Source: Podarcis filfolensis
Taxonomy: Eukaryota
Length of the DNA: 64,000 nucleotides
NCBI GenBank assembly: GCA_964270895.1
Contig: OZ185446.1
Strand: one strand, 5' to 3'
Of this stretch, positions 1 to 64,000 are shown in pieces. The translations under genes and the position numbers were made by a program. The notes beneath the pieces were generated by a model. It made no database searches. It saw only the letters and a list, made by a program, of their open reading frames with translations, and was not told the origin of the DNA. How positions within the stretch are numbered: the stretch's first letter is position 1; the number at the start of each line of letters is the position of its first letter.

Positions 1-204
1 AGGAAGAGGAGATGCAGGGGAGGGGAACCTGCCTAATAACCCGGAGGACCGTGGAGAGTTAGAAAAAAACAATAACATGGAACTAGATGGTGGACAAATA
101 GGTTGACTTAATATAAGGCAGCTTCCGAGATTCCTCCGGCTAATGGGATTGCATATAGATTTAAGCCCTTTAAGCTAATTTCTATTAATGATATTGCCTT
201 AAGG

Positions 205-336
205 CACTGTTTCCTCAAACTCGGGTCTCCAGATGTTGCTGCACTACAACTCCCATCATACTTAGCTTAGCAGCGGTCAGGGATGATGGGAGTTGTAGTC
301 CAACAGCAGCAGGATACCTGAATTTGAGAAACACTG
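205..336. mobile_element. hAT-type MITE (ctacaactcccatcat / gatgatgggagttgtag family)
   Basis: TIR cactgtttc...gaaacactg, 8-bp TSD ccttaagg / tcttaagg (197-204, 337-344), internal palindrome. Degraded relatives lie near 5640-5760, 9020-9120, 15320-15620, 18860-18960, 33110-33200, 37040-37310, 39100-39220 and 43200-43320. Confidence 0.75.
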
Positions 337-2889
337 TCTTAAGGTGTGGGTTAAGTGAGACCAACAGGGAGCATGCTGAAGAAGCCCCCACCCCCCACCC
401 TAAAAAAGTCATTTTTGCATGGAACACAAGCCAATCAAGATAGTGCATGGAAGAGTAGATGATATGCAAACTCTGCAATTCTGGCATTCTGGTTTCCCCT
501 CTCATGTTTACCTCTCCTAGGCTCACTTTGCATTTCGACTGCTTATTAATAGAGTAGCTATTAAGGCGCCTTCTGTGCTTGGTCTTACAGAGTAGAACCA
601 CTTACTGTGTGGCCTTTTTATTTTTAGTAACTATCATAGTAAAGTATCCTCTGAATGTGTTTACTTTACATGTCTGAAGCCAAAATTTGCCAAGTATGTT
701 AGTCCACAAGCACTGTGTAGTCTAGAAATGGCTAGAACTATAAGTTATTATAAACAGAGTGCCTTGGAAGGCATTCGTATAATATAGCTATTTATGGAGA
801 TTTACCCATTGCGAATTTGGTTCAGTGCCCAGTAATGTATATGTGGTTATTTTATTTAAAAAAAAAACAAAACTAAAAATGCCTGCGGATTCACTGAAAG
901 ACAAAATATATATTCAATCTTTCCCACTGAATGTATGTTTGTTAATTAGAACTTCAGCTTATCCAAATAATTCCACCTCGCTTAATCTGCTCTCCATATG
1001 TAGCCCTTTCAGCTAAGAACACATTGAGGTTTAATTGAATCAGTGCCATAGAATAAATACATAATGCATGGATCTGTGCAGTTTTGTATCCTAATGACTT
1101 TGAACAGATTTATTAGGAACTATTACAATAATTTAATGAGGGAAATATTTTAAGCGTCTTCTGGAAACACTGTTTCTCTATAATGCAAGATTTAATATAT
1201 TGCATTAATTTTTCATGAGGACCTGGCATTTTATAGTTGCCAGGTAACTTGGTTGTGTTCGTGTCCGACTGTGAGTTGTGAACGGGTGTGCGTGTGCCTT
1301 CATTCAGTGCTTGTACCTCCTTAAAACCTTGAGCATAGGAAGCTGCCTTATTGTCAGGGACAGGTAGGGCTCTGAAGAGTGTGGGGCAGAGGCAGGGGAC
1401 TAGGGAGGAAGACCCAAGAGAGGGGACCAGTGATGTATGGGGTTTGGCGCCACCCACAAGGCAAGACCAAGGGCAGCAGGAGGAGGAAGAGTCAAGGCAG
1501 TCCAAGAAGGAGGAAGGTGGAAGAAAAAGAGGCTATTCTGGTGACAGACAGGTTAGTAGACCTTCCGGTGCCCTGCTGTCTCCTAGAACTAGGAGGGGCT
1601 TGAAATGGGAAGAGCAGCAGTGGTGACTTCCGTACAGGAGAAGTCTCAGGTTGCAGGCACGCGCCAACTATTGTCCCACGTAGCTTAGCACTGCTAATCA
1701 AGGGATGGGCAAATAGTAGCTCTCCAGATCTTCTTGGATACCTAATCACATCATCCTTGGCCATTGGCCATACTGGCTGGAAGGGTCACAGTTTCCCCTG
1801 GAAAGCCACAAATTCTCCATCCCCAGTCTACATAAAGCAGTTGTAATTGTGAACTACCCTGGGATCTTCAAATGAAAGGTGGTATACAAATCTAGTACGT
1901 AATTCTTCAAACACTAAAACAATCCAGCTTCTTACCATCAGTTATGGAGACAGCTTGTTTCAAAAAACTGCAGTTAAGATTAACCACAATTTAGGCTTGG
2001 AAGTGATCAACTGAAATCAGAAACAAAGGCATCTAGTCTCTGCTCCACAACCGTGCCAAAGGAGAGAGGACAGCAGAAGAGCCTGAGGCTCTTTATGTGG
2101 CTTGTTCTCATTGTACTAAACTATGATTTGGCCATGTTTTGACATCAAACTAATACCTTCTTCTGCTCTAAAATATATGGTAGCACAGCATCTCCTCATA
2201 TAAGGGCATCTCCAGTGCTGGCTAAATGTTTTTGCCAAGAAATATAAAGTAAATTCGAGAGGGGGAAGTGCAGCATTTTCCAACCACAATCGCGAGGAAT
2301 AAGATGGGTTAAAATCTTGTGTCTGAAATTCCAAGACCAGAAGCAGGAATGGATTTTCTTTGTTGAGGTTTTAAGGCTTCTTTGTGAGCTCTGGTAGAGA
2401 AGAGAGCCTCATTTATACATTTTACAGGCAGTTTAGCTTGGTTGCGTCTGATGCCATTCAACATTTTTAAAAGCAGAATTCCAAATGGGTGAGTTATTTA
2501 TGTGTTTTCACTTACTTTACATTTTCTCTTTTAGCGGATTCCAGGTCCTGCCCGTATTGTAATTTCTTCTGCATTGCAAAAGGGCACAGTGTGCTGTGTT
2601 AAGCAACCACTTGACGTGGATTTGAGATAGAGCCTTGCTTTGCACTGTTGATGTACTTATATACTTTCTGAGGCTATGAAGTGGTTTCCTTTAATGTGGC
2701 AAGTACACGACAACACAAATACATCAAACATACCCAGATACAAAGAACCATGGCAAAGGGCCCAATAATGGCTGATCATATTTAACTTCTACTCCTAAGT
2801 TCTGATATATATCCTGTATATAAAGCATTTCCAATAGATTTCTGGTTGATTATTATTATTATAAACCAACCCAGACTCTGCGTTTGGCA

Positions 2890-3230
2890 ACTGAAGCTCT
2901 TTTTCTTGAGTCCCCTCCTAAGGAAGTTCAGAGGGCACTGATACAATAACGGGCCTTTTTAGTGGTGTCTCCTCGCTCATGGAATGCTGTCTCCAGAAAC
3001 ACCAGGCACCATCACTATCTGCTATTAGGTGCCAGACAAAAATATTTGTTTTAACCGAGGCTTTTGGCCCTTAATTTGGAGGGGTTGAGATATTTGTGGC
3101 CTCTTTCAGTGGGTGAGATGTGTTAGAACTTCCTTTTGTATGTTCTTAGGTTTTCTTTCTGCTTTGGTTTCATACAGGTTTTAACCTTTGTACTGTTTTG
3201 TAACTTACTTTGAGTCACCTTTTGTTAAAG
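2890..3230 (+). mobile_element. Old L2 3' remnant
   Basis: gggcctttttagtggtgtctcctcgctcatggaatgctgtctcc...taggtgccagacaaaaat...ggcttttgg resembles L2 3' ends. Confidence 0.5.
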
Positions 3231-4352
3231 CAACAACTAATGGGTGTAAATATTATTACTACTACTAGGAATTGCAAGTGGAGAGAATCCTGTTGCGCCC
3301 GGGTCCTGCTTGTAGTATCCAGTTGCTCACTGTGGGAACAGCATTCTGGACTAGATGGGTTATTTCTTATGTTCTTAGGAAGTTCTGCTGAACTGAACCC
3401 CATCTGAAGTTTTGTCCTACTTAGAACCTTAGCTGAATGGCTTATATGCCCCCTGGTGACCAGTCCCCAATCTCTGGCATAGTTCTGTTTGTCATTCTCA
3501 TATATGGGTTTGTTGAAATGCTTATTTTATTCATTTTAATTAAAAAAAAATTGTTTCCCAAGAGTCCAAGCAGATACTTAAAACAAATGCAATAAAGCAT
3601 TTTAAAACAGCAGCAATTGTAATAAAATCTGAAACCAGATGTACAGCAGAGGCCATCGGATACTGCTAAGTACTTGGGTTTGCAAAACGCTGTGCACGTC
3701 ACACCTAAAAAAATATGTATTATAAATGTGCTTACTCGGTTTTGCTGGCTTACTGGTAACTCTGCTGATGGGCAGGGTGTATTTACCAGTAAACAAATAA
3801 AAGTTAATGGAGACGGAACAAATGCTTTGGAAAGGTGAAACATGGCACCATGGCCAAGGCCTGCCAGCTAGACACTCACCCTGCTTCTGAAGGACCTCAG
3901 TAGACAACATCCAGGCAGGTCCATCTGGGAGTGACATCCTTGTCAGCATAATTCTTCAGTTGTGATGTCTGCAGCTGAACACATATATCAGAATAGGATC
4001 TTTCCTGTTCTTCGTAAAGCTGAACTCTGACAATAAAAACCTTGGAGGTTTTTTTTTTTTTACTGCAATCTATTTTAAACTGCCTTGAGGATCATTCGAT
4101 TAAAAGGCAGGATATCAGTCTTTTAAAAGAGAACAGTTTGCCTGTGCTAAATCTGCAATAGCTCATTCACAAACAAATGTCCATTACTCATTGACTGCAG
4201 CAGAGAGGTGAGTGAATCAGTCTGTTTTTGCTCCATGTCAATTTCTCATATGTGTGTACTGTGATTTTTTTTAATAAAAAAAGCTGGATGAGATTTCAAA
4301 TTTAAATAAGCATTGAATCACAGTGCATGTTTACATATCTGTATATGCACTT

Positions 4353-4719
4353 AGGGACGCGGGTGGCGCTGTGGTCTAAACCACAGAGCCTAGGGCTTGC
4401 CAGTCGGAAGGTCGGTGGTTCGATTCCCCGTGACGGAGTGAGTTCCTGTTGCTCTGTCCCAGCTCCTGCCAACCTAGCAGTTTGAAAGCATGTCAAGGTG
4501 CAAGTAGATAAATAGGTACCGCTCCGGCGGGAAGGTAAACGGCGTTTCCATGCGCTGCTCTGGTTCACCAGAAGCGGCTTAGTTATGCTAGCCACATGAC
4601 CCATAAAAACTGTCTGCAGACAAACGTCAGCTCCCTCGGCCAGTAAAGCAAGATGAGCGCCGCAACCCCAGAATTGTTCGCAACTGGACTTAACTGTCGG
4701 GGTCCTTTACCTTTACCTT
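4353..4719 (+). mobile_element. Sauria SINE, full length
   Basis: tRNA-like head gggacgcgggtggcgctgtggtctaaaccacagagcc, core ctgccaacctagcagtttgaaagc...gtagataaataggtacc, (ACCTTT)n tail. TSD tatatgcactt at 4342-4352 and 4720-4730. Confidence 0.93.
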
Positions 4720-7700
4720 TATATGCACTTCTAAGTGTAGCTTATACTGAAATACACATTTTAAACATGGAATTCGCAAACGTGTGAAATGCAAAAGATA
4801 ATGGTATTCTGATCCACACATTTGTCCGGAAGCGTGCCTCGGGTCTGTTGACATAAGAATTTACAGAAATAAAGCTCCTCTAACATCCCTATCGGAGCAT
4901 CAAGTTGCGACTTTCAGGTGCGAATGAGCTTTCACAGATTTGTCACAGAATTTCCACTGTTCTAATACAGAAATGCAAAAAAAAAAAAGCTTGCATTTTT
5001 AAGCAGTTCAGTTCTGTTTGCACTTTGGGACTTCCCGCCTCCTCTTAATGTCTATATTTACACCCCAAACTGCACAATAACGTGATGCACAATGAAATGA
5101 CAAGAAAGAGGAGAGGAGCCACAGGGTGTACCCTTAATTTCCCCACCCTTCCTATTTCTGAAACTCTCTGTTGCCCTGTATTACTGCTAACATGGGTTGA
5201 GCTTCCAAATGTAGGAGATGAGTCAGGACATGCTGATGGGACCAATAATGTGTTCTTGGCTTTCAGACTCTTTTAAATTGCCACCACACTTCTCTGGTTC
5301 CTTTCCATTTTCAAAGAGGAAAAATAACTCACCTGAAGCGTATAAATCCAACAGATAAAGAATAACTTTTGCAGTATCAAAGTGTGATGGAACCAGTGTT
5401 TCGCATAGACAACAGTACAGGAAGAATAAATTTGCTCTACAGTTTTCAAGAGGAAAAATTTTGGCTGGACACTATAAATCAAGTGCAGAATATAGATATT
5501 ACAGTGTAGCAGCAACTGCTGATTGCTTTCTCTTCCATTGCTGATATATAATTAAGGATTGAAATCTAACAGCTGGGATTGATTTTAATCGCATCGTTCA
5601 GAGGTGGAAAGTGCCACTGGCTATCTTATTCATTCACAATTCCTAAAGCAGCCTTCCCCATCCTGGTGCCCTACAAGTGGTTTGGGGTACAGCTGATCAG
5701 GCTGCTTGGAGTTGTAGTCCAAAACATCTGGAGGTTGCAGGAGGGTGGTTTAGAAAAACAAGTCAGGGTCTTGAGTTACAATTTGAACTTGGTTTTACTT
5801 CTCTAGTTAAACATAGATAAAACCATATCAGGATAGAATTGCATCAAAAGTTTCAAGTGTTTTTGTCAATATTGTTGTTTTGTTCTTCCTCCTTTTTTAA
5901 TTTTACAAATTGTGCTGCTGGCTACGTGGACCAGGTGGAATAGTTTGCTAGTTCTTCAACAAGGAGAGTCCCTGCCTGCGGTCGTCCAGGGTACTGCAGT
6001 AGTCAATAAACCTGGGAAGCATGAAATTGGTTTCTTGTTAACAGACAACAATATGCCTTAAATAAACCAGTAGTGCAGATCTGCTGAAATTGGGACTTGC
6101 TTTCACAAATCTCCAAAGAGCTGTTCTAAAGCAGCATTATGGATGGAAACTGGTGACAAAAACCAAACATGAGAACATTGCTTGCCATAAGTCTGTGGCC
6201 TGGCTCCCAAGTGCTGCGTGTGGTATACTTTGCGTACACAATAGCTTTTCAGAGTCTCCTTCCAGCAACAGGTCAAGTGCTCTCTGGAGTGCTCTCCCAA
6301 GGATCATAAGAAGGGAACGTTTGGCCACTCCTTTGCAAATTCATGCAGGTATCTCTGGGTTTTGGCCTTCATATTCTTATGTATATAATGGTGGGGGGAA
6401 TGGAGGCAGGAGGAAAACGTGTGATTACCTGCATTGCACATATTTTAGCTTAGTTTTACTAAGGACTAGAGCAGGAGTGGGAAAGCTTACTCTGCCGGAG
6501 GGCCACATTTCCTTCTGGACAACCTTTTGAAGCTAACAGTGGGTGGGCCAGAGGCAAAAGTGAGCTGGGCAATTAATATATCCCACTCCCTTTGTACAGC
6601 TGGGTACATTCTACACACCTCTCTTTCTCTTTTATCCAGGCTGCCAAGGGGCATTATCTGAGTGACACTGCAGGCAGTCAGAACTACTTGGGGTGTGAAT
6701 CAGGTCCAGTGAATGTTGCGGCTGGGGGAGAGTTTCAAGTGTCGAACAGAACATTCTGGAGCAGAACTGTGACAGAGGGGCATTCTCTTGTTATGGGCAG
6801 GAAAGCATGCATTCAATATGTGTGTATGTTCAAACAGAAGTCCTGCCAGAGGACCAAGACATACAACAAAGAAAATCCCCTTGTGTTGCAAAATAGAAAG
6901 CTCTGAACACAAGCACACGTCGGCTAATAATATACTGACAAAATATTTATAACATTATATTGTTTCAAAATGCATAAACTGAAGACATATAATATGTGCA
7001 TGGAGTCACAAATAATAGGGATTAAATAAATGTTCCAAGAACAGGAATGTTAGGGATAGTGAGTCACTATCAAAGATCACTGAGATGGAGGTAAAATGCC
7101 TTTCCACAGTCAATATCCTACAAATGCGATGATAGGTGCTCCGAACGTAGCAATAGGATACTCCGAGCACAGCAGCAGACAGGCAGCAGACAGAACAGTT
7201 CTTCCAGGATAATGAACTGTTTCAATGATAATTCTTTGTAGTAAGCTTTTAAGTAATTGCTGATCCATGGCCATTTGAGGTACCTTTAGGAACAATTTAT
7301 TTGCTGATGAAGAATTATCATGATCTTTGCTAGAGGACCAAGACAGGCAGGTGTGAACAGGTGTAGTATAACACCTGAAGGCTGTGACCTTCCAACCCCA
7401 AGTGGGACATGTGTTTGAAAATATCTTTCCCTCTTAGGAGCCAAAGAGTTCTATCTCAGTGGGGTCTCTACCCTGTACCAATCCTGTAATGCCTTCTCCT
7501 GAGTCTTCTTTTTTAATATGAAAAAGAAGTTTCTTATCCAGCGCTAATGCTCTCATCTCATTTACTATAATCAGAATACAAGATCAGGTTGGATCCAGGC
7601 TACTATATTTGCAATGAGGTCCCACTGAAATCAGTGTGACAAGTCATTCATGAACTATGAAGTCCAAACATTTTCAGTGGGAACTTATTGCAGCTGTCTT

Positions 7701-8920
7701 ACAACTGGTTTACAACCCAATCCTATATACTCAGTTCAGTGGGACTTTCTCCTAGGTTAAGAGTCTGCAGGATTGCTGATCCAACCCAATATTATTCCCA
7801 TTTTACAGATATTGAATAACTTCATCTAGGGGCATATTGTGGCTTTTTTGGACTTTGAAGCCACACTTTCTAAGATCAAATCCTGCTCAACAGGGATGTT
7901 TTGGAGTTTGTTTGTTTGCAGTGTTTCAAAGTATGAAATTGCAGCCTGAGTGTTATATCAGAATAACAGCAGAGAATTAATCTGTACTTCCTTTTTTTCT
8001 TTTTTTGCCTTTAAGGAAAATGCTTACTTTGTAGAGTGCATTCCTATGGCTTTATTTTTAATAATGCAATAAATGAATACAAGCAAAGCAAAGAAGAAAC
8101 TGTTCAAGTTTCAAAAGCTTTTGTTCTGGCAGTAGACTTTTCCAGCACTTGCAAATGGAAAGGGCTTTGCTTTTGTTCCAAAGCCACTTGGAACAGTATT
8201 GCCTCTTTAATGCTTGCTATGAATACCATAAAGAGTCTTGTGTGCCTTTTTTAGTAACCAGAAAATGGCATGTTGAAATGATATCAAATGCACCATGTTG
8301 CATAATGTTACATGGCATTACTGGGGTTTTGCTGCTTGTTTAATGGCCAGTGTTGACCTGGAGAGGTGACAGAAATGACCTTGTCCTGTTTTGAGCATTT
8401 CCCAAATTATAATGGATCTTCTCGGCTTCCCCACCCAAGAATGAAGTAGGTCCACTGTTTTCATGCTATAAATGGGGTCCTGAATGCTGCACGTAAAAAT
8501 AGGCAGATGTGGGCTTAGTGGGTGCGGCATTGATAATGTGGGAGCAGTACCACTTAAGAATGCTAAGGAACTTGTAAACATTCTCATTTTGACACAGGGA
8601 GAAGATAAACTCTGCTTGCATTTTTGCAGCATGTTATTCTTCATCATTTTCTTCTTACTGCTCTTCCTGTTGTCAGTTTCACCAGCCAAATTTAGGATGA
8701 CTTTTTCCCCCCTTGTGCAAAAGAAATGGTTGCTTTGAGTTATTTGGCTTTATGGGTTAGTTGCATACACTTACATATTTGCATTGCCTATTAATCCAGA
8801 GGAGATGGCGAAATCATTCCATCCATAGAACGTGTTCCCTTGGTGACTTCCCAAACACTGACATCTCCTACTTGCTGCAAAAGAGATCACAAATATAATG
8901 GGGTGAGATTGCATTCACTC

Positions 8921-8922
<2 letters not shown>

Positions 8923-8959
<37 letters not shown>
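8923..8959. repeat. (AC)n microsatellite (others at about 9836-9866, 18631-18672 and 58446-58476)
   Basis: Directly visible dinucleotide tract. Confidence 0.95.
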
Positions 8960-9831
8960 ATAGGCATAATTCTTTGTGATTTGTGATTTTGTGTACAAAA
9001 TCTTGCAGCAGGATTGGGGGACCTTTGACCCTCCAGCTTTCGTTGGGCTCCAGCTACCATCATCCCCAGCCAACATGGCCAGTGGTAGGAGGCGGCAGGA
9101 ACTGTAATCCAACAGTGTTTGGCTTGTGACTTTTGGACAGAACAGAATTTGGCCCTCAGGCTGAATAAAAGCTTTTCCACCGCTACTGTAATGACAGGCT
9201 CTGAGCTGTGGGCTTTCCTCAGCCTGAGTAACTTATCTTGTTAGGGTATCCTGCTGGGCTGCGTTTCAGATACTTTGCCCAAACTTCTGTTGATGGGACT
9301 TGACATTCTGCCAGTCTTGAATAACTCTATATTTACCTCTCGCTCCCTGATCATTGGTGGCTGCTTATGGAACTTCGCACCTTGCACATCTTGGTCTATC
9401 TTTCCAACTCACTCTTGACCCCAGTGCCTGTTAGACTCTGACATTGCTACCATTTAGTAGGCATTGCTTTACGTGAGAGACACCAAAGGCTGTGGCTTAA
9501 GATGGAGAGTATCTGCAGCTTTGTCTTTGGAAAAAATCCCAGCTGAAAAGGAGATTAATTGTACACGCATATGACTCCCAGCATGCCCTATAGCAGAACT
9601 GCCACAATGCAATTATAGTTAGTGTTTTGCAGCACAAAACCTAGCCATCCTGAATGGGTATAATTTAGGTAAAAGCTTTCAGAAATTCAGTGCACCCTCT
9701 AATTTGTAGGCAAATATGATCCATCCATTTTAAACTTGACTTTATTTATTTATCAGGTATCTCAAAAGGCACAAAGAGAGATGTCAGTTTTCTGCACAGC
9801 TTTTGTTCCGCTGAACCTTTAACTGCTCTGT

Positions 9832-9868
<37 letters not shown>

Positions 9869-11489
9869 CTTGATTAACTAGATAGAATGACTTAGCAAGC
9901 CTCCTTTCAAATTAGCAGCCCATGTGAAATACTCTCTCAGCAATCTGTGACAAGCCATGTTCTGGTAGCACAAAGATGTCTTCTGGCTCACTTGAAAGCA
10001 AAATGTGCTTTGAGCCTTGCTTACCTGAAGGCAGAATTCCTCAGTGATTAGAAAAGCAAACTAAAAATAACTTCAGATTCATCTTCAGCAATGTGTTTGG
10101 GGAGAGTGAGTGAGTGAGTGAGAGAGAGCCTTCTGAAATCGTGTCGCTGTGCCCAGTGCTGGAACTAATACAAATTAAATTAAGAGTGTATTCCTCAGAA
10201 GTGAAATTTTCAGCGTTGTTCATGGCTGAGGTTGTGATTCAGAAACCACTTTAGCCCATCCAAGTTCAGCTGAATAATCCTGGATCACAAGAAATGTAAT
10301 GCACTTTAAATACAATATGTTGTTGTTGTTATGATTATTATGATTATAGCAGCAGGCAGCACCGGTCTCCAAATGAGATCCATACCAAGCCAGGGCTCCC
10401 CCACACCACACCTAAAAAACCCTAAGATCTCTGTCAGGAAATTATATGGGGTGCATTCACATGTCACAGGGATCCAAATGATGGTTTAATGTGCAGGGCT
10501 CCCTGCACATTTAATCTGGGCTCCCAAGGAGGAGATCACAGCCTTTTTGCTCCTCTCCAGACTATTTAGGTGAGCATAGTGTGGCAGCTAGACCAAAGCT
10601 TGACTTAGCATGCCATCCAAACTCAGGATTGCGGCTGAGGTCTTTCTGCTTCACCACCACAATCTGTAACAGCAGGACAAGCCACAGCTGTGGATTGAAA
10701 TTAAGGAGAGGCATTCACCATGATTTTTGGTTCGGACGATACCCTAACACAAACCTTGGCTTATCTACTGCCCTGCACTGACTTTTAAATACTCAGGGAG
10801 GGGCAAAGCAAATGTGAGCTTCTCTGCAGCACCCAGCAGGTTCACTTAGTCATAGTAAGCTATACCGTGGTTTATTGTGACATGCGAACCAGGCAACCCC
10901 ATGCATTATTTATATTTACATCTGAAGAGAGGCCTCACAAGGCTTCCCTGTCTAGAAGAAAATCCTTTCTTTTTCCTCAGTGTAAGGCCCTTGACGGGGG
11001 CAAGCTGGGGTGTGACAGCAACAAGCAGGGAAAGAGAGGGATTAATTTTATAAAAGAAATAAGAAAATTAATAAATGCATGGCTGCAGAATGCAGTGAAT
11101 GCACACTTTTCATTCAAGATCCCTGGCATTAGAAATAGGCCTAGGCAGTGCTTTTTCTCTAAAAAGTTTTTTACGGGTACTCTCATTTTCCTATTCATAT
11201 TGAAGTACTGCCCCTCAATGAGGACAAACTTAATTCACAAAATGGTTAGGGGTCTGCGTACCCCCAGAAAAAAAGAAAATACTCTTGTCTAAAATGCAGT
11301 ATAATGGTCTCTATATAATCTTGGGCTGGAGCTTTTGTTTGGGGGGGCGGTTGTTGCTGTTAATTTTTTGTATCTTTATTTTGGATCTTACAGTTTATGT
11401 GGAAATTGTTCTATTTGGTTGTGTACTTTTTGATGTTTTCTTTATTGTCTGTGACTACTTTTCTTTGTATGATTTTAACTTTGGAAAGC

Positions 11490-11533
11490 ATACCCTCCAA
11501 CATTTTTCCAACGGCAATAGGAATGTCCTATTC

Positions 11534-11579
<46 letters not shown>

Positions 11580-11890
11580 CCCTGCCCATCTTACTGAGTT
11601 GTCCCAGCCACTCTGGGCAGCTTCCAACATATATAAAGGCAAACATTAAACATTTTAAAAATACCTTCCCTATACAGGACTGCCTTCACATGTCTCCTAA
11701 AGGTTGTATAGTTCCTTATCCCCTTGGCTTGAGGGTTGCGTAACTTCATACCCTCCAACATTTCTCTGATGAAAATAGGGACGTCCTAAGGAAAAACTGG
11801 GCATTCCAGGCTCAAATCAGAAACTGAAATGGCTTCTGTAAATCCAGGCCTGACCATGGAAAATAGGGACACTTGGAGGGTCTGGAAAGG
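11490..11890 (-). mobile_element. Composite repeat: L2-type 3' tail with a (TAT)n tract (about 11533-11745) flanked by cataccctccaac...ttggaggg repeat sequence
   Basis: cccagccactctgggcagcttcc and aggactgccttcacatgtctcc match the L2 tail. The unit cataccctccaacattt...aatagg.a.gtcct occurs at about 11490 and again at about 11747. Confidence 0.65.
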
Positions 11891-11917
11891 CAGCATATAA
11901 ATAAAATGAAATGAAAT

Positions 11918-11950
11918 GATGGATGGATGGATGGATGGATGGATGGATGG
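11918..11950. repeat. (GGAT)n microsatellite preceded by (AAATG)n
   Basis: Directly visible tetranucleotide tract. Confidence 0.9.
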
Positions 11951-13180
11951 ATTGATATACGTTATTTCCCCAGTATGTTCCTCCCCAATATGTTCCTATG
12001 TTTAAGTGCCTGAAAACCCTTGAGGCATTCTTAACCAGAACACTTGAAAAGCCCAATTAAATTTCAGAGCAAACTGGCAGGGTCTCTTATATCTCTAGAT
12101 TTCCTGCTTTTCAGAATGCCATGAAAAGGGGAAGCCGAAGGAATGTCTGCTAGAATGGTGTTGCAAAGCTCCTAGGTGCTAACCAGGAAACGAAACACAC
12201 AACCTTGTTTCCATGGAGACCTATCTGGGCTCTATGTGAGATAGAACTTTAAGGGTTTTGATGGCAGGCCTTACTTTGTGGGGGTGGGCGGGGGGCTTAA
12301 AAGGGAAGAGTGTTCCTTGAGATTTCTTGGTTCCAGACTGCTGGGCTTTCAAAATGCTCAAGTCTGCAGATGAACACCTTCATGCCAGGTTTATTTCTTT
12401 GTAGCTCTTGTACTTCCCACTCCACACACATCATACCCAAACGTCCCAGAGCAGAGAATACATACAATTTAAAACAAAGTAATACACTGGGAAGAATATT
12501 ACACTGACAATATAATTCACAATGGGAATCACAAAACAGTAAAACCACCCAGTAGTAGCATTAAAAATTGCGCACTCAGCTTGTGCTTCAGAAAATGAGG
12601 TTTAACTTATTTATTCTGGAAAAAAATAGCTAGGATTTACCCCACCTGCTCATAGTCTTTTAAATAAAATTCATGCTTTTAACCCATTGATGGAGAGCCC
12701 TTTGCAGCCCAACAATCACATTCCCTGTTTGGAAGCCTTCCAAGGACCACCTCTGTCTTCAACTTTCCTTCCTTGGTGTCTTATGAGGAAGAAAAAGTGA
12801 CAAGCATGTGCATGGTCTCTGCTAGTGCCAAATGCTGTTCTCTGCTTCTTCTGACTTTGGCCACAGTCACATCATACCATTAAAGCATGATAACAGCTAT
12901 CACTTTAAACAGTCATGCCTTCCCCCAAAGAATTATGGGAGCTGTAGTTTGTGAAGGGTGCCAAGAGTTGTTAAGGATACCCTTATTCTCCAGGCATTAA
13001 TTGTGAAGCACCCTGAGAATCGCAGCTCTGTGAGAACAGGAGCCTCCTTACAACTCTCAGCACCCTTAACAAACCACAGTGCCCAGAATTCTTTGGCGGA
13101 AGCCATGCCTTCTTAAAGTGAAAACAAAAAAAAATTTTTCCTTCCAGTAGCACCTTAAAGACCAACTAAGTTAGTTCTTG

Positions 13181-13218
13181 GTATGAGCTTTCGTGTGCAT
13201 GCACACTTCTTCAGATAC
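13181..13218 (-). ncRNA. Minimal type I hammerhead ribozyme motif, copy 1
   Basis: Minus strand reads GUAU-CUGAAGA-A-GUGUG(CAUG)CACAC-GAAA-GCUC^AUAC: 4-bp stem I GUAU/AUAC, CUGANGA core, 5-bp stem II, GAAA, palindromic AGCU stem III, UC cleavage between 13185 and 13184. There is one extra A after the core. Confidence 0.8.
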
Positions 13219-13370
13219 ACAGGTTGATGGACTTCCATTTCATGCGGCTCAATGTGGTGCCTTCCATAGTTCCAGTTACAGATAGGTAGCCGTGTTGGTC
13301 TGCCATAGTCAAAACAAAAAAATTTTTTTCCTTCCAGTAGCACCTTAAAGACCAACTAAGTTAGTTCTTG

Positions 13371-13408
13371 GTATGAGCTTTCGTGTGCATGCACACTTCT
13401 TCAGATAC
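13371..13408 (-). ncRNA. Minimal type I hammerhead ribozyme motif, copy 2
   Basis: Identical to copy 1, offset by exactly 190 bp. Predicted cleavage between 13375 and 13374. Confidence 0.8.
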
Positions 13409-13462
13409 ACTCTGAAGAACTTCTTAACTTCTTAAAGTGTATCTGTAACTTCTTAAAGTGGT

Positions 13463-14358
13463 TGTTGTTGTTTAGTCATTTAGTTGTGTCCTCCCGCAGT
13501 TTGGTCAGACTCATGTTTGTAGCTTCGAGAACACTGTCCAACCATCTCGTCCTCTGTTGTCCCCTTATCCTTGTGCCCTCCATCTTTCCCAACATCAGGG
13601 TCTTTTCCAGGGAGTCTTCTCTTCTCATGAGGTGGCCAAAGTATTGGAGCCTCAGCTTCACGATCTGTCCTTCCAGTGAGCACTCAGGGCTGATTTCCTG
13701 AAGAATGGAGAGGTTTGATCTTCTTGCAGTCCATGGGACTCTCAAGAGTCTCCTCCAGCACCATAATTCAAAAGCATCAATTGTTCGGCGATCAGCCTTC
13801 TTTATGGTCCAGCTCTCACTTCCATACATCACTACTAGGAAAACCATAGCTTTAACTATAGGGACCTTTGATGGCAAGGTGATGTCTCTGCTTTTTAAGA
13901 TGCTGTCTAGGTGTCAGGGAACTGACATCGGAGCCAGGAGTGGAGGCAAGGCTCCCAAGCGATGCCGGAAAAGGGCCCAGCAGGGAGAGAGCGGACTCAT
14001 CGGCTGGGGAAGGAAATCAGCGTAACACCAGGGATAAAGGGGGGCGGATGGGGGAATCGGAGAGGGGGCTCCAGGACTCTTCGCCGGAGACCAGCGGGGA
14101 GAGCACAGGTCCTCCGCTACCCACACCCACCCTGCGCAGAAGACTTCCGCGCAGGGAAAGTAGGCGTAGACTTGGCGTCAAAGAACTTCTTTGCTGGAAG
14201 AAGTTCAAGAAACGCCCACTGACGGATTCTGCTAGCGACTGAAACAGCCACGAAGTGAAGGGCTGTCCAGCCAGGAAAAGGTTTAACCAGGCAACCTCGC
14301 CAAGAGTGGCGGCAACTTATGCACGAGCAACCCCATATAACCATTACACTAGGTTTGT
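13463..14358 (-). mobile_element. RTE-BovB LINE 3' fragment, 5'-truncated and interrupted by a solo LTR
   Basis: ORF 13476-13877 has the BovB C-terminus (KAMVFLVVMYGSESWTIKKADRR.IDAFELWCWRRLLRVPWTARRSNLSIL...LQYFGHLMRREDSLEKTLMLGK). (CAA)n tail at about 13461-13471. TSD cttaaagtggt at 13452-13462 and 14359-14369. About 55-60 bp of the 3' end appears deleted near 13490. Confidence 0.93.
13912..14348. mobile_element. Solo LTR (437 bp) inserted into the BovB fragment
   Basis: TG...CA ends (tgtcaggga...ccattaca) with a 5-bp TSD ctagg at 13907-13911 and 14349-14353. BovB sequence resumes (tttgtc) right after the right TSD. GC- and CpG-rich relative to flanks. Confidence 0.88.
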
Positions 14359-16949
14359 CTTAAAGTGGTAGCATAGTGCTTAAAATGTATCGTGTGAATG
14401 TATGTGGCCTTTCAGAGCTTTCTGCAGCCGCAGTTGGTTGGGTTCCATGCCATTTCTAACGGAGAAGGGTAAACTGCCTCTGCTCTGATCCAGGCAGGTT
14501 CCTTGAGAGAACCAGCCTATAGGTCAAAATTTCCCTGCCCTTGAACCAAGGAAACTGGTATAACTGGATCCGTGCCTTTCATTGTTGATAAACAAAACAC
14601 AGTCTCTTGATTGCTCAAACAATTAAAGGCCTTCCTTATTAGCTGTTTGTTTTTTCTAAATCTTATATTGAGTGCCTCCCACATACTCCTTTTTTGTTTT
14701 TGCTGCTTCTCTGACAGCACCAAACCAGCCAGAGTTACAGGATGTCTGGGGTCTGTGTTCCGGGTTTTCTTTTTCTAATGTGAGCACAAAGTCTCAGTGT
14801 GTGTACTTGCAGAACAAATTCCAGTTTGTCTGCAAGAGAGAATGAAAACAAAGATTAGGAGCCAAAGCTGTGTGTGATGGGTGTACGTGCCCACACAGGA
14901 GCGTGTGGGATTTGGGTTGTGGGTTGAATTTGAGTTTAAATTCGGTTTCTTGGTCTTTGGGGAATCCTGCTTTAATTCTAGCCTTAAAAAGCAATTTTTA
15001 AGTGTAGCATGCCTGCCCGCATAGTGTTGTTGTTGTGGGTTTTTTTAAAAACAGATGCTGTGTTGGATTGCTGGCAAAGACAAACGGGATCACAGTCCTG
15101 GCTCCCTGGGGAAACAACAAAGGCAGTGGGAGACCCCCTCCTTTGGCTCAAAATTGGCACAAAAACTGCTTTATGGAATCTGGTGGATATGGTTGTGGGA
15201 AAGGTCTGTGCAACCATGTGATGAGGAACTCAAGTGAATCAAAAACAGGAAGGTCTAGCAGCGTCCTAAAGTCTAACGGATTTATTGTTGCAGAAGCTTT
15301 TGTGGGCCTGGTTCTCTCCAGATGTTGTTGAACTCCAACTCCCTTCGTTCCCGGCCAGCATGCCCAGTGGTTAGTGCTTATGGGAGTTGTAATCCAGCAA
15401 CATTTTGAGAGGCCACATGTTTCTCACCCCTACTCTGTGGACTGGTTTTAACATAGCACTAAACCATGGTTTAGCACGGGGGTGGCTAACCTGTGGATGT
15501 TGTACTCCAGTTATCTGGATGTTGTACTCCAGTTCCCATTTGACCCAGCTAGCATGGCCAATGGTCAGTGGCAATGGGAACTGGAGTCCAGCATTAGTTG
15601 GAGAAGGCCCCATCTCTCGTCTTGAGCCTCGTTCATCAGACAAATGAAGGGTATTCTCAGTTAACACCAGCAGAGGTGATCATCCCGTCATCTTCAGTCC
15701 TAGTATCTTATATTCAGCCACTTTGTACTGTTTAGTGGCTAATGATAGTCATTGATAGCCCTGTCCTCCATTAACTTGACTTTAAAATGTGATCAATCAT
15801 CATTCCCACTCTGCTCAGTTCACCACTTCCCAGGGAGATCAAAATGCAGAAGGGTTGTGTTGGAACAGCATATTTAGACTGTCCCAGGGCCCGTTTCAAT
15901 TGCCCAGTCTTGTGATGCCTTGATGGAGAGTGAGTGGGGAGGCATTATTCACTTTTTATGACTGCCAAGAAGGATTCATGGCTATAGACATAGTGATAAT
16001 CACTTTATATTTATATAGTGTCAGACATCCAGTGGGAATCCCAAGTCCCTATACAAACATCATACAAGCCTTGGATCATTAGGCCTCTGCTTTACAAACA
16101 CCACGGGGTTTTCGATGCTTTAACCTCTAATAATGATTGCTCCCAGGTAGAAGATTCCTAAGCTGCAGCAACTTATTATAAATGGGAAACTCCCCTGTAA
16201 TAATCCTAGCAAACCTCAGCATTTTGCTCTTTGCGACGGACCCTGGGGAGCATTCCAGAGTGCAGATGCTCCAGTTCTGAACTTCAGTGAGTGTTGTTTT
16301 AACACAAAGAGAGATTATTTATTGCCTAAGACTACTGTGAAAGAATTTCCCTGGAGGCTAAACCTGGTGTGCTCTCTGAATTTCTCTCTCTCTGTCTCTC
16401 GAGCTCCTATTTCTAAATAAAATATATATTACAACTGCTTGGAGAGAGAGAAAAACCAACAACCCAGTTTCCTCTAAAGAATAAATAAATGTATCTTAAC
16501 AGCGCACATAATTTTTTCCAGTGGCTGAGCCAAGAAAATACATTTTGTTCCAGTATGGTTCTATGGTCCCTTCCTGAGCATTGCTCCAGTTGGATGTTTG
16601 GAGGAAGAACCTGCACCAAGTGCTATGTAGTCTTCCCAACCCCGTTGTCCATGGTGTGGTGAGGGTACTAGGACATGTACCCATTGTCATGAATTCATTG
16701 GCTCCCTCCATGTGTAAGCAATGAGTGGGGGTCAGTGCTGACACAGTCATTTACTAGTTGCACTGGTACTTGTTCCAAGGATGCTGTGAGCATGCTTGCC
16801 ATTTTTTTGTGCCGGTTTTTGTTTTACTTCCTGGCTGTGTGGTTTTCAGATGTTCCTTCCTAGACTGAAGATGCGTGTGATATGGTGACTGCTGTACTGG
16901 CCTAGCAATAGTAGCACAGTTCTGTATCCAGGACAGCTGTCTACCAGCT

Positions 16950-17550
16950 CCATCTGGTATGCAGGCTGAGACCCTACCTTGCCAGAGTGGTGCATGCTCT
17001 AGTTATCTCCCGCTTGGACTACTGCAATGCGCTCTACGTGGGGCTACCTTTGAAGCTGACCTGGAAACTACAACTAATCCAGAATGCGGCAGCTAGACTA
17101 GTGACTGGGAGCGACTGCCGAGACCACATAACACCGGTCTTGAAAGACCTACATTGGCTCCCAGTACATTTCCGAGAACAATTCAAAGTGTTGGTGTTGA
17201 CCTTTAAAGCCCTAAACGGCCTTGGTCCAGTATACCTGAAGGAGCATCTCCACCCACATTGCTCTGCCCAGACACTGAGATCCAGTGGCGAGGGCCTTCT
17301 GGAGGTTCCCTCACTGCAAGAAGCAGAGCTACAGGGAACCAGGCAGAGGGCCTTCTCGGAACGCCCTCCCATCAGATGTCAAAGAGATAAACAGATACCT
17401 GACATTTAGAAGGCATCTGAAGGCAGCCCTGTTTAGGGAAGTTTTTAACGTGTGGCATGTATTTTTAATCTTTGTTGGAAGCCACCTAGAGTGGCTGGGG
17501 AAATTCAGCCAGATGGGCAGGGTACAAATAATAAATTATTGTTGTTGTTG
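16950..17550 (+). mobile_element. L2-clade LINE 3' fragment
   Basis: ORF 16987-17409 (VHALVISRLDYCNALYVGLPLKLTWKLQLIQNAAARLVTG...DHITPVLKDLHWLPV...FKVLVLTFKALNGLGPVYLKEHL) is the typical L2 ORF2 C-terminus. It is followed by a 3' UTR and a short-repeat tail. Confidence 0.92.
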
Positions 17551-18299
17551 TTGGCAGCAATGCGTCTGAGTACCAGTTGAAGGAAACCACAGGGTGGGAG
17601 AGTGCTCTTGTGCCCAGGTCCTGCTTGTAGGTTGCCAGAACAGGACGCTGGACCCAATGGGCCATTGGCCTGATTCAGCAGGCTCTTCTTAAATTCTCTA
17701 CAGATCTCTCTACTCTAGGCATAACTAGAGTAGGAATGCTCAGCCCGGATATCCTGGGGAAACCATCTGTCTTGATGAGAGCTGACAACATCAGTTTCTT
17801 TCCTTTTGCTTAAGCAACAAGAGACATGCATTCCAGGACACAAGGGTGTGGAGAGGGAAGCTTCAGATTTATACATTTTGTAGCAGCTTCTGTTAAGGTA
17901 TAGAATTTCCACCCGAGGCAAGTGGAACAGACCGAGACAAAAGCTAAGCAGTTGTTGTGAAACATGAAGGAATGGCTATAATGCATTTGCGTTGTTATGC
18001 AAGAAAAGTTCCTCAGAAATTTGGGTCAGGGAAGCAGGACTGCAGGAATGCTAGCCGTTCTGCATTATGAACCAAAGGGACAATTGCTTCCGTTCTCGCC
18101 CCACTGTTTTCTCATGGATTCAGTAGTTTTGCTGCCTAGTCAGCACTTTGCACAATAAATGCGTGTTTGTTTCCCACTGTTGCCCCTGCAGTCTGCACAT
18201 CTTCCCCGAAGCAAGCCTCTTGGTTGCTCGGATGTCACAAAACTTGGCACACTATTTGGTACTTGCAGGAATGTGGTGCTTTTTGCAAAGTAGCTATTG

Positions 18300-18520
18300 T
18301 AATCTGTGTGACTTTGGACTTGGGTATCTGAAGGAATGCCTGCTGCCATGGGAGCCTGCCCAGCAATTGTATTCATCATCAGAGACCCTTTCCGAGGCAC
18401 CTCTGCCATAAGAGGCTTGGCTAATAACAATTTTGGAGAGGGCCTTTTTGGTGGTGGTGCCCCAGATTTGGAACAATCTCTCCCCGAGGATGCTTGCCTA
18501 GAAACTGAGAGGTAAGCAGA
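18300..18520 (+). mobile_element. Old L2 ORF2 remnant
   Basis: Translates GLGYLKECLLPWEPAQQLYSSSE, similar to L2 GLGPxYLKExLxPxxPARxLRSS. Followed by gagggcctttttggtggtggtgccc...tggaacaatctctcccc. Confidence 0.6.
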
Positions 18521-18628
18521 AAACCACTCAGACCCATGCTTTCTAGGCATGGGCCAAGCAGAAGTGTGGGCGAGCCCTAAATTGGGGCCATAATGAGGGC
18601 AAAGGGTTAAGACTACCCCCTCCCTCCC

Positions 18629-18676
<48 letters not shown>

Positions 18677-19490
18677 CCTGGCTGCCCTCTTCCTTTTGGC
18701 AGATTGTGTTTTTTATAAAGCCTGCACTTAATGGTACAGATACAGTGTGTGGACACATCATCTGGTTTGACCCTGGGGCTGCAGTTCTAGAGTCTTACCT
18801 GGCAGTAAATGCCACTGAAAACTATTTATTCCAGATCAGGAATGAGGAACCTGGTGCCCTCTGGGGTTGCTGGACTCCTGTCAGCCCCAGGCAGTCGGGG
18901 ACTATGGGGTTTGTAGTCCAGCAATACCTAGAGAGCTGCAGGTTCCCCACCTCTGTTCCAGAACGATGCCATGAGTGTATATGGCAGTAACCAGGAATAG
19001 GGGATTTCAGAAATGTGGTCTCTTATGCTAACAAACACTTGGATTCAGGCTTATTTCCATTCTGAAGGTGAAAGGGAGATAAAATAAGAGACAACAAAGA
19101 AGTGGAAGAATTGGGTATCCTTAGAAGTAATATTTTCAAGTGTAAGAACTTGTGGATTCTTTGGTACCACATATTTAAAGCAAAGCACACTGGCACAGGA
19201 CTTGGAAGCTTTGTAAGTTGAAAATGATTTCATATGCTGCAGATTCTTTTAGCTTTTAAAACCCAGACTTGGCTGCTGAACAATTATGTCATCAGCTCCT
19301 CGAATCCAAGTCTACTCCTACATCCCGGCTTTCTAAGCCCAGTAGAGCCAGAAGCATGCATGTATTTCGGCTAAATGAGATGCACGTGAACAGATATTTC
19401 TTGTAAACTAACTGGGGCTCGATTGAATTAGCATTTTGTTTGCTGTTCAGAACTTTCCTAATCTGCGCCCCTAACGTATCTACCCAAATA

Positions 19491-19708
19491 CAGTGGTACC
19501 TCGGGTTACAGACGCTTCAGGTCCGCTAACCCAGAAATAGTACCTCGGGTTAAGAACTTTGCTTCAGGATGAGAACAGAAGCCGCACAGTGGTGCCGCAG
19601 CGGCAGCAGGAGGCCCCATTAGCTAAAGTGGTGCTTCAGGTTAAGAACAGTTTCAGGTTAAGAACGGACCTCCGTAACTAATTAAGTACGTAACCAGAGG
19701 TACCACTG
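19491..19708 (+). mobile_element. Tc1/mariner (Tigger-like) MITE, family A
   Basis: TIRs cagtggtacctc...gaggtaccactg with TA / TG (mutated TA) flanks. Confidence 0.9.
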
Positions 19709-20581
19709 TGCATTTCAGTGGGTTGGATCCAGACTGTGCATGTTTACTCAGTAGTTTCCTGTCCAAGTTAAGCCTTGCTTGAGCAACAAAGGCCTTACCC
19801 TGTGGTCCTGAATCCTTTGGTTGGCCTTTGGTTCTCCTGACCCTTAGGCTTTGTCGACAGCTCCTGATTCCAACTGCAGCACAGACTGCTGCCCACAGCC
19901 CAGCCTTGGCAAATTCATGTAAAATAGAATCTATTTGTGGATGGCAAGATAGACAGCCTTCAGACTTGGCCTTTGTCTCTTCTCTGTCAGAAGCCAGTGG
20001 GAATTGCTAAGCCAGTGTGGCAAACTGGACTTGGACTGAGGAGATCTGGGTTCATTTCTAGTATACCACGTAGCCTCCTGGACTAATCAGGATCTTGTGT
20101 GATGAAGCTTTTTCTTCAGCTAAAAAAGATTGACTAATTTCTCAGAGATAGCTAGCCAGGGTGTATGAGCAAATTCCTGTCTGACTCTTATATAGTCTAG
20201 GCAAGTATATACTGGTGCGTGCTGAACAAAGCCATTTGTTAACTCGCGTGTCACTGTTGGAACTGATGAGCGGTTGACAGGTACTTATTGGAAGAAGAGA
20301 GGAATGCCATGAAAGCCTTTTTAATAATAAGATAGATATATAAACCTTGTCATTTGGATGATTTGGTACCAAATAGCTGGGCTCCCCCACCCCCACAGGC
20401 TACAGTAGAGGTTTTGCTATGCTATCAAGCTTGCAATGTGCTGTCAACTTTGATTCTTAAATAGTGCCAGAGAAAGCTCAGGCTTAAGAGTGTATCTCTC
20501 TCACTGTGTGTGTGTATTTAGCATGTACTCTCCCTCTCCCTTGCAAAGGGTCTGAACATACTAACTAGTCTTTTTGTGTGC

Positions 20582-20582
20582 C

Positions 20583-20629
<47 letters not shown>

Positions 20630-20907
20630 TTATTATTTATACCCCACCCATCTGGCCAGCCACTCTGGGCGGCTTCCAACAAAACACTAAAATACAGTAA
20701 CCTATTAAACATTAAAAGCTTCCCTAAACAGGGCTGCCTTCAGATGTCTTCTAAAAGTTTGGTAGTTATTTTTCTCTTTGACATATGGTGGGAGGGCATT
20801 CCACAGGGCGGGTGCCACTACCGAGAAGGCCCTCTGCCTGGTCCCCTGTAACTTGGCTTCTTACAGCAAGGGAACCGCCAGAAGGCCCTCGGCACCGGAC
20901 CTCAGTG
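20582..20907 (-). mobile_element. L2-clade LINE 3' end with (AAT)n/(TTA)n tail
   Basis: cagccactctgggcggcttcc...cagggctgccttcagatgtcttctaaa...gagaaggccctctgcctggtccc is the reverse complement of the 3' part of the 16950-17550 element. Confidence 0.88.
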
Positions 20908-23900
20908 AAGGGAGGAAGGCTGCTGGCAAAGTGGCGTGGCTCCCTCCCTCACCCAGGAAGCAGCTTACCATGGGTGGCTCGCTCCACCCCCTATGGATGC
21001 TCTCCCTGCCCCATGGCTCCCACCCCTGGGGCATGTGTGCCACTCCGGGTGCCAGAGCAGCTAGCTCTGCCTCTGGTTGGACTAGATGATCCTCAGAGTT
21101 CCTTCCAACTCTGTGATTCTATAAGATAGATCAAAACTTTCTTCCCTGTGTAAGTCATTTGTGTTCCATCTGAAGCATTTTCCTTGGGTTTAATTGGATG
21201 TTCTGACTTTGAACTTTGGGGGGGGGACCTTTCGTTTTCATTTAGCTGACACATGGGAAGGTTGCAGTGAGGTCTAACAACAGAGCAACCTTTTTTGGGA
21301 GAACTTAGACAGTAGAGTCCCACTCCATCCCCCAATTTCAGCTAACACTCAAAATTGCAGTTGTGTGCTTTAGAGTGTTACTTACAGAACTGGTGTATCT
21401 TTTGATTAACCAGGTCACTTTAAGAAAGTAAAGCTAGGAGGGAAATAACAGATCCAAATACAAGGGACATTGCTGAATTTTGAAAACAGCTTTTATTCTT
21501 TTCCACCCCATACCTCATTTTCAATATATTATCCCTATTAAATAGCGATCTTCATTTCTTTACAGCTTATCTCTGTGTGTTTCTTATTTCCAGTAAGTCA
21601 TAATCGGCTTATGAGCAATGGAATAATTTCCCCAGCAATATCAGGAAGGAGAAGGACAATGATTTTGGGGAGAGAATCAACAAAAAGTACCGATAGTGGG
21701 TGGGAAAAGCAAGAAACCATTGTTTTTGCATAACTCTGTCTTCTTAATAATGAAGGGGTGGGGACAGAAAATGATGGGCAAATCTTTGGAGCTGCAAGAG
21801 TAATTTTCCAAACATGTCCTTCAAACAGCTTGATGAAAGATCCCAAAAAAACCCCATATGTAGGTGGTAAAAAGGGGCCTCCCTGTCCCCCCCCCAGCAT
21901 TGTTGTTGCTAACCAGCATTTTATATTAGGAAGCTGGAACTCAAGCATGTGTGTACTTCGAGAGATGCAGAAGCCAGGTCGTGAATAGCTTTTGGAAATA
22001 TGTAGCCTTAGGAGTGTGAATTTAAATGTTTCCCCAAATTTCCTTCCGCTTTGTTCTTACTATTGGCACGCCAGGCCTATGAGACTTGGCTGCTATCTCT
22101 GTGCTTATTTGCAAATATTCTTCTTCGCTTCTTTCCACTTGATTGCAACTGCCAAATGCTTGTCTCATTCGATGCCTGCTCTTCATCTAGGCTTCCAGCC
22201 TCAATGTGATGTGATGGCTGAAATGGTTGTGTGACTTTTAATATGCAGCTGCTGAATTTAGCTCTGACCCCCATGTTTCAGCAGAATTGCCATTCCTCAA
22301 AGTTTCCACACCCAAAGCAAGCTCTATCAGGAAATCTCTCTTCCCTGCCTCCCCCCCCCCCCCCCGGCAACATAGCCCAATAAAATCCTCATCTGCAGGA
22401 AATATGCATTTGATCCAATTTCCTTCCTAAGCCCTTTCAGAGTCCAGGTCCTTCCTAGTTAAATACCGGTATCTGCATATTTAGATCCTGCCATTGTTTT
22501 CATTAGGTCTCACTTCCATCTCTTAATTCTTGGATGGCAATCAACATTATGATTTTCTCTGTAATGCATCTGGGAATTAGGTGCTTAATATTATTATTAG
22601 GACTGCAAGCTTTAACTGGTTTAATAACTGGATTAGTCAATGAAAGCTTTATTCTGTAGGCCAGAGTTACACTAGAGGGGCTGTTTTGATTCTGTTGGGT
22701 TACTGAACTTATTACTATAAAATCGAATACAGTAGTATCTTACACCTCAGAAATGCACCTATTTTGAGTATTAGGTAATATGCAGATTTATTTAAATATA
22801 ATTTATTGGTTTGCTGGTAAATTTGGGGAAATCAGTTTGCCTAACCAAGTACAAACTGGTTAATAGCCTTAGGCTGCATTCCTAAACACACTTGCCTGGA
22901 AATGAGTTCCATTGAACACAATGGGATTTACTTCTGAGTACGCATGCATGGGATTGCTCTGTGATGTTGAGTGCTAGACTCTTAATACCATGCAATAAAC
23001 CATCTCTAAAAAGACCTTGCCGTTGGTTGGATCAGAGCAAAGATCCAGCTAAGTCCAGCATCCTGTTCACAAGGTGGCCATCCAGTTCCCTGTGCAATAG
23101 TCCTTTTCCTACCATTAGGCGGCGTGAAGTGACCACCTCAGGCAGCACATACTGAAGGGCAGAGATCAGCTGCAAGGCATTGCACTGAGCTCTGTGTTCC
23201 ACGCAACCTGCCTTGCATGCCCTATGTGAGCCTGCCTGCTCCCTCTGCACAGACCCATTGCCAGGACTGGATTGATCTCTGATCCACTCAGCTTCCGTAC
23301 CTGGAATGTGATGTGGGGCACATGTTCCTGTAGTGGGTTGAGCCACTTCAGTGAAACTGTTTTGGAGGGGCGAGACCAGGGGGCTGCTCTTTTGAAATGC
23401 CTCACTTTTGCTTCCTGTGTGTGTGTTTACATATCGTGACTATCCAAAGCTGATAGAATATGCGTACCTGTATAATGCTGAACTGTTTCTGTATCATCAG
23501 AAGCTGGGTTACTGCTTATTAAGCAACAAGCCTTTCTTGTGCTTTTTTTCCTTTAATGGGTCCAGTTCCTGCTATTATTAACGCCTTACTGAATCCCCCT
23601 CGCCAAATTTAATGAACAAATTGGGGAGGTAGGGAGAAAGGAAGCTGGATGACAGGGGATAAAATACTGAGAAGTTTCGGTACAGGGCTTGGCAGGAATG
23701 CTGAAGAGAAAAGGTGAAGGATATTCAGATGTATGATCTGGAAGATACTTTATCCATTATACATCACGCAGGTGTATAATGTGGGGGACTTTCTCCTGCA
23801 AGTCCCAAAGATCTCAGAAGCCCACTCTACGTGAAGTGTGGCTGCCCCTATTCTGTGGAATAGCATTGCTGTTGAGATTCGGCAGGTGCCCACGGCCTGC

Positions 23901-26817
23901 ACTTTCTGGAAACAACTGAAGAAGTCTTTTCTTTTCGTTTTCCTGACAGGCTTTCCCAGACTGATAAATGGGTCTTTACCATGAGTGTCCTCTTGTTAGG
24001 ATTCGAGTCTTGTTTTCAACATATTTGTTGCATTTGTGTTTTTAAATTGTGTTTTAATTATTTTACACATAAATCGTCTTGAGACAGTGGATTAATAAAT
24101 TGTTGTAATAATAATAATGACAATAAGGATAAGTGTGCAAGCAGCTACAATTCCCAACTTGAAACCTTCCAGTACTGCCTGCTATTTAATTCTTTTCTTC
24201 ATACTCTTTATGCTTTGTTCAGTCCTATTCTTTTCCAATCCGCTGCTGTTTTACTGCTGTACATTTCCATTTTATGTTTGTACTCCATCTTTTTGTTTTG
24301 TTTATTTTAATTTTTTTCTCTTCTCCCTCCTCCCCTTCTTTTTCCTCTCTCTCTCTTTTCTGATTCACAGGCTTTGCAGTGCATGTTGGTCTCCCTCCAT
24401 TCAGAACTTGACATTCAAAGGTACTTGATGAAAATTGAATCCTCTCAGAGAGTTAGTACTGCACTTTTCTTTTTTCTGCATTCTGCCTTGGATTGAACTT
24501 GCTGTTTTTTTGCTTTGCCTTCCACTCACTGTGTGAAGCTTGCCATCCCAAAGAGTGAAATTGTCCCTGGTTAAATCTGGCCCTTTACCTTTACCTAAAT
24601 CTGGCCCTGCATGTCTTGTTTTCCTGCCTAGATGTGGATTGGGTAGCAAAATGCATGGACACCCATTTCTAACATTAGTTCTAAAGTGACAAATTTCTGT
24701 ATGACAAAGTCTCCGCATATCAAAAGCGTATTGGAAGAGGCATGGAGAAGATGGATCAGCTTCTGCAGCCTTTTTCGAACCACATAATTTCTAGTAACAT
24801 GATCATATTGCACTGGGACTATATTTTTATTGTATTTCCTGTTTCAAATGTAGCAATTTCATATATTCTCTTGTGTCGTATGTATCGGCCTGCACTCGTT
24901 TGTTGCTATGCAGGAAAGTTGCCTAAAGCTGTTGCATTTATATGGTAAGGTCTTTACAGCTTCTTTCAAACATAGGTTTCCTCTGTGCCTAAAAGGCATT
25001 TTCGTCTCCCTGTGTTTTTCAAATTCTATAAAAGCACTTCAATTAGAAAAATCTTATATGTCACAGTAAGCAATTATAATTTTTCAAGGAAAGGTCTGTA
25101 CATGAGTAGCTTTACTACACCCATTAGCTTTTGTAAAGAAATGTCACAAACACATTCTTCTTTCCCGTTGCATTCATTTCAGATGCCCATTGGATATTTG
25201 CGTTCAAGAGACAATGGGAGTGTAATTTGCTCCTTGGATCAGAACAAATTGTCTCAAGGCTCACGTAATAATGTCTTTTAGCATCTATTTATTCTGTTTT
25301 TCTTGTTGCTGTGACTTCAGGAAGTTATTGGGGATATTTTGGGCTTGAACCAGTATATTAAGTTTTATTTTATTTTCATTTCAGCATTACAAAATGCCAG
25401 TGGCTGGCAGAATCCTCCTGCCCCTAGATGAAATGTAGACAGCTCTAATAATAAGTAGTGTGGCAGTGATAATGGAGGACATGACTTCCAGCTTAAACCT
25501 GTTGCAAGATGTAACAATAGTTTGGAGAATGCGGAACAAACAGTATTCCTGATGGACCTGACAGGCTTTGAAAAACTAAAAAGGCTTCTGTCAGGTACAA
25601 GAATGTGAGGGCCCAGGGACGCGTTACAGTGAAATTGTTTTGTTAAGAGCTATCCTCTGGAAGATAAACCTCAGGTTTATGTACCTTTCTGGAGCTGACA
25701 GGCAATTGCCCACCACAACTGTTTTGTCTCTCAGTAGTTCAGTCTGTAGTGAAACATTTGAGGTTCCACTTCTTCAGTTATTGTACTATTCCTCCTCATA
25801 TTGTGCTTCAGGCAAGGCTGGTGCATCTGGGACCCCCTCATCTTTTCAAAGGCCCAGTTTCCATGTCATGGCCAGATCATAAAATAGGCTTAGGGGACAT
25901 ACTGCAGGCTTATATGCCTCCCCCTTTCTACTTCCCTCACACATTTCAATTATCTCCTCTACTGCCTTGTTCTCAGAAACCATAATTTGCAGCGACTTCT
26001 GAATCAGGCAATGTGTGCTGATCAGTAACTGTAGTCAGCCTTGGAATCAGAAGCCCACTTCCAACCATAGTCTCTTATTCTGATTGTGGGAGGTAAACTA
26101 TAGTTTGCAATAACAGCAGAATGCCCAGTGTGGACATTGAGGCAAATTATGGTCACCAAGAATAGTTACCAATAACCAACATTTGCCTGATTAAGATCCC
26201 ATAGTAACCTTGAAAAGGGAAGGAATTAGGGTGTGGTGATGCACACAATCCTATAGCAGGCACCTTGCAGCCAAACTCATGACCTGATTGTGACATCTCA
26301 ACAAGTCAGTGAATTTGGTTGGGGGCGAAAAATAAATCCAAACTAGATCTATCAGATTGGTACAAACATCCTTTTCCTTTTAGTCTCCTCAAAAGAGTGG
26401 AGTTAATTTTTACTAGCAGCTGAAAACGTGAACTATCTTAGGAAGCTTCTACACAATTAAAAAAGGGAGCAGGAACAAGTGACCTACATATTTCATGTTA
26501 ATTTCTTTACAGTCCTTAGAAGAGAGCATATTTTTGGCTGATCATATCAGCAGGAAGCAATGCGGCTGATCAACATTAGAGGGAAGTAGTCAAGGTTGCT
26601 TGGAAATTCTGCAGATTTCATTTTTTTAAAAAAATTCCTTCCCTAAGAATGCAAACCACATAGTCACTGATCCAGCTAAAATCACTCAAGCTGCAATCTG
26701 CTGAATACTAACTTGAGAGTGAACCCCACTAATAAGGGTAGGGCTTGCCCCTGAATATACATCCATAGGATCACACTGCATGGCCCATTAAAACCAGCAG
26801 GGCAAGTTATGCTATTA

Positions 26818-27043
26818 CAGTGGTACCTCGGGTTATAGACGCTTCAGGTTACAGACTCCGGTAACCCAGAAATCATACCTCGGGTTAAGAACTTTGCTTC
26901 AGGATGAGAATAGAAATCGTGCTCTGGCGATGCGGCGGCAGCGGGAGGCCCCATTAGCTAAAGTGGTACCTCAGGTTAAGAACAGTTTCAGGTTAAGAAC
27001 GGACCTCCAGAACGAATTAAGTTCTTAACCCGAGGTACCACTG
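26818..27043 (+). mobile_element. Tigger-like MITE, family A
   Basis: Same TIRs, TA target-site duplication. Confidence 0.92.
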
Positions 27044-28070
27044 TACTAATTTAAGACTAATTTAAGCCCCATGGCTTTTAATGGGATTTTGGCTGCAATT
27101 CTACGCAAGCTGATTATTTAGGGGAAAATTCTGTTGGAATATCAGAGTTAGAGAAACTCGCCAACTCTTGAAAATCCAAAAAGATGGAGGCTCCTCCACT
27201 GTAACCTCAAAGCTCCCATGCTGTAGCTGATTGCTTCTATGTCCATAATAAAAGCTACAATAGAAGAATTGTGGAAACTGTTTGCAGCCTAATTAGATTT
27301 TTGCATTTAGAGCAGATTAATAAGCATATTGTTGCACACTACCCCTATCTTTGAGCAGTGCGAGATTCTGGGGGTTCCAGGTGCTTATCTAGGGCTCAAT
27401 TTTCCTTTTGGGAATGAGTCACAGCAGAGACTGTGGTGTCTTTATGATATAAGGTTTATTTACACATATATGCAACCTGAGCCTTTGATGGAGGGGCTCA
27501 CAGCATCAACACCAAAAGAGGGTCTAGCTTCTCCCATAGCCACAGCCTTGGATTCTAGCAGAAATCAGGCCTGGCACTCTCTCTGCCTTTCCATCCTGCC
27601 ACTGTTGCATCCAGATTCTAGCTCACATCACTCAACTCTCCCTTTTGTCTTCCTAACTAACAGGCAGCCTCAACTCTCAACACTATGTTAACTGCAAAAA
27701 CAGTTGGATGCTTTGCGTTGCCCAGACCTAAATACACCTGGGCATGTTCATAGTGGAGCATTTCCAGTCTTTCCACGAAATGTGGCTCCTGTGTGAGGAC
27801 TAGAGGCTTGTGATAACAGTTGAGGAAGCCACGGCAACTAACCAGGGATAAGGCGTCCTGCAATTGTAATGTAGCTAGGGCTTGGGTAGAAACATCCATC
27901 TGTTTTGTGTGTTCTGAGTTGGGATCTCCTCCACAGCTTGCGCTGCTTTGTGTGTTTTGATTTAGGCATCCTCCTTGCATGGGGAATATTTCCATCCAAT
28001 CTGTGGATAGAGGCAAACAGATAAAAACCTCCCCTCCCCATGCACTGGCTTCACCGTCAGAATCCATGTA

Positions 28071-28296
28071 CAGTGGTACCTCGGGTTACATACGCTTCAG
28101 GTTACAGACTCCTCTAACCCAGAAATAGTGCTTCAGGTTAAGAACTTGGCTTCAGGATGAGAACAAAAATTGTTCTCCGGCGGAGCGGCAGCAGCAGAAG
28201 GCCCCATTAGCTAAAGTGATGCTTCAGGTTAAGAACAGTTTCAGGTTAAGTACGGACCTCCAGAACGAATTAAGTACTTAACCTGAGGTACCACTG
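28071..28296 (+). mobile_element. Tigger-like MITE, family A
   Basis: Same TIRs, TA target-site duplication. Confidence 0.92.
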
Positions 28297-29137
28297 TAGT
28301 TTTATCTTTGCTTTACACATAAATTTCAACACTGCTACATTTAAAAAACAACAACAAATCTCCTCAAAGTGGAGGACATAACAAAATCGACTTAACATAA
28401 CAAAACCAAATTAATTTGAATTTATTTTCACTCTGAAAGGCCATAGCTCGATGGCAGGCAGAGAATGTGATCTGCATGCAGAAGGTCCCAAGTTCAATTA
28501 CTGGCATCTCCAGGTACCGCTGGGAGAGAACCCTTCCAGAAACCTTGGAGAGACACAGTTCAGTTAAAGTTTATTAATAGTCCACAGACCTTCAAATTCC
28601 TGAAAAAGCAAATATTTGATTTCAGGCAAAGAAGGTAGTGGTGAATGGGAGAGGAACACAAAAATGCAGGCATGCCCTTTATCAATACTTTTTTTAAAAA
28701 AAAGTTTAAAAGTTAAAACAATATGAAAGCGAACTAGTACTTATTAACCATTCTGTAAAAATTATCTGAATGCCTTGGAACACTCAGAAGCAAGCAAAGT
28801 CCTGTTGCATACAGTGGGGCTGTCTTGGAGTAAGGATTGCAGTCTTGGTCCTGTTTCTAAAAGTAGCAGATTTCTCCCTCTCTCTTTCTGGCTACTTTCA
28901 CACCGTACATTTAAATCACTATGATGGGGATTGCTTCTACATCAGCCAAATGAGCAAACTGAAGGTAGCAAACCTTACTGATCTATGGAAAGGGCTGCAG
29001 CATTTTTTATTATTATTTTGCATACAAAAAAAAAAAAAAGGTCCCAGGCTCAGTCATCATCATCATCATCAAACCTTTATTGGCATCACTTACAAACATT
29101 CAGAATAAATAGGCCAATGTGATCTTGTCGCCATTTC

Positions 29138-31235
29138 TTTTTTTTTTTTTTAATTATATTTTTATTCATTTTCCAAAACAATAATACAAATTGTACAAAT
29201 TTCCATACATTTGATTCCTTTTTGACTTCCTTCAACTTCTCTGATAATCATCCGTATTTACATCTCAGATACGCATTTCTCTGTTTATATTGCCATTAAT
29301 CTTCCCTCCCTCCTCTATTGCTTTTTAACAATATATCTCAACTTTTACAGTGCTTCTTGAAACCCCGCCAGCGTTGTTTGCACATCACATATTCTTTTCA
29401 GATATTCAACAAATTTCCCCCAATCCTCGATAAATTTTTGGTCTTTAAGGTATCTAATTTTTCCAGTTAATCTGTCCAATTCTGAATAGTCTGTCAACTT
29501 CAGTCTCCATTCTTCTAACGTCGGAATTTCTTCTTGTTTCCATTTCTGGGCCAGTAGGGTTCTTGCTGCTGTGACCGCATATTGAAAAAGTTTACAGTCT
29601 TTCCTTCTTATTTCATTCCCTATAATTCCTAAAAGAAAGGTCTCTGGTTTTTTAACAAATGTATGTTTTAACATCTTTTTGATTTCGTTGTAAATCATCT
29701 CCCAAAAACCCTTCACTTTCCTACATTCCCACCACATGTGGTAAAACGTGCCTTCTTTTTCTTTGCACTTCCAACACTTATTGCACGTCTTATACATTCT
29801 TGCGAGTTTTACCGGAGTGATGTACCATCTGTAAAACATTTTCATTACGTTTTCTTTTAGTACTGTACATGCGGTAAATTTTAAGTTCTGATTCCACAAT
29901 TTTTCCCAATCCTCAAACTGTATATTATACCCAATATCCCTGGCCCATTGTACCATCACTGATTTGACTTCTTCATCTTTCAAATTCCATTCTAACAAAA
30001 TTTTATACATTTTCGATAAAATTTTTCGCTCATTATTTATCACCTCTATTTGAAATCTTGAATCTTTTTCTGCATAGCCCCTTTCTTTGACTTCTTTTTT
30101 AAACATCTCGTTAACTTGAAAATAATGCAACCAATCATTAACATATTCTTTAACTTGTTCATATGGCCTTAATTTCCATTTTCCTCCTTCCTTAATTATC
30201 AATTCACCATATGTAATCCAATTACATCTCATATTTATTTTCTTTACAGTCATTACCTCTAGTGGTGACAACCAATGTGGAACTTTTGGCTCTAACAGAT
30301 TTTTGTACCTGTCCCATATTTCCAATAATGAACCCCTAAATATGTGATTCCCAAAACCTTTATGAATTTTCCTCTTTTCACACCATAAGTACGCGTGCCA
30401 CCCGAATCTGTTGTCAAAGCCTTCTAAATCTAATAGCTGACTGTTCTCTAATTTTATCCATTCTCTCAACCAGCAAAGACCTGCTGCTTTGTAATACAAT
30501 TTCAGATCCGGCAGGGCAAAACCGCCTCTCTCCTTTGCATCCGTTAACAGCTTATATTTGATTCGCGGCTTCTTGCCCTGCCAGATATATCTTGAAAGCA
30601 CTCTTTGCCACTCACTAAAAATTGTTACCCCCTTTAATATGGGGATAGTTTGGAACAGAAACAGCATCTTCGGGAGAACACTCATCTTTATCGTGGAAAT
30701 TCTTCCCCAAAAGGATAATTTCATTCTCCTCCACACATCAAGGTCTTTCCTTATTCCATTCCAGACAGGTATATAGTTATTCTGATACAAATCAATATTT
30801 TTAGGGGTTAGCCAAATTCCTAAATATTTAACCTTTTTTGTCACCTCTATCTCTGTACTTTGTTGCATTATTTCTATCATACCTTGATCCATATTTTTTG
30901 TAATTATTTTTGTTTTCTTCTTATTTAGTCTAAACCCTGCCAAATTGCCAAACTTCTCCATCTCATTCAAAACCTCTTTCACGCTTTCTAATGGTTCTTC
31001 AGTTGTAATTACCAGATCATCTGCAAAGGCCTTGACTTTGTATTCATTCTGACCAACTGTTATCCCTTTTATTAATTTATTTTGTCTTATTGAACTCAGG
31101 AAAACCTCCAGGACCATTATAAATAGTAGTGGAGAGAGTGGACATCCCTGTCTAGTACCTTTTGTTATTTTTATATCTTCTGTAGTTACATTATTTATAA
31201 TTAACTTTGCTTTCTGCTCTGTATAGATTGCCTTT
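29138..31235 (-). mobile_element. 5'-truncated LINE-1-clade element (about 2.1 kb), antisense to KIAA1217
   Basis: 16-bp TSD atcttgtcgccatttc at 29122-29137 and 31236-31251. Poly(A) tail (T-tract from 29138), AATAAA at 29161-29166 on the minus strand, and a 3' UTR of about 200 bp. Confidence 0.95.
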
Positions 31236-31240
31236 ATCTT
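29345..31240 (-). pseudogene. L1 ORF2 remnant: C-terminal part of the RT domain plus the C-terminal Cys-rich motif, uninterrupted frame
   Basis: The 590-aa ORF extends upstream without a stop by 41 codons, including GTRQGCPLSPLLF. Also has FADD (catalytic), KYLGIWL and CWKCKEKEGTFYHMWWEC. Endonuclease and RT N-terminus are missing. Confidence 0.93.
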
Positions 31241-31406
31241 GTCGCCATTTCAACAGTACAGTCATTTGCCAAAGGGAAGAAGAGGTGAGCAATCTATTTC
31301 ACCTCTGTGGGACTCCAGCAAGGGCAGGGTCCTGTAGCGTACTTTGGCGGCAGAAAATCAAATAGAGGGACTTGGCTACTGTCTTGGTGAGCTCCTGGTC
31401 TCTCCC

Positions 31407-31647
31407 TGTTAGTTGTGGGTGAACATATCAGACAACACAGCGATTCTTCAAACAGCTCTTGTTTATTCAGAGGCCAGAACAGAACTGAAGGGCTCAGTCA
31501 GCCTGCTTATATAGAGCTCTAGTACAACGTTACTGTAGCAACTTTCTAAAACTATCCAATCACTGAACGTCACTTTCGATCCTTCATTTGCATAACTATC
31601 TACAGTATCCCCCTGCTGGCCCAGGGTGAGAACTTCAGTACATAACA
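31407..31647 (-). mobile_element. Solo LTR (241 bp)
   Basis: TG...CA ends (tgttag...cataaca) with a 5-bp TSD ctccc at 31402-31406 and 31648-31652. On the minus strand a TATA-like tatataag (about 31510) precedes AATAAA (about 31466). ccaat at 31556-31560 and octamer atttgcat at about 31587. Confidence 0.85.
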
Positions 31648-34600
31648 CTCCCCTGTAATAAGAAGCGCATAACCTCTGTCTCTGGTTTCCATGTTGGGAT
31701 ACATAGGTGGTCTAAGAATTGTTGGCGGAGATCAGCAGGCTCAGTCTCTGGCATATTCAGGTAGGAAGATAGGTAGGTAGCAAGTCCTCACTGAGACTCT
31801 GGAGAGCCACTGCCTGTCTAGTGTGGATTATACTGAGCTAGATATGCCAGTGGCCTAACTCAGCAGCTTGCAATGTAACAGCAGAATGATTCCTGCTGTG
31901 TTTCGCGTTCTATTGCACAATCCCCTCTCCCCTCTTCCTTTCTTCAGCCTTCATTAGCACAGTCGACTGAGTATTTTCTGTGGAATGATATCTCCTCACC
32001 CCACCCCCCTCTAAAACCGATGTCCATTGAATACTTCACAATATTGGCTTCTCTTCCCCCACCTCCCACCTCCAACCCTCAATAATGAAATCATAATACA
32101 CAAGAAAAAATGAGTTATAATACACCCAGCTGCTGAGTGTTTGGATTTTCTTTCTGCAGCCCTGAATCCATTTCTGTTTTCACAGGTGAAAATGCTCAAG
32201 ATTGTTGTGAGGGTAGTGGGTGTGTGTGTATGTACAGAGAGAGAATTTTTTTTCTTCATAGAAAGAAGTTAGTCTCATATGCATGTGGTATTGACTTTCT
32301 TTCTGAAAGCAGAACTAAGGAAAACTATTATAGATCCTGTATGTGGAAGAAGGACTTCTACATTGCAAAGACCCCTGTGGGTTTCAGTGTGTCCCTCTGT
32401 GCTTTGTGCACGTATATTATTATTATTATTATTATTAGTCACTTTTCTCACAAAGTGACCCAAAGCAACTAACATTAACAACAATGAAGAACAACAACAA
32501 ATGTTCCCAGTTTGCCTGTGCTTCTGAAATTGTGGTGCCCAAAGCAGACTTTGTACTCTCAGTGAGATCTGGCCAAAGTAGAATAGAGCAATTCCATTAC
32601 TTCTTGTGATCTGTATGATATACATATTAGCAATAAAAAAGTATATTTCCACTGGCATAAAATTGTATATACATATTCCAAAATGCAGTCTGTGCCACCA
32701 GGAATGGCGTAATATATAATATAATATAAATGAGCAATACATCAGACAGAAGTTATGAGAGTGACAAAATAGAAGGAAGGGAATGAAAGAAGATGAATGG
32801 CCGACATTATTAAAAATCATACCATAATTTAGTCAACGTCCTAGAGACTTCGTCTTAAATATCTCATTATACTGTATATTATAAGTAACCCTTGAGTTGC
32901 TTATCCTCTCTTTCCAACCCCCTTTTGCAAAATTTGCAAAAGAAATCAATGTATTACTCAGTATCAGGAAACAAGTTTTCCTCCCTAATGGGTGTGTCTG
33001 TATGGATTGATATAGTATTTTATACAACACTTGTATTAAGGAGGCATGAATGCCCTCATGCTCACCCTTACAGAACTGAGATTTTGCTTGTGTAAAGACA
33101 CATTCTAAGTCAGTGTTCCCCTGACCACTAGTCCTCCTAGTTATGGATGATGGGAGTTGTAGTCCAACAACAGCTGGAGACCCAAGTTTGGGAAAGCCTG
33201 TTCAAAGTGATGGCACTTAAGAAGCATCACTTCATGGCGGCCTTCTCTGCCTCTCCACCTCATCCTTGCCGTAAGGTGCAGAAACTTACCTTTGGGCTAG
33301 CAAATGATAACACAAGAGGGGTAGCTGTGGGTGCTTACAGCTCCTAGGAAAGTGTTTTTCACCACTGCAAACCAGCATCCTTGATGGGAAAAGTATGGTG
33401 CACATGTTCTTCCTGCCAAGGAGAAGGTCCCAGGAGCAGAGGTATAATGGTCTAGGGTTGTGGCTGGCCATCAAGTCAAATATTCAGAGTCCCTGTCTCT
33501 AGTGTCCTAGAGCTGCCTAGTCAATATGAAAGAGGAGCTTTTTAGTCACTGATAAGCCTTCCCATCCTTTGTGCTTCTTGGAGCCAATCAGAGTGAAAGG
33601 AGGAGAGCCGGCCACTGAGGATTGGCTCCTAGGGTCACTCTGGAGAAGGCACACAGGAAGAACATACAGTCAGTTCTAAGCCAGAATGTAACATGTAATT
33701 TGGCCTAAGGTTCCATGTCTGCAAAGCAGATAAAATTCATGAGTGGCGTCTTTCTCAATTAATGCATGGTAAGCTGCTTAGCAGTTGAATGAACAATGCT
33801 GCCCAGTGTGGTTTGTTAGCCGTTATGAAGCTGACAGGAATCCAGAAGGGAATCTGATACAATTTTGCTCAAAAGGTAGAACCTAATTGTACCCAGTGGA
33901 TGCTAGCAAAATGGCCAGATACTACCTAACATCCAGCTTGTTGTAAGGACAGCTAAACTGTGTGTGGGGGGGGAATACATTGCCAAATAATTAATTGTAA
34001 AACATCAAATACTTATAGATGTGTTTGCCTGAAAATTCTGGGAGGAATTCTGTTTCACCTCATGAATTTCAACTGAGAGACAATTAGGAAATTTGGCAGA
34101 AGACTGATTATAGAGATCATCACACCAGTTTTGTTCTTAGGCATTTCCAAGTGTCTAACATTCCAGGGGATCCATGATCTAGCCTCTTATTTTTAGTTTT
34201 AGTTTTAAAAGCAACCATGTGAGGAATATAATTCAGACAGGAGTAAATGCACTAAGGAATATGATTTTTATTTTACACCTTTCCCCCTAGAGCTATCTTC
34301 CTTATCTAAATTGCTTGCTCCCATGCTGGTATTCATTCAGCCCTGCAGCAGAAAAAAACACAGGTATCCATATCATGCTTATAGATAGATTTTACTGGGC
34401 TGTTCTATGTCTACGCAGAATACTACTACTGAATTCCATGGGTAAGTGGGCTGGGATTGCATCCAAAGATATATTTCCCAACCCAGGGCTAATCATAGCT
34501 TCACTAATGAGCTCACTGAAAGTTAAGGAGAGACTTAGATTGGGAAAACGATGCAGGGGGCGGGGTTAGCCCTTATCTTGTTCCCTGATCACAACATTAT

Positions 34601-34720
34601 TCATTTAACACCAGAACTGCTTCAAAAGTGGGTATTGGGGATCAGATCAGAGGTCTCCCACATCTGATGACTGACTTTAGAAATAATATGATACACCAGT
34701 CCTGGGTGCTGTTGCAGTCA

Positions 34721-35098
34721 ACAGAAGCTGGGACAGAGCAGTGGGAGCTCACCACCGTCGCAAGACTTTAACCGCTGACCTTCCGATCGGCAAACTCAAG
34801 AGGCTCAGTGGTTTAGACCACAACACCACCTGTATCCAGTTCGAAAGCACACCAGTGCAAGTAGATAAATAGGTATCGCTGTGGCGTGAAGATAAAGCAG
34901 CATTTTTGTGTGCTCTGACACCCGTCACGGTGTTCCGTTGCACCAGTAGCTGTTTAGTCATGCTGGCCACATGACCCAGAAAACTGTCTGTTGACAAATG
35001 CCGGCTCCCTTGGCCTGAAGCAAGATGAACGCCGCATCCCATAGTTGCCTTTGACTGGACTTAACTGTCCAAGGATCCTTTACCTTTTTTTTTTAACC
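34721..35098 (+). mobile_element. Sauria SINE with inverted 5' segment (34722-34837 antisense, 34838-35098 sense)
   Basis: The reverse complement of 34722-34837 gives the SINE head (ggtggtgttgtggtctaaaccactgagcc...gagctcccactgctctgtcccagc). The sense part starts at agttcgaaagcac and ends in cctttacctttt. 14-bp TSD tgctgttgcagtca at 34707-34720 and 35099-35112. Confidence 0.9.
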
Positions 35099-38000
35099 TG
35101 CTGTTGCAGTCATGGCCTACAACCACCAGCCACATTTCAGGTGACTGAATGAAAGAATTATTGCCTTCTTAAATCCCTCTTTGTTTTTTTAGGTCACTCA
35201 CTTGTCAGTTCTTGGGTATTAACGTCCATGTGCCCACATGGGGTGTTTACAACCTTGTAGCTTAGACGCGAACGACGTCACGGAGGCACTTCAAAGCATG
35301 CCTCCATTCTCTTAAGATGAAAAATGTTAGCTGTAATTCCTGGAGAGAGAGAAGGGTGGGTGAGGGGGAATAGTTCCTCATAATCATGTCACTACAGGAC
35401 GCTGGGTAATGCCTAATATATTAATGCAAACCTTTTGTAAGCACAAAGCTCCTGAGGCTTTGGATTTCTCGTTAGGTATTTCAGAGTTATTATATTTTGT
35501 GTGTGACTGGACAAGTTGGAAACGGAGGGAGTCGAGAGAGGTTGAAGTTCCACAGCAACCTAATGAAAACCTAATAAAAAAAGCTACAGTTGCTCCTTCA
35601 GCCAAGGTCACCAAGGGAGTATGCCATGTTCTGTGTCATTTCTGCAGCAAGCTCACCTCTCCCTACTCAAAAAATAAATATCCACCAAAAAGAAAAGGCC
35701 AGATGTCAGCAATATGGCTCTTTGTTTCTGAATCCAGCTTTGATCTGAACAGCATTTTCCAACCTTCTAAATATAGAACATCGCCATTGTCAGGGTTTTA
35801 AATTAAAATAAGAACTGGGATTGAATCCAGTGTTTTGGGCAGTGCGCACGAGAATATGGGAATCAGGAATCGAGGACAAGGGCATGTCAGTATAAGAGCC
35901 GTCAATGGGCAGCTCAATACTAAGCCAGAAATGGGGTGAAGCCCCCAAGAAAAAGTAAGAACCACGAGACACAAGGTTCTAGGTGTCTGAAGTGGCTTGG
36001 ACTGTGCCACTTATGTTTTCTCAGTGCTTGAGTTGCTAATGCGACAGCTGTAGGCACCATAGTGACTTAAGACTCTGCATCTCTAGGTTTTATTTCAAAT
36101 TGAGCAAGGTGTTTTGGGGGGGAGTTGGTTGGGAAGGGGTTGCCTGGTTTGGGGGTGTCTCCTGCCTTTTTTTTTGGTCTGTATTTGTTTTGGGAGGAAG
36201 ATGTAGATCTTTGGCTTGTTTGGTGGTGGTGGTGATGTCTCAGAATCACCAGTGTTCCTTCTGTGACTTGAGCATTGTGCAGTGCCCACAACAGTTCCTT
36301 AGAGTTCCGCCAAAACTTGGGGGTTTCCAGCCCATCTGCAAGACAAATGGTTGGGGGAACGGCACAGGCTCAGAAGTGATGCAGGGCAGCCTAGATGGGC
36401 TCAGTACAGATAGCCAATGCAGACGCAGCTTTGAGCATGTTGTTCAGGCTTTCAGCCCATAATTCTGCAGTTGTTTGCAGCTCTGAAAGCTCTTACACCA
36501 CAGCTCCTCCTTTCCTCCTTTCATAACAGATTTCTAAGAGTGCCACATAGGGAAGCCCACTCCCTTTTATATTTCAACTCGTGAGCAGTTATCTCTCAGG
36601 AACTTCCAGATCTGTAGTTATTCTGGGGTATGAAAAAGTTAAGGGCAACAAATCCTCGTAAACGCTGCGTGGTTGGAATTTAGCTATGACTATAGCCAAG
36701 AACAGGCCTTTGAATCTTGCTGTGAAACTCCACTGAAGCCTTTTGCCCAGCCCTAAAATTCTTGCACGGCTGTGGAGTTCCTGACAGCTCTCCACATTGC
36801 CAAAGCCCCTTCTGCCAGCTCTCAACATGCCCGGGCCCAGCACACAATACGCTTTCCCCAGGTCTACAAAGAAAATTCTTCTAAAGACTGATAGGAGAGT
36901 AGAGATGGGTAAACTTGCCCCAGTCAACCTTGGATTAATTTAGTAATGCATGGAAATCATCATCATTATCATCCGCCCAGCTAATCTGAACTAGGAAAAC
37001 AGACTCCTCCTCCTGACTGGTCTTCTCTGATTCCTAAAGTGTCTTCTCCAGGTGGAACCTGCGGAACATTAACTCCAACTCCCATCAGTCTCAGCCAGAA
37101 TAGACAGTGGTGAGGGATGATGGGTGTTGTAGTCACTGGTTCCCAACCTCTGCTCTCTGGGCTGGTTTGACTATAACACCTAAACAGGAATGGCTAGCCT
37201 GTGGCCATCCAGATGTTGTCCCATCATCTCCAGCCACATGGCCAGTGGTTGGGGATGATTGGAGTCAGAGTCCAACAACATCTGGAGAGCCACAGGTTTC
37301 CTACACCTGCAAGTGGGAAGGTGGTAGCAGGTTGATTCCCCTCAACCTGATGTGATTATAATACAGCATGCTGGGTAAATGGGAAAAAAGACAGAACTAT
37401 GTCTTTCTCTTATGACTGCTAAGATAAACCATTGAGAGGAAGAGAATGTGGGGGTTTTAGAGAGTGGTTGGATGGTGAGTAGAGAACCTGGGAATTCTTT
37501 TCCGGATCAGATTTTAATCTGAATATTTTTTATTTTGAGGGAATAAATCAGTGCTGGACCAAAGCTGCTCTGTCCCAGCCTTTCTGTTTGAAGTGGTGGA
37601 ACTTTTGTGTACTTTCACATGGGAGAATGTAGGTGGGTAGGAGGCATAGCATTATCATATCAAGTGACCAAATATTTTTGCAAGGGGTGTTTCTTTCACT
37701 TAACACATCAAAAAAGAAAAAGAAGAAGAAAAGGAAGAAGATGAAAAAGGTGCCACCAATTGGAGGTGTAGTGAACAGCCCATCTGCTTTCTATCCTCGG
37801 CAGAGCCCAAATGGCACACTGTTGCTTGAAAGAAATATGACTTCTGTCATTGGCATGAACACTTTGAGTGAAGGGCAGGGTTTTAAAAAACGTGGTGATA
37901 CAGAAGACTTAAGAGTGGAAGGTCAAAGTAGAGAGAGTATAAATTTGTCCCCTGTCCTCTTAGCTGAGTAATGCCTCTTCACACAACTAGCACAGCGATA

Positions 38001-38455
38001 CTGAAAGAGGCTTAAGGAAGCTTGGTGGCATAAAGCCTTTCATTCATTGCCTGTGCATTATGTTGTGTGCATATCTGCATGCTTACATGCTGTTACTGTT
38101 ACAGACAATGCTAGCAATTGTCAGAACAGCAGGGAATGAAATTGCCATCTATCTAACCCATACTGTCTTAGCCTCGGGTACTTGTTAGATATGAATTTTG
38201 TGCAGTTGGACGTACCGCAATAAAAATCTTAATGGAATACCCTGGGACAATCTCTTGTAAATAACATACATGGAAGTCACCTTGAGCAAACAAGGCCTTG
38301 CATCATTCTGCATTCAGCAGCTCAAGTGATATTTTATCTTCTTGTATGAGAGGGAGGGGGAGAAATCCCTGCTCTCCTTTAGGCAGGGATCTTGAAGTTA
38401 CCAGCAAAAGTGTTTGCTTTCTCTTAATGATTTATTTATTTACTTTATTTCACAG

Positions 38456-38648
38456 ACAAGGAGCCCAAAGCTATCTCAAAGCCCACAGCCCAATTTGGGA
38501 GATCAGGCCGAATTATCAGAGGCATCTGCTGACTCCCTGGAAATCATGTCTGAAGGAGAATCTCCTTCTCCTTTCTCAAGAGGAAGCCGTACACGAGCAA
38601 GTCTTCCAGTGGTGAGGTCAACAAACCAGACAAAGGAAAGATCACTTG
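38456..38648 (+). CDS. KIAA1217: KIAA1217 (SKT/Etl4) internal coding exon, 193 bp, phase 0 to phase 1
   Basis: Acceptor tttcacag|ACA and donor G|gtaagg. Translates TRSPKLSQSPQPNLGDQAELSEASADSLEIMSEGESPSPFSRGSRTRASLPVVRSTNQTKERSL, matching the recalled human KIAA1217 segment TRSPKLSHSPQP...RGSRTRASLPVVRSTNQTKERSL. Confidence 0.95.
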
Positions 38649-39384
38649 GTAAGGCGCTACCCACATTCTACTGCTGAACTAATGCCAGGTTTTGTTATGC
38701 ATCTAATATTGTATGTTCTCCATGTTTATTTTACTCCCCAAATGTCTTTCAGAGTGAAAAAAAATGGTGAAAAACACAAATGAGAGGAGAGGAAGAACTT
38801 GACTTTTACTTAGCGGGCTGAGACCATGGTCCATCATTGTGTATGAACTCAGAGAACTGTGGCTTGTTCTACCTCCAAGTAATCATAGCAAACCTGGATC
38901 AAACTGCACTTTGATATATTTGTTATCTAACTCTGATTTGAATAAGCTACAGTTCCTTGGGTTTGTAAATGACTGGGAACCGGGCTGTGTTGTAAAGCGG
39001 AAAGGGAAGCTTCTTCTCATGAACAAATGAAGGAAAGGGAGAGTATGCAATCTCAAGATTTGTACAGGCTCCCATAAAACAATCTAAGACAGCCTTCTTA
39101 ATCTAGTACACTCCAGATGTTGTTGGGCTCCACTTCATGTCAGCTGCCGTCAGCTTGGTCAATGGTCAGGAATGATGAAACTTGTCATACAGCATCATCT
39201 GGATGATATAACCTCTACTACTCCTCGTTTAGATGATTGGCTGGATTTGGTTTTACTGATCCAGTGTTTGTTTCTCAGCCTCGGATGGGAATTATTATGG
39301 TCAGCCTCATAGATGAATGAGTAAAGGTTGCAAAGCCATTGTGGGTCACAAATAACTCCCCCAGGCTATATCCAGCCCAGGTGG

Positions 39385-39530
39385 CAGAATGGGTCAGTGT
39401 GTGTGGCTGTTAACCAGAAGGTTAGTGGTTCGAGCCCACCCAGGGTAGAGCTGTGGCCAGGATTCCTGCATTCCAGGGGGTTGGACCAGGTGATCCTTTG
39501 GGTCCCTTCCAACTTACAATTCTGTTATCA
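39385..39530 (+). mobile_element. Short tRNA-like SINE with a CR1-type 3' tail
   Basis: gaaggttagtggttcgagccc (B-box-like) followed by ggggttggaccaggtgatcctttgggtcccttccaacttacaattct, a CR1 3' end motif. A similar tail is at 21075-21125. Confidence 0.6.
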
Positions 39531-39921
39531 AGGTTTCTCCCCTAGAAAGGCTGCTCTATCTTTTTTCTCCTGGAACTGACATGCGGATGAGTCACCACAT
39601 GGTGGCAGTGTGGAGCTGCACAGGTGGGGGCAAAATGCCAGGTGTCCTGTTTGGGCTTGTTACCAGTCCTCTGTTGTCTATGCCTTGCATTCCTTCATAC
39701 CGAGATACAACACTGCTTTTTGTTGGAGTCAATCCATAACTGGTCCATCTACCCCAGTATTGTCTGCTTTGACTGGTCAGGTTCTGAGGCAACTCACTCA
39801 ACCTTACCCAGCTATGCAACTTGAGATCTGAGGAATTAAAGTGGGGGTCATCTGCATACAAAGCATGTCCCCACCATTGGCCTATAGACCAAAAGTGTAT
39901 TTGTATATTTCTACCTGTTCA

Positions 39922-40238
39922 CGGTGGCGCTGTGGGTTAAACCACAGAGCCTAGGACTTGCCGATCAGAAGGTCAGCGGTTCAAATCCCCACGACGGGAT
40001 GAGCTCCCGTTGCTCCTGCCAACCTAGCAGTTCAAAAGCACGTCAAAGTGCAAGTAGATAAATAGGGAAGGTAAACGGCGTTTCTGTGCGCTGCTCTGGT
40101 TCGCCAGAAGCGGCTTAGTCATGCTGGCCACATGACCCAGTATGCCGGCTCCCTCAGCCAATAAAGCGAGATGTGCGCTGCAACCCCAGAGTCGTCCGCA
40201 ACTGGACCTAATGGTCAGGGGTCCCTTTACCTTTACCT
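39922..40238 (+). mobile_element. Sauria SINE, short-form subfamily with small internal deletions
   Basis: Head ggtggcgctgtgggttaaaccacagagcc and (ACCTTT)n tail. TSD tacctgttca at 39912-39921 and 40239-40248. Confidence 0.92.
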
Positions 40239-42123
40239 TACCTGTTCAGGTCTGTGTGACTGTAGAGTTCTTCCTAGCCCCAGTTCCTCAGTGGGAACAA
40301 GATCTCACTTGGAGGCATACTTGACTGCTACCCACTAATATTTCCACACACACTTCTTCTCACAGTCACCATTCTTGCCACACATTGAATGGGCTTGGAG
40401 CAGATTAGTGAATTTCTGTTACCAATTAGCTACACATAGGAATAGGTAGATCTCTCAGTTTTGGTTTCTCATTTTGCTGAACTTAAGTCCAGATCTTCAC
40501 ATTTCCACATCAGCTTGCCATTATATATATATATATTGTCAGCATTTTAGTGCAACTTTATCCTGACACACTTTGGTGTGCAATTTTGCCTAATATGCAC
40601 ATTTCTGCAAAGTAATTTCCTAATGCCGGATTGTATGTTATTTTTACTAACACATGCACTTTTAGGCACACTCGTATATGCACTTTTGCACGCGTTACTT
40701 AGCTGGAAAGTTGCATCGCAAAATTCAGAGAGGACGGATGGCTGTGTTTTAGATGGGGTGTATTCCCCCCCCCCCCGAAAGTGTTGATTAGATAGATTTG
40801 CCTTTAAATGTGAACCAAACCAACATTTCTCCTCCACCCCTAGCTGCACAAGTGAAAGGTAATCTTTCTCAGGAAATACTGCCATAGGACAGGCAAGCTG
40901 TTGCTATATAAGGCAATGAATGCAGATGGTTGAGGAAGGCAAAGGGTTATTGCCATAAAGAAGCTTCTTTTCTGCAGGATCCCATCTCCCAGACTGCAGA
41001 GCAGCATAAAGCAGAACGGCAGCGGGGTCATAAATCATGGGGGCTGTTCATAAACTGAACGTAGTGGTTTATTTATTCTGTTAACAATCCCAGGCCATTT
41101 TTATCAAGAGTGCTTTGATATCTGATACATAATCAGCTAAAAAAAAAAAGTACAAAGAAGTATAAACGAAAGGCGGTTTTAGCTGGTTTCTCTACACCAA
41201 CAGAGACTCAGAATGATTAAAAGGTGGTCTTGCCATATATATTATGGGATGTGGGAGCTGATTGTGTTAATCTGCAGGAACTGTAGCCTGCCTTAGTTAA
41301 TGCAGCAGGTTCTTTTTGGAAATTCTCCGCACAGAAGGGTTCCCCAAAAATCTGTAATGAGAGAACCAACGTTATGCTGTTTTTGCAATGAAAAATGTAG
41401 AACATGCCAATATGACCATGACGACTAGGATTAGGACTAGTACAAATCATCTATAGGGTACCAGATTGGTGGAAGTTGCTTTAGGCGGCACCTCCTGTTT
41501 ATATCCCCTCTCTTCTAAGTCCTCATTTAGGATATATTTCCTCCCTAAGTATGAAAAAAAAAAAAAAAACCCAGACAAACCACTCACTGTGAGCTCAAAT
41601 GCTATGATGTAAAGACCTACATTATGATATTCTGTCAGGGTTATTGTTGTTTGTCATGTCGTATGTGATATGTGGGATCCCTAAGGAATTCACAAATCCC
41701 ACCAACATCTGCTTCCCCCCTTTCCCATTCTGCATGTTTTTAATCGACTTCACTCATAAATCTTGGTGGAGAAGAGAATGGCCATGTGCATGTCTCTCTC
41801 CCCCACCGAAGACAACAGCAGGAGACTCATACCTCAAAGAAAATGCCTCAGTGCCCTTGCAGAACTTGGACAGAGGCAAGAATGGAAAGCCTGGTGTGTG
41901 TACTGGGGGGGGGGCAGTTACGATTACTTTGGCTTGGACCCTAAGATAAGTTAGTTATGATTAAGTTCACGTGAAGGAAGTTTCCTTGTCTTGATTCTTT
42001 ATTTCTCCCAGCATTGCCTGCCATCATTTGTTCTCCCTCACCCCCCCCCAAAAAAAGCTACTCCAGAAGGTTGGAGAGGCATCATGGACAATGTGGGGCA
42101 AGGGAAGTTGTCTGAACATCTAC

Positions 42124-42484
42124 TTAAGGTAAAGGTAAAGGGACCCCTGACCATTAGGTCCAGTCGTGGCCGACTCTGGGATTGTGGAGCTCATCTCGCT
42201 TTATTGGCCGAGGGAGCCGGCGTACAGCTTCTGGGTCATGTGGCCAGCATGACTAAGCCGCTTCTGGCGAACCAGAGCAGCGCACAGAAACGCCGTTTAC
42301 CTTCCCACCAGAGCGGTACCTATTTATCTACTTGCACTTTGATGTGCTTTCGAACTGCTAGGTTGGCAGGAGCAGGGACAGAGCAATGGGAGCTCACCCC
42401 TTTGCGGGGATTCGAACCACCGACCTTCCAATCAGCAAGTCCTAGGCTCTGTGGTTTAACCCACAGCACCACCCGCGTCTCTTT
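42124..42484 (-). mobile_element. Sauria SINE, full length
   Basis: aaggtaaaggtaaagggacccc tail on the + strand and cacagcaccacccgcgtc head. TSD tgaacatctac at 42113-42123 and 42485-42495. Confidence 0.93.
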
Positions 42485-43747
42485 TGAACATCTACCTACT
42501 TTGTGTTTATTCCCTATCTCATTATTCCCCCACCCACCCCATTTCCAGGAGTGGCTTTTTGGTGGGGCACAACTGACAGGCAACGCTATATTATTCAGGC
42601 TCTACCAAAGCATTTATTCCTGACCAAGTAAAATCAAAAGTTCTTTTTGTTAGTTGGAAAAGTTTTATCATTTATACATGATTTTTTTGGTTTCTTGGGG
42701 GGTCGAAGAGGTGCTTTTCTGAAGGAGTAAATGCACGTGTGCTCACTTTTGTGGAATGTTTGTCAGTACATACGTTGTAGAAGCCCACATTTCATTTGCA
42801 GCAGCTTATGAAAGGCAAAGAGACAAGCTTTTCTCTCTCTACGTAATTTTAGAACCTGGCTCATCCAGTGATGATTCTGAGTAGGAGAAGATGAAGGACA
42901 GACCCATGAACCTGCTTCTTGCACATAGTTAAACTCTGCTAAGACAAAATGTGATTGTGACTACCAGTTCAGGGTTTTTTTTTAAAAAAAGGAATTAGAC
43001 AAATTAATGGAAGATAATATTGCCAATGGCTAAGGATGGCTGTATCCTGTCTCCAGGACCAGAATGAATGTGCTCTTACCATCAATCACTGGGGAACAGC
43101 AGAAGAGAGCTATTGTGTTCATGTCCTGCTTGTGGCTTCTCATAGGTATCTGATTGGCCGCTAACAGAAACAGGATAATGGACTAGATAGGCAATCCATG
43201 GGGAGTCTGCCATCCTCCAGGTGTTGCTGTGCTGCACTCGCATCGGCTGTAATGGCTGGGCTGCTGGGAGCTGGAGCCCAGAAACATATTGAGGGTCGCA
43301 AGTTCCCCATCCCTGAGATAGGTCTGATCCTCCCACTGTTTCATTTCTTCATTTCTTCATTCCATCATAATTATGATGTAATGCTCGTTGGGATCAGTCA
43401 AATTTCCTTCCCAAACTGCAGGAGGGTCCATATACTGTAGGAAAGAGAAGCAGATATCCCCCAGAGAGTGGGATCCAAGTATATAAATGTGCAGTTTATC
43501 TATAGTATAACCCTTTATATGACCAATGCCCCATTCACCAAACCTCAAAGGTCAATGCTTATAGGACATTTGCACTATACTGTTTGGCAACTGAGGTTCA
43601 GGGTTAAGTAAGTAGGAAGCTATTAATTTGGCTTAGCATTCCCCCCCCCCTCTGCCATTCCTCATAGGCCCCCAACTTGTTCCAATCTAATAACTGTCTC
43701 ACAATAGCTGTCAAAGGGGTGTTATCCACTTCTCTTTGGGAGGATTC

Positions 43748-43860
43748 AGGTAGGTAGCCGTGTTGGTCTGACACAGTTGAAATATATTAAATTTTTAAAA
43801 AAATTTGGAGCCCAACTAAGTTTGTTCTTGGATATAAGCTTTCGTGTGTATGCACCTTCT
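43748..43860 (-). mobile_element. Degraded third copy of the hammerhead-bearing Penelope-like repeat
   Basis: aggtagccgtgttggtctg...ccaactaagtttgttcttggatataagctttcgtgtgtatgcaccttct aligns to 13285-13400. The CUGA core is lost and stem II is disrupted. Confidence 0.75.
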
Positions 43861-44729
43861 CTTTGGGAGGATATGACTGAACTCTCACTGATGGTATGCA
43901 AACAGGTTTGCACTCAAAAGCGACTAGTGAGACATGCCTTCTGTTAGAAGATTTCTGAAATTTCATCCCTCTATTCTGTAGTTCTTTGCATATTAGAAGA
44001 AAATTATCTGCGCCGAGTTTAGGGAGATAGCTATATTTGATTAGTCGAGAGGGATTCCTCACTCTGAATGGCATTTTCTAGATTATGTAAACAAACAGTT
44101 GATAATTTGGAGATAAAGAATTCCTTCCCTAAATATGTCTATGTAGCATTTGATAAAGCACCAGTGATAAAGTACACAGTGTATACATTTGATCAGTGGC
44201 CCCACTTCTTCCAAGTGATATGGAGTCAGAAGTTGTAATTAAGGGGTGTTTAAATAATAGACAGTGATTTATTAGCTGCATATGGGTTCAAAGACTGTAG
44301 GTTTCACACCATTTCACAGCCACAAACAACATGCCATCATACTCTTAAATTGCCTCGTTAAACATTAATGCTTCTTGAGTGATGCTTTTCTGCGGCATTT
44401 CCACCTTTTCATCGAGCTGCAATACTGTGTGTCAAAATCAACTTTAGAACAAATAATTTTTAAAGTTCAGAATATGGCAGCCCCATTAATGATTGATTGG
44501 TACTTCCTGCCTGGAGAACACCCATTGGTTGTTGTTTTTCTGTATACAGCTAAGGCCTTTGCCTTTGACCGTAAAACTCTATACGGCTTGGAATCCTGGA
44601 TAGCCAAAGGCTCACCAGCTTAGGTATGAATCTACTTACTGTATAGAATCTGTATTGGATGCCCTGCTCCAGGTACTTCTTTCTTCAGAGGCTGGTGAAT
44701 GGTAATAAGGGCTTGCATCCAATGTAGTA

Positions 44730-44959
44730 CAGTCGTACCTTGGATCCCGAACACCTTGGTACTCGGATGTTTTGGCTCCTGAACGCCACAAACCCAGAAG
44801 TGAGTGTTCTGGTTTGTGAACGTTATTTGGAACCCGAACATCCGACGGGGCTTCCACGGCTTCCTGCAGCCGATCAGAAGCTGTGTTTGGGTTTCCGAAT
44901 GTTTTGGAAGTCGAACGGACTTCCGGAAGAGATTCCATTCAACTTCCAAGGTATGACTG
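44730..44959. mobile_element. Tigger-like MITE, family B
   Basis: TIRs cagtcgtaccttgg...ccaaggtatgactg with TA TSD. Internal ccgaac-type repeats. Confidence 0.85.
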
Positions 44960-46662
44960 TACGAAGCAACTTGTTATGTTAGTGCAAGGATATGCACTCC
45001 CCCCCCCCCAAAAAAATGTTCTAGGGATTCCTCCAATTCTCCAGAGCAGATTTGGGGAGGGAGTTGTGGGGCGGGTGGAGGGTGTTGCATCACATAAGCA
45101 TTAATCTTTACACTAACAGAACAAGCATGTTGGATACCACCCAAAACCTTTTTGGCAGTAGCAGGTTAGTTGGGGATCCTGCTCCCCAAATGAAGAACAT
45201 TTGTCTCTGCTGGCTTCATTTCATTATTCCCTGCCTAGTTTTACATTCCATTTTATTCCTGTCTTCCGAGAAATCATACACAAACTTGATAACCCAAGTC
45301 ACTGATAAAAATGTTAGCGTGCCAGGACCAGGATAGGGCCCTGTGGCACCTGACTTGAAACTTCATTCAAGTTTTATGAGGAACAGTCAATGCACACTCT
45401 TTAAATATGGCTTTCCAGCACTTTGCCCATTTGCCAGGATTCCTCAAAGAATATAGACAGAGGTTCTGACTTAGAGTACATCAGCAAGTTACTTTAGTAC
45501 ATCCTCTTGTTGGTTTGGTGGTCTGTAGTAGACTCCAATCAACGTTAGGTTTTCCAATCGCTTCCCAGCCTGTGTCACTTTTGACCTATCCTCCTGAGAC
45601 CATCCATGCTCTTACACAGCTCCCATTCACTTGAACCGTTGCCATAATTTCCTGCAGATTGAACAAGTCTTCATGAAGCTTGCCATGCCCATACCTCTGT
45701 TTTGTCCTTGTGCTTTCCCTTGATTTCTTGATGCATGTAGAAAATGAGTGCAAATATTTGCTGTTCTGGTTAAATACTGTACATTAGAACCTGACTGGCA
45801 AGACTTAAAGAAAACAAAACAAAACAAAAAAACCAGCCCCAAACAATTCACTTCAGTTCCAGATTTGAAACAAAAGGCTCCCAGGAAACTAAATAGCCCA
45901 AAGGTGGCCACATTTCCCTTGTTTTCCTCCTTGTACTGCTGAATAGGATTTTAAAAGGAATATTCCTTATCTTTGCATAAACATTTAGCAGGACAAAAAT
46001 ACTCCCTCTTCGAACTTAATCAGCAAGTATGTTGCTGCCTGCTGGGGTTTTTCCTTTTTTTTTCCTTTTTAAGGTTTATGCTTCATTGATCATGCTTGTG
46101 TCTTTTTCTGGAATGTGTACCCAGGGGAAGCTGAAACACACACCGTCCCAAATAAAGCTGTGTAATCACATTTGTCCCTTCCTTTAATCTGCTCTTCCTT
46201 TGTGTGTAAGCAGATATCTTGAGAATGCACCTGAAAGAAGGCAACAGAGAGAGCCAAAATGCTGTTTAGCATGGCTACCTCAGCAAACATACACCACACA
46301 AGCCGTGCTAATCTCCAAAAACATGATTTGATAGCCTCACTGGCTTCTTATGTTTTATAGGCCAGTATAAAAACGTAATGTAAATTCATGCAACTCTTTC
46401 ATCTGTCATTTGCAGCAGGTACTCATGTTATGTCTCCTTTTGGGAGGGAATTCGCTGTTTTCTACAAAATGGAAATATAGCAATATGGGGAAAAAGAGCT
46501 TGAATTCCAAAATATCTGGCCTGTAATAACTTCAGCCTTTTCTTTCCCCAACCAATCCAATCCTTTCCCATAAAACTGTGGGGCCCCTTCAAGGGTGTTT
46601 CTGATTCCCCACAGGTGCAACTTCAGGATGACACAGCTTCACCTGGCACAGTGAACTAAATA

Positions 46663-46904
46663 CAGTGGTACCTCGGGTTACATACGCTTCAGGTTACATA
46701 CGCTTCAGGTTACAGACTCCGCTAACCCGGAAATAGTACCTTGGGTTAAGAACTTTACCTCAGGATGAGAACAGAAATCGTGCTCCGGCGGCGCAGTGGC
46801 AGCAGGAGGCCCCATTAGCTAAAGTGGTGCTTCAGGTTAAGAACAGTTTCAGGTTAAGTACGGACCTCCAGAACGAATTAAATTCTAAACCCGAGGTACC
46901 ACTG
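46663..46904 (+). mobile_element. Tigger-like MITE, family A, with an extra 16-bp subterminal repeat
   Basis: Same TIRs, TA TSD. gttacatacgcttcag is present twice in tandem. Confidence 0.92.
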
Positions 46905-46997
46905 TAGGTGAAAGGAGTGGAGTGAAAAAGAATGGGCAGAGGGGAAGAGAAAAGAGAAGGGAAATGTGTTCTAGGTTCTCCATTAGCTTTCCTCCAA

Positions 46998-47182
46998 ATA
47001 GGAAGCTGCCTTATACGGAGTGAGATCTTTGGACCATCTAGGTCAGAATTGTCAACACTGCCAGCAGCAGCTCCCCAGGTTTTTCTGGCGAAGGTCCTTC
47101 TGAGCTTTATCTGGAGATTTGAAGGATTGAACCTGCAGCCTTTTGCATGCAGAGCATGTGCTCTGCCATTGAGCTACAGCCC
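46998..47182 (-). mobile_element. tRNA-headed SINE with a LINE-derived tail (family name not verified); related copies near 28440-28560, 31790-31870 and 48960-49120
   Basis: Minus strand reads gggctgtagctcaatggcagagcacatgctctgcatgcaaaaggctgcaggttcaatcc (A- and B-box-like) ... gtataaggcagcttcctat. Confidence 0.7.
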
Positions 47183-50100
47183 TTCCGCGGGTAATCAGAG
47201 GTCCTGCACACACTGTCCATCCCCAAAGAGATTGAGGAAGCCCCTGCAGGTATCTCCAAACTCATCCCATAATCATAGAATTATACACTTGGAAGGGACT
47301 TGGAGGGTCAACAATGCAGGACTCTCACTCAACACACAGTCCCCCATCCAATTTGAAATCATATCAAACCCTGCTTTGCAAATGTGCTAGCAGTTTTGTT
47401 GCTGCTCATAGACCAAGTAGTCATGAGATCAATAATCCATATTTGATCCCATTTCCCATGTAGACCAGCTTCGTGAACCTCTTACCATTCTCCAGATCAG
47501 TTGTGACCCTGGCTGCTGGCTTGTAAGATTGGAAAAAGCATTGGCTAGATGCTGAATCATCACAATCCCTATTGGGTTGGTTTTGTACCACTGCTCAGCT
47601 GCACTGAGCTCTGTACCAGCTGCTTCTTTCTTTGACTAGCAGCTAGAGTGCTGCCACATTGTGTCTTGGGTTCCATGGAGCCTAGGTAATGTAGTTCTCT
47701 TGGAAGCCTAAGTCTATACTGTAGACACCAGGTGCCCTGGAAACAAAATGTCCCAGGTCTCCTTGCCATCAGCAGTGAATACCAAGAGCCCAAGAGTCAT
47801 GCCAAAAAGTTTGCATTGCAGTCTTCGCACCTATTCTGGAGAATAAGCTCCATTGCTTATTCATTGCACACAGTGGAGCTTGCTTTTGACTAATTATGCA
47901 TAGGATTTAGTTGTTTCACTCTTCTCCTTGTTTGCTTTCCCAGTCTAAGTCCTAGTCACTTTTCTAGGCTCATTACTTGGCTTTAAGCCTGGCACTTAAT
48001 TTCATCATCCAGGTGAGCAAAACCATACACCTTTTTTTTTTAATCCGGAGCAAAAAAGAGAAAGAAAAGGTGTACCAGGAACTTTGGGTTAGCTATTGTC
48101 CTTTTTTTATGCAGCAGATCGCGCTGAAAGATTATGTGCAGGCAGAAATTTTGCAGCCCCCTTTCTTTTTAAAAGTGTGAAGTGTGTGTATAACTAGGTG
48201 AGAATAACTAATGGAAAATAATGCTTAAGGCCTCAGGCTAGAAATACCACAAAGATCATGAAGGTGACCTTAAGACAAGCTCTGAAAGGATGCCTTGAAA
48301 AGCTGGAAAAGCTAGTGCTGAGGATTGCAATAATAACCATGACAGTATGCCAAGGAACTTATCTCACATTACAAGAAGTGTTAATTGTTATCGAAAGTCT
48401 CTGCTTGTCTCTGAAGAATACATTCCTGGATAAAGGGTGCTGTGTTATCTGTGTCTATCCAGATATGCAAAATTTATTTCCCGCTTCATTGCAGATTGTA
48501 GAAAAACCTCTTAAGTGGTTTACAATAAAATTAAAATTATCAATAAAATCAGTTGAAAATACTTTTTTAAAAAAACACACCTACCAACGGTAAAAAAGAT
48601 TAAAACGTGTCTGGATAGGTGTGCCTAAACAAAATTGTTTTAAGCAGGCACCAAAAAGAGTGCTTTGAATGTGCCTGTTTGATACTAATATTTGTCTGCA
48701 GCAGGGACGGTGTCTTGCTCTGTCTTTGATGGGACTTGTGGAAAGAACCTCTTGGATAATGTATTATTGAAAAGCATGTGGTGTGATGGTGTTGGTGCTT
48801 CACCATCCTAATCCCATGTTCATTGGCTTGTAGGGGGTGAGAGGGGATTCAGATGCAATATCGTCAAGTTACACATACACACACACCAGTTACAAGACAT
48901 TGGGGAAATATGCAGAGGGATATGTGGATTGATGCAGATCCCATCATTAGATAATAACTTCAGTGGTGGAATTCATGATTTGAATGCAGAAGGTCTGAGA
49001 TTCCATCCTGGGTAAGATCTCTGCCTGAGACCCTGGTGAATGTCTGCCAGTCAGTGTAGACAGAGGTGACCTCCATTGACCAATGTTCTGACTCGGTATA
49101 AGGCAGCTTCCTATGTTCCCATATTACAGGAATGGGGAGCCTTTTTCTGCATTCCCTTCTGTAAACCTTCTGAGGGTGACAAGCCAGTGGTGTGTGAGGC
49201 CAGGTGCAAAATTAAGAGAAGCAGCAAATGTACATTTTTAGCTAAGTATAGTAGGCTAGTTTCTACACAATCTATTGTTCATCAAGGCAAGCAAGTTCAT
49301 GTATTGCTTTATCAAGTTACATATGCGACTGAAATGTTGAAATATGTATCTTATCCTGAGATCAAGTAGGAACACTTTAATAAATTAATAAACCAAACCA
49401 AATGAGAGGTAATGTTTTCATCAGCTCAGGCTCAGGTCTTCCAACCCTGCATCCCTGCCTCCAAGCAGTTTCAAGACGCTCAGTTGGGAGAATAAGGCTT
49501 GGCCAACTGGAACCTTTGTGGCCTTGCAAAATGGCGAGAACATTTTAAAAGCAATCTGGAAAGCTCAAAAATCAGTTTCCCATTTCTGTTGCTATTGCAA
49601 ATACCCACGGCTGTGCTTTTTTAAGTGAGGAGAGGGACAGTTTCCACCAGAACCCATCCTAGTTACCAGCAAAGCCTTCCCCCGGATTACTATTTAAAAG
49701 CACATTTAGAATATGTTTCTTCCGAGTTGCCCAAGGCATATGCAAACAAGCATCACTGAAGAACCCAGACATCATGCTAGTTACACAGCATGAGAGGGAC
49801 AGAATGACAAAATTAAGATATTTATGTTGAACCTGCGAGGTGAAACATTCTGCAGGTTTTTAAACTCTCTTTGCCAGACATCAAGGTTTGCGGCAGATAT
49901 TGAGCCACCAGAAAAAGTATCCTTTCAGATGCAAGACTGAAATGGCCCTGGCTGAAGAACAGAATAATAATAGTAATAATAATAATAATAAAAACCTTCC
50001 TTGCAGCATCTGTACTTCTTGAGAGCATATAATCAATAGCCGCAGAGAATTATACTCCTTTTCCAATACTGAATTAGAGAGTTGATATATGTATCACGAG

Positions 50101-50206
50101 CCCTTTGTGCAAACAGGCCTCTTTAACTCATATCCGGAATGAAGCTTGATATTCCTACTTCATTCATGTCAACCAAGATGTTCTTGTTGTTTTTTTGTCC
50201 TCATAG

Positions 50207-50405
50207 GTGTTTTGTACCTTCAGTACGGAGATGAAACTAAACAGCTAAGGATGCCCAATGAGATCACGAGCACAGATACAATCCGTGCCCTTTTTGTAAG
50301 TGCCTTCCCCCAGCAGCTGACAATGAAAATGCTGGAGTCCCCCAGCGTGGCAATATACATCAAGGATGAGAGCAGGAATATCTATTATGAATTAAGTGAT
50401 GTAAG
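50207..50405 (+). CDS. KIAA1217: KIAA1217 internal coding exon, 199 bp, phase 1 to phase 2 (conserved N-terminal SRCIN1/SKT-family region)
   Basis: Acceptor ttttttgtcctcatag|GT and donor AG|gtaagt. Encodes (G)VLYLQYGDETKQLRMPNEITSTDTIRALFVSAFPQQLTMKMLESPSVAIYIKDESRNIYYELSDV(R), near-identical to recalled KIAA1217 and distinct from the paralogue SRCIN1 (GVLFLQFGEETRR...). Phase joins the previous exon. Confidence 0.97.
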
Positions 50406-50711
50406 GTAAGTAAGTAAGTAAGTAATAACAATAATAATAATGTTGCTTTGGTTAGGTTGGGTTGTTAAGACGTGGTACAGTGTCAAAGGGTTACAGATCA
50501 GAAAGGAAGACTTCACATTTTTTTGTCTCTCTAAATCCTCCTGTTATCCAAGCACAACTTTTCACATCTTTCCTGCAAGAGGAATGGGAAAACTCCCAAG
50601 GTAGAAAGCAGCTTTAGCTTTCTATATCACTGGCCATGCTGACAGGAGATGGCTGGAGTGTAGTCTAAAAGCAGTCAGAATGGCACAGGTTCTTGTCTCT
50701 GTTTTAAATTA

Positions 50712-51092
50712 CCGTATTTTTCTCTCAATAAGATGCACCCGACCTTAAGACGCACCTAGTTTTAGAGGGGGAGAACAAGAAAAAAAAATATTCACCCCCT
50801 CTCTGCACAGCGCCCCTTCAGTGAAGCGGCAGGAGAAAAGGAGCCCCTTCCATTTCTCCTCCCACTTTGCTGAAGGGGTGCTGCGCAGAGAGGGAAAGCT
50901 GCACAGCACCTCTCCAGTGAACCGAAACCAGGAGAGCAAGAGGGATCGGTGTGCACTGATCCCTCTTGCTCTCCTGGCTTCAGCGAAAGCAAGGCGAAGC
51001 CATGGAGCCTGCATTCGCTCCATAAGATGCACAGACATTTCCCCTTACTTTTTAGGAGGGGAAAAGTGTGTCTTATAGAGCGAAAAATATGG
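50712..51092. mobile_element. Tc1/mariner-superfamily (Tc2/pogo-like) MITE with two internal hairpins
   Basis: ta|ccgtattttt ... aaaaatatgg|ta ends, and repeated taagaYgcac subterminal motifs. Confidence 0.82.
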
Positions 51093-51249
51093 TATAGGAA
51101 GAGGAATATGTATATGAGCGGCTCACTTTTCCTGTTGTGTCTGAATCAGTATATTGTCTTAAGACGCTCCGAGCGTAGATCCATCCTTGAAAAGTGGCTA
51201 ATAGTGTTGTGGATGTGTGAACTATCCTTTGTGCCCCAAGACTGTTGTA

Positions 51250-51427
51250 CACACTACACCTTTAAAGCACCTTCAAAGCACATTTTCCCCCTCAAAGAAT
51301 TCTGGACACTGTCATTTGCTAGCATTGCTGGGAATTGTAAATCTGTGAGGAGTGAACTACAGTGCCCAGAATTTTTTGAGGGAAAGGAACTGTTTTGAAT
51401 GTGCTTTAAGGGGGATGGTGTGTGTGC
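51250..51427. mobile_element. Palindromic MITE, same family as the 12859-14410 host (another copy near 63300-63470)
   Basis: ttaaagcacattttccccctcaaagaattctgg ... cccagaattttttgagggaaagg...tgtgctttaa inverted arms. Confidence 0.65.
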
Positions 51428-52662
51428 ATCCTGAGCTACAGCACGTTGAGGGATGTCTGTGGGCATTTTGCTGTGGTTACCCTTCAGCGCTAACTCTCAG
51501 TCATGCTTAATGTCTAATTAACCCTATGCTTCTTAACTGCTAGGGCAGATCTGTCTCTTCAGCACTCTGCTTTTCCTGACAGGCTGCTTGAAGTCAACAG
51601 CAGCAAATGCTGCAAGTTCTGACTAGTTACAGATTCAAGGCAATTACCAACTGCAGTGTGACTTTAAAAGAAACGAGACCTGTCCAAAAATCCTTCACCA
51701 TGTGTTCTCCCCACCACCACCACCCCCGATAATCCCGGTGATTAAGATCAGCCCACTAAACTTGTAGCTGCACCTGGAGCAAAGGAATTCAGTCTTATGT
51801 GCAAATTCTCTGGAGATCACGGGTGTTTAATGAAAGGCAGCGTCGTTTTAAGAGGACATAAGTGTGTTTAGATTGCAGTCTTTGTGGCCGATTATTCCTG
51901 AAGGAGAAAAAGTCAGGGATTGTCTCAGGTCTTTAATCCATAAACTGTTTGTAAGGTAGGTTTTGATGCTGACTGGAATACAACTGGCTTTTTAAATTGT
52001 TGCATCAATGCTATAGCTTTGTTAACTGTAAACTTATCTTTGAACTTTTTAAAACTAATTTTGAAATGGAAGCTCTTTCCTCCCTATTGCCTTTTGCCCA
52101 TTTTGAGTCAAAATTGACAGAGCTGATATTGGTTAATATGTTTAGAAATGATTTGCAGCTGGATTCCAGATAGGTATACTCAGAAGTAAGTCCTCCTGGA
52201 TTCATAGAACTTACCTTACCGAGCATAGGATTTGGGTCATGGGAGATTGAATATGTGCAAATATTCTCCTGCTTTCTTTTTTAAAAATGATGTTTTATTT
52301 TGGTCTGTATTTATTACAAAAAGGAGGGGAAATCTGAGTTCATTGTTGGTGAAGAACAACTGAACTTAATTGAAATGTAAAATGGGCTTTGCTTTCATAA
52401 GTCCCTGCACCCAGGAGCTTTAATTAAACTGAAAAATATCTTAATTTGAAAGGGTGTGTATTTCTTCTGAAAGAATTATGCCTCCCAAGGGATAAGTAAG
52501 AGCTGAGGTGTCTGTCTGTTGTAGAGAGTTTTTCATTGGTTGGTTCCTACCATGGTGATATCTGAATTGTTAGGGCTAGGAACAGCAAACTGGGCAAACT
52601 AATGTTATTTCAACTCTCTTTATTGCCGATTCTTAGTTACTTTGTTTTGTTCTCAATTCTAG

Positions 52663-52756
52663 GAACATTCAAGACAGATCTTTCCTTAAAGTTTACAACA
52701 AAGATCCTGCACATGCTTTCAATCACATGCCCAGAGCTGTAAATGGAGATGTAAGG
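52663..52756 (+). CDS. KIAA1217: KIAA1217 internal coding exon, 94 bp, phase 2 to phase 0
   Basis: Acceptor ttctcaattctag|G and donor AGG|gtaagt. Encodes NIQDRSFLKVYNKDPAHAFNHMPRAVNGDVR (recalled human NIQDRSLLKVYNKDPAHAFNHTPKTMNGDMR). Phase joins the previous exon. Confidence 0.95.
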
Positions 52757-54229
52757 GTAAGTCGTGGTTTTTTTCTTGTTGTGCTCTAATTGTCTCTTTT
52801 TGTATGATAAAAACCTGCATGGGGTAGCACACATGCCTGCACTTAACTTTTAATTCACCCCCCCCCCAAAAAAAATGTCTACTGTTAAATAATGCCTGAA
52901 AATCTGCCACAATGGCTCCTTTCAAGGGCTGATCGATATTCCTAGTGCAGATACCAATTCTGTTGTTTGCTTACTGGTTAGTAAATGATGGGGAGTCCTC
53001 AACCCTCTCCTTCAGTAGTAACTGCTATTGGTGCTCACCAAGGTGCTTGCTTAATTCAGGATCTCCTAATACAATCTAACACAACAGAGCTTAGGAGAAG
53101 CCTCTGTGAAGTGTTAATCAGGGTTTCCACCAGTGTCTACTCCAGGAGATAACTGTTTAGTCCTGGTGGTGAGAAAGGGAAAGGGATCTGCCATCAGCTG
53201 GTTAACCAAACCAAGACAGTTTATTTGAATCTTAAGATACTTTCATACTGCCTTCTAGGAGGCAAAGCGTCGCTGATTACATCTACACTCCTAACCCAGA
53301 AATAAGCCTTATCGAATAAGGAATAAGCCTTAGAGAATTCAGTAGGACTTACTTCTGTATAGATATGCTTTGGATTGTACCCTCTTCTGATTGGTGTCCC
53401 ATAATCCTTTTCAATTTCGTTGTTCTGTATGGGACAATGACAATAAAAATTATCGTATTGTATCCTTGCTCTCACATTGGTTTAAGTTGGGAGAGTTAGG
53501 CACATGTGCAACTTATGCCAAAATGAAAACCTCGCAGTCTTATGTAGTCGCTTCAGGAGCAAGCCCTGTTGAGCTCAGTGAGGTTTTCATTGTAGGTCTA
53601 ACACTTCCGCTTGTCAATATTGATGTGGATGAGACACAGTCCCAAGTATTTGTTGGTGCTTTGTGTAATTTAAATTGATGTAGCTAGCGGCTGCTCTCCC
53701 TGGCCAGCTGTAAAATATTAAAGCAGAGGTAGGGAACTTCAGGATCTGGGGCCAAATTCTCTGTTAGCCCTTGAATTTTGCCTAGGCTACAACCCCTCTC
53801 CCTAGGCCATGGATCCTCCCTGTTCCTTCACCTCAAGTGGTTTTGCCAGGCTGGAATGAGATTTGGACTGTGGTGATGCCTCTTGCCTTCCTGGATGGAG
53901 ACAGCTCTCCCTCTGTGTTTATAAACTTCTGGGTTCTGCATTTGGAGAATGTGGCCTACTGTACAAAGATAAGAGTCACATCTGTTTCTTTGCCTATGTT
54001 TGCCTCTGGCTACGCCAGTGTTTACCTTTGGTCCTTTGCACCAATGGCATGCAGGCCCAAGGAGCTCTCCTGTGAGTGAATGCAGCCCACAGTCTGGAAA
54101 AGCAGTCTGGAAGAGGATCAATTTGCACGTGGGATCTCTTCAGCATGTGGGACAGGATTCAGGTGCAACTAGTTAGTTTTTGTCTGGGATCTATTTAAGG
54201 CCACACCTTCATAGCCACTGCATTCCAAA

Positions 54230-54911
54230 AGAAGTAATAAATGGCCGCTGGCACAAAATAGCCGTTTTAAAATGGCGGCAAGCTTTTGCTGCCTGTGAGA
54301 AACCCTGTTAAGTGTCTTTTTTTGTTGTTGTTCAGGTGAAATCTTTCCTTAAGGAAAATATTCTTTGATGTATGTTCCCCTGGATAAAATGCATTAAGTG
54401 TATCGGGCCAAGGAATGTGTTATTACCATGTGGGCCGCTTGGTTTTTTAGTAAGTCATATAGGACTTTGAAGCGGATGTCAAACGTTGTGAAAACCACCT
54501 GTAAAAATACGGCCTTTATAACCGTGCATCTGTTTCAGAGTTTTCTTGCACGCCCACTTTGGTGCTTTGCGTTTGGAGTCTGAGTGCATTAAAGCCTTGC
54601 TGGAGTTATTAACATAGCAGGGGCTGGTAATTTCTATATATATACGCTGGGCAGCGAGGTGTTGCTTTCTGTGAAACGGTTTCTCTCTCTACTTCTGCCT
54701 GGCTCTCCAGTGACTCTGTGGAGGTATGTCACACGGCAGGTGGCATGTTAAAATGTGCACCTCTGCCAAGAAAATTCATTTCCTGATCTGCAGCCAGCTC
54801 GCTTGGAGCTGTGATGTTATTAGCTTTCACGAGCTAAGCAGAGTCAGAACTTGGGCAGCCATTGGGGAGATGGACAGAATGGCGTTCACATTCAAGGAAC
54901 GGTTCTTTCAG
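54230..54911 (+). promoter_or_regulatory. Candidate internal promoter and alternative first exon of KIAA1217
   Basis: YY1-like aaaatggcgg (about 54269), TATA-like tatatatata (54635-54644), ATG GAC AGA ATG GCG...TTT CAG|gtaagt. The donor at 54912 is a perfect consensus in phase 0. Confidence 0.45.
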
Positions 54912-56410
54912 GTAAGTGCCTCTGAAAACCTAGCAGGATGGGACAGAGACCTCATGGAAGATGCGCCCAGTTACCTGCTTTTGTTACATTTTAGCTCATA
55001 AAAAATGGGGAGGGAGGAGGAGGAGGAGGGGCATCGGTGAAGCAGCATGGAGAAAACATTAGCAGGATAGTGAAAGGCAAGCTGGGTGAGGTATCTTTCC
55101 CTGTCTCCTTTTCCTTTGACTGTACTTGTAATGGAACAAGTGGGAGTTTTATGTGCACAAAGCAAAGACTTCTTTGTAGGTCCAACATCTATTAACAGGC
55201 GAGACTGTCCTTCCGTCCTCAGAAGCTGGAACTCTTAATGCTTCTCCAGTTGTAATAAGATTTCTCATTCATATATATATATATAGTTAGCTTGACCCAG
55301 TGTGACAGAAGGACCGGCTGCCTTTTTATGCCATTGATAATATGCTGTTGAATAAAGTTGAGTACATTATTAGGGACGACCGTTGGGCGTGGATGATTTG
55401 CTCTCCACTATCAAGTTCAGCTTTCTTTTCCCTTCAAATGGCAGCCCAGCCCAGGGTGCTGTTGGTTTAGAACTGCTCCAGCAGAACAGATTGCAAGGAA
55501 AGAATGTTTGCTGCCTTGGAGGGCAACTGCTTTAATTACTTTTTAACCCAAGCAAGACTTGTATCCGGGAGGATCGGCCATCCTTTCCAGGCGTCAGGTA
55601 TTGATCGTAGAGGGTAAAACCACTTCAGAGGCAAGAAATGCCAAACACACGATCAAAGCCTTTCCATGGAGGTCCGTCCTTGTCCACCTTCTCCTTTTCA
55701 TCTTCCCATTTTCCAATTTACTCATTTTCAGAAGGAGCAGCTGGATTTAAGGGTTATCTCTTCTATGGCTTCTATTCCTCAGACATACATATCCCTTGCT
55801 TAAATCTAAGGAAGCGGTTTTTTTTTCCCCTTCTGGAAAATGTTATTACCCTTGCTGTTTGGGGGGGCGGGGAGGGGAAACTCAAGGTATTAATTCATTC
55901 CACTTCCTCACTGCATACGCAGTTTCTTTCAGGAAGAGTAAATTAATAATAAGTGCCACTGTGTCTAAAGTTCAGGTGCAGACTGTTAAAGAGCCACACT
56001 GAACCCTTTCTTTCACTGGAAATGGGATTGTATCTATTTGCTGATGAAAAACTGATACCTGCCACATGTATTACATTGATGCCTTACCTTCCTGTTTTGC
56101 GCAGCTTAAATTCTCTATTCACTCACGTATTTGCAAAAACAATGACTTCTAGCCAAGGCATCTGCTGTCATTAGGGCAACTTAGGCAGCTGTCTAGGGCA
56201 CAGACCTCAAAAGAGACACAGTTATATTCAGATTAGGTTTTTTGTTATATCTTGCGCGTGCACACACACACACACGCTATCTGTATTTGGGGTGCAAGTA
56301 GTTAGCCTTGCCTACATCACAAAATATCCTGGCACCAGCACTACTTCTAGCATTAGGTAAAGTTCCAGTTCCATCACCAGAACTGTAAGAAGTGCTCATG
56401 CAGTTGTTTG

Positions 56411-56641
56411 CAGTGGTACCTCTGGTTAAGAACTTAATTCGTTCTGGCGGTCCGTTCGTAACCTGAAACCGTTCTTAACCTGAGGTACCACTTTAGCTAA
56501 TGGGACCTTCCACTGCCGCCGCACGATTTCTGTTCTCATCCTGAGGTAAAGTTCTTAACCCGAGGTACTACTTCTGGGTTAGCAGAATCTGTAACCCGAA
56601 GTGTTTGTAACCTGAGGTGTTTGTAGCCCAAGGTACCACTG
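56411..56641 (-). mobile_element. Tigger-like MITE, family A, opposite orientation
   Basis: The interior is the reverse complement of the other copies (ctttagctaatggg, ctgttctcatcctgagg). TG/TA flanks. Confidence 0.9.
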
Positions 56642-58443
56642 TACAGGGAAAACCCACCACTTGGTAACTTTTACATATTACTCCCCCCCCCACACACAAA
56701 TGATTAAACTTTCTGGTGAAGGTTTCCCCCTAGTGGCCAGAACTTCCAGTATTTCACCAAAAAGAGAGGAGGAGGGGAAATACAGTATATTTATTTATTT
56801 TAAGCAATTTCCACATTTTTGAAAGCCGTCTTTCCAATAAATGATGTTCTTCTCAAACCCAATTTTATGCAATCTGTAATTTCATCTAATGGCCGTTACA
56901 TACTTTCCCCTGAATAATCTGGGTTACATTCCTGAGGAACCACTGTTTGTAGAAGGATTGTTCAAGACTATGGGCCCCAAATCTGCCAGTGACTGTTTCT
57001 GTGGCCTTGGGCAGTCTCAGTTCTGGTAGCTATCTATGAACAGGAATAATAGTGGCCTATCTCACTGGGTTGTTTAGAGGATAGATGCAAAGGCACGTTA
57101 CACTTTAAAATGAGTATGCTATAGAAATGATAAATAGGGGAGAAACGGTGGCATGACTGGCTCTGGAGCATCAGTGAACTGAGCTGCAAATTTGATGAGC
57201 CGTGAAACTGTGTCGTATGATTGCAGCAAAAAATGCATCAAATTTAAACTAGATGTGCAGAATCCACAGGACCGCCAAAGACATTCAGGAGCGTAAACTG
57301 CGCCCCTCCTGCTGTTTTAATTTTTCTGGAGCTTATTGTAGCCAGTGCATGTCGTGAGCAGAACTACATTAAACACGTATTTTAATTTAACTTTTATTAA
57401 ATGTGAGAAAGTCATAACTAAATAAAGACTTTCAAGAAGCTCCCTGAAATGCTGCAGATCCTTCCCCTCCATGTTTCTGATGACAGTTGTAGGACTGAAT
57501 GAAATGAGAGCACGAGACCAGCTCCACTGAATTGAGAGACGGAGAAAGGGGGAGAATTAAAATTAGGTCAAAACCGGAGATTGCGCAGATGTTATTTATT
57601 GCTTGAAACTTAGTGAGTATATTTGTTCTGCATGGTTTTTTGGGGGGTGGGGTTTATATTATATCACTGATAAGCAAAGTTATATATTGCCTTGACCATT
57701 TTTCTTCTTGTCTAGTTTTGTGCCTGCCCACCATGAAACTTCATGGCTAGTAAGAATATATTAACAGCCTATATAAAGCAGTTGGGTATGTTTCCTACAT
57801 TTGCAAAGTGGAATGCTTGTGTTTGGACATCCTAAGGGCCCAAACAGATGGATGACTTCAGTTTCTGCTAATGGCAAATGACTAAATTTCTGTTAATGGC
57901 AAAAGACTGCCGAACATACAGAAACGAATCCCTCTGGCCCCCCAAAATGGTGGGGTGCAAGTATGCTGCTGTCTTGGGTTGTGTATGCCATAGCTCAGGC
58001 TACAATGTGCTCCCAACTGCTGGTGCTTGAAGCCATGTACACGTGGAGGTTAGCTACAATCCATAACTATCTTGTTGTTTCTTGTGAGATGCTGCCGTTT
58101 GATGCATTTCCCTTCCAACTAGCTTCCATCAGATCTGAAGATGCGAGGTACATTCACTTCTCAGTTAAGCTGAGGTGTGTACATTCGCGTTAGCCGTTGC
58201 ATGTGCTCAGAAAGCAGTTCATTCAATAGGAGGGGAGCTGCGGGGACGGACGGTTGCAGGCATGAGGAAACCAAGAATAAAATGTGTGTTGGGTGAAGAC
58301 ATTCCCACCCCCTTTCAGGTGTGTACAACAATGGGCAAATGTGACTTGAAATGCAGAATTGTGGGGGTGGGTGGGTGTCCTCACTGTGCTTTATGTAGCC
58401 TTGGCACTGGAGAGCATCCCTGAGAAAATGGGGCAGCGTGTCA

Positions 58444-58477
<34 letters not shown>

Positions 58478-58879
58478 AGTGGCCAAGTGTAGTGGCTGGC
58501 TTACTTCTTTCATCCCTTCAGCCTGGGGCTCAAAGGATCAAGGGAGAATTGGGCTCAGAGGATGCACTCCAAGGGCTCTTTTTGCAGTAAGCAGGACTGC
58601 CCTGTCCCTCGTGCTCATTTCAGTCAGTATCTCATCTATATAGATCGGTTGTAATATTTGGAGGCTTTTTAGGGGGGGTTGGGGGGGAAGGCCAGCAGCT
58701 GAGGATATGATAGAAGGGTATGAGTTTTCTCCCACTCTCATAATGCTAGAACTCTGAGACATCCAATAAAGCAGAGTGATGGAGGTCTCGGGACGCACAA
58801 AAGAGAGAACTTCACACAAAGCATAGTTAACCTGTGAAATCCGTTCCCTGAAGATAGAGCGATGGCCACCCTCCTCGTG

Positions 58880-59080
58880 GAGGATGAGGCTGTCAGTGGC
58901 TGCTAGCCACAATCTCCCTTCACTGTTGGGGGCAGCAGTGTTTCTGAATTCCACTTGCTGGAAACTGCAGAAGGGGCAGAGGGTGTCCTTCCTACAGGCA
59001 TCCGGTTGGCCAATGTGGGAACAGGATGCTGGGCTAGATGGACCTTTGGCCACATCCAGCAGGGCTCATATGTTCTTATA
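58880..59080 (+). mobile_element. Old CR1/L2-class LINE 3' tail remnant (related copies near 3255-3375, 17555-17695 and 43095-43195)
   Basis: Recurring motif tgtgggaacaggatgctgg.ctagatgg.cc.ttggcc...ccagcagg.ctc.t.t.tt.tt. Confidence 0.55.
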
Positions 59081-59399
59081 TTCAATAAATTAAGCCGGAA
59101 AAGAAAGATGAAAAAGTGCTTCCTTCCCACCCACACACCCCACCCCCCTTTCCTTTTATTTTGAAGGAGGAAAGAGAAGAAGTCAGGCAAATGTCCTGGA
59201 TCAGGATTGCAGAACTGCCAGCAATCCCTGCAAACAAGTCGTTTGTTTTAGAGTTGCAACACTGGACCCGTTATCTGGCGCAGAAAGCAGATATTTAAGC
59301 AATTAGTATTTTTTAAAGTCTGGTATGACTGAGGCTCCTTCGAATTGGTTTAAAAGGTCCCATATGGTGCTTCTCTGCTCCTGCTACTTGGCTTGGGAC

Positions 59400-59929
59400 T
59401 CTTGTTTACTTTAGGGGAGAGATGTGACTGCACGTCGGCTCGATATCGACTGTCCGCAGGATACCAAACCTCATCCTTCCCGCAGCATCGCTGTCTGCTT
59501 CTTTCTAGTGCTTTGTCATTGAGAGGTTATGACAACACAAGCCATATTGTATTTATAAACATCACGTGTTTCCTTGCCATGGCTTGTGGTGTCTGCCAAG
59601 CAGAACACATGGAAGAAGCATTTCTCGTTAGCTCAGCATTGGTTTTGGTTATCCTGATTTCCGGAACAGGGCAGGAAAACGCCGCCTATGCTCAGATTTA
59701 ACTTTTGTGCAGTGAAAGCAAAAGCTTCCAAATGGCCGTGAAATCGTTTGAATGAGGCGGCAGCTCCTCCTTCAGACCTCCTCATTTTTTTTCCTGCTGA
59801 AACTTCTCTCGGCAAACGGGAGCATGTCAGTTCAGTTTTTTGGGAGACCTGAAGGGCTGCATTAGACACAAGTATTGCACTACCTCAAAGACCCCTGCTA
59901 GAAAAGTGAGCGTTTCTGGAGCATGTAAG
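59400..59929 (+). promoter_or_regulatory. Candidate second internal promoter / non-coding first exon
   Basis: Locally CpG-enriched non-repeat sequence with an E-box cacgtg, an ETS-like ttccggaa and gtatttataaaca, ending in a strong donor AAG|gtaagc at 59930. Confidence 0.35.
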
Positions 59930-62865
59930 GTAAGCCACGGCTGTGGAGAGAGATGCAAAATTCGTGTGGGGCTAAATGGTTTATAGATTTATTTATTTTT
60001 TAAAGGGAGGTTATAGGCTGGCATAATCTTGAGAAAGCAAAACTATAATTTTGTGTGACGCATAACGGGAGGAATGAAATATGCTCACTTGGCTTTTGTC
60101 GACTTCCAGAATATATTACTCGGTTTCCACTGTGCTCTGAATTTTTTCAGACCCAGGTGCCTCCCTGAGCTTTTAAACGTGGTCTCTGATGTATTGGGTC
60201 TGATTCTGCGAGGAGAGTGGGCTAATAAGTAGCAAATGAGCTGTTAATTTGCTGCTACCTCTCCAGTCAAAAGGAAGCCAGGCCTTAACGAATTAGCTGT
60301 TTAAAAACAAACAGCCATGAAGTATGGTCTTGATGTTGATTGGGTGTGGTGGTGGATGCCTTTATTTCACCTGCGATGTAGCAACTTCAGTGAGGCATCT
60401 GTGGATCACTAATAAAGGTGAAAGGGTTTCTAAAATGTGAAAGACAGTGAATGTATGTGGTGGTGGCTGAGGCATGGGGGGTGGGGGTAGGAAGTGCAAA
60501 TGCTACCTAATAATTGGAAAGCCATTCTGCATGTCCTCCTTTCTACCTCAGGATCCGGTGGTATAGCATTGGGTTGGGGTGTTCAGTTCCAGGACTTTTT
60601 TGAAGCGGGAGTAATGGCATCATCTACGAGAGCACCTCATAACTCTTGGACCATCTTCAGTTCAAGTGAATGAGAATGAGGTTTTCAGTTTTGTTTGTGA
60701 CAGGTTAGCACAGGGGAAAGGGGGTAGCAAAAGCTGGATATTTCCTCTCTTCCTCTCTCTCTTTTTTCTTCGATGAGATTCCTACTTCATGTTTTAATGG
60801 TTTAAATGGAAAACCTTCTCTTCAAGACCGTTTGCGTTTCTAATTAAAAGCTGGCGGCTGCCTTCCAGCTGGCTGAACATCTTTTCTTGTGAAAGACCAA
60901 TATGCCTTCCAAGCTGAAGCTGAGAGCATGCAGTCAGAAGCACCACCGAGAGCAGCAAAGCTTGCACTCATGAATCTATGAAGAGTGTTACACTCAGCTT
61001 GATGCTCACACACTGGGTGGTATTAGGTGCTGCTGCTCTTTGGAGGGTGTTTGTATCTGTGCTTATGTAATAATGGGTCAACACAACCGCCTGCATTTTT
61101 GGATGCTCCTTGGTGCATGGCTGTGGGGCCTGCCATCATGAACACCTCCAGTTTAAAATTTGGCACTACACCATTGATGAGGTCACTGCAAACACTTCCT
61201 CCAAATTGTGGCTGCTGCACCACCATGACTGCACTAGCTGGAAGGACATAGCATGTGGGGTCCTTTCACTGTAGAATACCCATGCCAGTTCTTGTAGAAA
61301 TGCGGAAGGTATCTCCCCCCATGTGCAGTAAGTAAGCCAGAGGTCAGCCACCTTTTTGGAGTTTTGAGCAAGTGTCATGAGTGCCACCCTCTGGTCATTT
61401 ATCTTTCTCCCTCTCCCCTGCCTCAGGTCAGCTCCCCCTCCCCACCGCCACAGATATGGCAAAATAGAAAGTGTGCAGGCACACACTTCACTTTCCTAAT
61501 TGATCTGGGTTAAAAGTTGGGTTGCGATGAATTAATCAGAACCTTGAAAAGCACCTGGAACTGAGAGAGGAAGTGGGAAAGACTTCCTTCATCAGCTCTA
61601 TGTGCTTCTCAAGGGTGACACACGGGTGACCCCTGCAGCAACTCATCTTGGCAATTAGAGCTATAGGCATAGATTGTTTGTCACACACAGACTCCACTCC
61701 CCTTCTCAGTTTCCACCAGTTGGGCTTTCTAGAATTGGGCTTTGTTCCCCCTTTCTTTCAGAGAGTGATTTGGGGCACTTCCCCCTTCCCACACACACTG
61801 TAAAAAGGCCCCAGTTTAGACATATTTTCTTCAGGTTTGTAGGCTAACGTTGCCATTGTGGTTGCTGCTATAGAACATTCTGCGTATTTCATTACATTTT
61901 GGCATAATGAAGCCTAAGGCAGCATTTCACCATGTCCCAGAAAGTAAAAAAAACAGTGGTTCTCAAACTTCTAATTAAAGGGACAATACTGTTCTTGGTT
62001 CAAGAAAAAAAAGTTGGATTCATACCCTTCCCAGAATGCTTTCCCCCTTGGCTCTGTATTTCATGTTGCTTACAGGCAAGGCAACCACTCCAATGACCTG
62101 TTTGTTGTTCAGGCCTCTGTGGCCTTGGCAGTTGCTACTTACTCCTTGCTCTTTGGCCACTAGCATTTCCTTTCTCAAAACTCATGGCTTTATTCAGACC
62201 TTTTCTGTAGCACTCGATAACCTGCTATCGGATAACTCTGCGCTCATTATTCCTGTCAAGGCATTTTGCTGTCTGACACAAAGGCCAAGATGGCATCCTC
62301 TCCCACTCCATGCATAGTGAAGCTGATTGGACAGGTAGTTGAGTTTTACTTCAATGCTAACAACAGGACAGCATTCTTCATTGCACCCGAGGACAGCATG
62401 CTGGCTTAGGGGGTGTGGGGCAGGCTGTGGGGCACACGATCCTCTCTTCAACACCTCACCGCCACAGACTGCCCCACACCCCAACATCTGCCGCCTGAAG
62501 CAGCCACCTCACGCTGCCTCGTGGTAGGGCCAGCCCTGGGTGAGTATTGGTCAGGGGACATTTCCAGCCAAACTTGAAGCAGGGTGTCACAGCACAATAG
62601 ACTGGGGGAGATGTTTCTGGCCCCGATGAAGAGGAGCTATCCTGCATCTCTGCACTCTGTGGGAAAGTTTGAGGGAAACTGCAGTTGGGTGTTAAGGCTA
62701 TGAAAGGGTCCAAGGCAGACACCTCACAGTTTGCATTCCTCAGCCTTGTTTTCCCCCTCTCCAGGGAAGCTATCTGGTCAAGTCATGAGACTCAGTCCAA
62801 CCATGACTTGGCCTATGCATATTTACCACCCTAGCTTTAAAACTGTCACACGCTAGTAGTCTATA

Positions 62866-63096
62866 CAGTGGTACCTCGGGTTACAAACGCTTTGGGTTAC
62901 AAATGCTTCAGGTTACAGACTCCGCTAACCCGGAAGTAGTACCTCGGGTTAAGAACTTTACCTCAGGATGAGAACAGAAATCGTGCGGCGGCAGCGGGAG
63001 GCCCCATTAGCTAAAGTGGTACCTCGGGTTAAGAACAGTTTCAGGTTAAGAGCGGACCTCCAGAACGAATTAAGTTCTTAACCAGAGGTACCACTG
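62866..63096 (+). mobile_element. Tigger-like MITE, family A
   Basis: Same TIRs, TA TSD, extra subterminal repeat unit. Confidence 0.92.
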
Positions 63097-64000
63097 TATT
63101 ACTGTAGAAGTAGGAAGCTGCCCTATATCCTGTCAGAGTAACCCTTTACTGTGCACTTGGACTGGCAATGGCTTTACCGCCTCAGGCAGAGGAGTCCTGT
63201 CACTCAGTATCCATCTTTTTTAAAACCAAAAACAAAAACCTAGAGATTGAACATAGAAATTTTGTCATACAGTGCATATACTTTATCCCTCAGCTGGCTG
63301 TGTACACACCATTTAAACTACATTTAAAGCACATGACTTTCCCCCCAAAGAATTATGGGAACTATAGCTTAAGAGTGCCGTGCATTGCAGTACTGTGGGG
63401 GCAAACTGCAGTTCCCAGGATTCTTTGCAAAAAGTCATGTGCTCTAAAAGTATGGTGTATGTGCATGCATGGTCCCAACTTATAGTATTCCACTAATCAA
63501 AGGAACTAGATAAAATATAGCAGCTTTTTCCAGCCTAAGTAGGAACACCAGAGCCTGTAGCAGCCTACCAATTCTGTGGTGTATGAATATTTGTCAATGC
63601 TTAAGAACCCAGTGTCATAAGATTTGCAAATATATTTGTATCTTGCTATATGTGGATCGAGTCAGGGTGGGGAGAGGCAATAAGCCACAATATGTTTATT
63701 TTCCATTAGTGAGCTGGAGAGAAAGCAATGGGGGGAAAGTGAATATGCAATATATTTATTCCCCCTGAAGTCCAGTGTTCTTATTTTTAATACAACATCT
63801 GCTTACAGGTGTAATCTTGTACAAATGGCAAAGGATGATTTGTGCATTCTTTTGCTTTTCTTTTGTATTAGTTTCATGCTAACCTGTTCCATAGTCTTAT
63901 AATAGAAAACATATCTTTAAAAATCAGGTTGCTTGACAATGCCATTTGATACTGAAAAGGTTATGTTTCTTGTTGTTCTTGTTTTAATCTGAAGCTGTTT

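Follow-up and report, generated by a model that had tools for sequence, protein, structure and literature searches.

A likely mini-Penelope insertion with twin minimal hammerhead motifs in an intron of a lizard AIP3-domain gene

The kind of repeat analysed here is common and already described, both as minimal hammerheads in Penelope-like elements (PLEs) and as non-LTR retrozymes in reptiles. The hallmarks of PLE hammerheads include an additional base between positions 9 and 10.1, a G10.1-C11.1 pair and a palindromic 15.2-16.2 (PMC4209133). PLE insertions carry a generic signature composed of a partial tandem, an inverted 5' fragment and a tail (PMC8557442). In the PLE of Anolis, the tail measures ~34 nt and the internal start sites of reverse transcription, associated with an AC-rich stem-loop, lie ~55-59 and 89-93 nt from the cut; this element is also the one for which both-strand priming and two-site internal initiation have been observed, so far in vitro only (PMC11167929). 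Non-LTR retrozymes, in turn, are recognized as short, non-coding and low-GC units with target duplications of >4 bp (PMC7229834). They were found in four of five sampled reptiles with a mean consensus of 176 bp, are related to PLE pseudo-LTRs, and are operationally called where at least two consecutive tandem units each contain a complete hammerhead (Li et al. 2026 preprint, 10.64898/2026.07.22.740005). Those of vertebrates are thought to be mobilised by PLEs (Li et al. 2026; PMC7229834), and the mobilisation mechanism of animal retrozymes has been named an open question (Li et al. 2026).

We focus here on a locus within a 64,000-nucleotide stretch of lizard DNA (the window), which is likely a single insertion of a ~190-nt non-coding, PLE-derived "mini-Penelope" lying in an intron of a squamate AIP3-domain gene, antisense to this plus-strand gene. 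The mini-Penelope is equivalent to the "vertebrate non-LTR retrozyme" of recent papers. Two identical 38-nt motifs, GUAU-CUGAAGA-A-GUGUG(CAUG)CACAC-GAAA-GC-UC^AUAC, occupy the minus strand at 13408-13371 (hammerhead A) and 13218-13181 (hammerhead B), exactly where an earlier note on this DNA had placed them, with predicted cleavage sites at 13375/13374 and 13185/13184, respectively. Both copies display the conserved core (CUGAAGA ... GAAA ... UC) in type-I topology, with an extra A after CUGAAGA and a stem II (GUGUG/CACAC) closed by a G-C pair. Stem I is 4 bp long and open, without a loop 1, and the motif has no loop-loop tertiary contacts. Stem III is replaced by a palindromic GC insert (A-GC-U), and a nested domain-swapped dimer can be drawn and its energy computed, with the identical hammerhead 190 nt away on the same strand as the tandem partner. 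Judged by these features, the earlier assignment to the minimal type-I hammerheads of the Penelope-like or retrozyme kind, built for dimer action, is right: the hallmarks match those published (PMC4209133) and the layout matches that of the Anolis element Poseidon_Ac. The 4-bp stem I and the extra A, which had been listed as weaknesses, are instead traits of the PLE family (PMC4209133), with stem I of Poseidon_Ac comprising 3 bp.

The 30-nt hammerhead core was found twice in the window against 0.00 matches expected. A strict descriptor was also applied, requiring a stem I of at least 4 bp, CUGANGA, a bulge of 0-1 nt, a G-C-closed stem II of at least 4 bp, GAAA, a palindromic insert of 2-4 nt and UH; it retrieved hammerheads A and B and nothing else in 128 kb (the window, both strands), and no match in 300 dinucleotide shuffles. 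Rfam matched no hammerhead family in the whole window at the gathering threshold and, at E<=10 across 13050-13500, returned no hammerhead and two chance matches (a lncRNA model and a snoRNA model). Rfam hammerhead models contain a stem III hairpin that min-HHRs (minimal hammerheads) do not have, and the miss is expected for that reason. A loose core-only pattern gave three matches versus 1.77 expected, which is not significant alone. This chance frequency, the silence of Rfam and the LINE/SINE tail adjoining the element would suit a chance hammerhead-like motif in an unrelated LINE-dependent SINE, duplicated by slippage or unequal crossing-over. We consider such an origin very improbable, given the empty shuffles, the presence of all four published min-HHR hallmarks (PMC4209133), the lack of a poly(A) or LINE-type tail, the single pair of target duplications enclosing both repeats, and element ends that fall at two fixed sites 35 nt apart, at one of which an inverted fragment also starts.

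The anatomy of the locus is directly visible (Table 1). The ~100-bp direct repeat at 190-nt spacing reported previously proved to be 104 nt long (13117-13220 and 13307-13410; 190 nt from start to start) and 97% identical, with differences confined to an A/T homopolymer run and a single base of the 3' junction. Enclosed by one pair of target duplications, the 104-nt copy and the 190-nt unit that follows it make up a partial tandem of 1.55 unit copies in which two complete hammerheads bracket one unit; the 190-nt period was not called by Tandem Repeats Finder because only 1.55 copies are present. The tail contains the AC-rich GACCAACAC, which is paired in the predicted fold with GTTGGTCT of the preceding segment, and a 24-nt tail motif, searched as an exact pattern against metagenome contigs, gave no match.

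Table 1. Features of the insertion, its surroundings and the second family copy (window coordinates)
Feature	Position	Strand	Basis and remarks
Palindromic MITE-like repeat, ~220 bp	12901..13120	.	72-nt arms, 83% complementary; its end is the insertion target
Target copy 3 (CACTTTAAGAAG), downstream target-site duplication	13109..13120	-	Repeat search; also terminus of the palindromic MITE-like repeat
3' part of full 190-nt unit	13121..13220	-	Hammerhead B, then tail-less end ...GTTTT at start site 1
55-nt linker from tail to hammerhead B	13221..13275	-	Sequence, repeat alignment; no open reading frame
35-nt "tail" between the two putative reverse-transcription start sites	13276..13310	-	Repeat alignment, element ends, predicted fold
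Upstream 5'-truncated copy (pseudo-LTR-like)	13307..13410	-	Hammerhead A plus 66 nt ending in A7T7GTTTT run
17-nt 5' junction filler: TTAAGAAG then TTCTTCAGA	13411..13427	-	8-nt period (tandem-repeat search), minimum-free-energy fold
Target copy 2 (CACTTTAAGAAG), upstream target-site duplication of direct insertion	13428..13439	-	Repeat search
9-nt inverted fragment TTACAGATA	13440..13448	-	Reverse complement of element tail end 13284-13276; repeat match 100% over 11 nt
Target copy 1 (CACTTTAAGAAG)	13449..13460	-	Adjoins (CAA)n end of LINE/SINE tail at 13461-13470; repeat search
Downstream 16-nt target-site duplication of second copy	43729..43744	-	Repeat comparison
Second family copy	43745..43855	-	5'-truncated inside stem II; ends at start site 2 (...CCTACCTGAA, with tail)
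Upstream 16-nt target-site duplication of second copy (TCCTCCCAAAGAGAAG)	43856..43871	-	Repeat comparison
Host coding exon, N-terminus of AIP3 domain	50207..50406	+	AG acceptor, GTAAGT donor, PF03915

With a GC content of 42%, the 190-nt unit is free of any reading frame, the ATG in loop II being stopped after nine codons. Since the unit lacks a reverse transcriptase (RT)/GIY-YIG reading frame, the element is non-autonomous. The window yielded no autonomous partner that shares its hammerhead and tail; the sole RT match there is an ORF at 29345-31117 (RVT_1) for which Pfam gives no GIY-YIG match. An alternative is that the locus is the relic of an autonomous PLE from which ~2.5 kb of interior was deleted after insertion, with no distinct non-autonomous family behind it. 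Autonomous PLEs do share the end structure, and most of their copies are truncated or rearranged (PMC11167929, PMC8557442); the second family copy, moreover, is too short to reveal whether the junction of linker and hammerhead is a family feature. We nevertheless find this relic unlikely: the frame-less linker joins the hammerhead repeat cleanly, the length of the unit fits the sizes of reptile retrozymes (Li et al. 2026), and repeats without substitutions leave little time for a large secondary deletion.

The 12-nt target duplication flanks the whole 311-nt insert. The inverted 5' material beside the upstream end is very short, consisting of a tail fragment of 9 nt (11 nt if the flanking AG is counted) and a 9-nt snap-back, and the chance of a random 9-mer occurring in the element is ~0.001. 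Within the junction filler, TTAAGAAG is a repeat of the 8 nt that end the target, and the snap-back TTCTTCAGA is the reverse complement of TCTGAAGAA at 13405-13397; in the minimum-free-energy fold, these two pair as a hairpin of 9 bp. With TTAAGAAG as an extra and a third target copy on the upstream side, the junction is more complex than the textbook case. The target sites of the element copies are only moderately AT-rich. Truncation of the downstream copy by the MITE-like repeat was considered and rejected, as the sequence below 12900 does not continue the element. The neighbouring LINE/SINE tail is presumably BovB; the minus strand of 13461-19000 contained no RT motif, no Pfam match was obtained, and comparison with the Sauria SINE at 34707-35112 yielded no match.

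Three element ends, contributed by the two family copies in this one window, fall at two positions 35 nt apart. One end (that of the direct copy) lies at putative start site 1, 64 nt from the cut, and two ends (those of the second copy and of the 9-nt inverted fragment) lie at putative start site 2, 99 nt from the cut. The 35-nt gap would match the optional "tail" of 30-40 bp in PLEs, a thin pattern resting on three ends. The 5' truncation and 16-nt duplication of the second copy fit target-primed reverse transcription. At 74-89% identity to the 190-nt unit, the second copy points to an older family, contrary to the young family that the earlier note had deduced from the near-identical repeats. 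These most likely arose in one event, to judge from the single pair of target duplications, and are evidence of a young insertion only.

For the mini-Penelope insertion that we favour, we infer the following course. A PLE reverse transcriptase/GIY-YIG endonuclease supplied in trans would nick both strands of the AT-rich site, and reverse transcription would start inside the RNA at either of two fixed sites 35 nt apart. As the cDNA spans both hammerhead cleavage sites, the template, of which 1.55 unit lengths would have been copied, may have been a multimeric RNA left uncleaved or a circular RNA closed again by ligation. The fragment TTACAGATA would be a minute copy in inverted orientation, for which the opposite DNA strand served as primer at start site 2. 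The product would be the partial-tandem shape typical of PLEs, reading along the minus strand as target copy, 9-nt inverted tail fragment, target copy, 17-nt filler, 5'-truncated copy, full unit (35-nt tail, 55-nt linker, hammerhead plus 62 nt) and target copy. The twin hammerheads would belong to the element itself as its pseudo-LTR ribozymes, and a single recent copying event would explain why they are identical.

Whether the 190-nt unit could in addition feed itself into this process as an active ribozyme was assessed from predicted folds. A working retrozyme would produce a minus-strand transcript that dimerises and cuts at both predicted sites, so that a 190-nt circle feeds retrotransposition. 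Several features speak for it: the cores are intact, identical and bracket exactly one unit, the AGCU palindrome permits a fully nested domain-swapped dimer, the template of the insert was longer than one unit (a multimer or circle), and amphibian retrozymes form circles and cleave better as dimers (PMC7229834). Through the palindrome, the two hammerheads could in principle pair in this way. However, the hammerhead-competent dimer fold reaches -46.8 kcal/mol versus a minimum free energy of -71.0 kcal/mol, a gap of ~24 kcal/mol. In the predicted minimum-free-energy fold, hammerhead A, the upstream one, has its core locked in the snap-back hairpin of 9 bp, and the stem II sequences, both palindromic, pair preferentially with each other. 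The 190-nt circle folds no better than shuffles (-33.3 kcal/mol, z = +0.82, 55% paired), unlike retrozyme circles, and the motif offers no loop-loop contacts. Published min-HHRs cleave poorly (PMC4209133), eight of nine Xenopus dimers showed no cleavage (Li et al. 2026), and the Anolis PLE hammerhead requires its protein, with no RNA-seq ends at its cleavage site (PMC11167929). A working retrozyme is thus quite unlikely. Because the dimer fold lies far above the minimum, published min-HHRs are poor and the Anolis one depends on protein, weak activity is to be expected: efficient self-cutting at the locus probably does not occur, and the hammerheads are in all likelihood either silent or active at a very low level. 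That the locus releases a circular monomer of 190 nt is unsupported.

The orientation of the host gene is fixed by a plus-strand coding exon with splice sites and a PF03915 match (E 2.6e-8; 33.9 bits vs a cut-off of 31.6), so that the motifs are antisense to the host pre-mRNA, as had been proposed. Given this orientation of the ribozyme strand, no risk to the host gene is evident. Short peptides suggest that the gene is KIAA1217-like; Pfam and Atlas give AIP3 only.

The locus offers a clean worked example that combines a young insertion, intact target duplications, a partial tandem, a putative both-strand priming scar, two candidate start sites and an ORF-less unit. It is conceivable, if rather unlikely, that the unit is a currently mobile, protein-less mini-Penelope that keeps only the hammerhead and the reverse-transcriptase start stem-loop and uses circular or multimeric RNA as its template, with the locus as an in vivo fossil of both-strand priming and two-site initiation. 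If true and confirmed genome-wide, this would be direct structural proof that PLE enzymes act in trans to mobilise the retrozyme-like units of vertebrates. A genome-wide tally of family ends could cheaply answer the question of retrozyme mobilisation.

Among described systems, plant LTR retrozymes (PMC4918200) resemble the lizard locus in being non-autonomous and in having two terminal repeats, each with a hammerhead, that bracket an excisable RNA. Their type III hammerheads, true LTRs of ~350 bp, primer binding site, polypurine tract, 4-bp duplications, Gypsy-type mobilisation, circles of 600-1000 nt and high GC have no counterpart here. Vertebrate non-LTR retrozymes share a short (150-450 nt), AT-rich, non-coding unit with a type-I hammerhead needing a partner copy, and the lizard unit agrees with their description in its 190 nt, GC of 0.42, lack of a reading frame and 12-nt duplication (>4 bp). 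The differences are that the lizard locus comprises 1.55 units, dispersed with target duplications and not in a long tandem array, that its hammerhead is of the minimal PLE type without the helix I/II loop contacts of the 2020 definition (PMC7229834), and that its predicted circle is not unusually self-paired, whereas retrozyme circles are highly so. Poseidon_Ac (PAc) of Anolis carolinensis was compared with the lizard unit by eye, and the likeness is one of architecture alone. The lizard unit spans only 190 nt without an RT/GIY-YIG reading frame, it carries an inserted A7T7 run, and both its stem II, a perfect palindrome of 14 nt, and its downstream sequence differ from those of Poseidon_Ac; stem I exceeds that of the published Poseidon_Ac consensus by one base pair in an otherwise identical layout. 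Shared between the two are CUGANGA, the extra base, the G-C-closed stem II, GAAA, the palindromic dinucleotide and UC. As in the Anolis PLE, an AC-rich stem-loop comes after the hammerhead, and the putative start sites, ~34-35 nt from each other, lie about as far from the cut. The partial tandem and target duplications of the lizard locus are likewise those of PLEs, as its very short inverted 5' fragment may be (PMC4209133, PMC11167929).

The locus is a young insertion of Penelope-like element (PLE) type that lacks an ORF and carries its own pair of minimal hammerheads. Two identical 38-nt motifs on the minus strand (GUAU, CUGAAGA, A, GUGUG(CAUG)CACAC, GAAA, GC, UC, AUAC), termed hammerheads A (13408-13371) and B (13218-13181), are housed in a 104-nt direct repeat (13307-13410 and 13117-13220; 97% identity) with a start-to-start distance of 190 nt. 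This arrangement, claimed in an earlier note on the sequence, was confirmed as written by exact sequence, repeat comparison and a strict descriptor. Stem I had to span 4 bp or more, stem II had to be closed by G-C, a bulge was allowed, and UH had to be preceded by a palindromic insert. On both window strands, the descriptor matched hammerheads A and B alone, predicting cuts at 13375/13374 and 13185/13184, and it gave 0 matches in 300 dinucleotide-preserving shuffles. The 30-nt hammerhead core occurs twice in the window against 0.00 expected; the bare core pattern (3 found vs 1.77 expected) is by itself not significant. A search with the Rfam hammerhead models returned no match even at E ≤ 10 on 451 nt, a negative result for this check. 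These models expect a stem III hairpin, which probably accounts for the miss.

Cervera and de la Peña named four recurrent features of PLE minimal hammerheads, which include a base between positions 9 and 10.1, a G10.1-C11.1 pair and a palindromic 15.2-16.2; helix III is essentially absent, so that such motifs must act as dimers (PMC4209133). Hammerheads A and B display all four. The same architecture is seen in the Poseidon_Ac consensus of Anolis carolinensis, read across the tandem junction (CUGAGGA, U, G...C-closed stem II, GAAA, CG, UC), where stem I is 3 bp (PMC11167929 supplement). The extra A and short stem I, given as caveats in the earlier note, are therefore family traits.

Twelve-nucleotide target-site duplications bracket the whole 311-nt insert, whose anatomy is listed below.

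Anatomy of the insertion and its flanks, in minus-strand order
Feature	Coordinates	Strand
(CAA)n end of LINE/SINE tail	13470-13461	-
Target copy CACTTTAAGAAG, first	13460-13449	-
TTACAGATA	13448-13440	-
Target copy CACTTTAAGAAG, second	13439-13428	-
TTAAGAAG	13427-13420	-
TTCTTCAGA	13419-13411	-
Repeat copy A	13410-13307	-
Unique sequence, 86 nt	13306-13221	-
Repeat copy B	13220-13121	-
Target copy CACTTTAAGAAG, third	13120-13109	-
Full unit in PLE terms: tail	13310-13276	-
Full unit in PLE terms: linker	13275-13221	-
Full unit in PLE terms: hammerhead + 62 nt	13220-13121	-

In PLE terms, repeat copy A corresponds to the truncated copy on the upstream side. The third target copy doubles as the terminus of a ~220-bp palindromic MITE-like repeat (12901-13120), and no continuation of element sequence was found beyond this repeat; the 311-nt insert thus lies between the 12-nt duplications, and the end of the MITE-like repeat is its target. 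TTCTTCAGA, the reverse complement of the hammerhead A core TCTGAAGAA 5 bases away, is a snap-back scar. TTACAGATA matches, in reverse complement, TATCTGTAA at 13284-13276 within the element; the chance of finding a random 9-mer anywhere in the element is ~0.001. The MITE-like repeat itself has 72-nt arms that are 83% complementary and termini CACTTTAA; sequences at 51293-51384 and 63332-63379 match it weakly and in part. On the other flank, minus-strand 13461-13700 is a LINE or SINE 3′ end closing in (CAA)n, which we take to resemble a BovB/RTE-type tail; an RT motif was sought as far upstream as 19000 and not found, Pfam gave no match, and the sequence does not match the Sauria SINE at 34707-35112.

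When the window was searched with the unit by BLAST, one further member was retrieved (43745-43855, minus strand, 74-89% identical), which starts inside stem II, ends at ...GACCAACACGGCTACCTACCTGAA and has a perfect 16-nt duplication, TCCTCCCAAAGAGAAG, on its two sides. This 5′ truncation with target duplications indicates target-primed reverse transcription. The end of this copy corresponds to a position 99 nt past the cut, which is also, to within 2 nt, where the 9-nt inverted fragment starts, and the direct copy ends at 13121 (...GTTTT), 64 nt past the cleavage site, giving three independent ends at two putative reverse-transcription start sites 35 nt apart. For the Anolis PLE protein, Frangieh et al. 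(PMC11167929) reported nicking and extension of both DNA strands and internal initiation of reverse transcription, for which an AC-rich stem-loop offers two sites; the result is an optional tail of ~34 nt (nt 85-119), the hammerhead cut being near nt 26-30. The generic PLE signature comprises an upstream 5′-truncated copy (pseudo-LTR) and a tail of 30-40 bp, and the 5′ end often also carries an inverted 5′-truncated copy (Craig et al., PMC8557442). The locus fits the first two, and its tiny inverted piece may represent the third. If true, this pattern of ends at two sites, seen on a unit without an ORF, would link units of the retrozyme kind to internal initiation by PLEs.

Apart from an A/T homopolymer run and a single base at the 3′ junction, the 104-nt repeats are identical. 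With no substitutions in ~86 aligned bases outside the run, the insertion is young if both repeats were laid down at insertion. The earlier note had proposed a young family; youth holds, on that condition, for the insertion, whereas the diverged copy at 43745-43855 shows, judged by its divergence, a family older than the insertion.

Being fully nested, the domain-swapped dimer could be scored on a 251-nt minus-strand transcript, with both stem I and helix III (AGCU) swapped between copies and stem II as hairpins. The best structure containing the dimer reached -46.8 kcal/mol, compared with -51.9 kcal/mol for monomer-type helices and a minimum free energy of -71.0 kcal/mol. In the minimum-free-energy fold, a 9-bp snap-back hairpin encloses the hammerhead A core and the two stem II sequences pair together. 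Each stem II (13193-13206 and 13383-13396) is a perfect 14-nt palindrome, GTGTGCATGCACAC, so two copies can pair with each other in a 14-bp intermolecular helix II rather than fold into separate hairpins, and the folding program favours this duplex. As a circle, the 190-nt monomer is predicted at -33.3 kcal/mol (z = +0.82 vs shuffles), unlike the highly self-paired retrozyme circles. Minimal hammerheads cleave weakly even as dimers (PMC4209133; review PMC6765202), and eight of nine Xenopus dimer elements showed no cleavage (Li et al. 2026). In the Anolis PLE, the hammerhead needs the element's protein in order to cleave, hammerhead mutants do not impair in vitro insertion, and no RNA-seq reads start or end at the hammerhead site (PMC11167929). 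These published data and the unfavourable predicted fold point the same way. Since the insert spans both cleavage sites, its template would have been either a multimer that had escaped cleavage or a circle formed by re-ligation.

Short peptides, presumably of KIAA1217, located a plus-strand exon at 50207-50406 (AG acceptor, GTAAGT donor) whose match to Pfam AIP3 (E 2.6e-8) exceeds the curated cut-off; the protein Atlas likewise gives AIP3. A second, consecutive coding exon lies on the plus strand at ~52664-52756, and the splice signals of both are clean. The host is an AIP3-domain gene whose N-terminal region is probably KIAA1217-like, the name coming from these peptides. With host exons on the plus strand, the element runs antisense to the pre-mRNA, in agreement with the earlier note. 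The only Rfam gathering-level match in the window, a tRNA at 39375-39447 (+; 36 bits, E 0.0007), may be either a tRNA gene in its own right or the head of a SINE derived from a tRNA.

The unit contains no reading frame, as the loop II ATG stops after nine codons. Among eight long ORFs searched with Pfam, the sole RT match was 29345-31117 (-; 590 aa), probably a LINE; residues 1-100 of this ORF align with the end of the RVT_1 profile (E 1.4e-9), and GIY-YIG gave no match. The element is therefore non-autonomous. The earlier observation of the motifs stands, and its retrozyme-like interpretation is partly supported. The 2020 definition of non-LTR retrozymes (PMC7229834) specifies a canonical hammerhead with loop contacts, which the locus lacks; its size, GC (0.42) and duplications agree with that definition. 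A 2026 preprint by Li, Clavereau and Pollet reports non-LTR retrozymes in four of five reptiles (mean consensus length 176 bp), relates them to PLE pseudo-LTRs and leaves their mobilisation mechanism open. Under its operational rule the locus is borderline, with two complete hammerheads over 1.55 units; Tandem Repeats Finder did not call it. Elements with PLE-type minimal hammerheads are already known, and the locus is an additional member.
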